Source of the DNA: Octopus vulgaris
Lineage: Eukaryota
Direction: 5' to 3'
DNA length: 64,000 nucleotides
Assembly: GCA_951406725.2 (NCBI GenBank)
Contig: OX597819.1
Coordinates: forward strand, 112,902,001 to 112,966,000
Below, piece by piece: positions 1 through 64,000 of the stretch. The number at the start of each line of letters is the position of its first letter. The stretch's first letter is position 1. A program made the position numbers and the translations under genes. The notes under the pieces were generated by a model. It was not told the DNA's origin, did not search any database, and worked only from the letters and a program-made list of their open reading frames with translations.

Positions 1-39
1 TGTCTGAACATGTGTATCTATATGTATATGCAAACATAC

Positions 40-118
<79 letters not shown>

Positions 119-202
119 ATTATATGTGTGTGTGTGTGTTTACATCTATATATATATATATATATCCAAAAGCGCATCCAGACGCACACATCTGTGTGTG
201 TG

Positions 203-291
<89 letters not shown>

Positions 292-895
292 GTTTGCGAG
301 TATAGGAACAAAAGAAAAATGAGTGTATTTGAGAGTAGAATGTGCATATATGTACGTACCTATAATCTGTATGTGTTTCTGTACGTGTGTTTGACTGTGT
401 CTGTGTTTGTATACATATGTAACTAACGCATACTCAACCTTTACATGAATAAAATGCAAAACAAAGAACAAGGGAAGAGAAACTGAGATGTGGCAGAGGT
501 GAGGAGGTGAGATAAGAACTTAAAGAACCGACAGAGAAAGAACGACAAAAAATTCACGTTGAAGCTGACCAAGAACAATAAAGAAGAATAGGAAAAGTAA
601 AGAAAAACTATATAAAATAGAGTTAAGAACAAGTATAAAGATCTACGTAGGGTCTAAATCGTCTGCCTAGATTCGGTAGCGTGACGTAGATTAGACAAAA
701 GACTTTCTGTCACTGGATCAAACAGCAGTCTTTTGCAAACATCAATGCCAGCATTTCTGAGAATCTCTATAGTTGTTGTTGTTACCGTTGTTGTTGTTGT
801 TGTTGTTGTTGCTGTTGTTATTGTTGTTGTTTGACCCTAATCGAGCAGTCCTTCTCAATCAATTTTATGATTTGTTCTTGATTTGTTTGTTCCTT

Positions 896-1185
896 CTCGA
901 GCCATGCCTGGTTCATAAGGGCCGGTTTCCCGGTTTCCTTGGCGTATAGGTTCCTCACCTGCACTCGACGCCGGTCCGTCGCAGGTGAGCTGCAAGATGC
1001 AGGAGGAAAAAGTGAGAGAAAGTTGTGGCAAAAGAGTCAGCAGACGTTCGCCATTACCTTCTGCCGGAGCCGCGTGGAACTTAGGTGTTTCGCTCATAAA
1101 AACACACATCGTCCGGTCTGAGATTCGAACCCGCGATCCCTCGACCGCGAATCCGCTTCTCTAACGACTAGGCCATGTGCCTCCA
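896..1185 (-). mobile_element. tRNA-derived SINE (family C)
   Basis: Reverse strand starts tggaggcacatggcctagtcgttag...ggttcgaatctc (A/B boxes); a homologous copy lies at 24975-25280. Confidence 0.75.
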
Positions 1186-1271
1186 TAATTTTATGAATAT
1201 TGATTTTACAACAGTGACCGTGTCCCATCATTCTGCAGACGTAATAAAACCCCAGACTATATTAGCCAACA

Positions 1272-1310
<39 letters not shown>

Positions 1311-1461
1311 TTACGGAGATGTACTTGCATAGCAAGTAATTTGATCTGAGATCGTGTGCTGAAACGAAAACAATTGCAGCGTGGAAGGTGTTTATAAGCC
1401 ATTTAAGAAACACACAAAAGCCGTTCGATTCACTCCAACATTTAAGTTTAATTTGTCAACA

Positions 1462-1493
<32 letters not shown>

Positions 1494-1574
1494 TGTTATA
1501 TTTCGGAATGGTCATTTTGCCAGTTTAGCCAATAAAAACACACGCACATAAAAAATCTTGCACAACAAATATTT

Positions 1575-1609
<35 letters not shown>

Positions 1610-1615
1610 TCATAT

Positions 1616-1662
<47 letters not shown>

Positions 1663-1914
1663 ACCCACAAGAGTAAACAAGAGAGAGAGAGAAACAGGCA
1701 GAAACAAGGAAAATGCCACTTGTATTTGAACACTATACAAATATTCTTTTAAAAAACTTTTCTTTTAATTTTTCCAAAATTCAATTGTTTTCCATACTTA
1801 CAGTTGAAAAAGTCTCAATAACTGAAACCAATACTGAAATGTTTTTTTATAAAATTACTTTAGCATTTCTATCTTGCGTGCTACATTTTAGCTATTTCGT
1901 CTATTCCTAAATAT

Positions 1915-2488
1915 TTCTTTGGGCGATTGTGGTCTAATTATCGGATCCGGCTATCAGCTGAATCCAGAGTGAAGATTGCCCCGCCGACCTCCATTAACCG
2001 GGAGGGCAAGGCAATTTTCCTTTGTCTAGTTGCTGTAGCGAAAAAGGTGGTATGGTGGACCCGTTTCAAAGGGCTAAAGTCAGACAATTTCGTCTTTGGC
2101 CAAGGCCTCATCAACTTTTTCAAGTTCCACTTGAAAAGAAAGATTAGAGTAGAGAGGGAAGTGCCGTCTCGCAGCAAATTTATTGAAAGGTGGGTGAATG
2201 TCGGTAAAATGGCCAGTATGAACGGACCAATTCTGAGATTACGCCTGTAAAAAAAAAAAGGTAATATAAAAGGAGAAGGGGCTCTCTACTCCTTTTGACC
2301 AGGCTCCTGTGGCTTTTATGGGCTTTTCCACGAGTAACCTTTCAAAGCGCCGCCCACTATTGGGAGTTTTATTTGTATGTTTACACCGACTTTTCCTTTT
2401 TTCAAAACCCTTTGTACTTTTCGTCCTGTGTTTGTCTTTACATGTGTTTTTGATTTATGTTAGCCCTTGTGGCCAATAAAACCAGAAT
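1915..2488 (+). mobile_element. 3' fragment of L1/Tx1-like LINE (ORF2 C-terminus + 3' UTR)
   Basis: ORF 1927-2250 (FLCLVAVAKKVVWWTR...FIERWV) resembles the Tx1-type ORF2 end, followed by a UTR ending cccttgtggccaataaa. Confidence 0.55.
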
Positions 2489-2491
2489 TTA

Positions 2492-2622
2492 TTTTCATCC
2501 TTTCGGGGTCGATAAATTAAGTACCAGTTACGCACTGGGGTCGATATAATCGACTTAATCTGTTTGTCTGTCCTTGTTTGTCCCTTCTGTGTTTAGCCCC
2601 CTGTGGGCAATAAAGAAATAAA
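2492..2622 (+). mobile_element. 5'-truncated SINE family A (Nin/Deu-like core) followed by (TTA)n
   Basis: tttcatcctttcggggtcgataaattaagtaccag core shared with many copies in the window. Confidence 0.8.
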
Positions 2623-2644
2623 TTATTATTATTATTATTATTAC

Positions 2645-2704
<60 letters not shown>

Positions 2705-2907
2705 CTAGTTTTATTTTTATAGCGTGCTTTCACTTTACTACCGAGCGCAGCTCTGTGTGCCTTGGGTATGTGCTGTGGTTTGTTGTGATGCTCTGATGGT
2801 TACTGTATTGAAAGTGTTCTGCGTAGGATGTGTACAGTGCCTAGTAGGGCAATTTTCTGTATGTTATATGTGTTTGTAAGTCCTGGTGTTTTTGTTATGT
2901 ATTTGTC

Positions 2908-2970
<63 letters not shown>

Positions 2971-3599
2971 ATATACTACAATGCGGCTTAAAGGAAAATT
3001 CGGCTACTACTTTTAGTAGTCGAGCAACCACGCAGAGGCTCTTTTTTTTAGATTGTAACATATAGTATAAAATGGGGAAGTGAAGAAAATGATGGAGGAG
3101 ATAGACAAGGGAGAAGACGAAAGCGGAAGTGGCTTTTTGAGCCTCGTGCGCAAAACGAAATCCTCATAAAAACAATGACAAAAAAAAAGAATTTTTGTCA
3201 CAGATTCAATTAATAAGAAACGAAAGGAGACGAGTGTGGAGAACGGGATGGGGAAAAGGAAAAGAAGAAGGAAAAAGGAAAAAACAACAAAATGAAATTA
3301 TAAAAAAACAATAACAATAGCCACGTGCAGACGAAAGAGAAAAGATGTAAGAATGAATGAAAGAAATAAAGGATGAGACGAAAGAGAAAAACTAAGAAAG
3401 GAAAAATAGGAACGGTAGGATGAAAGAGAAAAATAAGAGAAAGAAAGAAAGAAGGAAGGAAGGAAAGAAAGTCGAACGAAAGAGAATGACGGCGTTGGAG
3501 GGAACGGGAAATAGGAGAAAGTTTGAAGTGACCAATCACATCATAGATGACAGATGTGACAGGTAATTATGGATACATACGTAATGTATAGCTCACCTT

Positions 3600-4145
3600 T
3601 TGTACACTGTAACAGTATCAGCATCACCAGCATCATCAGAGGATAAACAGTAAGAGCGGCGCAACATCAACGCTATCGCCGCTACAACCGGCAATCGCTT
3701 AAACCACAACATCACCAACACTACTATTACCACCTAATTATCATCACCATCACCATCAGCACTAACACCATCACTACCAACACCGACACCGCCACCGCTG
3801 CCGTTATGGCCACCACCACCATCACCATCATCACCATCACCATCACCCACCACCACCACCACCACCACCACCATCATCACCAGCACTACTACTACTAGTA
3901 CTACCATCACTAACTCTACGACTACTACCACCACCGCCACCACCACCAACACCACCACCAACACCACCAACACCACCATTATTACTATAACTACTGCTAT
4001 TACTACTACTATCACCACCACCTCAACCACCACCACCACCACCAACACCACCCTCATTACCATCACTACTACTACTACTATCACTAACACTACTACGACT
4101 ACCACCATCACCTCCACTACCACCAACACCACCACCAACGCTACA

Positions 4146-4207
<62 letters not shown>

Positions 4208-4570
4208 TTGCTGCAGTTGCTGCTACTACTAACACCACCACCACATCCACCATTACATTCCTACAACTCCGCTGCATTATCACCACAGTTCCATTAATAT
4301 CAATATTACTACAACACTAACATCTCGATCACAATACTACCACCATCACCACCATCAACACCATCAATACCACCACCACCACAACAACAACAACAGTACA
4401 AACTCTACCAACACCAACAATAACATTACAGTACCACCACAGCATCACCACATCACCAACACCTTCACAACATAACACTGTCTCCAGCTCCAGCACCACC
4501 ACCAACATCGCCACCAGCATCCTCACCCGGCCTCCAACATCACCATTAAAGCACTACAATACAACACCAC
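3600..4570. repeat. Low-complexity (CAC/CTA/CAT)n trinucleotide mosaic
   Basis: Directly visible degenerate trinucleotide runs. Confidence 0.85.
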
Positions 4571-4673
4571 CCAAGTCCGGCTTAAGACCCATAGAAGTCC
4601 TAAGCACTTACAAGATTTTGGTGCCCCCAAATATATGTAATTCAAAGTACAAAAAATAATAAACCATAAAATA

Positions 4674-5195
4674 CCGTAAATCCTCGAGTACAATCCGCAT
4701 TCCCCCCAAAAAAAATTTAAAGGTCAAAATGCCTAGTGCGTACTATATACGAAGTTAAAAATGAAAATTATTTTCTAAGCAATGTCCGAGACTCTATTTG
4801 CTGTCCGGCAATGTTTATTCAGACGCATTTGTGATATCGGGCGCGAAAATACCTTAAGCTAAGCCTAAAAGCAATGAAGTCACAAAAGAATAATCCATAA
4901 CTTGCAGTAAGCAACATTTATTAAACGTTATTACTATTATTATTGTTATTTCTTTATTTTCTGCAAACAAAATGCACAAAAAAGCTACACGTTTGCATTA
5001 TGTTATATTTACAATAATAATAAAGGACGTTACCGTATATATTTTTACAAACTATGGACGTTATATAGACCTCCTTGGCTCAAGTTAGAGAAAGGGTGCG
5101 TATTATACACAAGGTTTAGGTTTTTCAGAGATACAGCCCCCTAAAAATCCCCTGCGTATTATACTCAAGGGCGGACTATACTCGAGGATTTACGG
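4674..5195. mobile_element. Tc1/mariner-superfamily MITE
   Basis: TIR CCGTAAATCCTCGAGTA ... TACTCGAGGATTTACGG with TA on both sides; internal gcgtattatac-like subterminal repeats. Confidence 0.85.
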
Positions 5196-5827
5196 TAAGT
5201 TTTTTTTATTTTTCAAAATAAACCAAAACTAACGAAAATAATGTTATTTTTGCATACGGCCACTTTATATTTGAAAAGCTTTCTCATATTTTTTTCTATT
5301 GCAAAGTCTTTGACCAGATCTCCAACTTCTCCAACCCTTAGTCTAAGCTATCGTAGCACAGATAATGAGAGTTGTCTATTTTAGGCCAGCAACCAATATA
5401 TTATCCCCCGCTTTAAAGAAAATGCTTTTGGCTGTCAACGAAGTAACCATGAAATACCTGGTATACGAAACGGATAGGGTTGGTGAAAAACATCCTTAAA
5501 TATAACGAAAAACAGAGACTGTGAAATAAACACCGAAGATATAACCCACGTCATAAGCAACAGTCTTAACATGTCATCACGATACTATTTATCTACGAAG
5601 CATGATGTAATGGTCGAATTACTACAAATGTAATTTATTGAAACATTAATCCTGAAGAACAAAATATTCGGATTATAGTGTTGTGGAGGGGACAATTCCC
5701 AGTAATACGAAAGAAAACTGGTGAAAGGTTTATGTCAAAGCCTCGTTAAACTATAAACGAAAACAGACCAGACATTATGATCTGGAACTGAGAAGAGAAA
5801 GTTTGCACAGTTACAGAAACTAATTGC

Positions 5828-5989
5828 CTGGTTGTGTGGTAAGTAGCTAGCTTATCAACCACATGGTCCCGGGTTCAGTCCCAGTGCTCGGCACCTTGGG
5901 CAAATGTCTTCTACTATAGCCTCGGGTCGACCAAAGCCTTGTGAGTGGATTTGGTAGACTGAAACTGAAAGAAGCCCGTCGTATATATG

Positions 5990-6047
<58 letters not shown>

Positions 6048-6226
6048 TGCGTCTGTGTTTGTCCCCCAACATCGCTTGACAGCCGATGCTGGTGTGTTTA
6101 CGTCCCCGTAACTTAGCGATTCGGCAAAAAAGACCGATAGAATAAATCCTGGGGTCGATTTGCTCGACTAAATGCAGTGCTCCAGCATGGCCACAGTCAC
6201 ATGACTGAAACAAGTAAAAGAGTAAA
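5828..6226 (+). mobile_element. SINE family B (tRNA head, CORE-like box, internal TA/TG microsatellite)
   Basis: gtgtggtaag...ggttcagtccc head, caccttgggcaa box, tail gaaacaagtaaaagag; many copies in the window. Confidence 0.85.
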
Positions 6227-7350
6227 ATGGTACCTATGCCAAACTAATGAGAGATTTGCCTATGCACTACCTGGACCACAACTTTAGATTTATACCTGAA
6301 AGTATTGGAGGAGAGTTTTCCTCTTTATATAACTACTTCAGTATCAACTTGAGAAACTGGATTTTGAAACTGTAAAATAATATGTAAAGCATTCCAGATT
6401 TTAGCCAATAATGTGAACATATATGAACATATTCCTTTATTCCTTTACGTATTCCATGCCAAAGGTTGTGACCATGCTGGGGCATTGTTATTTTTATATG
6501 TTGTAATTCTCTAGAGATGCCCTGCAAGAAAATCATATAGTTAAATGGAGAATAACATATTTAATGAAATAAACCAGAGATTTTTTAAAAGTTACACTCA
6601 TTGAGTAGTTTTAATAATTAACTGTTTTCGAAAAAGTAAGGAAGGCAACTCCGACATTAACAGAGACAAACAAAGAAAAAATAATCTCAAATTTGGTGAG
6701 TACAGGGACAATTTCAGACATGTTTCTGTCTTATTAGGCCTCCTCAGCAAAAAGTAGATATCCTCGCATTTATCAGAACCTGAAGTGAGAGTAAAAAAAA
6801 GTATAAAATTTTAGTGAAAAACATTCACTGATTTGACAATTTAATTTAGTGTCTGAGGAAAGTTTCCATTGAACGCCTTCTGCTTGAATAACATATAGTT
6901 CAGAGAAGGTTAAGATACATAATATGGTGAGTGAAAGAAATATATTTTTTCATTAAAATTGCAGCCGTAATAAAATGAAAAATCATGTACACATACAAAA
7001 GTCAGCATAAAAATTCACACACGCAATGACAAGCGCACGACTATATGTGTATTTGTATACATACATACATACATACATACATACATACATACATACATAC
7101 ATACATACATACATACATACATACATACATAATTATTGGTACGCTGGTTTATGCAACTAAATATCTAAGTGGCAATCTCGAAAAGCAAGGATTTTCAAGC
7201 AAAGAAAACCACTAGCTAACGATCATCTTACGAATAATAAGTGAAACGATAAAAATATGTAAGACTTCTCGAATATTCGGCATGTAATTCTTAACCGTTT
7301 ATTGTTTATATAAATTCCAGCGTATCGCTTGGGTGTAAAAATATGTGTAA

Positions 7351-7391
<41 letters not shown>

Positions 7392-7629
7392 CATAATACA
7401 AAATGGGACAAGAATGCAAAGCATCCGGACAACTAGGTGATAAAAAAGGGACAACAAAACATCCAGATAGACGATACAAAAAAAAAACCAAGGACGGTCA
7501 TTCGAAGCCTTTTATCCTCAGTCAAGAACCGGATCATCCTCACAATTTCAACTGATTAATTTTGAGATTGCTCCAATCTGGCCAGCCCCAAGGAAAAACT
7601 AAGCTAAGAGCATTATATATACGCATCTG

Positions 7630-7995
7630 TATATAGCTTGCTTACCAACCACAGGGTTCCGGGTTCAGTCCCACTACATGGCACCTTGAGCAAATGTCTT
7701 CTACTGTAGCCTCAGGCCGGCCAAAGCCTTGTGAGTGAATTTGTTAAACGGAAACTGAAAGAATCCCGTCATATGTGTGTGTCTGTATGTGTGCATATGT
7801 GTGTGTGTGTGTGCGTATGTGTGTGTGTGTACCTTAGGGTCTGTGTTTGTCCCTACCACTACCTCTTAACAGCTTGGTAAAAGAGACCAATAAAATATGT
7901 ATCAGGCTTTAAAAATGTGCTAAAAAGTACAATCGATAAAAAATTCTTCAAGGTAGTGCCCCAGCATGGCCGCAGTCAGACGATTAAAACTAGTA
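7630..7995 (+). mobile_element. SINE family B copy
   Basis: Homologous to 5828-6226. Confidence 0.8.
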
Positions 7996-8142
7996 AAGTA
8001 GGTAGGTACGTAGGTAGGTAGGTAGGTATGCATGTATGATGTCTGTATATATGTTTGTACGTACGTATGTGTGTATTTATATATGTATGTTAACTTATTA
8101 TAAGATTTTTTCATACTTATGCCTATGTTGTTTTTTTTTTTA

Positions 8143-9457
8143 AATCGGATGTCCACCAAAGCTGCTGAGGATCATCAAGTCTTTCCATGATGACATGCAA
8201 GGCACCATACAGCACAACGGTTCAACATCAGCCGCCTTCCAAATAAAAAACGGGGTAAAGCAAGGTTGTGTCCTCGCTCCTACATTGTTTGGCATCTTTT
8301 TCTCGCTCTTACTTTCACATGCCTTTCAGACATCAGATGATGGAGTGTTTCTGCACAGTAGAAGTGACGGGAAACTGTTCAATCTCTCGCGCCTGCGTGC
8401 CAAGACCAAAATCAGAAACGTCCTGATCAAGGAGATGTTATTTGCTGATGATGCCGCTCTGGTAACACACACAGAAGAAGCCCTCTAAAGGCTCATTAAC
8501 TGTTTTGAGCAAGCATGTAACGACTTTGGCTTAGCTATCAGCCTTAAGAAGACCAACATCATGGGCCAGGCTACATCGGACATCCCAAACATACATATTG
8601 GAGACCACAGATTACAAGAGGTGGAGAAGTTTACCTATCTGGGCTCTACCGTCACCTACAACCTATCCCTTGACACTGAGCTCAATATACGCATTGGCAA
8701 GGCAGCTGCTGCGATGGCCCAACTCTCCAAACGGGCTTGGGACAACAATAAGCTGACCAAGACCACGAAAATGAAGATCTACCAGGCATGTGTACTCAGC
8801 ACTCTACTGTATGGAAGTGAGACTTGGACGCTATACACACGCCAAGAGCGTCGCCTAAACATCTTTCACCTGTGCTGCCTCCGAAAAATCCTCCGTATCA
8901 AATGGCAGAATCATATCCCCAACAAAGATGTCCTCAGGCAAGCAGGAATACCAAGCATGTTTGCACTCCTCACACAAAGACGTATGAGATGGCTTGGGCA
9001 TGTTAGCCGTATGAAAGATGGCAGAATCCCCAAGGACATACTCTACGGAGAGCTTGCTAGGGGTACTAGGTCTGTGGGTAGACCGATCTTACGTTACAAG
9101 GATGTTTGCAAAAGGGACATGAAGGCCTGCAACATCAATATTAGCGGTTGGGAGGCAGTTGCCGGCAACCGTGGAGAATGGCGACGTGCCGTAAAAGAGG
9201 GAATACAAAGGAGTGACAGAGAGAGAGAGGAGAAATGGAAAGAGAAAGAAGAGACGTCAACAAGAAACTATGGCATTTCAACCAGCCAGGAACAGCCTTC
9301 GCTACATTTGCGGTACCTGCCAGAGGGAGTGTTTGTCCAGGATAGGACTACACAGCCACAGCAGGAAATGTATCAGGACATGAAATATAAAAGCCGGACT
9401 AGACTACTTTATGTGCAACTCCATTGTCTCCCGAGACAAAAAGGATGCCAACAACAA
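8143..9457 (+). mobile_element. 5'-truncated RTE-clade LINE (RT C-terminal half + C-terminal Cys/His finger), inactivated
   Basis: GVKQGCVLAPTLF, LFADD, FTYLGS, RWLGHV motifs; in-frame TAA at 8486; frameshift near 9245 before YICGTCQRECLSRIGLHSHSRKC; (CAA)n tail. Confidence 0.93.
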
Positions 9458-9570
9458 TATATGTATGTACGTGTGCATGTATGTATGTATGTATGCACGT
9501 TTGTATGATGTATGTACGTATATATGTAGATACGTATGTATGTATGTATGTATGTATGTATGTATGTATG

Positions 9571-9634
<64 letters not shown>

Positions 9635-9880
9635 GGTATGCATGTATGTATATTTGTGTGTATATGAGCCCTCACTCCCTCACATCCACACCTACATGAA
9701 GCATACCCGGATCTCTTCTAAGCAGAAACAAGACTTGTCATCCAGAGATTTTCGTCTTTCACCCACCCGACATAGAAACATATAACTCCTCCCAATCAAC
9801 CATTGTTAATGGGAGCCTATATGTAGTGGGTATACCTGCAAAAAATAGCAGCCAATTCTTCTTCAAATTACGCTCTACAG

Positions 9881-10099
9881 CAGTGCTTCCCTTTGGCTCG
9901 TATATCTCTCGGTTGGACCCTCCAGCCATTCGATGGTGAAAAAGTCCTTTTATATTTCTATAACTGAATACTATTAGAAATTATATAAAAAAAAAAATTG
10001 CTGAAATGGAAGTATAACCAATTTATTGTAGATAAATTTTAACGACAATATCTTATGTGGATCCCTAAGGTTCATATGGAATCCAGAGGAAAAGCACTG
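9881..10099. mobile_element. hAT (Charlie-like) MITE
   Basis: Termini CAGTGCTT...AAGCACTG with 8-bp TSD ctctacag/atctacag. Confidence 0.7.
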
Positions 10100-10249
10100 A
10101 TCTACAGTCTTTGGAAAATAAAAAGAGAACTCGTCCGGATATATGATCCTGAGCTCATTACAGAAGGATAAAACCTGAGATGGTCACGGCTGGAACACCT
10201 TGGATCATAGTTTTGTTCAGCCAGGGGATGTCCAAGGAATAAGAATCAA

Positions 10250-10336
10250 CAGCACTAAACCACTCCTAATACTACTACTACTACTACTACCAACACCACC
10301 ACCACCACTACTACTACTACCACCACCACCACCACC

Positions 10337-10398
<62 letters not shown>

Positions 10399-10930
10399 CA
10401 CCACCACCACCACCACTATTACTACAACCACCACCATTACTACTACCACCACTACTAGAACTACTACCACCACCACTACGACTACTACTACAACCACCAA
10501 CACTACCAGCACAACGACTACCACTACTACTACTACTACTACTGCATTCACTCTCATCATCCCATGTACCACATCCTTCGACGCCACCCCGCCACTATCA
10601 CCCCACCACAACAATCACAACCACGACCTTAAATCAATCACCGTCACCCCTACCATTACCATTGCTACCACCATCACCATCCTTAACCACTACGACTCTC
10701 ACCACAAACCAACACCACCATCACCAGTGACAGCACCAACACAGCCACCACTACCACCACCAGCACTACTTTCTCTGCGTCACCATGACCACTACCACCA
10801 CCACCAACAACAACACCATCATCACTAACCCTACTGCTGCGACTACCACTACAACCATCGCCACCACCAGTAACAACACCAACATCGCCACCACTACAAC
10901 CACTACCACTACCACCGCCACCACCATCAG
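10250..10930. repeat. Low-complexity (CTA/CCA)n tract
   Basis: Directly visible; explains the poly-P/L/V ORFs. Confidence 0.9.
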
Positions 10931-11740
10931 TGACATTAAATCTCAGAGCGACTACCAAAAATATAGGTAACATACCTATCTCTACACTAGCTGCTAAATT
11001 ATATACACTCACGTATATATATTTATACTTTATATACATAAGTATATATATATACATAGGTATATACACACACATATATATTTATACATATATACATAAA
11101 TATATATATATATATATATATACACATAAGTATATACACACATATCAATATATTTATACATATATACATAAGTATATATACATAGGTATACATCCACACA
11201 CACATACACATATATTTATACATATATGCATTAATATATATCACACATATCTATACCTATATACGTAAGTATATATACACGTATCTATGTATTTATACAT
11301 ATATACAGAAGTATATATAAACATATACACATCCATATACAAAAGCTCATCCATATATACATATACCTACACACAAATATACATACATAATCACACGGAA
11401 AAATTACTTAATCATACAACTATATGAATACGTATATACGCATATATATACATACATAAGGAACTCTACGTACACTATACATACATATACATCCTTTGAT
11501 ATACATATACACTTATAGACAGGCAGCTAGGGATTTTAACGGAGCTTATCTTGTTTCGATTCTCAAGAAAATCTGATCGCAGACTCAGACTCTTTTAAGA
11601 ATCAAAATGGAATTCACTGAAATTGAATAGCAACTGGAAAGTATGTATAGAACAAGCACAACTTCTAAGGAGTATTGAGTACTCTATTTCATATCTTTGT
11701 ATCTGTAACAAACAATAATACACACATACACAGACAAACA

Positions 11741-11772
<32 letters not shown>

Positions 11773-11812
11773 GCATATATAAGATTATATATTATATTAT
11801 ATTATATTATAT

Positions 11813-11865
<53 letters not shown>

Positions 11866-12054
11866 ATTATATATTATATTACACACACACACACACAGAG
11901 GCACACACACACACACACAAACAAACACACACACAGATATACACACACAAACACACATACAAACACACGCACACATACACAAACATACACTTACACACAT
12001 ACACACACACATACAAAGATACACTTACACTTACACGTACACACACACACACAT

Positions 12055-12104
<50 letters not shown>

Positions 12105-12214
12105 CCACTAAAATTACCAGCACCACCTCCACCACCTCCAACTGCTACAACAACAACAACAACAACAACAACACCAAAAAATGATAAACAAGACAAGGAA
12201 CTGAAGTGGAAAGA

Positions 12215-12410
12215 ACCCCTACATGATTGCTCAAGTCGCAAGAACTAGTAGCCAAACTTCCCTCGCATCACATCATATACGATTCAAAAAGACGCGATGG
12301 CCATGGCTTGAGCGCCTATGATCATAAACCTGCTCAATTAGGGCTGACTAGAGCTTGACAACATCAACAACTATAACAACAGCATCAACAACAGCAACAA
12401 CACCTACAAT
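12215..12410 (+). mobile_element. Degenerate interspersed repeat (family D) with (CAA)n-like tail
   Basis: tagcagccaaa...gatggtcatggctggaatgcctttgatc...gctgacc motif series recurs at about 9830-10250, 17140-17280, 52845-53045 and 61975-62180. Confidence 0.6.
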
Positions 12411-12414
12411 AGCC

Positions 12415-12606
12415 ATGGATTTGGCAATCAGTGTTTCGGTATTAATATCTGTTTGTATTAACAGTTGGTTACTGGGTGTTAGTTCGGCCATGGGACGTGA
12501 TACGAGGATTAATTGGGACTTGAACTCTGGACCAGCTGTACCGCAAAGAAATCCATTTGGAGAGAAATCAAAGAATGACAAGAGTGGTTCAGCTATATCA
12601 TCTTCG
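12415..12606 (+). CDS. MMP coding exon 1: signal peptide and start of pro-region
   Basis: agccATGg context; MDLAISVSVLISVCINSWLLGVSSA is hydrophobic with small residues at the likely cleavage site; donor TCG|GTAAGT, phase 0, matches the next exon. Confidence 0.75.
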
Positions 12607-12648
12607 GTAAGTTGTGGAATTGATAATTTGTGGGTGTAGCTGTATCAA

Positions 12649-12683
<35 letters not shown>

Positions 12684-12866
12684 GGAGGTTGAGGTGTTGA
12701 GTGTGATGTGTGATAAGTATTTCAACTGTATAGAGAGGTGTAGGTATCTGCGTGTTTACGTACACACACACTCATTCACAGACATGCACACTCATATACA
12801 TGCATATGTATTTTCATATATGTGTGTATATGTGTATCTATATATGTGATGTTATGTACCCATATA

Positions 12867-12908
<42 letters not shown>

Positions 12909-12948
12909 CATATATATATATATATGTATATGTATGTATTTATGTATG

Positions 12949-13002
<54 letters not shown>

Positions 13003-13254
13003 TATATATATGTATGAGTGTATATATATATATATGTACGCACGCACACACGCACACACACATATATATGTGTTACTTATTTTCGTCATTAGACTGTGGC
13101 CATGCTGGGGCACTGTCTTGAAGAAATTCTATCTCCAGTACTTATATTTTTAAGTGCGATACTAATTCTATCTGTATCTTTTGCCGAACTGCTAATTTCC
13201 ATGGACATGAACACACACAAAGTTACATATAAACATACATACATACGTGTGCAC

Positions 13255-13304
<50 letters not shown>

Positions 13305-13492
13305 GATGTATATATGATAGATCGATAGCCACTACACACATCTTTTCTCTCCTTGTTTTTTCTGAGTCCCTTTCTGTAGAAGAACGTAGGCTCGAAACGT
13401 AAAAGACTTTTTATATTCCTGAGCGTTATACTAATACATCTGTTTGTTTTGTACACCACCTGTCTTCGTCTATTGTTTTTTTCGTAAACTCT

Positions 13493-13535
<43 letters not shown>

Positions 13536-13813
13536 CACATATACATAATATATACATACATATATAAGTGTGTATGTATATAGACACACACATGCGCACA
13601 CATTATTTGTGTGATTGTTGTAGAATAGCGATTTCTGTGTGATATACATTACATTGTTACTTGGCTCACACTCATCTTTAATGCAATTAATCTTTCATCG
13701 AATTTTTTCCAACAGTGAGTATCTCATCTGTATTATAAACATAGCGCATCATATGTTTCAAGAGGACGTGGAATATTTATTATATTCTGAAAGTTAGTGA
13801 GGATAAGATTTGA

Positions 13814-13975
13814 TGTGTGGTAAGTAGCTTGCTTACCAACCCCACGGTTCCGGGTTCAGTCTCACTGCGTGGCACCTTGGGCAAGTGTCTTCTACTATAG
13901 CCTCGGGTCTACCAAGCCTTGTGATTGGATTTGGTAGACGGAAACTGAAAAAAGCCAGTCGTATATATGTATGCA

Positions 13976-14030
<55 letters not shown>

Positions 14031-14265
14031 GTGTGTCTATATGTTTGAGTGTCTGTTTTTGTCGCCCGCCCCCAACATCGCTTGACAACCGATGCTGGTG
14101 TGTTTACGTCGCCGTAACTTAGCGGTTCGGCAAAAGACACCGATAGAATAAGTACTGGGCTTATAAAGAATAAGTCCTCGGGTCGATTTGCTCGACTAAA
14201 GACGGTGCTCCAGCATGGCCATAATCAAATGACTGAAACAAGTAAAAGAGCAAAGAATAAAAGAG
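13814..14265 (+). mobile_element. SINE family B copy
   Basis: Near full-length homolog of 5828-6226. Confidence 0.85.
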
Positions 14266-14540
14266 TAATAGAAAAAGTCGAAGGCTGGTCGTGGCTTTCG
14301 AGCCCGACAGGTAGCCTTTGACTTTCTCCATAATCAGAAGTAAAAGCGCCCTCTATATCAGTAAGAGAATGAGTGTATCTATATATTGACAAGCAATATA
14401 TAACTGGTTGTGGCTTTTGTCATCAGCTTTGAACCAAATATTGCCATTAGACAATATTCGTCGCGAAACCGACGGTAATATTCTGACCAATTATGTCACA
14501 ACCAGTAGTATAATGTATAATTTTATTCCATACACGCGCG

Positions 14541-14690
<150 letters not shown>

Positions 14691-14803
14691 TATTTATATA
14701 TGACTTACAAATAAACATACATTTTTACATTTATAAAATATACTAGTAGCCTATAGGACTTAAGGTTAGACTATTGAAGATAAATGTATATTTATTAAAT
14801 GTA

Positions 14804-15380
14804 AGGCGGTGAGATGGCAGAAACATTAGCACGCCGGGTGAAATGCTTAGTGGTCTGTCTTTACGATCTGAGTTCAAATTCCGCCGAGGTTGACTTTGCC
14901 TTTCATCATTTCGGGGTCGATAAATTAAGTACCAGTTACGCAATGGGATCGATGTAATCGACTTAATCCGTTTGTCTGTCCTTGTTTGTGTTCTCTGTGT
15001 TTAGCTCCTTGTGGGTAGTAAAGAAATAGGTAGTTCGTCTACCGCTACGTTCTGAGTTCAAATTCTGCCGGGGTCGACTTTGCCTTTCATCCTTTCGGGG
15101 TCGATTAAATAAGTACCAGTTACGCACTGGGGTCGATATAATTGACTTAATCCGTTTGTTTGTCCTTGTTTGTCCTTTGTGTTTAGCCCCTTTTCGGGTA
15201 GTAAAGAAATAGGTATTTCGTCTGCCGCTACGTTCTGAGTTCAAATTCCGCCGAGGTCAACTTTGCCTTTCATCCTTTCGAGGTCGATAAATTAACTACC
15301 AGTTGCGTATTGGGGTCAATCAAATCGACTAGACTCCTTCCACCAAATTCTGGGCCTTGTGCCTAGAGTAGAAAAGAATA
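14804..15380 (+). mobile_element. SINE family A trimer (head-to-tail)
   Basis: One full head, then two units restarting at ggta(t/g)ttcgtc after aaagaaata. Confidence 0.85.
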
Positions 15381-16069
15381 CCTGCTCGCGAATACACGGA
15401 CAAAAGAAACAATGCACGCTCGCGAATGCACAAACATGCACGCGCGCGCTTATGCAAATTCTTCAGGCATAAAACAGTACTAGTCCTGACAAAGTTATCA
15501 TTAAAAATGAATGTATGTGTATGTGTGCATATGTGCGAACGTGTGCGTTTGTGTCATGTTTAAAATAAAAAGCTAGCTACTCAGTTTGTATATTAAAACT
15601 GTTAGTTTTGCTTTTACGTGATTCTTCAGAAAATGAGTTGCGTCGTCTGTCATTCCACCTCCATACCTAGAATCTTTAATATGAATGAAAACAAATTTTG
15701 TATCTCAATGGTGATTTTTGTTGATTCGTAAGACATATGTTTTCATTGGCTGCTATTTGTAATTTTTCTGTATATTTTTGTAGGTTTTTAGATTTGTTAT
15801 GTGTGTACATATGTTTGCTTGTATAAACGTGTGTTGTGTCTGTATCTTTGGAATTGCTTAGTGTTATTCTGTAGTGGATTATTTGATGAACGATGGATTC
15901 TGATTTGCTTAATATTGCTAATTAACACGCCCCCAGCTGTATCAAGAACAAATCCCTCTCTGAACTTTAAGGATAAGAGTTGAATTGGAATAAAAACTCG
16001 ATATCCCCTTCTACTAATAATATTGGCATACCTACACACGGGAGACAGAACAAAAACTTCATAGATTGG

Positions 16070-16658
16070 TATCAAATTTTGGCACAAGGCCAGCAAATTT
16101 GGAGGAAGGGTAAGTCGATTACAACGACCCCAGTGTGCAACTGGTATTTATTTGATCGACCCAGAAAAGATGAAAAGCAAAGTCGATCCCGGCGGAATTT
16201 GAACTGAGAAAGTAAAGACAGACGAATTGCCGCTCAGCATTTTTCCCGGCATGCTAACGATTCTTTTCTACTATAGGCACAAGGCCTGAAATTTGGGGGA
16301 GGGAGATAGTCGATTACATTGACCTCAGTACTCAGCTGGTGCTTAATTCATCGACCCCAAAAGGATGAAAGGCAAAGTCGATCCCGGCGGAATTTGAACT
16401 CAGAACGTAGCGGCAGACGAAATACCTATTTCTTTACTGCCCACAAGGGGCTAAACACAGAGGAGACAAACAAGGACAGACATACGGATTACGTCGATTA
16501 CATCGACACCAGTGCGTAACTGGTACTTAATTTATCGACCCCGAATGGATGAAAGGCAGAGTTGACCTCGGCGGAATTTGAATTCTGAACGTAGCGTCAG
16601 ACGAAATACGGCTACGCATTTCGCCCGGCGTGCTAACGTTCCTCCAGCTCGCCGCCTT
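16070..16658 (-). mobile_element. SINE family A cluster/multimer
   Basis: Reverse-complement copies of the same core, repeated three times. Confidence 0.8.
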
Positions 16659-17004
16659 AAGCAAAAGTCTAATATATTACACAGGAGAAAGCATCGAGCT
16701 ATACTCTTTCACCACTACTTTTTCTCACTCTTTCTTCCTACTTTTGCCACAAAGCAGAGGAACCATGGTGTAACCCACTATGGTGTGATAAACTTTCAGA
16801 CCTTAGTCTAGATTGCGAATCCTCTGTACCCCAGTATGGTTCAGCTCTTCACCCGATAAAAGTCACCGTTTACGGAATGAGAATAACAACGTAGCTTTCA
16901 CGCCCGTGGATGGATCTTCAAGTTGCCGCACGCATTCTTAGTAGCTTGGAGTAGGTTCGAATTAGAGATTATTCTTTGTGGCTAATGGCGTGAGTCCTGA
17001 TTGG

Positions 17005-17113
17005 GAGAAGAAGAAAAAGAAGAAGAAGAAGAAGAAGAAGAAGAAGAAGAAGAAGAAGAAGAAGAAGAAGAAGAAGAAGAAGAAGAAGAAGAAGAAGAAG
17101 AAGAAGAAGAAGA
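17005..17113. repeat. (GAA)n microsatellite
   Basis: Direct. Confidence 0.95.
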
Positions 17114-18524
17114 CAACAGCAGCAATAACACTACACGTCGATCCACCTGCTAGAAAAAGCAACCAAATGCCTTCAAATCACCCCTACTGTCTTAAAAAAA
17201 TGAATAACAACTGATGGTCATGACTGGAATGCCTTTCACCAGAGGCGCATCCTGTCACATTTGACCTGGATTTGAACAATTAGTACAAATCATTAACACT
17301 TTCTCATTGAAATCAAGAAATCAATCGCAAGAGAATAAAAGCTAAATCGACCCAGATTGGATTCGAAATTAGAACAGACACACACACACACATACACACA
17401 CACACATACACGCACACACACACACACACACACGCACGCACGCACACGTACGTATGCATGTATATATATTACGGAGGTATGGACGTGAACGTCACGACTT
17501 CATTAACCCAAGGTGAGAAAGCACTGTGTGCCCCTCATCTCTGGCCTCTTAGAGTTAATAAATAATCTTTAAACTGATTTCAGCTTGTGTCTGTATGTAT
17601 GTTTCTATCGATGCGTGTACCTACGTGTTGGTGTCGATGTGTTTTTGTTTCTTTGTTCTAATTTCAGGAAAGATGTGTGTACATATGCATGTGTATGTGT
17701 GCGTGTGTGAGTATCTATATGAGTATGTATGTGTGTGCGAGTATTTCTGTGTATTTGGTGTTTTTGTATGCCGGTGTGCTTGCGCCTGGGTATATTTTGT
17801 GGAGAAGCCAAGTGTGCGTATATTTGATATATGAGTATGTAACGGGTGTAACTATGTCGGCTATGTTTGTGTCTGCATGTGTATGTGACAGTGGTGTGAG
17901 AAAGTACGCGAGTTGGTGCGTTTATATGTCTGTATGTAGAGGATAAATGTATATGGGCATGTGTTTGTGTGTGCGCACGTTGTGCGTGTGTGTGTAAGTG
18001 TAATGTGTAAAATATTTCAATATTAGTTTTATGAATGTTTTTGCTTGTATATGTATATGTGTATGTGTGAGTCAAGTAGAAAATATTGGAAAAGGAATTA
18101 GTATGTTATTGATGCCGTAAAGTGCGGATGTCCGCAGTTTGAAGATGTGCCTTTGTTCGCAGAGTTATCTAGAAAAAGAGATATGGCTCTGTAACGAGTT
18201 TGCAGAATCGTTTGATCATCAGCGTTTGATCCAACTCCCTGAGCTCATTTTCTGCCGAGGCCAGCTTTACCGTTTATCCTTTTGGAATCCAGAGCAACGA
18301 ACTGACATAACTGCAAGCGGATTGCTGGTGAAAGTGTCAAAGTGTTGGACGAGGTAACTTGCCGTATGTTGTATTCTGGTGGCAATGTCTTCGACGACAC
18401 TGGCGCCAAGATATACTTGGACTGTATTTCCTTTGAGATAATAGTGACATAGAAAGGAAACATTTGCATGAACAAGCAACCTCTGGTGTTCAATGAATAA
18501 TCTGTCTTAGCATAATCTGTCCCA

Positions 18525-20140
18525 TTTGGACTCAAAAAGTGCGGAATAATCTACCTAAAAAGAGGCAAGATATAGCTTCTAACAGGTACAGAATTACCGA
18601 ACGGAGACTTGGTAAAACAATTTGAAACAGAAGGCTACAAATACCTATGTTTATAGAGTCCAACGAGATAATGGAGAAGGAAATGAAAGAGCAACTGAAG
18701 ATGGAGTATTTCCGAAGACTAAGGTTCGTATTGCGCTCAAAATTTACTGGATAGAATAAAATCCAAGCAGTTACTAGATGGCGATAGCATCACTTCGGGA
18801 TGGCGCAGGAATTATAAAATAGCAAAAAAGAGAAGTGAAGAAAATGGATACCAAGATCAGAAAAATGTTGACAGTACACGGAGCTTTCAACCCTAAGAGT
18901 GACACCGATAGGCTGTACTTGTCCAGAAGAAAGTGAGGGGGAGGTTTGATCAGTTGCCAGAACTGTATCAAAGCAGAAAAAAACAGTTGAGGGTGGTATA
19001 TTGTTGTGGCGGACACCCCCAGGTGAAAAGTGGGCTGGCCCACAACTAATAAATAGTGGACTCAGTAAGTAGTGTCAGCCAGCGAGGTACGCCGTTCGGG
19101 CCAGTCACGCAGACAATGAAATTACGATGTCATAATGCTGGACATATCATATATGAAAAATGCCGTAGAGCCATTGTTGAAGCATACGAAGAAGGCCGGC
19201 GTCGTCAAAACTGAAAATTGTGTAATGAAAGAAAAATTTAAAGGAGTAATAAACAGAAAAAAAAGAAAAAGCATATAAAGAAAAAAAATGTATGGTCAGT
19301 TTGCAAGAGATGTGAATACCAAGACAGATACAGAGGACCGGTGGCTATGGATGGGAAGTGACCTGAAGATAGAGGCAGAAGCACTCATATGCGCAGCTCA
19401 AGAACAAGCGTTAAGGACCAACTATGTGAAGTACAAAATACACAACACTACCGACAGCGACAAATGCAGAATGTGTGGTGAGAGGGGTGAAACGGTATGA
19501 CACATCGTTAGCGAATGCCCGAAACTGGCACAACGAGAATATAAAAGACGCCATGACAATGTAGCAAGAATAATCCATTAGGAGCTGTGTGGAAATCACG
19601 GCCTACAAAGAGCAAAGATGTGGTATAAGCAAACCCCAGAAGGAGTCACCGAGAATGAGAATTGCAAAATCCTGTGGGATGCAATGATCCAATGCGATCA
19701 CCTGACCAGACATCGGAAACCGGACATTGTTGTGGTGAATAATAAAAGAAAGAACATGCATGATAATCGGCATAGCATGCCCCGGTGACAACAGGATCAA
19801 TGTGAAAGAAGAAGAAAAAAATAAACAATTATGACGATTTGAAATGAGAAATACGAAGGTTGTGGTCAACGAGGAGAGTAGACGTGATATCAATAGTAAT
19901 TGGTACACTTGGAAGTATCAGCACTCAACTACCAACGTGGCTAAAAAAGGCTGGTGCAAGTGTGAAGGTAGAACACCAGCAAAAATCAGTATTGCTTCGA
20001 ACTGCAAGAATTCTTCGCAGGGTTTTTGAAGCATGACTAGTAAACAGATGTCACCTTAGTCTGCTGGCTGTGGGAAGCTGACACTTTCCATCATTCACAG
20101 CAAAATAATCTGTGAGTTTTCATCGCATAATAATAATAAT
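18525..20140 (+). mobile_element. Degenerate R4/Dong-like non-LTR retrotransposon 3' half (RT end, CCHC knuckle, REL endonuclease)
   Basis: YKYL, ALICAAQEQALRTNY, CRMC...ETV.HIVSEC, YKRRHDNVA, KILWD...RKPDIVV motifs; many stops; ends in (TAA)n. Confidence 0.88.
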
Positions 20141-20344
20141 AAAAATTTCATATATTTTCCACAAGGGCGAGGGATGAGGGGGACTGTACAAAGACAGACA
20201 TAAAGTGTAGGGCTTTACATATAATGAAATGATGAAAAAAACATAAAAGAAAGAAAGTATACACGGTATACAAAGAAAAAGGAGTGATATATGCATTGCA
20301 CACAAAGGTTTAAAAAAAAGTAGAAACCTCTCAGCTTATTTTAC

Positions 20345-20917
20345 TGGGTACAAAGTGTCAGCTGTCCACAGCCAACATACTAAGGTGACACTTGTTTACT
20401 GATCGTGCTTCAAGAACCCCGCGGAGAACTCTTGCAGTCCCAAGCAATTTTCGCTGGTGTTTTATCCACATTTCTACCAATCGTTTTTAGCCATGCTGGT
20501 AGTTGAGTGTTGATACTTCCAAGCACGCTAATTACTATCGGTATCACGTCCACTTTCTTCCTAGCCCGCAGTCTGCGTGGGCAATGTCATAATTGTTCAC
20601 TTCCTCTCCGCCTCCCCTCCTCCTCCTCCTCCTCCTCCTCCTTCTTCTTCTTCTTCTTCTTCTTCTTCTTCTTCTTCTTCTTCTTCTCCTCGTCCTCGTC
20701 CTCGTCCCCCCTCCTCCTCCTTCTTCTTTCTCTTTGAACCTGTTGTCACTGGGACATGCTATGTTGATTATCACGCAAGTTTGTTTTTGTTCACCATAAC
20801 AATATCAGGGTTTCTTTTCTTTTTTTTTTGTTCAATATAACAATGTCAGGTCTTTTGTTCATTACCTCAATATCAGGTTTTTGTTTTATTTTGTTCACCA
20901 CAACAATGTCAGGTTCA

Positions 20918-20920
<3 letters not shown>
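20345..20920 (-). mobile_element. Inverted R4/Dong-like 3' fragments interrupted by (CCT/CTT)n
   Basis: Reverse complement of the 19700-20090 region (KPDIVVV, ACP.D, 3' UTR). Confidence 0.75.
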
Positions 20921-20957
<37 letters not shown>

Positions 20958-21160
20958 GATTATTATTGTGATTATTATTTTTATTATTATCATTATTATT
21001 ATTAAAGCAATGAGCTGGCAGAATCGCTAGCACGCCTGGCGAAATGCTTAACGGTATTTCGTCTGCTGCTACCTTTCATCCTTTCGGGGTCGATAAATTA
21101 AGTACCAGTTGAACACATCCCCTCCCCCAAAATGGCTGCCCTTGTAGCAAAATTTGAAAC

Positions 21161-21217
<57 letters not shown>

Positions 21218-21371
21218 CATTATTATTATTATTATTATTATCATTATCATTGTTGTTGTTATTGTTGTTGTTGTTCTTCTTCTTCTTATTATTATTATTA
21301 TTATTATAAACCATCTCAGAAATTGTTTATATTATGCTAAATGAAAAACCAATTTATTTTGTTTCCCTTAG

Positions 21372-21504
21372 GAAAGCTTCCTGAATCTTCATCCCGCGCT
21401 AAAACGTCTTTGTCCTTTATGCATTAACAAAGAAAAACTACTAGCTTCAGTAAATGAATCTAATCCACTCCAACAAGGTCAGCATAAAAATAATACAAAG
21501 AATG
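21372..21504 (+). CDS. MMP coding exon 2: pro-domain (ESFLNLHPALKRLCPLCINK...)
   Basis: Strong acceptor ttttgtttcccttAG, open frame, donor G|GTAAGT; phase 0 in and phase 1 out bridges exons 1 and 3. Confidence 0.75.
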
Positions 21505-22023
21505 GTAAGTTATATTAAAACGATAATTGATTGAAGTCATGCATAAAATATATAATTTTTGCTTTATTAAATATTTCTAATCCCTAAATTATTAGAATGT
21601 TTTATTATTAATACTACTACTACTACTGAGGCAGCGAGCTGGTAGAATCGTTTGCCGGGCAAAATGCTTTGCGGCGTTTCGCCCATCCTTACTTTACTGC
21701 TTCTTTTATTTAATAACATAGAAAGACTCACAAATTCTGTCGAGGTCGCCTTTATTTTTCATCCTTTAGGGGTCGATAAAATAAACATCAGTAAAGCACT
21801 GGGGTCGATGTAATCGACTAATCCCCTCTTTTGAAGTTGCAAGCCTTGTGCCGCATTTGAAACCAATTAAGAAAGACTAAATTATTTCTCTCAAAAACCG
21901 TTATATCAGTTACTAAGATTTTAAAATTAATTATGTTTAACATTAATAATTCAAAATCCTTTACGAGTGATTTATTTCAAAAAGAATCGCAATCGTAACA
22001 TTGCCCCTAATTTATTTCTTTAG

Positions 22024-22137
22024 GGGAAAAGATGGAACCCAGGAGAAGATGCGGTGTTCCTGACCGTCGAGGATTACATCTGAATGTTTCATATGTTAGA
22101 CTTGGAAAAAGAAGTCTTTACTGGACAATATACCACG
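22024..22137 (+). CDS. MMP coding exon 3: cysteine switch (PRRRCGVPD) and basic activation site (RLGKR)
   Basis: Acceptor tttatttcttTAG; EKMEPRRRCGVPDRRGLHLNVSYVRLGKRSLYWTIYH; donor G|GTATGT. Confidence 0.92.
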
Positions 22138-22184
22138 GTATGTCATTGCTGATATCATTTATCATGATATAACATTGTTATCAT

Positions 22185-22315
22185 TTACATTATTTACATT
22201 TGACGGATATTTGTTTGTTGTTAACACAACGTTTCGGCTGATGTACTCTCCCGCTTTCATCAGATGCCCTGGGGGAATTTCGAACCTAGGTTCTCATTCT
22301 TAAGGTATTCTCCGA

Positions 22316-22379
<64 letters not shown>

Positions 22380-22527
22380 ATCGAAAAATACCTTAGGAAT
22401 GAGAACCCAGGTTCGAAATTCCACCAGGACACCTAATGAAGGCTGGAGAGTACATCAGCCGAAATGTTCTGTTAACAACAAACAAGATGAGGACACATTT
22501 CCGTCAAATGTAAATAATGTAAATAAT
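22185..22527. mobile_element. Palindromic Penelope-like (PLE)-derived element with a hammerhead-like motif in each arm and a central (TTA)n
   Basis: Arms 22185-22315 and 22378-22527 are reverse complements; the - arm reads gcat CTGATGA ... cagcc GAAA cgtt gtgt. Confidence 0.7.
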
Positions 22528-22602
22528 CTACACAATATAGTAAAATATACAGATTGCTCTTCGATATATATATGTGTGTGTATAGAGTTAGATATACATA
22601 CA

Positions 22603-22633
<31 letters not shown>

Positions 22634-23870
22634 GACGAGTTTGCACTCAGTTTCTTTCCACCTACCGAACTGACTCACAATGGATTGGTCGGCCCCGTCC
22701 TACAGTCGAAGTCACTGGCCCAAAATTCCACGCAGTAAGACTGAATCAAGAGTGCATAGCTTGCATTTTAACCACATGGCTTTGGGCAGAGTACAGCGGT
22801 TAATGGGAAGAATTGAGAGAAAGTGTGGAGGGAGACTAACAAAATCCTTTTCATATTTAGTTACGGTCATTTACATGTATGTATACACTTAATTATACGT
22901 TCGCGCACACATGCATATATGGTTGACTCGCTCATTATTCAAGTCTCACACATGCAGGAACTATGTATGTGATTTAAAGGTGCCCCCTGTGAAGTGAATG
23001 GATCTTTAACAGCACGCCGCTGGGGCAGCTCTGTATTTGTCGTAGTGAAGGTCGGTTGTTGCGGCTAGTAGGTTATGTAATTAAAATTATTGCAAAACCT
23101 TACATCGCGGAAGCTTCTAAGATGCAAGGGAGATGATTCGACAACTTATATATTCATCAACAAGGGAGACTACTCCAGGTGATTCCTAGCGTTTTCATTT
23201 GTGAATTAGTTGTATTGCTCGACACAAGATAATCAGCTGACGAAATTTTCTAAGAGTAATTTCAAAGATTAATTCACCAGTATCTTGCAGTTATCTTTTT
23301 ATTCACAAGAAACGGTTGTATAGTCAGATACGAAAGAAAGTAGCACTCAACGTATATGATAGTAGCTTCATATGATCTTCCTAAAAGTTTGACTCGACTC
23401 CATTTGATGAAACAGACTTGTCCTACACATCCTCGAAATTTTAAGTGTGCTGATTCAATCTGTTATATATAAGAAATCTATAAGAAGTACTTCATCGACA
23501 AAAATATCTCGGTTTATCAGGCTTCCGACGACGTAGATACTTTATGTATGATACACAGACTGCTATTTTGAACTAATACTCTTTCGGTCGCTCATAACAC
23601 ACACATACACACACTCATACACACACTCACACACACATACACGCACACGTATATATATGTAGGTTTACAGTTATCACGTAGGCACTTTAAATTTCTTTTA
23701 AAACATTTTATTACATTTAAATTTCTATCTAACATTTCTATCTAATATTCTAGTATAGAATAATGGTTTCATCTTTTTTTACATAATTAAGATCTAAACT
23801 GTTAATATATGAATGCGAAAGAGATAGTTGGATACATAAGCTTTTGGGCCACCCTGTGTGTATATGTATG

Positions 23871-23976
<106 letters not shown>

Positions 23977-24087
23977 CTTATGTGTATGTAAGCGTGTATG
24001 CTTGCATGTATCTATATATGTATGTACGTGTATGTATGTATTCATACATGATTTATGCTTTATTACTTGCATTTTGGCAAAATGTAG

Positions 24088-24188
24088 GATCCAAATGGTA
24101 TAAGAAAGACTTGACGTACAACATCAACACTCCACCGAAATATCCTAATAAACATCAACTGGAGTATGTGATAACCGCTGCCTTGCGG
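24088..24188 (+). CDS. MMP coding exon 4: catalytic domain N-terminus
   Basis: [15 protein letters not shown]...VITAALR matches the MMP kW....lTY motif; AG acceptor and GTGAGT donor. Confidence 0.92.
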
Positions 24189-24974
24189 GTGAGTAAAATG
24201 TTTACATTTCATGTAAAATTGAGAAGGCTTTTTGTTTCGATAAGAGCGTAGGATGAAATTGTGTCTGATTGTCTCTCCGTTTGAGAAATAAATAAATAAA
24301 GAAACAAACAAACAAACAAACAAACAAAGAAACGCCGACTTGCTCTTATTGCCACGGTATACGAATTAACCCGCTTTCATGATCTCTGTATAATTTTTGC
24401 CTGTTCAGACAAGTTTCATCGGGGAAACGGACACACAAGGTCTAGTGTTGAAGGCACTTGCCAAGGTGCCGCGCAGTGGGGATGAATTCGTAACCACGTG
24501 ATTGCAAAAGGATCTTCTTAACCACGCGGCTATGCCTGCGCCTGCAAAGAATTAGATTAGTTAATCAAATTCCCTTATTAACCAGAGAAAGTAAACAAAA
24601 ACTTACTACAATTATTAGTGACTCTTCAGAAAGAAAAAGAAAAGATAATTTCGAAGAATAAAGAATGAATTGTACAGAAAACTATGAAATTAATACTTAA
24701 TTTCTCGAAATTATCTACAAATTTGAGGGGTCACTAACAATAACCTCTAAATAAGAGCCAAATTTTGTACTCGTCATTTAATATATCAGCATCTGCTAGA
24801 ATTTTACAATTTAAAATGATACGGCATGTGTGTGTGTGTGTGTGTGTGTGTGTATGATATGTCATCCAACGTACCTTCATGTTTGAAAACGTTAAGATGT
24901 AATTTGAGAACAGTACGTCTGTTATTTCTTAGCCCTCACGTTGCTGTCATTGTTAATGTTTATAAAAAAAAAAC

Positions 24975-25280
24975 GTCGCCCCTTTTCAAGCATAGCCAGG
25001 CTCATGGGCCCGGTTTCCCGGTTTCTGTGGCGTATGTGTTCCCCCCAGCTTGACGGGATGCCAGTCCATCGCAGCGTTACTCAAGAAGCAGGAAGAGAGA
25101 GTGAGAGAAAGTTGTGGCGAAAGAGTACAACAGGGGTCGCCACCACCCCCTGGTGGAGCCTCGTGGAGCTTTTAGGTGTTTTCGCTCAATAAACACTCAC
25201 AATACCCGGTCTGGGAATCGAAACCGCGATCCTCCGACCGCGAGTATGCTTCCCTAACCACTGGGCCATTGCGCCTCCAC
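24975..25280 (-). mobile_element. tRNA-derived SINE (family C)
   Basis: Reverse strand gtggaggcgcaatggcccagtggttagg...ggtttcgattccc; homologous to 896-1185. Confidence 0.8.
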
Positions 25281-25403
25281 AGTTAATGTTTATATTGCTA
25301 TCTTATTTGTTGTTCATAATGAAGTTTGTTCGTAACTGCTTTTGTGTTTGTCGTTTTTTTTCTTTAATTTTCTTTACTCATTTCATACTCGTTTATTAAT
25401 TAG

Positions 25404-25629
25404 GCATGGGAACGAGTCACACAGTTGACATTCACTCGCAAGAGACGCGGCCCGGTTGACATAGAAGTAAATTTTCTCACTGGTAGACATGGCGACGGTA
25501 GTCCATTTGATGGAAATGGTGGAATTCTGGCGCATGCGTTCTTCCCCTACGACAACTCACCGGGCCTATCAGGTGATGCCCACTTTGATGCGGACGAAGA
25601 CTGGGGTTCGAGAAATTTCATCAACAGAA
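25404..25629 (+). CDS. MMP coding exon 5: structural Zn/Ca ligands
   Basis: AWERVTQLTF...DIEVNF...HGDGSPFDGNGGILAHAFFP...GDAHFDADEDW; donor A|GTGAGT. Confidence 0.97.
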
Positions 25630-26133
25630 GTGAGTCGGTTCAGTTTTTGTAATTACTATTAGCTCTGTCTCATCACTGAGGACTGCGCTTTTTCGGAATT
25701 TGAGGTACTATTTCTTAAAAGTCGAATGACTATGCAGAGTCACCCTCAGTGGATTTTTCCTTTCCATATAATCAGACCTGGTCGAAACATGGTTTTCTCT
25801 AGAATCGCTGTGACACAGAACATTAGTTATTTAGATTCGATTCAACCACATCTCAAACAATACCAACTGCTAATTCTTTCCGGTCATTTGATTGGCGCTA
25901 AAGACAGTTCATTCGTTGGAGCTAGAGATAGTGTAATGATATTTTAAACTTTAAAGTGTCACTACGAAGTAAATGAAATATAGTTGAAATGTGTCAACAT
26001 GATGAACACAGGCCAAGAGTTTTAGTTCTTTTAGTACTACCGGTACTGTATTTTGAACTTTTGTTGTCAATAATGGCTACTGCAAAATGTTTCATACATT
26101 TTTATTGTGAAGCAGAGTTTAGTAAACGTTGTT

Positions 26134-26227
<94 letters not shown>

Positions 26228-26986
26228 CGTGTGTGTGTGTGTGTATGATGCGCACTCTACAACGTATCTCTATTCTATCTCCCTCTCTTGTTCTTCTTCC
26301 TTTCTGTTTTTCTCCCCCACCCTTTCTCTAATTCTTCTTTCCCCTTCACCGTTCCCCCTCTCTTTCTCTCTCTCACTCACTCTTCCTCCTTGACTCTCTC
26401 GTTGCTCACACGTGATCAACGGCTATCTATCTTTCTTCTACTTCCTTCCTAAAGACAAGACGTGCTTTTGCCTGTCTTTTCTCAAAGCTCGTTTTTCCAG
26501 CGTTCACTACTTCATCTCGTTATGGCTTAACAGCCCTCACCATTTGTTTTTGCTGTTTTTTTCTTACCACTTTAGCCCTTCGCAAAAGATCCCAAATTTT
26601 ATTTAATTTGCTTTGCGGGAAAGACTGTTTTAACGAAGTTGCGTCTGTCCTTACCTTTGAAACGCGGAGTAAATAAAACAGGGGACAACTGATGAAGGGA
26701 ATGTTCTTTATGTTGCCTGTCTCGTTTCTCTATTTCTTTCTTTCGATGTCCGAAAAAAAGTTCGTTTTCCATGCTTCTGTGTTTTATGCTCTCGTTTCTC
26801 ATTTTGTTCAGGTTTTTTTGACGTCCTGTATCCATGTATGCATGTATATATACATAAATATGTAGGCATGTACATGTATGTGAGTATATATATGCATATA
26901 TATTACATATATATATGGTATAATTAATTAATTAATCAATCAATCAACTAATTCATAATTAATAATTTTACTAAGTAGTTCAAGAG

Positions 26987-27024
<38 letters not shown>

Positions 27025-27148
27025 GGAGTCGTGTACCAACACTTTCATGTGGCATACTTGAACAATTGTGAAAATCTTTTCCCATGAAACCATTGGTAGT
27101 CTTATTAACATAAATATTATATATATATATATATATACATATATATAC

Positions 27149-27212
<64 letters not shown>

Positions 27213-27352
27213 AATATAAGAGAGTGGTCACTATATGGCTCACTCTAGCACCAGTTAATCCAAAAGGTTTCAACCACAAAAATACATGCTTCCCATGAAA
27301 GTTAGTACGATTGTTAGCTCACACGGACAGGGCAAATAAAAATAACAAAATA

Positions 27353-27449
27353 CAGATTATTTTGGGACAATTGTTTCGCTATTAATGAATTAAATGTAAT
27401 TTTACTTACAATTAAAATCCACTTGTAGCTCTTCAGCCAAAACTATCTG
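27353..27449 (-). ncRNA. Type I hammerhead ribozyme, copy 1 of 6
   Basis: cagauaguuuugg-CUGAAGA-gcua...uagc-GAAA-c-aauu-GUC/ccaaaauaaucug; 13-position stem I with one mismatch; predicted cut between 27366 and 27365. Confidence 0.85.
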
Positions 27450-27886
27450 GATGAAATCCACTCAATCACACGCCAGATTTTACCATAACGATAAATACGC
27501 GTGTGGTTCAATTGATTACATCCGACGTTATAATTCAAATGCCCCAACTAACAGCGCGCCAAACTCTCACGGAAAACAAATACAGCATTTAGAAATAAAT
27601 GCAGCATAATTATAATTAATTAATAAGGGTGAGAGAATTAGATACTAATTTAATAGTATATCTATTCTACACCAAGTGGCCTAGTGCTCCGAGAAACCTG
27701 GATTATTATAATATTTTACAATATATTATAATATTTTTACAAAATAAATATAAGAGAGTGGTCACTATATGGCTCACTCTAGCACCAGTTAATCCAAAAG
27801 GTTTCAACCACAAAAATACATGCTTCCCATGAAAGTTAGTACGATTGTTAGCTCACACGGACAGGGCAAATAAAAATAACAAAATA

Positions 27887-27983
27887 CAGATTATTTTGGG
27901 ACAATTGTTTCGCTATTAATGAATTAAATGTAATTTTACTTACAATTAAAATCCACTTGTAGCTCTTCAGCCAAAACTATCTG
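27887..27983 (-). ncRNA. Type I hammerhead ribozyme, copy 2 of 6
   Basis: Same motif at +534. Confidence 0.85.
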
Positions 27984-28420
27984 GATGAAATCCACTCAAT
28001 CACACGCCAGATTTTACCATAACGATAAATACGCGTGTGGTTCAATTGATTACATCCGACGTTATAATTCAAATGCCCCAACTAACAGCGCGCCAAACTC
28101 TCACGGAAAACAAATACAGCATTTAGAAATAAATGCAGCATAATTATAATTAATTAATAAGGGTGAGAGAATTAGATACTAATTTAATAGTATATCTATT
28201 CTACACCAAGTGGCCTAGTGCTCCGAGAAACCTGGATTATTATAATATTTTACAATATATTATAATATTTTTACAAAATAAATATAAGAGAGTGGTCACT
28301 ATATGGCTCACTCTAGCACCAGTTAATCCAAAAGGTTTCAACCACAAAAATACATGCTTCCCATGAAAGTTAGTACGATTGTTAGCTCACACGGACAGGG
28401 CAAATAAAAATAACAAAATA

Positions 28421-28517
28421 CAGATTATTTTGGGACAATTGTTTCGCTATTAATGAATTAAATGTAATTTTACTTACAATTAAAATCCACTTGTAGCTCT
28501 TCAGCCAAAACTATCTG
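28421..28517 (-). ncRNA. Type I hammerhead ribozyme, copy 3 of 6
   Basis: Same motif at +1068. Confidence 0.85.
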
Positions 28518-28954
28518 GATGAAATCCACTCAATCACACGCCAGATTTTACCATAACGATAAATACGCGTGTGGTTCAATTGATTACATCCGACGTTATA
28601 ATTCAAATGCCCCAACTAACAGCGCGCCAAACTCTCACGGAAAACAAATACAGCATTTAGAAATAAATGCAGCATAATTATAATTAATTAATAAGGGTGA
28701 GAGAATTAGATACTAATTTAATAGTATATCTATTCTACACCAAGTGGCCTAGTGCTCCGAGAAACCTGGATTATTATAATATTTTACAATATATTATAAT
28801 ATTTTTACAAAATAAATATAAGAGAGTGGTCACTATATGGCTCACTCTAGCACCAGTTAATCCAAAAGGTTTCAACCACAAAAATACATGCTTCCCATGA
28901 AAGTTAGTACGATTGTTAGCTCACACGGACAGGGCAAATAAAAATAACAAAATA

Positions 28955-29051
28955 CAGATTATTTTGGGACAATTGTTTCGCTATTAATGAATTAAATGTA
29001 ATTTTACTTACAATTAAAATCCACTTGTAGCTCTTCAGCCAAAACTATCTG
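28955..29051 (-). ncRNA. Type I hammerhead ribozyme, copy 4 of 6
   Basis: Same motif at +1602. Confidence 0.85.
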
Positions 29052-29488
29052 GATGAAATCCACTCAATCACACGCCAGATTTTACCATAACGATAAATAC
29101 GCGTGTGGTTCAATTGATTACATCCGACGTTATAATTCAAATGCCCCAACTAACAGCGCGCCAAACTCTCACGGAAAACAAATACAGCATTTAGAAATAA
29201 ATGCAGCATAATTATAATTAATTAATAAGGGTGAGAGAATTAGATACTAATTTAATAGTATATCTATTCTACACCAAGTGGCCTAGTGCTCCGAGAAACC
29301 TGGATTATTATAATATTTTACAATATATTATAATATTTTTACAAAATAAATATAAGAGAGTGGTCACTATATGGCTCACTCTAGCACCAGTTAATCCAAA
29401 AGGTTTCAACCACAAAAATACATGCTTCCCATGAAAGTTAGTACGATTGTTAGCTCACACGGACAGGGCAAATAAAAATAACAAAATA

Positions 29489-29585
29489 CAGATTATTTTG
29501 GGACAATTGTTTCGCTATTAATGAATTAAATGTAATTTTACTTACAATTAAAATCCACTTGTAGCTCTTCAGCCAAAACTATCTG
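29489..29585 (-). ncRNA. Type I hammerhead ribozyme, copy 5 of 6
   Basis: Same motif at +2136. Confidence 0.85.
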
Positions 29586-30022
29586 GATGAAATCCACTCA
29601 ATCACACGCCAGATTTTACCATAACGATAAATACGCGTGTGGTTCAATTGATTACATCCGACGTTATAATTCAAATGCCCCAACTAACAGCGCGCCAAAC
29701 TCTCACGGAAAACAAATACAGCATTTAGAAATAAATGCAGCATAATTATAATTAATTAATAAGGGTGAGAGAATTAGATACTAATTTAATAGTATATCTA
29801 TTCTACACCAAGTGGCCTAGTGCTCCGAGAAACCTGGATTATTATAATATTTTACAATATATTATAATATTTTTACAAAATAAATATAAGAGAGTGGTCA
29901 CTATATGGCTCACTCTAGCACCAGTTAATCCAAAAGGTTTCAACCACAAAAATACATGCTTCCCATGAAAGTTAGTACGATTGTTAGCTCACACGGACAG
30001 GGCAAATAAAAATAACAAAATA

Positions 30023-30119
30023 CAGATTATTTTGGGACAATTGTTTCGCTATTAATGAATTAAATGTAATTTTACTTACAATTAAAATCCACTTGTAGCT
30101 CTTCAGCCAAAACTATCTG
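30023..30119 (-). ncRNA. Type I hammerhead ribozyme, copy 6 of 6
   Basis: Same motif at +2670. Confidence 0.85.
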
Positions 30120-30184
30120 GATGAAATCCACTCAATCACACGCCAGATTTTACCATAACGATAAATACGCGTGTGGTTCAATTG

Positions 30185-30232
<48 letters not shown>

Positions 30233-30514
30233 TACACATGTGTTTGTAAATACACGAATATACACATCTTTTCAGAATAATTCTCAGGAAAAGGAAGTAC
30301 TCGTCTAGTAAAAGCTATCACCTTCAAAAACACTTACACATACGCACGCACACGTGCATGTAACTGTGTATGTGTGTACGTATATGTATTTGTAATCAGA
30401 CTCCAAAGTGTGTGTGTGTATGTGTGTGTGTGTGTGTGTGTGTGCGTGTGTGTGTGTGTGTGTGTTGTGGACAGAAACCTATAACCTCCAATCCATCTTT
30501 CTGTCTTTCATAAG

Positions 30515-30664
30515 ATGCTGAACTCTACTGCGTTGCTGTACATGAATTTGGACACAGCCTTGGGCTGATGCATTCCCGATGGCCCCTGTCTATCATGTGG
30601 CCATGGATGAAAGGAGACTGTACCCTGTCCAAATTTGACATTGCTGTCATCCAAACGATTTATG
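30515..30664 (+). CDS. MMP coding exon 6: catalytic zinc motif and Met-turn
   Basis: AELYCVAVHEFGHSLGLMHSRWPLSIMWP...DIAVIQTIYG; donor G|GTGAGT. Confidence 0.97.
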
Positions 30665-30702
30665 GTGAGTTACATGCATTTATACTTTCGGGGTGGATAA
30701 AA

Positions 30703-30737
30703 TTAGTAGTGGCAGCAGCAGCAGCAGCAGTAGCAGC

Positions 30738-30802
<65 letters not shown>

Positions 30803-30851
30803 CAGCAGCAGCAGCAGCAGTAGTGGCAGTGGCAGCAGCAGCAGCAGTAGC

Positions 30852-30905
<54 letters not shown>

Positions 30906-30977
30906 TGTAGTAGTGGTAGTAGTCGCAGCAGCAGCAGCAGTAGCAGTAGCAGTAGCAGTAGCAGTGGCAGCAGCAGC

Positions 30978-31009
<32 letters not shown>

Positions 31010-31020
31010 CAGCAGCAGCT

Positions 31021-31051
<31 letters not shown>

Positions 31052-31052
31052 C

Positions 31053-31129
<77 letters not shown>

Positions 31130-31130
31130 C

Positions 31131-31184
<54 letters not shown>
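30703..31184. repeat. Compound (GTA)n/(GCA)n microsatellite filling MMP intron 6
   Basis: Direct. Confidence 0.95.
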
Positions 31185-31185
<1 letters not shown>

Positions 31186-31247
31186 ATTTACGTAACCAGA
31201 TGATACTTTCCATACCTCTGCTAACTTCTACCTATCTCAATTAACAG

Positions 31248-34200
31248 GTGTCGCTAAAGGAGGAATATTTCCAAGACGTCCTTTTTTCTTCTTCCGGACC
31301 TTGCCATCATCGTCCTCATCATCATTGCCATCATCCCCGTCGTTGCCAAGCAAACCAAAATCGACGGCGACATCGCAGCCATCAACTGCATTGCCATCAA
31401 CAATACTATCGCATGACACAACACATGTGACAAGAGAAGTATTAACACACGTGACTACAGGAGAATCAACACACATGACTACAGGAGAATCAACACACGT
31501 GACTAGAGGAACATCAACACATGTGACCACAGGAGCATCGACACAGGTGACCACGAGCGCAGCAACCCCCGGAATCGAACGCAAAACACGCGCGACCAGA
31601 CCTTCAACCCATGTGGCTAGACCTAAAACAAGCAAGGACAAACAATCAACTCCACACGTGACAGAACACACTGTACGCTTGACTAGACGAAAAACGCAGG
31701 GAACCAGACCAACAACACACGTCACCAGATCAACCTCACACGTGTCCAGCCGTAAAACAGACAAGTCTGGACCATTAACAACACGTGCGACCAGACGAAC
31801 AGAACACGAAACCAGAAATGCAAACCACGTGACTAGACCAACAACACACGTGACCAGATCAACCTCACACGTGTCCAGCCGTAAAACAGACAAGTCTGGA
31901 CCATTAACAACACGTGCGACCAGACGAACAGAACGCGTAACCAGAAATGCAAAACACGTGACTAGACAAACAACACACGTGACCAGATCAACCTCACACG
32001 TGTCCAGCCGTAAAACAGACAAGTCTGGACCATTAACAACACGTGCGACCAGACGAACAGAACACGAAACCAGAAATGCAAACCACGTGACTAGACCAAC
32101 AACACACGTGACCAGATCAACCTCACACGTGTCCAGCCGTAAAACAGACAAGTCTGGACCATTAACAACACGTGCGACCAGACGAACAGAACGCGTAACC
32201 AGAAATGCAAAACACGTGACTAGACAAACAACAGATGTGACGAGGCGAGCGAAAGATGTAACCAGACCAACACACGTGATCAGTTCTAAAACTGACAGAT
32301 TTAGACCATTAACGACACACGTGACCAGACGAACAGCATACGTAACCAAACCAACAGCACATGTGACCAAACCAACAGCACACGTGACCAAGCCAACAGC
32401 ACACGTGACCAAGTCAACAGCACACGTGACCAAGTCAACAGCACACGTGACCAAGCCAACACCAGATTTGACTAAACCAACACACGTGACCAGACGTATA
32501 ACAAATGCAACTACTAGGGTCTCGTTAAACATGACTACGACACCAGAGTCCGCAGGAATGGGTAACAGTATTATTATTACTGCCAAGAGAACGGCAGCAA
32601 CAGTAACAACACCATCTAAAACGACAAAAACAACAGCAGCAACAACAGCAGCAGCAACAGCAGCAGCAACAGCAGCAGTGTATTCGGCACCGTTCGAAAC
32701 CGAGACCCCCACTAATCAGAATGTGACAGCAGGATCTGAACGCCTGGCACAAACGTCTTTGTCGAACGATCGAACAAAGGAACATGTCTCATCCACACTG
32801 CATGAAGGGAACCGTACGCCAACTGAATATTTGTTGGCAAGGGAGACACCACCACCACCACCACCATCATCATCTTCATCATCATCATCATCATCATCGT
32901 CGTCGTCGTCGTCGTCGTCGTCTTTACCGAATGTTAGGTCAACGCGCAATGTAAAGGCAAAGACAACACAATTTATTTTGGGCCAGTCAACCCAGATCAC
33001 AGAGAAAGTTCGTGATGCTGTGGAGGCAGAGAGTCCTTTGCTAACGCCGCCACCACCGCAACCATCACTGTCTCTTTCATTGTTATCATCATCATCATCA
33101 TCATCATCACCATCGCCACCGTTCCCACAAGCACAGACATCACCACAACCACCACCACAAACACCACCACCACAAACACCACCACCACCAACACCATCGC
33201 CACCACTACCACAGACACTGCCAGCATCACCAGTATCAACATCACTATTACCACAAACACCACTTCCATCAACAGCAACACCACTACAAAAACCATTACC
33301 ACCATCACAAACACCACCACTACCACAAACACCACCACCAACACCATCGCCACCACAACAAACATCACCGCCACTACCACCACCACAAACACCACCACCA
33401 GCAGAAACACGCCCATCACTAAAACTAACGCCACCACCACAAACACCACCGCCGGCTCCATCATCACAACCACCATCACCATCTCCGCTACCAACGCCAC
33501 CACCATCACCACCGCCATCAACACCGCCGCAATCAGCACCACCTCAACCACCATCAATACCAGCACCATCACTAAGACCAACTCCTCTATCACAAACACC
33601 ATCAAAACAACCACCGCCGCCGCCACCACAAACGCCACGACGACCACTAGGAATACCATCACCCTCACTAACGCAAACACCACCACCGTCATTCCTACCG
33701 TTGTCACCACCACCATCTCCACCACCATCACCACCACCATCATCACAACAAACCCCATCATCACCATCATTACAAACACCAACAACAATATTAAACACAT
33801 CAAAATCTAATCATCCATTTAGTGGGGTATATGCCACCCCGGCACAGTCAACATTTGTAGATCAGCCTCCCATTTATGGCCTTTTGCCCTCAACGCACGC
33901 ATCTCCTCGCCCAAACCTTTCTACATTCCAGACTTACACGAACCTACAAACGGGTCCCTCTAAAGTACCGGAAGCCACAAGTCAGATTCCCTCCCTGAAC
34001 ACCCAAGATGTCAATTTTCCTAGAAAGTCTACCGTTCAAGACGGAACTTCAGAAAATCGCCATATATCTCTTGGGATCACATCTCAGACACTGGTAGATG
34101 TAACAGCAGCCATAAACACTGTAAACCGAACAGAGCAGGTTCGATCCGCTGAAGCCCAGACTAAGCGTCAAACGACATCGATGGCCACGATGGTAAGAAC

Positions 34201-35945
34201 AACAAGAGCACTAATGAATACAACAACTACAACAACAAATGGAACGACAATACCAGCATCAAGAAGAGCCACTCAGATACCAGAATCAACAATATCAATA
34301 GCAACAACTGCAACAACAAAAAGACCTGAACTTTCAAAAGAAACAAATAACATTTTCCCTGTCAACATCACCACTATGACTACTGCTGCCGCTTTTGCTG
34401 TTAACTCCACCACCACCACTACCACCACAACCATCTCTGACATCATCAACATTGCCGTCACAAATATTGTCCTTAACGCTACTAGTGATATGAAAAGCAA
34501 GAGCCCTGTTAATACCAACAGAGTCTTTAACAATAGGAACACTAGTAATAGTACCATGTCCGTAAATACCACTAACACCATTTATAATTTCATTAGCACC
34601 ACCGATAGCAACAACAGTAACAGCAGCGTGACTGTTGATACTACCAAGGCCAATAACAACCTCATTAGCACCCTCGGTAGCAACATCAGGAACACTGTCA
34701 TTGCCGATAGCACAACCAGTAAAACCATCATTAACAACACCGATAGCAACACAAACAACCTCATTGACACCACCGATAGCAACACCAGTAACGTTGCCAC
34801 TGACATTAATTATAACCTCGTAAACAGCACCGATATCAACATTAGCAACACTGACAACTACATTCATTCCACCGATAGCAACACCGTCAACTACATTCAT
34901 TCCACCGATAGCAACACCAACAACTACATTGATTCCACCGACAGCAACACTAACACCATCCGTAACAACAGTATCGCTAACACCAAAAACAGCCATTATA
35001 GCATAACTGATAGCAATATAAGCCACATTACCACTAACATCAGGAACACCTCGTCCATCAGCTCCACTACTAACAACACTACCAATAATATTAAAAACTC
35101 TGCAAACACCACCAGTACTACAAAAATTAGATCTAAGGTCAAAGCCTCTCCTGGGGTGTTACATTCGCCCGGAACAACTTCCGTCACAAATTCCAGTCAT
35201 AGACCAAATGAACGAAATATGACAGTATTGGCTATAGATAATCGACACACAGTTCCAGGTGTACAGCTGAAGAGCTCGTACGAAACACCTACCACTCAAA
35301 AACGTATTGCAGACATGCAACAATATAACAACGATAACAACAACGACAACACCGTCTCGGGTGGGAAACGAACGTTGTACAAACTGCTTCGTCAAAAGAA
35401 CAAATATAAGCCACAGTTGTGGCCCCGCGTTCAAATAGGTAAGGAAACAGGGCATTTGCAAAACTTCAATACTCGGTTAGAGAGCGGAAACCGACACAAA
35501 TTCGAACGCGACTTCTTTAAACGGGTCAAACGAAGTTATCAGGAAACGGATACGTTAGGTCCCGATACAGGGAGTGAATTTCAAACCGGACCGATGGGCA
35601 TTCGAATTCCGGTGACAATTGTTTCAGGTGTAACTGGATGTTTTAAATCCTCGGGAACGAAAACATCGACTGTATTACCACTGTTTGTGACTAGAAACCG
35701 AGATCAAACTCAACAGGATATTTGGCAAACTACGAGTGATAAACCTGCTAAAAGACAAACAATGCGTCCAGGGGAGTTTCAAACTCAAGAGCCAACTGAT
35801 GTAGTAGCACACAACAGTGTATTTTCTACACACCCAACCACAATGAGTCGATCTTCGCAACAAAATAGGAATTCGAGCGATGTATGCTTCATACCCATTG
35901 ATGCTACATTTGTTGATCCGAGTCGCACTCTATATATATTTAGTG
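31248..35945 (+). CDS. MMP coding exon 7 (4698 nt): giant T/S/P/N-rich linker plus start of hemopexin domain
   Basis: Acceptor ttaacAG; a single open frame (ORF track 1550 aa) in phase with exon 6; ends in CFIPIDATFVDPSRTLYIFSG (hemopexin blade 1) at donor G|GTGAGT. Confidence 0.88.
31703..32240 (+). repeat. Coding minisatellite: 129-bp (43-aa) unit x about 4, ABAB pattern
   Basis: aacctcacacgtg recurs at 31732, 31861, 31990 and 32119; units alternate EHETRNAN / ERVTRNAK. Confidence 0.92.
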
Positions 35946-36383
35946 GTGAGTAACGCAATCTTTTATTAAATAATTAAGTCATAATGTAATCTGTTTATTT
36001 AGTAAGCTGACTCGAATTTTCCTACCACATAAACCGGATCTCTGAACTAATATTTTAATAGCGCTTTTAAAGACTATAGGGTAATATTTAAGGCAAATTT
36101 GGCTATTATTCTCAGCAGACCGAACAACGCAGCTGAGATTCTCTTGTATGATTTAAGCCCTACAGGATGCGTTGTTCGATTCCTGTTCAAGTAATGCTGG
36201 CTCTTCAACAACAGCAAATTGTCTTTTAGAAATATGTAATGTTTAACATTATTCATATACTAAATGTTAATTTTGTACCACGCGCCCATATGTATACATA
36301 TATACTGTATATATATATGTGTGTGTGTGTGTATATGCATGTGTTTGTGCGTAGGAGTGTATGTGTGTGTATGTATACTCTTT

Positions 36384-37120
36384 ACTCTTTTACTTGTTTC
36401 AGTCAGTTTGACTGCGGCCATGCTGGACTTATTCTTTGTAAGCCTAGTACTTATTCTATCGGTCTCTTTTGCCGAACCACTAAGTTACGGGGACATAAAC
36501 ACACCAGCATCGGTTGTCAAGCGATGTCGGTGCTACAAACACAGACACACAAACACATACGCACACGTACATACATATATATACATATACATATATACGA
36601 CGGGCTTCTTTCAGTTTCCGTCTACCAAATCCACTCACAAGGCTTTGGTCGGCCGAGGCTATAGTAGAAGACACTTGCCCAAGGTGCCACGCAGTGGGAT
36701 TGAACCCGGAACCATGTGGTTGGTAAGCAAGCTACTTACCACACAGCCACTCCTGCGCCTGTGTGTATATTATGTATGTGTGTATCTTTTACTTTTTATT
36801 TGTCTCAGTCTGCGGCTATCCTGGGGCACCGCCTTGAGGAAATTCAGTCGCACAAATCACCCGGTGCTTATACTGTACCGCTAGTTTACGGGAACATGAA
36901 CACAGCACCACCGGTTGTCAAGAGGCGGGGGGGGACAAACGTAGAAACAAAGACTCACACACACACACGACGAGTTTCTTTCACTTTGCGTCTACGAAAT
37001 CCACTCATAAGGCTTTGGTTGACCCGAGGCTATAGTAGAAGACACTTGCTATGATGTGAGACGGAACCCGAAACCATGTGGTTGGAAAGCAAACTTCTTA
37101 CCACATAGCTACGCTTGCAG
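36384..37120 (-). mobile_element. Two adjacent SINE family B copies
   Basis: Reverse-complement homology to 5828-6226, twice (about 36384-36760 and 36790-37120). Confidence 0.82.
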
Positions 37121-37194
37121 CTTGTATGTATGTATGTATGTATACACATATCACCTCTACTGAAAAGTCAGATTTTGTTTTTTTCCCTATCCAG

Positions 37195-37355
37195 GAATCA
37201 CGGTTTATTGGTTGTCGTTGTGCAGATTACCAACTAAACATAAAAACATCTCATTAATATCTGAAATGTTTCCAAGAAACCCAGGAAATATTACGGCAGC
37301 GGTGTCTTTGGAGTTTGGCAGGAAGAAGAAATGGTCTCGAACTTATCTTTTCCAG
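37195..37355 (+). CDS. MMP coding exon 8: hemopexin blades 1-2
   Basis: Acceptor ttttccctatccAG; ...ISEMFPRNPGNITAAV...RTYLFQ; donor CAG|GTGAGC. Confidence 0.9.
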
Positions 37356-37401
37356 GTGAGCAGCAACTATGAAGCATATCAGTATTATATCTGTTAATAA
37401 C

Positions 37402-37960
37402 GTGGCGAGCTGGCAGAATCGTTAGCACGCCGGGCGAAATGTTTAACGGTATTTCGTCTGCCGTTACGTTCTGAGTTCAAATTCCGCGAAGGTCGACTTT
37501 GCCTTTCATCCTTTCGGGGTCGATTAAATAAGTACCAGTTACGCACTGGGGTCGATATAATCGACTTAATCCGTTTGTCTGTCCTTGTTTGTCCTCTCTG
37601 TGTTTAGCCCCTTGTGGGTGGTAAAGAAATAGGTATTTCGCCCGTCGCTACATTCTGAGTTCAAATTCCGCCGAGGTCGACTTTGCCTTTCATCCTTTCG
37701 GGGTCGATTAAATAAGTACCAGTTACGCACTGGGGTCGATATAATCGACTTAATCCGTTTGTCTGTCCTTGTTTGTCCTTTCTGTGTTTAGCCCTTTGTG
37801 GGTAGTAAAGAAATAGAAATAGGTATTTCGTCTGTCTTTACGTTCTGAGTTCAAATTCCGCTGAGGTCGAATTTGCATTTCAGCTTTTCGGGGTCGATAA
37901 AACAAGTACCAGTTGAGCATTGGGATTGATTTAATCGATTTACCTTCTTCCCAAAATTGC
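37402..37960 (+). mobile_element. SINE family A trimer
   Basis: Full head, then two headless units restarting at ggtatttcg. Confidence 0.87.
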
Positions 37961-38031
37961 TAGCACGAGACCAAGCTTCGGATGAATTTTAAAGTTGAGA
38001 GGTGCTGTTGCAATATTTTTCACATATGTAA

Positions 38032-38101
<70 letters not shown>

Positions 38102-38228
38102 GATGGGCCAAAAGTCATGCACAAAACAAGTTCAATACGCTCCGGAAGTGTTAAAGAGATGCTCCTATTTTTCTAGGTCTGAATAAAATGAACAAAATAA
38201 TCATGAATACACACGTACTTGTACATGA

Positions 38229-38260
<32 letters not shown>

Positions 38261-38655
38261 AGAAGTAGAAATAGAGGTGGAGAGCATAATGCAGGCTCTT
38301 AGTGGGCCGCTCGCGTGGTTTTTATTAGAGTGGACGTTTCGCGAAACCAATGCCCATATACTTCGCTCCAAGGCCTATTCCGCGGCTCGACATGGGATTG
38401 AGACAGGCGGTCTTAGACAATGGAGCTGCGCCGAGTTGCCGAAACCCAGATCTTTTGAGGATCGTCTTGATGCCAACTCGAATGATGATACCAGATATTC
38501 TTAAGCTACCGTTCTTCACAACCCTTCAAGGCTACCGTAACGGATCAGGATCACCGAAGGCCAAACCATACTTGATCCCCCATAAGCCTTCTCCTACTTT
38601 GGCGTTTCCTAGGATCGACGACTAGGATGTAGCAGTTAGGATCCAAATAATAATG

Positions 38656-38701
<46 letters not shown>

Positions 38702-38714
38702 TAATAATAATAAT

Positions 38715-38925
38715 CCTTTCTACTGATCCTTATACTAAAGGATTTTGGAGGAGAGGACTAACTGATTACATTGACCCCAGTGTTTCACTGGTACTTAATT
38801 TATCGACCTCGAAAAGATGAAAGGCAAAGTCGACCTCGGCAGAATTCGAACTCAGAACGTAAAGACGGACGAAATGCCGCTAAGCATTTCGCACGGAGTA
38901 CCAAGTATTCTGCCAGCTCGCCCTC
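38715..38925 (-). mobile_element. SINE family A copy next to (TAA)n
   Basis: Reverse-complement core and head. Confidence 0.8.
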
Positions 38926-39098
38926 TCCAAGAAGTATTTTCTCTTAAACACAGTACGTCCACAAGAAATATTATCACCGATCAAATGCTGCAGTAAATTT
39001 GCCTATCACGATGTATTTAGATTAAGTATAATACAAAAATGGCTTTAAAAATTACTATTTTTAAATCTCGCAACGTGAGATATTCAGCAACAGTACTT

Positions 39099-39260
39099 TG
39101 TAGTAAAGATTGTTTGCCAGCATAATAAGGCAGTCCTGGTTTAGGACAAATGTTGCTGTAATTTAGCCAGCTGGAGACGATGCCTCCTGGGTTTAAATTG
39201 CAGCAACATACGTCCTAAATCAGCACTGCCATATTATGTTGGCAAACAATCTTTACTACA
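39099..39260. repeat. Long imperfect inverted repeat (hairpin/MITE-like)
   Basis: tgtagtaaagattgtttgcca...tggcaaacaatctttactaca; arms of about 70 bp. Confidence 0.85.
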
Positions 39261-39735
39261 CAAAAATGGCTGTTTTAATCTAATACTGCTTCCCTTTCAT
39301 ATAAGGGATACCAATATATCTTTCAAATTTGTTTTGAGTCACTGGATTTGTTAATTTTACTGTTGTGATTGCCACACGGAGAATAATCTTCCAAAAAAAA
39401 AGTAAGTAGAAAATATGGTACAAAAATATTTTTGGAATTCTCATCAAAACATTTGTTCAAATTTCAATCCGAGATAAAAATAGAAAATTAAAAAATACAT
39501 GAATAATTTTATTTAATTTCACGTGAGTTAATACTTATTAAATATACATGTCATTAAAGGGCGATGTGTTAACTCCTTTAATTGCAGTAGTTTATGGATT
39601 ATTAAAGGACGATATATGAATTCCATTGAATATGGTGGTGAGATGAATGCGACTTTATTCTATTCCTGTCTATAATTCTGATGTAACTTAATTTCTGCCC
39701 CATAAAAACCTTGTTTATATGTTTATTCTTTTCAG

Positions 39736-39892
39736 GGTGACCGTGTTTGGAGGTATCGGAAATGTCGTGGTAGATTCTGTCTGGATCGAGGCTATCCTAG
39801 AAATATAACCGAAGAATTTGGTATTGCCTTACAAGGGCAGGTTACTGCAGCCTACATTCACACCAGGAGAAAAACACTTTATCTATTTAACG
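39736..39892 (+). CDS. MMP coding exon 9: hemopexin blades 2-3
   Basis: GDRVWRY...LDRGYPRNITEEFG...VTAAY...LYLFN; AG acceptor and GTAATA donor. Confidence 0.93.
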
Positions 39893-40004
39893 GTAATATT
39901 TCGTTTAGATATTCTTATAAGACATTAAAATGGGTAGTTAATGACGATAAAACCGACATTTAAAGTTTAATGATTCATAATTCTGAGATCGAAAGGAAAG
40001 GACA

Positions 40005-40600
40005 GTTTTACAGATTTTTACAGTTCTCGTGATGGCTTGATATCTGTAGTCTTCGAGTCAGCATTCTCCTTTCTGGTTTCAAGAAGCCTAATTTCTCAAG
40101 ATTGGTATTTACGCAGTGTGCTACATATCCCAGGTTCCCAATAATTACAGGTATACACTTGGACTTGTAATCTGGATAGAGTGCCTGCAGATTTCTCAAT
40201 AGTTCAGCGTAGATATTCCCTATTTCACTCATCTTCAGCTTTGTGTTAACATCCGCAAGGAACTTGATTTCCACAAGCGTACAGTTTCTCTTCTTTGTCC
40301 CAAATCATTATATCAGGTCTATTGTGTTAACATCTGCTAGGAAGTTAATTTCCACAACTGTACAGTTTCTCTTCTTTGTCCCAAATCCTTATATCAGGTC
40401 TATTGTGTTTACATTTTACTGAGATTTTCACTGGGACATTCCACCAGTACTCCATTTTATTTTAAGTGGCTATATTTTCCACCATATTGTGGGTTCTTTA
40501 TTTCTTCGTCCTCGGGGTTATCCTTTCCAGGGTCTCGTTATACAGTGTCCTAGCTACAACATCATGTCTCATCGGTATATGTTACTGTAATGACATTTTC
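40005..40600 (-). mobile_element. R4/Dong-like REL endonuclease fragment with local duplication
   Basis: Reverse strand YWWNVPV...NRPDI.IWD...IPVIIGNLGYV; a segment of about 78 bp is duplicated at 40245-40410. Confidence 0.72.
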
Positions 40601-40829
40601 AAACAACTGCTTAAGATGTGGGGGATATCTTTGGTATTAACACCACAACGTCAGCATCGGCTGTCACATTTTATTATGCGAATGTATGAAGATATATATA
40701 TATGTAGGTGTATATGAATGTACGTGCGTGTGAATATATGAATCCATATGTAAGCATTTGAGTGTATAGGTGCATATGTTTTACAGTAGACATCTTTATA
40801 TGTAATTATTTATCTATCTACCACTTCAG

Positions 40830-41077
40830 GTACTAATGTTCTCCAGGCAGTAAGATGTGTGAAATGGTTACGTAGACAAGGATGTTCGCTGATTTCCAAT
40901 GCAAGACCAATCGGATTTCTAACCAGTCTTCGAGATATCGATTCTATGTTTACTGACAGAGACTATCTGCACATAATTCACGGAAATAACTTTTTTGCGT
41001 CTTCGCTAAGATCTGCAAGAACTCAAATTTTTCAACATGGATCTGTAAGCAAGATCTTTCTAGGATGTAAATCATAG
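40830..41077 (+). CDS. MMP coding exon 10 (terminal): hemopexin blades 3-4
   Basis: Acceptor ccacttcAG; ...RDIDSMF...[11 protein letters not shown]...IFLGCKS*; the terminal LGC is typical of the hemopexin-closing Cys. No TM or GPI tail. Confidence 0.88.
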
Positions 41078-41116
41078 AATTGAGTGAGAAATCACAATTG
41101 TGTAACATTTTGAAAG

Positions 41117-41162
<46 letters not shown>

Positions 41163-41226
41163 GTATATATGTATATGTATATATGCATGTATATATATAT
41201 AAATAAACACATATAAACAACAAATA

Positions 41227-41262
<36 letters not shown>

Positions 41263-41325
41263 TGTATGTATATGCACATGCGTATACACACATATATCTA
41301 TACATATACTTATGCACATGCGTGC

Positions 41326-41367
<42 letters not shown>

Positions 41368-41645
41368 TATATAAACATACATACATATCTATATATATGT
41401 ATATGTGCATGCATATATATGTACGTATGTATATATATTTATATGTGCATGGACACACACACACACGCAAACGCACATAACTATTACGAAGCTCTAAGCA
41501 CAATGGAACAGCTCTAAATTTGAATGAAGTTTGTTTTTCCCCGATGAATGTTATCTTCTGCTGAGCGCAACGAAAAGCTAGCACAATTCAAAAGGAAACT
41601 GTAATAAATAAATTAAATCAAATTCGCAGTCTTTACAGTTTTCTC

Positions 41646-41685
41646 TCATCATCATCATCACCATCACCATCACCATCACCATCAC

Positions 41686-41719
<34 letters not shown>

Positions 41720-41726
41720 TTCTTCT

Positions 41727-41770
<44 letters not shown>

Positions 41771-41929
41771 TCCTCCTCCTTCTCCTTCTGCTTCTCCTTC
41801 TCCTCCTTCTTCTCCTTCTTCTCCTCCTCTTTCTTCTTCTCCTCCTCCTTCTTCTCCTCCTCCTTCTTCTCATCCTCCTACTTCTTCTCCTCCTCCTCCT
41901 CCTTCTCCTTCTCCTTCTCCTTCTTCTTT

Positions 41930-41991
<62 letters not shown>

Positions 41992-42533
41992 TTTCTCCTC
42001 CTTCTCCTCATCTTCTGACTCCCTCCTCTTTTGATGACTCTTAAATATGACCGAAAGTATTTGACTTGCTCAGAATCTTTTCTCTTTTACTTGTTTCAGC
42101 CATTAGGGTGCGCCCATGTTGGGGCATCGCCTTGAACAATTTTCAATCGAGCAACTCGACACCAGTACTAGCTTTGTTTTAAAGTCTGGTACTTACGGTA
42201 TTGGTTTCTTTTGCCAAAATGCTTGGTTACGGGGATGTAAACAGACCAGCACTGGTTCTCAAACGAAAGAGGTGGTGGGGGGGGGGGGCGACAGACACAG
42301 ACACAATGGTACACACATACACACACATGAGAGAGAGAGAGAGAAAGAGAGAAAGGGAGAGAGAGAAGTGAGAGAGAAAGAGAGAGGAAGAAAAGAGCGA
42401 AAGAGAGAGAGAAGAGAGAGGGAAGGAGAGAGAAGAGAGAGAAGAAAGAAGAGAGAAAGAGAGAAAGAGAGAGAGACGGACAGACAGAGAAAGAGAGAGA
42501 GAGAGAAAGAAAAAGAAAAAGAGAGAAAGAGAA

Positions 42534-42564
<31 letters not shown>

Positions 42565-42625
42565 AAGAAAAAGAAAAAGAAAGAAAGAGAAAGAGAGAGA
42601 GAGAGAAAGAGAGAGAGTGAGAGAA
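41646..42625. repeat. Microsatellite cluster (CAT, CTT/CCT, CTA, GA) with a SINE B remnant at about 42083-42305
   Basis: Direct. Confidence 0.85.
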
Positions 42626-43027
42626 TAATGAGAATGGAATACAAATAGTGATGATTAAGAACGAACATGTTTGAGATGGAATAAGTGATATCTGAGAGGA
42701 ATTGAGGAACTGAAGGGAAGAAAGAAAAGAGAAAATTTTCGGTGCTACTTTGGTGTGTGATCTACAACTTAGAGGGAGATTACTTCAGGTAACTTAAAGG
42801 GAAATTACTTTAGGTTACTTTTCAGTTTGCTTTAAAATTTCTAAAAATACGTTAGTTATTATTGCGTTTCTAGATGTTCGCTCAATTCATCGATAAAATT
42901 ATTCAAATTTGTATTTTATCTTTATTATCAAATTCCTATTCAAATCTTTTTTTATAAATTCTTTGTACATTATTAGCATTGTAACTGTGTTTTTTCTAAA
43001 TTCTTACTCTATTGATATCAATTATTT

Positions 43028-43229
43028 CCACTATAGGCACAAGACCAAAAATTTGGGGGGAGGGGACTAGTTGAATACATCGATTCCAGTGTTTCATTGA
43101 TACTTTATTTATCAACCCCGAGAGGATGAAAGGCAAAGTTGACCTCGACGGAATTTGAAGGTAGTGGCAAGTGAAATAGCACTAAGCATTTCACCTGGCG
43201 TGCTAACGATTCTGCCAGCTCACCATCTT
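43028..43229 (-). mobile_element. SINE family A copy, 5' end fused to an rRNA fragment
   Basis: Reverse strand aagatggtgagctggcagaatcgttagcacgcc head through the gtgcctatagtgg tail. Confidence 0.82.
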
Positions 43230-43720
43230 TGTCGTTTCGTTTCGTTCGACGGATCCGGCGCCTTTCGTGGAAGCTTTCGCCCGCTTCTTAGGACCGACTG
43301 GCCCGTGCTCGACCGCCGGTCTTCGAAGGTCTCGTTCGAATATTTGCTACTATCACCGGGATCTGCACCCGCGGTCGGCTTCACCCGGGCTCGCGCCCGC
43401 GGCTTCCACGCACGCCGCGGCGCCCTCCTACTCGAACGGGCATCGGAAAGTCGCCTCGCCGGCGATTGTTCAACCTGTCGCCCGACCGGTCCGTCATCGG
43501 TCACTCGCTCCAGCGCCATCCATTTTCGGGGCCGATCGATTCGGCAGGTAAGTTGTTACACACTCCTGAGCGGATTCCGACTTCCTTGGCTACCGTCCTG
43601 CTGTCTATATCGACCGACACCGTTTCGGGGATCTAATGGGCGAAGCGTAGGGCACCTTAGCCGGACGTTCGGTTCATCCCACATCACCAGTTCTGCTTAC
43701 CAAAAGTGGCCCACTTGGCA
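43230..43720 (-). pseudogene. 28S (LSU) rRNA fragment, non-functional dispersed copy
   Basis: Conserved LSU blocks on + as reverse complement: cttaggaccgactg, gaatatttgctact, cgctccagcgccatccattttc, gttgttacacactcct, cagttctgcttaccaaaagtggcccact. About 490 bp only, with an apparent internal deletion at 43320/43321. Confidence 0.92.
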
Positions 43721-43942
43721 CCACCTTTATCTTACTAAATAATAATAAAAAACCAAGAATAAACTATATAATAATTAAAATAAGCGCGTAGATCAAACTA
43801 ATGACAGCTTTTGTAAAGAATCGATTAAAAGAGTCGAAGAAGAAGGTAAATTTGTATACCACGTGTAGAGATGGGTTCTTGTGCTTTAGGCAGCGGTCTT
43901 TTTCAGAGAAATAACCATAAATGTTAATATCTAATTCGTCAT

Positions 43943-44150
43943 TAAGGCGGCGAGCTGGCAGAATCGTTAACACCTCGGGTAAAATACTTACTAGTATTTC
44001 ATCCATCTTCACGTCCAGGGTTCAACTTCTGCAGAGGTCGACTTTGCCTTTTATCCCTTTTGGAATCGATGAAATAGGTATCAGTTGAATACAGGGGTCA
44101 ACATAATCGACCTGCCTCAAAATTACTGGCCTTGTGCCAAAATTTCAAAC
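43943..44150 (+). mobile_element. SINE family A copy
   Basis: aaggcggcgagctggcagaatcgtta head plus core. Confidence 0.8.
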
Positions 44151-44297
44151 CAATTTTATTGATTTAAAGTTGCTTCCCTTGGAATAAGAGTTATTTCCCT
44201 TATTTTGCATAGCGCTAAAGTAAAATTGTGTCAAGCACAAGCTAACCAATATGCACATATTAAGACACAACATTTGCATCTTATACATATTTACACA

Positions 44298-44356
<59 letters not shown>

Positions 44357-44567
44357 GCGCGCGTATGATACAGTCACGCACAAGCAAATTAAACATTCTT
44401 CTGAAACAAACGAAACAGAAAGATTAAAACCTATGAAGTTTAAATTGGATAACAGATTCCTGCAAGGAATACAAAACAAACCTGAGCACATTTCAGCCTA
44501 GAATTGACTCAAAATATGACTTCATCATGTAAGTTTGTGCTTGAGTGTGTGTACACACACACACACG

Positions 44568-44601
<34 letters not shown>

Positions 44602-45006
44602 CATATAGGTATACATATGCATACATGGGTACAGGACGTCACCAGTTGTAAACAACATGAAATACGAAAACAAATGAGTTCAAAACGCAAACAAAATAAC
44701 GAGAGAAACAAATGGAAAACAAGACAAGTGACATAAAGAACGACCCTTCATCAGTTGTCGGCTGTTTATCTACTCCTCATTTCGAGCATATATATTCCGG
44801 CTGTTAGTATCTGACGAGACGATGCAAATCTACGCGCTTTATGGATGCGAAACCCTGGGTAACTCCATGGACTGACCATAACTATCTTTATCTAACTACT
44901 CTATTGCTCTATAACTTATAGTGTGCTTCTCTTTCGGATTCATGACTTACTGCCGAAATATATATATGTGTGTGTGCGTATGTGTGTATGTGTGTGTGCG
45001 TGTGTG

Positions 45007-45041
<35 letters not shown>

Positions 45042-45044
45042 ATA

Positions 45045-45106
<62 letters not shown>

Positions 45107-45127
45107 GCATACACACATATATCTATA

Positions 45128-45162
<35 letters not shown>

Positions 45163-45196
45163 ATGTGTGTGTGTCTGTGTCTGTATCTCTGTGTGT

Positions 45197-45267
<71 letters not shown>

Positions 45268-45879
45268 CCATATGATGTCAGGAATATATGCAATGCACAT
45301 ATATCTGTGTAATGAGTGAATCCAGCATAAATTTATGGGGATATGAGTCTTTTATGCATAATGTTCATATAATGCATATAATCCATATAATCGATGGCCA
45401 GAGGAAAACTTACCCAGGCTGGAAGGGTGACGAAGTAAGTGGGAGGTTAGTCGCTAGTATGCCCACACTCCGTCGTTATCTTGAAGAAGAACGACAAACC
45501 CATTTCAAGTTATCTATGGCTAGAGAAAGACAACACGTTTAACTTTTAGTAATTTTAGTATCTATGGTGATATATCAACAGAAAATTAAACACCACACAC
45601 CATACTATACGCTAGCTTGTGAACCAAGAGGACTAAGATTTCCACTGAATGTAAATATGACTATATTTCTTATTCATTTAATCTGAACGATGGACTTGCT
45701 TACAGTATAAAACTACATTTCATCAATTTACATTATTTACATTTGATGGATATTTGCCCTCATCTTGTTTGTTGTTAATACAACATTTCGGCTGATATAC
45801 CCTCCAGCAGTCATCAGGAACCAGGTGGTTGGGAAGTAAACTTCTTACCACACAACCACGCTTGCACTTACGTATATAT

Positions 45880-45971
<92 letters not shown>

Positions 45972-45986
45972 AGATAGATAGGTAGA

Positions 45987-46034
<48 letters not shown>

Positions 46035-46071
46035 TAAACAGTTAGATTGATAGAGAAACATACATACAAAC

Positions 46072-46138
<67 letters not shown>

Positions 46139-46651
46139 TTAAGAGAGAGGGACACATTAAGAGAGAGAGAGAAAGAAAGAGAGACAGACAGACAGAGACA
46201 GGCAGACAGAGAAGGCTAACTGATAGACAAATAGACAGATGCATGCGGCTTGGGTGCATTTATGTGCGGATTGCATGTACATGCGTGCATGAACGAGCAG
46301 TTGAGTACATAAGTCGTGTAACCTGACCTTCATTTACTGACATATCATAAAGTCGATATCCAAATGGATATTAACAAGACGCTGCTACATGTAAATAAAA
46401 CCTGGAAACCACTATTCGAAAGAAAACCTTCAGATGAATCAATCCATCTGGAGAATAATCTCTCATAAAACTGAAAACCATTAATCTGTGATTCCTTAAA
46501 TATATTCACTCTACGGCTTTCTTTCGGTTTGACTAGAATTTTGTCAACAAAGAACCCGGTAATTTTCTTGAGCGCGTGTAGTCTTGTCAACTGTCAGTTG
46601 ACGAAATGGAAAGATAAAGCTACATGTTTGTACGTGCGTGCGTGTTTGTTC

Positions 46652-46736
<85 letters not shown>

Positions 46737-46792
46737 TGCTTGTTCTTGCTTGTGTGTGTGTGTGTGTGTGTGTGTGCTTGCTTGTTCTTGCT

Positions 46793-46828
<36 letters not shown>

Positions 46829-46888
46829 TGTGTATGCGTGCTTGTTCTTCTGTCTGTGTATACGTGCTAGATCTTTGTGTGTGTTTTT

Positions 46889-47052
46889 AAGTCGATTATA
46901 TATCCACCCCAGTGCGTAACTGGTACTTATTTAATCGACCCTGAAAGGATGAAAGGCAAAATCGACCTCGGCGGAATTTGAACTCAGAACGTAGCGGCAG
47001 AAGAAATACCGCTAAGCATTTCACCCGGCGTGCTAACGTTCCTGCCAGCTCG
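46889..47052 (-). mobile_element. SINE family A copy
   Basis: Reverse-complement head and core. Confidence 0.8.
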
Positions 47053-47340
47053 TGCGTGTGTGTGTGTGTAGTGGGGATGCGTTTATGAGGTATTCAGGAT
47101 CAACAACATGAAGGAAAGAACAGTCCATATTAATACGAATATGTAAGCATAATTTGTTGTCATACTGAGATTATTACTATATGAAGAAAGCTTCGAAACG
47201 GCCGTAACCCTAAGGATGCCAATTGGCTAAATAATATATTGACCTCTCATACCTCCTGACCTTTATGATATATGTATATATATATATATATATATATGCA
47301 TGTGTGTATGTGTGCTTGTGCATATGCTTGAACGTATACG

Positions 47341-47383
<43 letters not shown>

Positions 47384-48898
47384 GCATACATACATACATA
47401 CATACATACATACATACATACATACATACATACATACATACATACATACATACAGACATATACATACATATATGTGTATGTGTGTATAAATATATTTCTT
47501 ATTTTATATATATATGTTTACATATATTTACATATCTATTGTCTGTTCATCTATCTATATCTAGCTAGTCACACAGACACACACTCGCTCACATATGTGA
47601 GGAAAAGTAATCTGTGCGTATGTATATGAGTACCATATATACATATACAGTTAATCATAGGTAAATACCTACGCAAAGACGTTTAGTTATAAGTGTGCAG
47701 TTAACTCACATATATTCACACATGCTGTGTCAATGTTCATACACAAACAATAAATTACATTCACATACACATATACGTTGACATCTCAGATCGTACATCA
47801 AGAGCAATTATATCTATCCAACCCCCAGAAAAACGGAGGCAATTTGTCGTGACACCAGTGAAACATTAGCAAAACATTAGCCCCAAATTAGGTGACTGTT
47901 TAACATTTTGATTGTGTTGGTCCTTCTGTTAGGCAGTTAAGTAGTCATTGTTTCCTACACCACGATTCCATAGAGAGCAAAGTTGAAACGATGAAAGCGA
48001 ATCTCTGTTTAGTGTATATATTAATTCTAATTGCAAGCTTGGCAGACGATAGCTGTCCTAGCTTACTGGGTCTGTTTTTGCTTCTGTGTTTTGAGTTCAC
48101 GTCGTACAATGTTTCCTCCTCGTCTTTCATCCATTCATGCCGTTGTTTTTGGAGTCGTTCAACTACTTCCAACTAGGAAGCTTCGGCGTTTTGTGTTCAT
48201 GTGGTACATTGTTTCGCTTTCATCTTTCATTTATACTTCTATATACACATCCATTCATCCACCCATACAGCATCTACCCATATATCCATTTTTCCAGCCA
48301 TACATACGTACATCTTTCTATCGTTCCAAGCAGCCACCAATCAGTCCCCCCAACCATACTTAGAGACATGCATCTATGCACCCATGCGTACATATGTCCA
48401 TATGTCCATCCAGTTAGCTAGCCAGCCAGCCAGCCATCTACCCATCCATCTATCCATGCATACATCTATGCACCCACACCGCATATATCCACCCACTCAT
48501 CCATTGTATCCACCGATCCATCCATCCAACCATCCATCCATCCATCTCCTTTCATACGCACATCCATCCATCTGTCCAATCCATCCATCAATCCAGCCAG
48601 TCAGCCAACCGCCGCCCTTCCATAGTCTATCAATCTCCCAGCAATTTAACTTCGTGTTTATTTTCATTCAGTTATTAAAACAATGACCGTTTGTATTGCA
48701 AGAGAGCGAAGCAACGCAACATGACTTCAGCCAGACCAAATAGCAGACATAGTGCTGTGGGTTGGTAGGGTTCGAATCCAAAGACTTCAGTGAAACGACA
48801 GAATTGGTCATATGAAATAACCTCTATGTGCACAACTTACAAAATAAGTGTCCACGAAATATATAGATATATGTGTTTATATATAAGAGTACACACAC

Positions 48899-48955
<57 letters not shown>

Positions 48956-49013
48956 CGTATATATATACGCGTTGTGTATATATATGTATGTATATATACA
49001 TATAAATATATAC

Positions 49014-49065
<52 letters not shown>

Positions 49066-49071
<6 letters not shown>

Positions 49072-50150
49072 GTTATCGCCATACTAATATGGCATTCTTA
49101 TAAAAATAAGAAAAAAGCTGTCCGCTTATTAGCTCCATGAGGCCATCGCCTTAAGTTAGCTATTTGATACACAAACTGTATCCATATAACCTTCGAACAA
49201 GGGAGGTCAGTCGCTCCACACTACTTGACCGGCAGCTACAGACGCGTTTCGGGGTATTGCCCCTTTTCAATGCAGCGTAGCCAGCCAGTAGGTGTCGCTT
49301 CCGACAATCTCTGTTCGATGGTTTTATTTACCTAGTTTCGGTGGAATACATCCACTTGTTTTCAATAATAGAAATATTAAAATAACTAAGTCTCTCTAAA
49401 AGAGAACAGCGGCAGCGTTCCCGGAAAATAATAGTTATCGCCATACTAATATGGCATTCTTATAAAAATAAGAAAAAAGCTGTCCGCTTATTAGCTCCAT
49501 GAGGCCATCGCCTTAAGTTAGCTATTTGATACACAAACTGTATCCATATAACCTTCGAACAAGGGAGGTCAGTCGCTCCACACTACTTGACCCGCAGCTA
49601 CAGACGCGTTTCGGGGTATTGCCCCTTTTCAATGCAGCGTAGCCAGCCAGTAGGTGTCGCTTCCGACAATCTCTGTTCGATGGTTTTATTTACCTAGTTT
49701 CGGTGGAATACATCCACTTGTTTTCAATAATAGAAATATTAAAATAACTAAGTCTCTCTAAAAGAGAACAGCGGCAGCGTTCCCGGAAAATAATAGTTAT
49801 CGCCATACTAATATGGCATTCTTATAAAAATAAGAAAAAAGCTGTCCGCTTATTAGCTCCATGAGGCCATCGCCTTAAGTTAGCTATTTGATACACAAAC
49901 TGTATCCATATAACCTTCGAACAAGGGAGGTCAGTCGCTCCACACTACTTGACCCGCAGCTACAGACGCGTTTCGGGGTATTGCCCCTTTTCAATGCAGC
50001 GTAGCCAGCCAGTAGGTGTCGCTTCCGACAATCTCTGTTCGATGGTTTTATTTACCTAGTTTCGGTGCATTGAAAAGGGGCAATACCCCGAAACGCGTCT
50101 GTAGCTGCCGGTCAAGTAGTGTGGAGCGACTGACCTCCCTTGTTCGAAGG
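49066..50150 (-). repeat. Tandem array, 362-bp unit x about 2.8, plus an inverted 85-bp terminal copy; hammerhead-bearing PLE/retrozyme-like
   Basis: atactaatatgg at 49081, 49443 and 49805; 50066-50150 is the reverse complement of part of the unit; (TA)n on the left flank. Confidence 0.93.
49235..49276 (-). ncRNA. Type I hammerhead ribozyme, U3-A8 core variant (further copies at 49597-49638 and 49959-50000; + strand copy at 50066-50105)
   Basis: gcugca-UUGAAAA-gggg caaua cccc-GAAA-cgc-GUC/uguagc; stem I is extended by uggcuggc/gccgguca. Confidence 0.8.
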
Positions 50151-50173
50151 GAATATTGAGTCTGATATGAAAT

Positions 50174-50217
50174 CCACCTGATGAATGTCATTTGAAGACA
50201 GGAAACAATTGTAGTGG
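50174..50217 (+). ncRNA. Type I hammerhead-like motif (third family)
   Basis: ccac-CUGAUGA-a uguc auuugaa gaca g-GAAA-c aauu-GUA/gugg; the first stem II pair is mismatched. Confidence 0.65.
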
Positions 50218-51930
50218 CGATTTATTTACTTTATATTAAAATTTTTTTTTGTATTGATTAAGTCTTTCCTTGTTTGATTTGCAAAATAGTGATTTTGTCT
50301 CTAATTAATATTATATAATATTTTACTATAAAATTGGATTCAATCCTAAATCTGATTTTTCCCTGTAAATTTGGATTTATTCCCTAATATTTATTATTAT
50401 ATTATATATATAGGTATAAACATTATATATAAAGAAACAAGAACGTGAAATACACAAAGGGACGAACACAGAAAACAGACGGGTCATTCGAAGCCTTTAA
50501 TCTTCAGTCAGAAACCGGATCATCATAGCAAATTTCGGCTGATATATATATGAGCGTAAATTAACCAGTGGTGAGTGATGAAGTGTGATGGGGTGACAAA
50601 TATGGCGAAGTTATATGGTGGAATGATAAATGCAGTGAAGTAGCAGATAGTGTGTAGTAGCAAAATATTGTACAAAATGCCTTGTGGTATTTGTTACAGC
50701 TCTTTACTTTCTAAATTCGAATCCCACCAAGGCCACTTTAGCTTTTCATCCTTCCGGGATCGATAAAATTAACTACTAGTCAAATATTGGGATCGGAATT
50801 AATTCGATAAACCATTTCCCTAAAAATGGTAGCCTTGTGCCTAAATTTTAAAAATCCGGAGCCGTAGATTAGTAAAATTGTTAGGACGTTGGAGAAAATA
50901 TCTTGCAGTGTTTGTTTTGGCTCTTTACGCTCTAGTTTAAAATCTGGCCATAGTCAACTTTACTTTCCATTCTTCCGGAGTAGACGAAGTAAAGTAACAA
51001 TCAAGTACTGGGGTCGACTTAACTGACTAGTCCCTTGCATCAAAATTATTGGCCTTGTATCTAAATCAGAAACCAAAGGCGGCGAGGAGTAGAATCGCTA
51101 AGGCATTGGGAAAATGCCCTGCAGTATTTCTTGCGGTACTTAATAGTCTGGGTTCAAATCCATCTGGAGTCAACTTTGCTTTTTATCCCTTTGCTGTTGA
51201 TAAAATAATTACTGAATCGATGGTGTCGACCCAATATTTAACTAAGGTCTTGTTAAATTTCTTCCAGCAAACATAAGTAGTTCTAATTGTCACCACATTA
51301 TTTTCATGTAGTTTTGATGTAGTTTTCTATGCTGATGATGAAAAATGCATTCATTTTTCCTCCTTGAAATTAATAATAAAGAAGTGACAAGCATTTAAAA
51401 ATTGTGTAATTTTAGCCAATCAGAAGCCTTCAATCGGGTGGGGATTTGAAATACCTCAAGTGGTTGAAAGAAAAGAAATTTAACAAGATCATTTAACTGG
51501 TACCAATGAATAAAGTACCAGCCTGTTAAGTAGTGGGGTCAATTGTATCGACGAACCTCTTCCCTTTAAAATTACTGACCTTGTCCCTAAACCAAAAACC
51601 ATTATTAGAGAGATCCGCTTCAAGTATAGAGAGAGCTAAAGCGGTTTATCTTACTACGCCTTTGATCATGTAGGAGTATAGGAAACAAAGATGACGACAG
51701 CTACATAAACAGCTACTACTGCAAGTACTACAGTTATAAGAGTAACAACAGCTGCAGCAACAACAACTATATCACCATCAACCCCACCAACTTCAACAAC
51801 AACAACAGCTAAGAGAATCACTACCACCGCCAACAGCCACAACAACTATATAACAGCTACGACAGTAATAAGAGCAGTCATGAGAATAAGAGCAACAGCG
51901 ATAACAACAACACCAGATGAAAAAGAAATA

Positions 51931-52842
51931 CAGTGATCCCTCGTTTATCGCGGTGGATTGGTTCCGAGACCGGCCGCGATAACTGAACTTCCGCGAAGTA
52001 GGGACACCATATTTACAGTATTTATTTAATGTGTATTTGAACTTTTAAAACCCTCCCTGTACTGTCAACAACCCAACCATTACAGTAGTTTATTAATAAC
52101 AAGGACAACTGTTTAGCAATAACACTTTAGATAAAAAAAAAATAAAGATTGTTACTGTACTCAACACGAAAGAAGGTGAAGTAAAATTTGAATGATGATG
52201 GTGATGAATTTGCTGTGCAGTAGAAATGATGATGAGGAAGCTGACGGCGGTGCCCTTTCCTGGGACACCTCTTCCACTTCTTCCGAAGGTGCAACCGTAG
52301 TAAGAACTGGCTCTTTATTGCGAGGCTGCAAAAACATTGTGATAGGAAGTTGCTGCCGCTGCTGTTGCTGCTGCTGTTGAGCGAAGCGGTCTTCCTCCCA
52401 TGTCTGTAGTGAGAGAAGTCCGAAACGTGGTGCTTTGCTATTCGTAAGACCCGCAGAAGAGAAAGCAGGTCAACCCCCGACACCGAGAGCATCGACGGAT
52501 GGATGAATGCGCATCCAGGTACAGCGGTTGCGTAGGGAGTCGGGAATCTGCTGCCGCTGCTTCTTTTTCCGTTCAAAGAGCATCGTGTAGGGGTTCATGA
52601 CTCTCTCCGTTGCACCTCGGGATTCGTCGTCTCTCTCCATTGCACCAATCATAGCTCGTCTTAAGTTCAAATACCCCTGTATATGCTTTTTTGCTATTTT
52701 ACGCTTGTTTTATTGTTCCTTGACTAGGAAATGATATTTATTATTAATATTTTAATGGGTTTAATGAAAAATTTTAGGTGTTCATATATATATATTTTTA
52801 AAATCCGCGATAGTTGAACCGCGAAGTAGCGAGGGATCACTG
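51931..52842 (-). mobile_element. Tigger/pogo-like non-autonomous DNA transposon
   Basis: TIR CAGTGATCCCTCG...CGAGGGATCACTG with TA TSD; the reverse strand holds a remnant resembling a transposase C-terminus (LFERKKKQRQQ / LPITMFLQP). Confidence 0.85.
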
Positions 52843-53059
52843 TAGAACCCTTTACGTAATCACTCGGCCAGCTAGACATAGCAGCCAAACTTTTCTCAAA
52901 TTACTTCCCAGCGTTTTAGAAAAGGAGATATAGAATGTGATTTTGAGTACCCTACATCTAGAAAAATGTTGGAATGGTCACAGATGAAATGCCTTTGATG
53001 ATGCACCTGCCTTATTAGAGCTGACGCATGGTTAAAGAACAACAGTAACAACAACAAAG

Positions 53060-53219
53060 ACAGGCTATGTGGTTTATAAACTCGCTCTTCAACTACGAGT
53101 GTTCGGGTTCTGTCCCACTGCGTGGCACCTTGAGAAAGTGTCTTCTACTATAGCTTCAGGCCGATCAGTGCCGTCTAAGTGAATTAGATAGAATACAAAT
53201 GTGTGGAAGCCCGTCGCGC

Positions 53220-53264
<45 letters not shown>

Positions 53265-53729
53265 TGTGTGTGTGTGCATGCGTGTGCGCGCATGCGTGCG
53301 TGCGTGTGTCCTCAGCATCGCTCGACAACAAGTGTTGATTGGTTTGCGTTCCCGTAACTTAACGGCTCGTCGAAATAGACGAAGAATAAGTACTGGAGTT
53401 AATTTTTTCGATGAAATTAGTTGTTCTCAACCGACGTCATATGACCCCCCCCCCCTGGGGATTCATATAAAATATTGTTGTTAAAACTTATGTGCAGTAA
53501 TAAATTGGTTTTAATTCTGCAATACACAAATATCTTGATGCTTTTTTTTAATACAACATTTTTAAACAGGCGTAGGCGTGGCTGTGTGGTAAGAAGCTTG
53601 CTTCCTAACCATATGGTTCCGAGTTCAGTCCCATTGCGTGGCACCTTGCGCAAGTGTCTTCAACTATAGCCTCGGGCCAACAAAAGCTTTCTGAATGGAT
53701 TTAGTAGATGGAAACTTAAAGAATCCCGT

Positions 53730-53770
<41 letters not shown>

Positions 53771-54005
53771 GTGTGTGTGTGTTTGACTTTGTGTCTGTGT
53801 TTGTCCTCTCCCCCAACATCGCTTGACATGCTGGTGTGTTTATGCTACCGTGACTTAGCGCTCCGGCAAAAGAGTCCGATAGAATAAGTACTAGGCTTAC
53901 AAAGAATAAGTCCTGGGGTCGATTTCTTCCACTAAAAACAACACCCTTTAAGGCGGTGCTCCAGTATAGCAACAGTCAAATGACTAAAATGTGTGCAAAA
54001 GAATA
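53060..54005 (+). mobile_element. Two SINE family B copies
   Basis: About 53060-53400 and 53568-54005, homologous to 5828-6226. Confidence 0.8.
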
Positions 54006-54449
54006 AAATAATATAAGAATTCATAATAACATTTAATAAGGATTTTTTTAAAGCATTAAATGATTATGAGGGGGCCACTCGAGTAAAAATGGGAACCAAA
54101 GAGGCCCATAGGTAAAAAGTGGCCGAGAAACACGGCACTAAATCCTTCAAGACGGTGATCCAGCATGGCCGCAGTCCGATGGTTGAAACAAATAAAAGAT
54201 AAAGAATATAAAATAAAAGTACAACACAAACGAAAGCTAAATCCACGACCACCACCACAGCAGCAACAACAACAACAACAGTAACAATCATACCCCCCCC
54301 CCCCCAATACGCCACCAACAACCTCCACTTCACCCCCTACCCTCCACTTAATGCGGTCACGTCTCCATCTGTCACTTTGGTAATGCACGAATAGTTAAAC
54401 CACGTGACTTTTAAGGGTGTTTCAGGGTAGATAATTGTTGAAGAATTAG

Positions 54450-55103
54450 TGATGGTGCGGCGGCGGCGGCGGCGGTGGTGGTGGTGGTGGTGGTGGTGGT
54501 ATTGGTGGTGCTGGTTATGGAGAGGGTGGTATAAGTAGTTATGAGAATGTTGCTGTTGGTGGTGATGATCGTGATGATGATGGAAATGGGGTGATGGTTG
54601 TGTTTGTGATGGTGGGGGTGGTGTTAGCGCTTAGTAGTGATAGTGGCGGTGATGGTAGTGATGATGACGATGATGATGATGGTGGTAGTGGTGGTTGTGG
54701 TGGTGGTGGTGGTGGTGGTGGTTGCGGTGGTGGGGGCAGTTGTTGCGGGAGCGAGATGAGGATAATGGTAGAAGTGATGGTATTGATGAGGTAAGTGGAG
54801 GAGGTAGGAGTAATGGCTGAGATGGTGGTGGTGGTGGTGGTGGTGGTGGTGGTGGAGGCGGCGGCGGCGGTGATGGTGGTGGTGGTGGCGGTTGGCGGGG
54901 GATATGCAGAGATCAAACAATCTCCATTAGCCAACATTATTCAACTCACACGGGAAAACAACAACAACCACAACTAGCGCCGCCTCCACATCACCGTCAC
55001 CATCACAAACAATAACAATAATAAACGCAACAATCATTATATCAATCGCAACAACAACAATATTAATGACAACAATATCAACTACAATCATAATAATAAT
55101 AAC

Positions 55104-55192
<89 letters not shown>

Positions 55193-55363
55193 TAATAATA
55201 ATAATAATGATGATAATAATAATAATAATAATAATGATGATAATAATAATAATGATAATAATAATAATAATAATAATAATGATGATGATAATAATAATAA
55301 TGGCGATTAGAGGTACGACAACAATGTAATATATATGAATATTATTCAAGGGCGGAGAGAATG

Positions 55364-55418
<55 letters not shown>

Positions 55419-55435
55419 CAGTAGCAGTAGTGGTG
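54450..55435. repeat. Low-complexity (GGT/GAT)n, (AAT)n and (GTA)n tracts
   Basis: Direct. Confidence 0.9.
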
Positions 55436-57049
55436 TTAGTGATCGGGATGAGGCTGGAAGAGAGAATCTGTGTACAAGTGAAGAGGTAGAGTGTTAGGTA
55501 GGGGAGGAAGAGGAACAACGAACAGGTTTAACCTATGATGAGATCACAGTGCGTGTTTGAGATTGAGAGAGAGGGGGAGAGGGAGAGAGGGGGAGAGAGA
55601 GGGAGAGAGAGAGAGAGGGAGAGAGAGCTAGCTTGAGGGTCTGTATATATATTTATAAGCGTATGTATGTATGTATGTATGTATGTATGTATGTATGTAT
55701 GTACAACTGAATTCCCTTCACATCCTAAGTAACCGAAAACATACGTACCTTTCTAAGCCAATGAAAAGATCTCTTTTGCAGACATCGCTTTCTGATCCCC
55801 TCGTGTAGTTATTAGAATCATATGGCAAACAATTCCTCTGCTCTCCTTGCATCATCTATTAATTATCCTCCCAAATACTCAAAAGTCAATGACGAAATCC
55901 AAAACACTTTTACATTCTTCAGATAAACCCAGTGGAATGAGATCCGCCGAGAAACAGAATCAAGACTTTTCATAATTCGACAGCATCAGAATCACCGACA
56001 TAACCACTGCAGTAACATACAATCAATGAAGCAAATATAAGCGCTTCCAAAAGCATACCCCATATGGCAACATATACAATAGAACCCAGGTTATATTTCA
56101 GAAATAGCCAACCTCATGAAAACCAGTGACAGCTTCAAACACAAATACACTAACACGATACGTATCTGAAGCAAAAGCTCAGAATTGTACAACTAAACAT
56201 GGAATTAAAAAATAAACCATTAAAAAAAACCCCCAGAAAACTGACAGATATTTGCATCCAGTATCAAACCACAAAGAAAATACTATACAAAGCCGTTAGC
56301 AGCGCCACCAGCTACAAAGATTACACCATATTTCCATGTTACAATAATAATCTAAAACAACATAGCCACACTAAAACATGAAACAAGCGGTTTTTTAAAT
56401 CAACAGCTTTAAATTACTCAAAATGACATTAACGAAAGTATGCACCTCCCAACCTAAACCGCGGTTTTAAGTCTGTCCTTTATATCTGATATTCAAAACG
56501 CAATAGGGAAGTGTAAAACCCCAAAAGGACCAGGCAAAATCCTTTTCAAGCTGCTGCAATCGAGATGTCTCAAAGCATCACACCAAGAGTCTATCTTCCA
56601 TTAATTTTGGTAGGATCTCAATTTTATGTCGTGTATTTTCGCAATAACATCAATGTAGTTGAGTGGTGCGGATGTCTCCAAAATAAAATGTCTGATATAG
56701 CCTGTTGTTCAACGCGATAGCAATGGCTATCAAAGCCGACACCGCATTGAACAACTGTAGGAGAACTGAGAGGAATATGTCCATAAATCTCCTCTTTTGT
56801 CTTGTGCCTACACCGTGAAATGTTTTGCGTTCTCGTGAGAGGTTTAGTGTACTTACCATGGAGACGACATCGAAAGCACGTTTTGACTCCCTAGAGAAGG
56901 GTGTTCCTTATATGTCTTGAAGCACCACAGCCTTGCTGACTTTCGAAATACTTGATTACCAGGTAAAATCTTAAGTATATTCCTAAAATATCTAGAGCCT
57001 GAAGGAATCACCACGCAAACCAACGTCTACAACTGTATGTACAAGCTGT

Positions 57050-57960
57050 GTCAAATTGCTGGAATCTGAAAGCTAAGCAAAGTATGCTAAAGTCAAACAA
57101 AAACTCAAGTTGAGCAACAACATCCAGGCCTATCACCCTCCTATGAACAACTTCAGACACTCAAGAAAATCTTCTAACTCACACTTCCCCTCCGCTAATA
57201 TCGATACGGATTCAGACCACTGTGCATGAAGCTAATACAGAAGAGACCAAAATGGCTTCTTCAAGAACATAAAACTCTCTTAAATGTACCATTCTAACTA
57301 ACATCGACATCAGCATAGATTTTATAGAAAACATTCAATAATACCTGAAGAAACAACATAAAACGCTGTGCTGGAAGGGACACCACTATCAGATGTAAAA
57401 AAGAAACAGCAGCTATTACGTTCTGACCAGATCATATTAGTATGTTTTCAATATGGTGACCATCAGAATCTACAGAGACTGAACAGCAGAGAGAGTGCAG
57501 TGAGTCCGAACTACTACACTGCATCCAATGCAATTCATCACCGGATATTCATGTGTAGTATATCCCTCTGCCAAGTGGTGACATAGCATGACTGAGGAGC
57601 TGGATCATGAGTCCCATGGCGCCGGGAGATTACTCGAATAGAGCTGATCTTGGACTATATGCAGCAACATCTCTGTCACCACCAAAGGCATAAAACATTG
57701 GTGAGCAAGCCATCAGATTTCCGAACTTATGTAGTGAACAAAAATAGAACGACTCAGAACTTACAATTTCCCGGATGGAGTACCACATAGGAATCCGTCC
57801 TCTTGCCCACTCTTTGCAACCCATATTTACATGTCATTTCCATAACACAATATTCAATACGTTGATGAGATCACATTCTAATCCTCTCTCCATCTTTCGG
57901 ACACAAGTGCATGGCTACACTGACTCCTTCATAAATCACCAAAGAACCTAACACAGCAAG
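57050..57960 (+). mobile_element. Highly degraded LINE RT remnant
   Basis: Faint RPITLL, YGFRP and IDIS-like motifs in the expected order, with frameshifts. Confidence 0.35.
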
Positions 57961-58136
57961 AATAAATTTAGGTTAGCGTACAGTTTACGGTCTTACGAAA
58001 TATGAATGTAAATTGTCTTAGAAAAAGTGTAAGTAAATTGCGATAGGAAGCGGAAGTGACGATAGTACACCCCAACATTTCATAAAAAGAACATAAAGAA
58101 CTCTCTCATTCTGCCTCATCCACTGGCATCAACATA

Positions 58137-58341
58137 CAGTAATCCCTCGACTATCGCAGGTGTTACGTTCCAAGACCTCCCACAGAGATAATTAAAATCT
58201 AAAGAAATATGAATAACTATCGGCCGCAGAAACCCGGATATACTGAGGAGACCGAAATATGAATTTACATATATTAGCCAGAAAAATCCGCGATGTACTG
58301 AGTGTGAGATAGGTAAACCGCGATATGGCGAGGGATAATTG
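58137..58341. mobile_element. Tigger/pogo-like MITE
   Basis: TA-CAGTAATCCCTCG...CGAGGGATAATTG-TA; TIR related to 51931-52842. Confidence 0.78.
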
Positions 58342-59944
58342 TATTTAGTATTTTCTAATGATGTCGAGCATTTCAAAAGTAGTCATTGGGATACACCATT
58401 CCAATGCACAATACTCAACCGCGAACACCAAGGAGAAGTGTGACGTTTTCATCTTATTCAAAATAAATGTAGGTTTTCATGTTATATCAAATATATGTAT
58501 GTCCTGTACATTGTTTACATGGAATTACGACACATCACTGTCATCACTTCTGGTTTCAATTGCAATGAATTTACTTTCACTTTTTTACGACCGCAAGCTG
58601 CACATTTGCCCAAATTTAAAATAGAACCTACCAAATCTGCCGTCTCTCTTCTTACGGTCAACGCCAGAGAACATCAAAAAGTAATAACCAATCCTAACAC
58701 TCAACATCAGAAATATATCACAAACAAAGAAAACAAAAATTACCACAGACGCAGAAAACAAAAATACTAGGAATTACTTAAAACACGTTCACACCATTCA
58801 CAGTACATATAGCAGGCAGTGAAGAAAGCAAAGTAACATAGAAACATACTTAGAATAATCACATGTCCTACAGACGGCCAACAGAATGAAACAATAGCGA
58901 TGTGTGAACAATACATTAGACCTGAAGGAGGTGAACTATTTTTAACGTTGAGAGGACGCATTGAATTTAACTGTCATTTGATAAGGTTGCATTTAAAAAT
59001 AATTATACTGCTAAATTTATAAAACAAGTTTTTATGAAATAATATTTCATAAAGTAAAATATAATAATTCATAAAAACTATTTAAAAATGTAAAACTTGT
59101 GGAGTTTTGCAATTTCGAGATGTCCTTTTATGCACAACTGTGTTTTCTTTAAATAAGTCGTTACGGTATGGCTGGCAGCGGCATTACTGGTGACAATAGA
59201 ATTAGTTGCAAAGTTTGTTCAGGGTCACCATTTGCAATGATAAGATTATTTATGATTTTTTGTAATCAACAGTGTGATGATTTGTTGATTTGACGGAAAG
59301 AACACAAATTTCATTGAAATTTTAAATGCAAAATATTTATTTTCATCGTTAAAAAAATGTCGTTATTACGAATGACAGAAAATGTATTTACTCCAGAATA
59401 ACAGTTCAACAATATGGATGAGACAAGAACGCAAGTAGATTGGGATCTTTTCTGTCTGGCTGCCAATTTTCAATCTCTTTAATTTCTGTTCGAATTGATT
59501 TCATAATCAGTGCAATTGATGTAGTACTATATGCTAATCAGTGCCATGAAATGCATTTTCGCCATAATTCAATCAATACAGAATAACTAGCTTTTAAAGT
59601 TTGCAAATTTTGGTTAATTTTGGGTCATTTTAACTAACCGTAAGCCATAGGTACATTTATGCCTCTTTCCATTATAACAAGGCCAGCATGATAACTCTTT
59701 TGTCTGCGAGAAAGTACGTATTGGCGAATACTCATTGAGGTGGTCGTGAGACGTGCTAAAAATAACAGTTAAAAGGCCTTAAATAACGCACGAAATTTTT
59801 TTCTACCTTTGCATAATCGTATGAATTCCCGTGTGTAGAAATATAATTCGCAAAACTTTTCTGAAAATTCCAAAAACTAAAAAAAGTTACGAGGGAATTA
59901 TACGGCGTACGTAAAGCAGAATTCCGCCAATATTTCATATGTTT

Positions 59945-60377
59945 ACAGGAGTGGGTGTGTGGTAAGTAGCTTGCTAACCAACCACATGGTTTCATGTTCA
60001 GTCCCACTGCGTGGCACCTTGGGCAACTGTCTTCTACTATAGCCTCAGGTCAACCAAAGCCTTGTGAGTGGATTTGGTAGACGGAAACTGAAAGAAACCG
60101 GTCGTATATATGTATGTATGTGTGTGTGTGTGTGTGTGTGTGCGTGTGTGTGTGTGTGTGTATGTTTGTGCGTCTGTGTTTGTCTTCCCAACATCGCTTG
60201 ACAACCGATGCTGGTGTGTTTACGTCCCCATAACTTAACGGTTCGACAATAAGAGACCGATAGAATAAGTGCTAGGCTTACAAAGAATAAGTCCTGGGGT
60301 CGATTTGCTCGACTAAAGGCGGTGCTCCAGCACTGCCGCAGTCAAAGGACTGAGACAAGTAAAAGAGTAAAAAGAGT
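59945..60377 (+). mobile_element. SINE family B copy
   Basis: Near full length. Confidence 0.85.
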
Positions 60378-60899
60378 TAACAACACGCGCTGTCACGCAC
60401 AAAATAACAGCTTCGAAATCCTGTTTTCTGGTTGGGTAAAAATAATCAAACTTTAAACCTCTGTAACTTTTTTTCATTTTATTTTCTGGAAAAAGGGAAA
60501 TATCTCCTGAGCTTGGAAAATTACATTAGTATACCAAATTTTTAAATTTTAAATAAACTTTGAAATTTCCATAGGTGCAGCCAAACAGAAACGATCCATA
60601 GATTGTCTTGCAGCATGACGAGTATATGTCCGAATGGAACTATCTAGGTGATTCTAGACGCTTGGTGGTTTAGCTGCCATCGACGTCGTTATCACCATCT
60701 ATTGGTTTTGATTTTACAATCACACTGCTCACAGCTGATTGGTTTTAAAGCTTATGCCACTACTGCTTACGGACACTGCTCCCTAGTGGCCAAGAAAGGC
60801 TGAAGATATAGCCAGTGCTCTTATCAGAAAAGTTATTTAATGACCATCCCATATGTTGTTTGTCCAAGAAAAGTGCTTGTTTACAACAATTTCAGATTC

Positions 60900-61110
60900 T
60901 AGCGCGCCGGGCGAAATGCTTAGCAGTATTTCGTCTGTCTTTACGTTCTTAGTTCAAATTCCTCCGAGGTCGACTTTGTCTTTCATCCTTTCGTGATCGA
61001 TAAATTCAGTACCAGTTACACACTGGGGTCGATGTAATCGACTTAACCTCTTTGTCTGTCCTTGTTTGTCCCCTCTATGTTTAGCCACTTGTGGGTAATA
61101 AAGAAATAAG
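60900..61110 (+). mobile_element. SINE family A copy
   Basis: Core and tail. Confidence 0.82.
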
Positions 61111-61329
61111 ATTCAGTGAATTAGACATAAGCTAGATCTATCGTATTTGAGTGGTCAGCTAGCTACAGATGAAAATAATTGTTAATGTGTTTTTCAGACT
61201 TGAATGGGTTAGTCACTCGTTGACGTTAATCTTTGACGACATAAGTTTTAAAAGTGAATTCAGTTTCGATTTCTGAGTGTTTTGGAACTGCCAAATATTC
61301 CTGCTACAGAGTAATTACAATTACTATCT

Positions 61330-61720
61330 GTTACTTGTTTCATTCATTTGACTGCGGCCATGCTGGAGCACCACCTTTAGTCGAGCAAATCGACCACAGG
61401 ACTTATTCTTTGTAAGCCTAGTACTTATTCTATCGGTCTCTTTTTGCCGAACTGTTAAGTAACGGGGACGTAAACACACCAGCAACGGTTGTCAAGCCAT
61501 GTTGAGGGGACAATTACAGATACACAAACACACACATATATATACGTATACATATATACGATGGGATTCTTTCAGTTTCCATCTACCAAATCCACTCACA
61601 AGGCTTTCGTCGGCCTGAGACTATAGTAGAAGACAGTTGCCCAAAGTGCCACGCAGTGGGACTGAACCCGGAACCATGTGGTTGGTAAGCAAGCTATTTA
61701 CCACACAGCCACTCCTGCAC
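61330..61720 (-). mobile_element. SINE family B copy
   Basis: Near full-length reverse complement. Confidence 0.85.
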
Positions 61721-62334
61721 CTTGGTGATAAAGAAATATAAATAAATATTTAGATAAAACACACACATACACACGCAAACTGGTGTTTCTTGAATTCACA
61801 ATTAGTTGAAAAGATTAGCTTTAAATAAAATAAAATTAATTAAAATAAACTGTTGTACGACGATTCTTTTCCTCAAAATACACATTATTTCACAAGGCCG
61901 CATCTAGCCATTTAGAAGAGGCATAGATACTTCCTCCACTGTCCCCACATCCACGGAGACGTCTCTACGTGTTCACTGGACCTGTCAGAAATTATTGTCG
62001 ATTCTCACTCAAATCACACCACTACCACCATAAATTCGGAAAGAACACATAAACTGATGTAGTCTAAGATACACTTAAGATGACTGGGTTATCATTACTG
62101 GAATGCTTTTCATCATTCCAATAATGATCATAAACTTACTCGCGCAGGCCAAGTTTAACCTAGGGTTAAACAAGAACAACAGCAGAGGAGCAACTACTGC
62201 AACAACATCAACAGGCATACAGAGATACATTGACCACAGTAGAGAGAGTTCAGTGTGTTGAGATTGTGGCACTGCAATCCATACAGTTCACCTCAGCATG
62301 TCTCTGTGTTCATGCAATGCTTCACAGATAGATT

Positions 62335-62788
62335 GAGCTGGCAGAAACGTTAGCACGCCGGGCGAAATGCGTAGCTATATTTCGTCTGCCGTTATGTTCT
62401 GAGTTCAAATTCCGCCGAGGTAGACTTTGCCTTTCATTCTTTCGGGGTCGATCCGCCGAGGTCGACTTTGCCTTTCATCCTTTCGGGGTCGATTAAATAA
62501 GTACTAGTTACGCACTGGGGTAGATATAATCGACTTAATCCGTTTGTCTGTCCTTGTTTGTCCTCTCTGTGTTTAGCCCCTTGTGGGTAGTAAAGAAATA
62601 GGTATTTCGTCTGCCGTTACGTTCTGAGTTCAAATTCCGTCGAGGTCGACTTTGCCTTTCATCCTTTCGAGGTCGATAAATTAAGTACCAGTTACGCACT
62701 GGGGTCGATATAATTGACTTAATCCGTTCGTCTGTCCTTGTTTGTACCCCTCTGTGTGCAGTCCCTTATGGGCAGTAAAGAAATAAGA
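62335..62788 (+). mobile_element. SINE family A dimer with internal duplication
   Basis: Head plus a headless second unit; tccgccgagg...ggggtcga is duplicated. Confidence 0.85.
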
Positions 62789-63428
62789 TAGAACCAAGGT
62801 GTGTATATCTTTGGGTTCGTACTTAGGTCTTTCACCGTCTGTCTGCGATGTCATGGCATAGACCCAGGGGATTTTACACAACAACAACAGTCCTCATCAT
62901 CACTGAATTTAGCACCATCATCATCAGCGTCAATTTGGTCATCCTCTACATTTTCATTGCCGTAGTCATAAGTATCATGGCCACCGTCGTCGTAGTCGCC
63001 GTCGTAGTCGCCGTCGTAGTCTCCAGCCTCGTCACCATCTCCACTGTCTTCATCGAGCTTATTGTTACGGCTGTTTTTCATTGCAATATCTCTCAGACAG
63101 TATAGTAGTAGTAGTGGCAGCAGCAGCAGCAATGGTGGTGGGTGCGGTGTTGGTGGTGACTGTGGTGATTAATAGTGATGGGTAGCAGTGGTGGTGGTGG
63201 TGGTGGTGGTTGCGGTACCACCAGCAGCTATCTACATCAGTTTCATTCATCCGGTGTAGATTTGCATAGCTTGAACATTTTCTTTAAAAAAATTCTTTTT
63301 TGAGTTCTTTTTTTATTTTATTTTATTTTATTTTATTTTATTTTTCGATTTCTTTTTATTTAATGACTTTCTGTTTGGCACCTGGAATGTATTATATCTT
63401 AACTGACCGAAATGTGTCTTGTATGTAT

Positions 63429-63475
<47 letters not shown>

Positions 63476-63671
63476 ATGAATGCAAGTATATATGTGCGTC
63501 TGTGCGAGTATGTATTCACATATGCAGTCACTCACACACACACACATATATAACATACACACACATACACATACACATACACACACATACACGCACACAC
63601 GCACAGTCACACACGCACGCAGTCACACACACAATCACAACACACACACATACACACACACACACAGTCAC

Positions 63672-63711
<40 letters not shown>

Positions 63712-64000
63712 CACACACACAAAATCACGTACAAAGCACACGCACGTATGACAATAAGACTCTACAGAGTACATCTCAACTCGATTGAAAATGCTCAACG
63801 GACAATTATAAAGAGGTGAAAAAATCACTCGGGGCTATGACATAAGCGTGAAGTTAAATAATGGAGAGAATAAATACCTGGTACACCACACAAGGTAAAT
63901 ATGTGCGGCACTTCGCCAAGACTCATCTCTTATATATGTTTGTTTGTGCGAATGTGTCGGTACCGTATGTATGTATATATGTATGTGTTTGTGTATGTAT

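Follow-up and report, generated by a model that had tools for sequence, protein, structure and literature searches.

A tandem hammerhead retrozyme in an octopus metalloproteinase intron has Penelope-type ends and is likely copied from circular RNA

The repeat array at positions 27207–30188 of the window, a stretch of 64,000 nt from Octopus vulgaris contig OX597819.1, is an insertion of a non-LTR retrozyme. It has each of the defining features that were tested, namely tandem hammerhead units, no coding capacity, a GC content under 50% and dispersed copies without LTR structure. Insertions of the family also have the insertion anatomy expected of a PLE (Penelope-like element) passenger: a microsatellite target, an inverted 5′-truncated partner and a tail at one end only, which measures about 130 nt and not 30–40. 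We propose that the retrozyme is likely copied into (TA)n by PLE enzymes rolling around a predicted circular monomer RNA, a reading to which we assign a probability of roughly 0.68. A preliminary description of the locus had suggested a young, non-coding hammerhead retroelement with a circular or multimeric template and a link to PLEs, and the genome-wide copies analyzed here support that suggestion.

The array lies on the − strand and matches itself at a lag of 534 positions without exception (2,448/2,448), so that the units, earlier judged identical by eye, are identical by count. It comprises 5 full 534-bp units plus 312 nt, or 5.58 units. The period and the six hammerheads of the preliminary description were thus recovered and its six units were not, since the partial unit still contains a hammerhead. 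Unit GC content is 32%, and no unit contains a reading frame as long as 100 aa. As also described before, the array is embedded in (TA)n, with tracts at 27110–27206 on the left and 30189–30224 on the right. On the + strand, a matrix metalloproteinase catalytic-domain exon lies upstream (25404–25629; Peptidase_M10 positions 33–99, E = 2e-21) and an exon with the HExxHxxGxxH zinc motif lies downstream (30515–30666; Peptidase_M10 positions 107–159, E = 4e-13). Both have AG/GT splice sites and they join in phase, and the array is therefore intronic and antisense to the protease gene, in agreement with the initial reading. This position is incidental. A family with at least 755 insertions has no special tie to the gene, nothing special is implied for the protease, and a regulatory role of the array, for which no evidence spoke, was dropped.

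The six hammerheads are at 27353–27449, 27887–27983, 28421–28517, 28955–29051, 29489–29585 and 30023–30119, the last of them inside the partial unit, and all are on the − strand. Cleavage is predicted between 27366/27365, 27900/27899, 28434/28433, 28968/28967, 29502/29501 and 30036/30035, respectively. The parts named in the preliminary description are present in every copy: stem I is formed by CAGAUAGUUUUGG and CCAAAAUAAUCUG, the core reads CUGAAGA and GAAA with a GUC cleavage triplet, the stem II region is a long, bulged stretch of 52 nt closed by GCUA/UAGC, and stem III has 2 bp and an AAUU loop, forming the palindrome ACAAUUGU. The motif thus contains the CUGANGA core, GAAA and UH cleavage site by which a type I hammerhead is defined, and its pairing fits the three helices around the core, with helix I open, that are expected of that type. 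The motif was predicted to fold better than shuffled versions of itself (z = −3.3), with 1 of 200 shuffles equally good. Of the three helices, the predicted fold of a whole circle contains I and II but lacks the 2-bp helix III; an intermolecular duplex between the stem III palindromes of two copies is predicted at −6.4 kcal/mol, and cleavage as a dimer through a palindromic stem III has been described (PMC4209133). A search of the array against Rfam returned no hammerhead family at the gathering score, nor at E values up to 10. Whichever strand is taken, the predicted circle folds strongly (z = −5.1 and −4.7), and its fold therefore picks no strand.

Pairing of the motif is kept across families. 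A scan of the sampled loci for the core letters, in loci that were by choice enriched for such elements, found 47 clusters of motifs. Pairing was present at 186/282 stem I positions of these clusters, against 118 with shuffled partners (maximum 149), and at 141/188 stem II positions, against 102 (maximum 123). Among 24 well-paired motifs from the scan, 18 had a palindromic stem III. When eight related motifs were aligned, 94.7% of cells were paired, a score reached by 0/500 shuffles, and 7 of 10 pairs showed double-sided changes, which fell in helices I and II; the 2-bp helix III was invariant. Within the retrozyme family, core position 7 has three alleles and a U4-to-C core variant is present in 6 of 67 loci. 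Shared variants fell at 1 of the 12 core sites, with about 1.1 expected, so that the core is not measurably better conserved than the rest of the unit, a comparison without power because the family is too young.

To place the array among its relatives, the genome (2.8 Gb) was searched with exact probes. A 25-mer from the hammerhead had 2,087 matches, the junction of the long end with (TA)n had 755 and that of the short end with (TA)n had 437, with 0 for the control in each case; the family therefore comprises at least 755 dispersed insertions. Near-identical sequence was found in 20 sequencing runs from 10 studies and six organisms, with no RNA run listed among them. Two sets of loci were then compared, an unbiased sample of 33 loci taken in order along one contig (C1) from the first 100 hammerhead 25-mer matches, and a second sample of 39 loci picked for likeness to the window copy, which is itself included. 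The retrozyme family is young. If the substitution calibration of PMC13282606 applies and the assembly was not polished flat, the window array is under about 280,000 years old, because there is no difference in 2,982 bp. We also considered that the number of units in the window might be an assembly artefact, with repeats collapsed or expanded and polished to identity. The 100% identity of the units and the microsatellites on both flanks would fit this idea, which we nevertheless hold to be very improbable: other loci show the same anatomy over 0.1–12.8 units with differences between units, and the window locus carries a haplotype of its own, together with both of the junction types expected of a genuine one-arm insertion.

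The outer ends of the insertions fall at two fixed sites. Throughout the 33 unbiased loci they were either of a long type (unit position ~405–409) or a short type (position ~1), joined to (TA)n, and on the RNA the long site is ~130 nt 3′ of the short site. Sixteen of these loci were inverted pairs joined 5′ to 5′, and all 16 combined one long and one short end, including one composite with a foreign insert (L031); the remaining 17 had a single arm. Junctions listed separately (100 long, 50 short) gave 22/22 inverted pairs of the long+short class, for which the probability by chance is 2e-8, six of the 22 overlapping the earlier locus sample. In the set chosen for likeness, 22 of 25 two-arm loci were classed as long+short by script; on inspection L007 and L064 were long+short and L255 was not an inverted pair. 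Where a locus has one arm only, its outer end may be of either type (14 long, 17 short). The window array belongs to the one-arm class, and its outer end, at 27205–27215 on the − strand, is of the short type, the junction found in 17 one-arm loci and on one arm of inverted loci; it would mark the start of reverse transcription of this copy. The ~130-nt tail between the long and short ends is internal in the window array (27611–27740, − strand) and terminal in other copies. At the other extremity, the 5′-truncated end at unit position 312 (30185–30190, − strand) meets (TA)n at a TA common to both. Any target-site duplication is masked because (TA)n lies on both sides. Such duplications, when present in non-LTR retrozymes, are longer than 4 bp (PMC7229834).

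Inverted repeats within a TA-rich target make up about half of the loci, and their arms could be taken for the terminal inverted repeats of a foldback or MITE-like DNA transposon. We give this interpretation almost no credence: every pair has ends offset by ~130 nt, 17/33 unbiased loci are one-armed, the inner junction differs from locus to locus, and substitutions are strand-biased relative to the unit. Insertion ends at two fixed sites ~130 nt apart, in long+short pairs, are a new aspect of retrozymes. A literature search, thin on subscription journals, found no published account of cephalopod retrozymes or of retrozyme insertions that pair a long with a short end.

Inner ends have no fixed position: of 113, 5 are no more than 10 nt from a predicted cut, with 4.4 expected, and none is at the cut. 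Arms vary in length from 0.1 to 12.8 units, the longest having 12.75, and 100 of 109 cross a cut site, from which it follows that the template was not a linear cleaved monomer. Local growth of arrays has been proposed for retrozymes in a 2026 preprint (10.64898/2026.07.22.740005), and under this alternative single units would be inserted through Penelope-like machinery and then multiplied in place by unequal crossing over. Variants shared by part of an array, in 4 of 13 units at L047 and 2 of 5 at L038, suggest that some exchange does follow insertion. As an account of the arrays themselves we find growth in place improbable. It is opposed by the passage of nearly all arms through a cut site, by an outer end that keeps its fixed priming site while the inner end has random phase, by inverted loci in which both arms can be multimeric and identical, and by very young arrays that already contain 5–6 units without internal differences. 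The evidence favors insertion of complete arrays copied from a circle.

Variation among units was used to ask what the template was. The two arms of a locus differed at 32 of 11,252 sites, against 2.9% between loci, and 26 of 39 loci had no differences between arms. Half of the 32 differences came from L063, whose arms derive from two different subfamilies (16/393 sites differ) and are still long+short; this suggests that the source of the long/short asymmetry is the enzyme or the DNA ends and not a single RNA. There were 43 haplotypes in 62 well-covered loci. Alongside 93 single-unit differences, only 7 variants were found in more than one but not in every unit of a locus, and at L057 variants are fixed in every unit of both arms ('private' variants being private only among the 71 sampled loci). 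New variants therefore pass through a one-unit bottleneck, and a monomeric circle would simply explain, from these patterns, how a new variant comes to be fixed in all units at once. L063 with its arms of two subfamilies, L068 with its mixed units, and L047 and L038 with their partly shared variants speak against this simple picture.

A second account shares the Penelope-type two-ended insertion and differs in the template, which would be an uncleaved linear multimer transcribed from the parent array, with the hammerhead a passenger or active at some other step. Several observations lean this way. Neither insertion end maps to the cut, both arms of L068 contain mixed units, and the U4-to-C core variant spreads in the family and is carried by intact Hydra-type PLE families as well; hammerhead cleavage is dispensable for insertion in vitro, where hammerhead mutants were still inserted (PMC11167929), and homogeneous parent arrays would also yield homogeneous daughters. 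We regard a linear multimer as unlikely all the same. The number of haplotypes, the near absence of partial sharing and the fixation at L057 require a one-unit bottleneck, arrays made from linear transcripts alone could not outgrow their parents and arms reach 12.75 units, and hammerhead pairing is conserved across families.

Substitution patterns and sequencing runs bear on an RNA stage. On the + strand, inherited T>C changes outnumbered A>G by 15 to 3 (A to G on the RNA), against 3 to 7 among singletons (P = 0.011), and singleton C>T changes outnumbered G>A by 25 to 6 (P = 0.004), in tests that were post hoc and polarised by the majority allele. An unpolarised test against within-locus singletons was not significant (P = 0.59). 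The strand-biased substitutions hint at a single-stranded stage. Assembled contigs from four runs that have no library records and are guessed to be RNA cover the unit; the comparison was limited to these contigs, whose depth is no guide to transcript abundance, and it supports no reading of expression level or strand. Clustered T>C changes occur in contigs from three runs presumed to be RNA, with one contig showing the opposite change, and 13 of 15 scored T>C sites are never C in the genomic sample. The clusters are a weak hint of A-to-I editing of the − strand, from which this pattern would be expected.

If the retrozyme moves as a PLE passenger, its driver may be sought among the PLEs of the same genome. 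Inverted 5′-truncated partners, a one-ended tail and (TA)n targets are marks of PLEs (PMC8557442), and the PLE tail lies between two internal starts of reverse transcription (PMC11167929). Hydra-clade proteins are marked by an RWK-like motif, DKT, a CxCX5C linker and endonuclease CxxC and CxH (PMC8557442). The genome holds at least seven families with Hydra motifs, several of them very young and with intact ORFs (among them ones of 717, 899 and 980 aa). Their proteins have RxRW, DKT, CxxC and CxH in 7/7 cases, the CxCX5C linker in 5/7 and an exact RWK in 2/7, and on these motifs the candidate driver families would be placed in the Hydra clade. They have type I hammerheads, mostly with a long stem II and a palindromic stem III, tails of ~70, 119 and 156 nt, and (TA)n targets. 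A query with the long end of the 980-aa family returned 29 rows, of which 4 were duplicates, and all 25 distinct loci were long+short, as were 16 of 17 loci of the 717-aa family (the exception, L307, is a nested tangle) and 4/4 and 2/2 loci of two other Hydra-type families. At L188 a short+short pair was found, with the flank duplicated as well. An intact Neptune-type family (781 aa) has a tail of ~39 nt and long+short ends in 2/2 loci, and motif scans found no hammerhead in it.

Adjacency of the unit to a Penelope-like ORF, which the preliminary description had proposed looking for, was not found; the link to PLEs lies in insertion anatomy and not in shared sequence. Among the best-scoring candidates of each search, which covered about seven Hydra-type families and the Neptune-type family, there was no DNA homology between the unit and a coding element. 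A profile built from 11 ORF-linked Hydra hammerheads scored the unit at 5.5 bits, against a maximum of 6.8 for shuffles, and alignment of the retrozyme tail with Hydra tails did not rise above shuffles. GIY-YIG matches were considered as a coding partner and rejected; they belong to Neptune-type families that have no sequence in common with the unit. The closest relative of the unit is family K, colinear with it at a score of 240 (shuffle maximum 82). At L255, K lies downstream of an endonuclease, an adjacency that we treat as chance because other K copies match the unit part only, and K was discarded as a lead to a partner. Families F, G, H and J are non-coding in the loci seen. A tail motif is common to the unit and its non-coding relatives K, F, G, H and J, for which no common coding partner was found among the sampled families. 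Tail length and ribozyme type point to a Hydra-type driver, and we put the odds at about 60% for Hydra, about 15% for Neptune and about 25% for an unsampled family.

The copying of the retrozyme from a circle could proceed as follows. The array would be transcribed on the − strand, and the hammerheads would cut the transcript, probably as dimers through the palindromic stem III, with the resulting monomer being circularised, as other retrozymes lead one to expect. A Penelope-like RT/GIY-YIG protein, most likely of the Hydra type, would then cut both strands of the (TA)n tract in which the insertions are found. Each DNA end would prime cDNA at one of the two sites seen as outer ends, so that one cDNA begins at the short site and its counterpart at the long site, ~130 nt further 3′. 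Each cDNA would run for the 0.1 to 12.8 turns that arm lengths record, with no fixed stop, and the two would be joined 5′ to 5′ into the inverted pairs observed, or one arm would be rejoined to (TA)n, the outcome seen in the window. A more specific version, which we put forward tentatively and with rather less than even confidence, is that a dimeric Hydra-type enzyme bound to one hammerhead-generated circle cuts both (TA)n strands, its two halves starting at the two fixed sites 130 nt apart. Were this true, the driver of an animal retrozyme would be named, the circle would be proven as template from DNA alone, and the Penelope 'tail' would stem from the two ends being obligatorily asymmetric. 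The family provides a mechanical signature, consisting of fixed paired ends, a common target and one variant per insertion over many turns. Read-through transcription of an inverted locus would in each case give a long double-stranded RNA.

With animal non-LTR retrozymes (PMC7229834; 10.64898/2026.07.22.740005) the octopus family shares non-coding tandem units, a type I hammerhead with a short palindromic stem III, low GC content, thousands of copies, a well-folded predicted circle and a proposed dependence on PLEs. Its unit of 534 nt is above the 150–450 bp given in PMC7229834 and within the 51–972 bp of 10.64898/2026.07.22.740005, and its 52-nt stem II region is unlike published retrozymes in the accounts consulted. 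In the accessible portions of these two sources, retrozymes are described neither as targeting (TA)n nor as having fixed paired ends, a tail or insertions with two inverted arms. Cervera and de la Pena (2020; PMC7229834) regarded PLEs as a strong candidate for moving retrozymes. Li, Clavereau and Pollet (2026; 10.64898/2026.07.22.740005) derived retrozymes from PLE pseudo-LTRs, arguing from co-occurrence and homology; they left the mechanism of mobility to be worked out, and 8 of 9 frog retrozyme dimers failed to cleave in their study. Non-autonomous Chlamys elements such as MRC1 are likewise non-coding, multicopy in head-to-tail order and mobilised by PLEs, but their 3′ ends are like those of their autonomous partners, and canonical hammerheads are missing from most Chlamys elements (PMC8557442); the octopus unit differs on both counts.

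The closest parallels in anatomy are with PLEs themselves. Hydra-clade elements (Craig et al. 2021, PMC8557442) have a (TA)n target, a canonical hammerhead near the 3′ end, an inverted 5′-truncated partner and a tail at one end only, and the Hydra-type families of the octopus genome share the long+short pairing, with tails of about 70–156 nt. The published Hydra-clade tail is 30–40 bp, compared with ~130 nt in the octopus unit. Unlike these elements, the unit is non-coding and its copies consist of many turns around a single short sequence, and no homology to the pseudo-LTRs of the sampled Hydra families was detected. Poseidon of Anolis carolinensis, studied in vitro (Frangieh et al. 2024, PMC11167929), likewise has two internal starts bounding the tail; both strands of AT-rich DNA are cut and extended, and a protein dimer is predicted. 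The octopus template differs from that of Poseidon in being non-coding, and whereas the in vitro reaction showed no difference in start site between strands (PMC11167929), the two arms of octopus pairs always begin at different sites, ~130 nt apart.

The window carries a second tandem element at 49066-50151, built like the 534-bp array, in which (TA)n is followed by a 362-bp unit in 2.8 copies and then by a short inverted arm. A motif on its - strand resembles a hammerhead whose core has been altered (CUGCAUUGA ... GAAAC-GC-GUC), and relatives at 80-100% were found at L089, L177 and L190, loci retrieved from the host genome (G000). Further along, a compact type I hammerhead at 50170-50230 on the + strand has the stem III ACAAUUG, the same as that of the 534-nt retrozyme. 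The family to which it belongs is dispersed and also occurs in L039, L056, L113, L197 and L309.

At least five more non-coding hammerhead families (F, G, H, J and K) have in common a motif in the tail, the stretch between the long and short outer ends, as well as (TA)n junctions. Example loci are L173:7285-7873, L067:6921-7818, L226:1501-2160, L031:5090-5500 and L255:1340-1720, and families H and K each gave thousands of first-look candidates in the genome. In the inverted insertion at L063 the two arms belong to different subfamilies, and one arm is degraded; its ends are nevertheless one long and one short. Run X19, from organism F (not to be confused with family F), yielded one 565-nt contig, slightly more than one unit of the 534-nt retrozyme, which aligns at 27519-28082 with 7 differences. 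This is the length expected of a single self-closing variant, be it tandem DNA or a circle.

Elsewhere in the window, a 465-bp large-subunit rRNA fragment occupies 43366-43830 on the - strand (288 bits), and two broken reverse-transcriptase fragments, at 8144-9508 and about 18300-20030, are presumably of LINE type, judging by their translated or visible sequence. Directly after the catalytic exon of the matrix metalloproteinase gene is an open frame of 1,585 codons (31196-35953), rich in Thr, Pro and Ser and with internal repeats of 21 bp and 129 bp. A Pfam search returned no convincing match to this frame. It probably belongs to that protease gene, as a mucin-like linker exon of very large size.

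A CCGAAGA core, in which U4 is changed to C, is present in two intact families of protein-coding Hydra-type Penelope-like elements (L291, L205) and in a subfamily of the 534-nt retrozyme (unit position 229 in L055, L057, L064 and L068). Its occurrence in both implies that the change is tolerated or that cleavage is dispensable. One copy of the 717-aa Hydra-type family lies at L291:2573-4723, with many further places in the genome, and a Pfam search found no domain in the 717-aa protein. For its endonuclease, all 150 scored matches, among 18,774 candidates in the genome, were identical, which marks the family as very active. The published account describes just a few Hydra families from outside cnidarians (PMC8557442).

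Follow-up and report, generated by a model that had tools for sequence, protein, structure and literature searches.

A dispersed 362-bp octopus repeat with a predicted U3-A8 hammerhead: a candidate non-LTR retrozyme family with a Penelope-like insertion footprint

Hammerhead cleavage and RNA circles have been shown for non-LTR retrozymes of metazoans (Cervera and de la Pena 2020, PMC7229834; Li, Clavereau and Pollet 2026, 10.64898/2026.07.22.740005), which, as far as the accessible text of PMC7229834 goes, are tandem non-coding units of 350-390 bp with less than 45% GC and a type I hammerhead each, with a self-paired monomer and with Penelope-like elements (PLEs) in the same genome. A 362-bp repeat of Octopus vulgaris resembles them in these features of unit, monomer and PLE company, its hammerhead being a predicted one. 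Its stem III, one pair and a palindromic tetraloop, is built like that of axolotl HHR_Amex1, which needs dimers: its monomer cut to 6%, and the dimer far more efficiently (PMC7229834); eight of nine Xenopus retrozyme dimers did not cut (10.64898/2026.07.22.740005). Unlike those described in the accessible parts of these papers, the octopus unit has a U3-A8 pair fixed family-wide in its hammerhead, which is predicted here, and its two-armed inverted insertions with two preferred ends (S and T, below) in (AT)n are without description in the same parts of the metazoan retrozyme papers.

The compensatory core pair itself is known. Perreault et al. (2011, PMC3088659) described natural U3-A8 cores and stated in one sentence that the pair was already known to be active in vitro, and Cercyon PLEs of Schistosoma mansoni carry minimal U3-A8 hammerheads with about 1,300 matches (Cervera and de la Pena 2014, PMC4209133). 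The octopus motif has the same core pair, and the novelty that a preliminary description of the locus had implied for it was thus overstated. By contrast, the Schistosoma motifs are, in the text accessible, minimal, heterogeneous and mostly single, whereas the octopus one is canonical, extended, tandem and part of a young candidate retrozyme. In the literature searched we found neither a canonical retrozyme hammerhead with a fixed U3-A8 pair nor the octopus 362-bp hammerhead family; supplements may list the former, and those of PMC7229834, PMC4209133 and the 2026 preprint the latter.

Known marks of PLE insertions are an inverted copy, a (TA)n target and a tail that one of the ends may carry (Craig et al. 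2021, PMC8557442; Arkhipova et al. 2013, PMC3846280). In vitro, both strands are cleaved and extended by a purified PLE, which starts at two internal sites bounding the tail and needs no hammerhead cleavage (Frangieh et al. 2024, PMC11167929). The octopus insertions resemble the EN+ Neptune/Nematis PLEs of these accounts in 5' truncation, a head-to-head inverted copy, a tail, (TA)n or AT-rich targets, a hammerhead motif and two putative internal starts. In contrast to those PLEs as there described, the unit contains no ORF, the tail is 63 nt instead of 30-40 nt, both putative start sites are one heptamer and the arms are multimers of a short unit. Because core variant, element class and tail are each already known, the gain is incremental.

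The 362-bp array and its predicted hammerhead

The analysed window is a stretch of 64,000 nucleotides, and a tandem repeat scan of it recovered the array, as the preliminary description had it, at 49066-50067 with a period of 362; it holds 2.8 (2.77) copies (Table 1). Of 362 sites, 1 differs between units 1 and 2, and units 2 and 3 are identical over 278. Unit GC is 42%, and the ORF list of the window has no frame of at least 150 aa across the array. What had been overlooked is an inverted arm with a fourth hammerhead core (U3 50070, plus strand; stem I there is only 4 bp), which meets the main arm head-to-head with a 2-nt overlap and carries the majority allele of the genome. This arm extends past the array, and the element therefore spans 49066-50150. 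The unit is, as claimed, unrelated to the 534-bp unit of a second array in the window, with which it has only AT-rich 10-16-mers in common (best E 0.14). The 534-bp array (27207-30186, about 5.6 units) lies between (AT)n flanks on both sides; its minus strand carries a canonical CUGAAGA hammerhead, in which the stem II region has 52 nt and stem III is palindromic.

Table 1. Features of the insertion (positions in the window unless a locus is named) and a young Penelope-like element
Feature	Position	Strand	Details
(TA)n microsatellite, insertion target	48911..49065	.	left flank of array
Main arm	49066..50067	-	2.77 tandem copies of the 362-bp non-coding unit
Units of main arm	49066-49427, 49428-49789, 49790-50067 (partial)	-	
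S (short) 3' end, CTATTAT, unit position 362	49066..49072	-	joined to (TA)n target
Extended type I hammerhead 1 (predicted)	49217..49294	-	U3 49270, A8 49265, C17 49241
Hammerhead-like relic overlapping T site	49320..49372	-	hairpin kept, GAAA box broken
T site, second CTATTAT, unit position 63	49365..49371, also 49727-49733	-	internal here
Hammerhead 2 (predicted)	49579..49656	-	U3 49632, C17 49603; private change 49593
Hammerhead 3 (predicted)	49941..50018	-	U3 49994, C17 49965; private change 49955
Inverted arm	50066..50150	+	unit positions about 151-235; exact reverse complement of part of unit 1
Young full-length PLE	L061:289-5510		about 28 kb past window end; direct pLTRs

Both strands of the window were scanned for type I hammerheads with any 3-8 pair allowed. 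The scan returned the minus-strand U3-A8 motif in all three units, where it had been reported, plus one poorly paired chance match, and a looser scan added the fourth core and six canonical motifs of the 534-bp array. Hammerhead 1 has a stem I of 6 bp followed by an internal loop and an extension, a stem II of 4 bp and a palindromic stem III; the last consists of one pair and a palindromic tetraloop (ACGCGU, which recurs in the units as had been noted) and is of the dimer type. C17 maps to the position that agrees with the predicted cut between 49241 and 49240. The 8-bp extension claimed for stem I is unbroken in unit 1, the allele of which is the genome majority; in units 2 and 3 the private change introduces a G-G mismatch. 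The extended motif of unit 1 folds with a z-score of −3.17 (0 of 200 shuffles as good) and that of unit 2 with −2.29, the weaker value being due to the private mismatch. The cut-to-cut monomer gave a z-score of −6.41, with 0 of 100 shuffles as good, and is thus highly self-paired. These results support the view that the unit carries a type I hammerhead, predicted to be self-cutting, in which U3-A8 acts as a compensatory pair.

The motif is invisible to the usual searches, as had been foreseen for CUGANGA. The literal CUGANGA consensus is absent from it, its 3-8 pair being the Watson-Crick pair U-A, and no Rfam hammerhead family matches here at the gathering score or at E values up to 10; the canonical motif of the 534-bp array is likewise missed by Rfam at the gathering score. 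Searches that use CUGANGA or Rfam would therefore undercount animal retrozymes.

The preliminary description had taken the three units as evidence of covariation. They are near-identical, so that none is shown among them, and U3-A8 never varies in the family. We therefore turned to an alignment of 14 subfamily representatives, hand-picked from 77 distinct stretches, with the structure drawn from the window. Of its 322 cells (23 pairs), 94.7% are paired, as compared with 22-54% in slid-structure controls, and the genome majority keeps the hammerhead stems, an outcome on which the preliminary description had made the case depend. Two-sided changes were found in 5 of the 23 pairs: one in stem I (A-U, G-C and G-U), two in its extension, one in stem II (the first pair) and one in stem III, where the palindrome centre changes from ACGCGU to ACAUGU with the two-hammerhead pairing kept. 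The alignment scored 0.208 for covariation and the shuffles 0.118 (0 of 500 as high), while the number of two-sided pairs was equalled in 21 of 500; given that the 14 rows are kin, the two-sided changes amount to about five events. The UUGANAA, GAAA and UC boxes are invariant in 14/14, core position 7 alone varying, and the 3-8 pair is U-A in every representative. Such invariance says nothing by itself on selection. The evidence for selection read from these sequences is the five other pairs across subfamilies about 80% alike, not U3-A8 itself.

The loop bases recall those of a known ribozyme. Like Sm-alpha of Schistosoma mansoni (PMC2632901, PMC6155905, as far as accessible), the motif has a stem I internal loop facing the stem II apical loop, with a U and a UAC strand in loop 1 and, for 4 of the 14 representatives, the letters CAAAUA in loop 2. 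In 14/14 the U of loop 1 is conserved and loop 2 has C as its first and A as its last base. These bases equal those making the tertiary contact in the Schistosoma ribozyme (PMC2632901), the contacts here being putative and read from sequence. By contrast, the core of Sm-alpha has C3-G8, and the window's subfamily has a 5-nt loop 2.

A weaker hammerhead-like motif had also been reported near 49325-49372. Its letters exist, but its fold is no better than that of shuffled sequences (z −1.57, 16 of 200 as good) and 7 of 14 relatives have a broken GAAA box, and we therefore rejected it as an active ribozyme. Seventeen letters around its 5' box are invariant in 14/14; given that these are the letters of the T end, the conservation is explained without catalysis, and the motif is probably not catalytic.

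Genome-wide family, insertion ends and Penelope-like elements

The genome (2.8 Gb) was searched with the unit, and the best 40 of 1,215 candidates were scored. These gave at least 47 full-length rows whose identity rounds to 100%, spread over 18 contigs. An 80%-identical relative lies beside a GIY-YIG match and drew 2,724 candidates when used as query, and pattern searches returned more subfamilies at 79-97% identity, the older ones at 79-87%. The family core pattern matches 1,846 U3-A8 sites genome-wide against 0 for its reversed control. With G8 it yielded 5 matches (control 0), all of them single changes to U3-G8, and 0 with C3-G8, so that no canonical sister subfamily was found with this pattern. 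One descriptor, shaped on U3-A8 families and to be read as such, matched the genome 4,132 times with U3-A8 and 1,397 times with C3-G8. Most of the listed C3-G8 matches belong to an abundant older family (L158-L177), whose motif has U17 and a canonical core and leaves a base unpaired after A9.

At least 84% of sampled unit words are present in twenty sequencing runs from 12 studies, and the family is therefore not peculiar to one assembly, though one run may be its source; none of the runs listed there was an RNA run. Contigs of four runs guessed to be RNA cover the unit, and one 379-nt piece spans the whole of it with the majority allele; with no silent-stretch control and over a thousand genomic copies, this coverage is no evidence either way, and contigs of this kind tell nothing of strand, ends or circles. 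Short non-coding tandem units, three complete motifs, dispersed copies that look retrotransposed and a self-paired monomer are the features of a retrozyme, and on these sequence features the 362-bp repeat is classed as a young, dispersed, non-coding non-LTR retrozyme family.

Insertion ends were mapped for 87 insertions. Omitted were repeat loci of one insertion and four further loci: L127, which runs off its locus, L187, which has an N run, L193, for which there was no match, and L194, which is interrupted. A single duplicated insertion may account for both L075 and L089. Fifty-seven of the 87 are head-to-head, so that both of their outer ends are sense 3' ends. Sense 3' ends lie at S (unit position 362) or T (about 63) in 132 of 144 cases, and (AT)n adjoins 113 of the 144 as compared with 5 of 30 5' ends. 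CTATTAT occurs only at S and T, 63 nt apart, among 14 TAT sites per unit. Of 47 inverted insertions whose two ends could both be classed, 44 combine one S with one T end, as do 16 of 18 (p 6.6e-4) from a subset of 36 insertions that were found by the core pattern and not selected on their ends. Of 30 single-armed insertions, 25 have their end at T (9 of 12 in the unbiased set). We infer that the S end of the window is a start point of reverse transcription; its T site, internal here, is the tailed 3' end of other copies. The short arm of the window is atypical, as it ends at about 235, at neither S nor T and outside (AT)n, with an imperfect match to the flank. Taken as a footprint, this combination of inversion, a tail that may be absent and a (TA)n target is the signature of a Penelope-like element. 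At one insertion with two T ends (L007:1400-2800) the unique flanks are inverted copies of each other, which suggests a larger fold-back duplication.

The enzyme behind such a footprint would have to be encoded elsewhere. No ORF with reverse transcriptase (RT) and GIY-YIG was found in the unit or beside it. Linked PLE ORFs, for which the preliminary description had proposed a search, were likewise not found in the window, where two of 28 frames were scanned against Pfam (the two longest non-repeat-looking ones, neither with a match). Frames at the retrozyme loci, read by eye, revealed none common to several insertions. In a GIY-YIG profile search the best 150 of 6,136 candidates were scored and gave 148 matches, 16 of which lie in an open 781-aa frame that combines an RT domain (just below the Pfam cut-off), GIY-YIG and a CxxxxCxxC linker and whose predicted protein fits the description of Neptune/Nematis. 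In L061 a 479-aa upstream frame overlaps this 781-aa frame. Its pLTR has a U3-A8 core with U17, older subfamilies having A17, and its copies are 98-99.8% identical, as young as subfamily A. The L061 family targets (AT)n and has ends with or without a tail of 36-40 nt, with CTATTAT in the tailed end; of 30 loci, 9 had both arms, and all 9 combined one S-like with one T-like end, though the query favoured T. Among families with ends seen, CTATTAT at an end occurs in this one only. The L061 young element is the best helper candidate, with about an even chance of being the one.

No parent was found for the unit itself. Its comparison with the L061 pLTR gave no significant match (best E 1.7), and no parent pLTR was found among the PLE parts of 30 GIY-YIG loci, where the one match (L049) is a neighbouring retrozyme insertion; by contrast, 24 of 57 Xenopus families match known elements in the accessible text of the preprint (10.64898/2026.07.22.740005).

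(AT)n is also the target of a further PLE family (L051), whose tail has about 60-68 nt and whose end letters are other than CTATTAT. It carries a hammerhead-like motif with an A3-U8 core (L051:2040-2085 and inverted copy; L203-L212), in which stem II is self-complementary over 8 nt and stem III reads ACCGGU. The motif has 175 genome matches (control 0), and 99 of the first 100 listed are A3-U8. We found no natural A3-U8 core in the literature searched, and this core may be more novel than U3-A8.

Proposed copying pathway and competing explanations

The reading that we consider probable is that of a young non-LTR retrozyme insertion with a predicted hammerhead, copied into TA microsatellites in trans by a Penelope-like RT with GIY-YIG. 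The minus strand would be transcribed as a multimer. Neighbouring hammerheads, whose structure is supported by the covariation, would pair via the palindromic stem III and cut after C17, with U3-A8 in place of C3-G8. A host ligase may then circularise the monomer, by analogy with the retrozymes of mussel and axolotl, a step we hold about as probable as the use of an uncut multimer as template. A Penelope enzyme would nick both (AT)n strands, and cDNA would start at the two CUAUUAU sites, one per strand; the ends of this step are seen in the footprint, while the enzyme is presumed. Both cDNAs would pass the cut site, run on for up to about 7 units, stop, and join head-to-head at short overlaps, the head-to-head product being present in the genome. 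Fold-back copying of the first cDNA was set aside, as either arm can be the longer.

The nature of the template is where the evidence divides. Of 168 aligned pieces, 76 are longer than one unit and the longest has 2,751 nt, indicating a template that is either a circle or an uncut multimer. In the latter case the repeat would be a non-autonomous Penelope derivative spread from uncut linear multimers, its hammerhead cutting rarely or with protein and without a circle, an explanation that we regard as somewhat doubtful. In line with it, the cut site (unit positions 186-193) shows no surplus of arm 5' starts (4 of 155 against 3.4 expected), and the genome thus gives no direct trace of cutting. 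Starts do cluster at positions 217-232 (26 of 155 against 6.9 expected, in a range set after seeing the data; window about 49558-49573), near a TTCGAA palindrome in a long-range stem, which suggests a pause site or a joining overlap. Mixed alleles also occur among the units of one arm: variants are found in only some units of one arm in the window and in L004, and the first piece of L197 is without variants that its later units carry. Such cases are at odds with a single pass round one monomer circle and suggest multimers, template switches or later duplication. In vitro, moreover, the PLE substrate was mainly unprocessed RNA and the hammerhead needed protein, as far as the accessible text tells (PMC11167929). 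By contrast, in L121 and L116 variants are common to all units of both arms, which fits one circle. Copying from uncut multimers also leaves it to be explained how arrays with arms of such length regrow, and it sits uneasily with the strong self-pairing of the monomer and with an extended canonical hammerhead that has stems of 6 bp and 4 bp and contact bases in its loops, whereas the PLE motif of L061 is minimal.

The helper might be another Penelope-like family, e.g. L051, in which case the U3-A8 core and CTATTAT that the retrozyme has in common with L061 would be convergence. We place this a little short of an even chance. The (AT)n target of the L051 family and its two ends about 60-68 nt apart are in its favour; the tail of L061 has about 36-40 nt against 63 in the unit, and the unit is without homology to the L061 pLTR; the scoring of the best 150 out of all GIY-YIG candidates also leaves room for other families. 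On the other hand, the restriction of CTATTAT ends to the L061 family, together with its youth, which equals that of subfamily A, and its many open frames, argues for L061. A tighter arrangement, which we regard as unlikely, is a helper-parasite pair. The retrozyme would have acquired, or come to match, the U3-A8 core of a resident Penelope element, taken here to dominate hammerheads of this class in the genome, and would mimic its CUAUUAU twice, the two subunits of a dimeric enzyme then priming both cut strands 63 nt apart on one RNA circle. If true, then with the A3-U8 family three of the four Watson-Crick 3-8 pairs would be found in one genome, a natural series for testing protein-assisted cleavage. 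A satellite origin, in which a dead motif only looks like a hammerhead and the repeat spread through unequal crossing-over or copying at the DNA level, is very improbable. The private change common to units 2 and 3 would fit such local duplication, but the short arrays on many contigs, with fixed 3' ends, ragged 5' ends and inversions, and the end statistics contradict it, as does the covariation of the stems across subfamilies.

For the preferred reading of a retrozyme copied in trans, the unit offers a short template with two defined putative starts and a young candidate enzyme. These would let Penelope-driven retrozyme spread be tested, and the same system could probe the origin of the Penelope tail in vitro.

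Elsewhere in the window, an isolated fragment of large-subunit rRNA (288 bits) lies on the minus strand at 43366-43830. A 1,585-aa stop-free frame on the plus strand at 31196-35953 is composed of 21-, 24- and 129-bp repeats, has no Pfam match and is possibly a large repetitive exon. Finally, a common interspersed repeat occurs in tandem at 14862-15330 and 37448-37942, with a period of 183-184 and 2.6 units.
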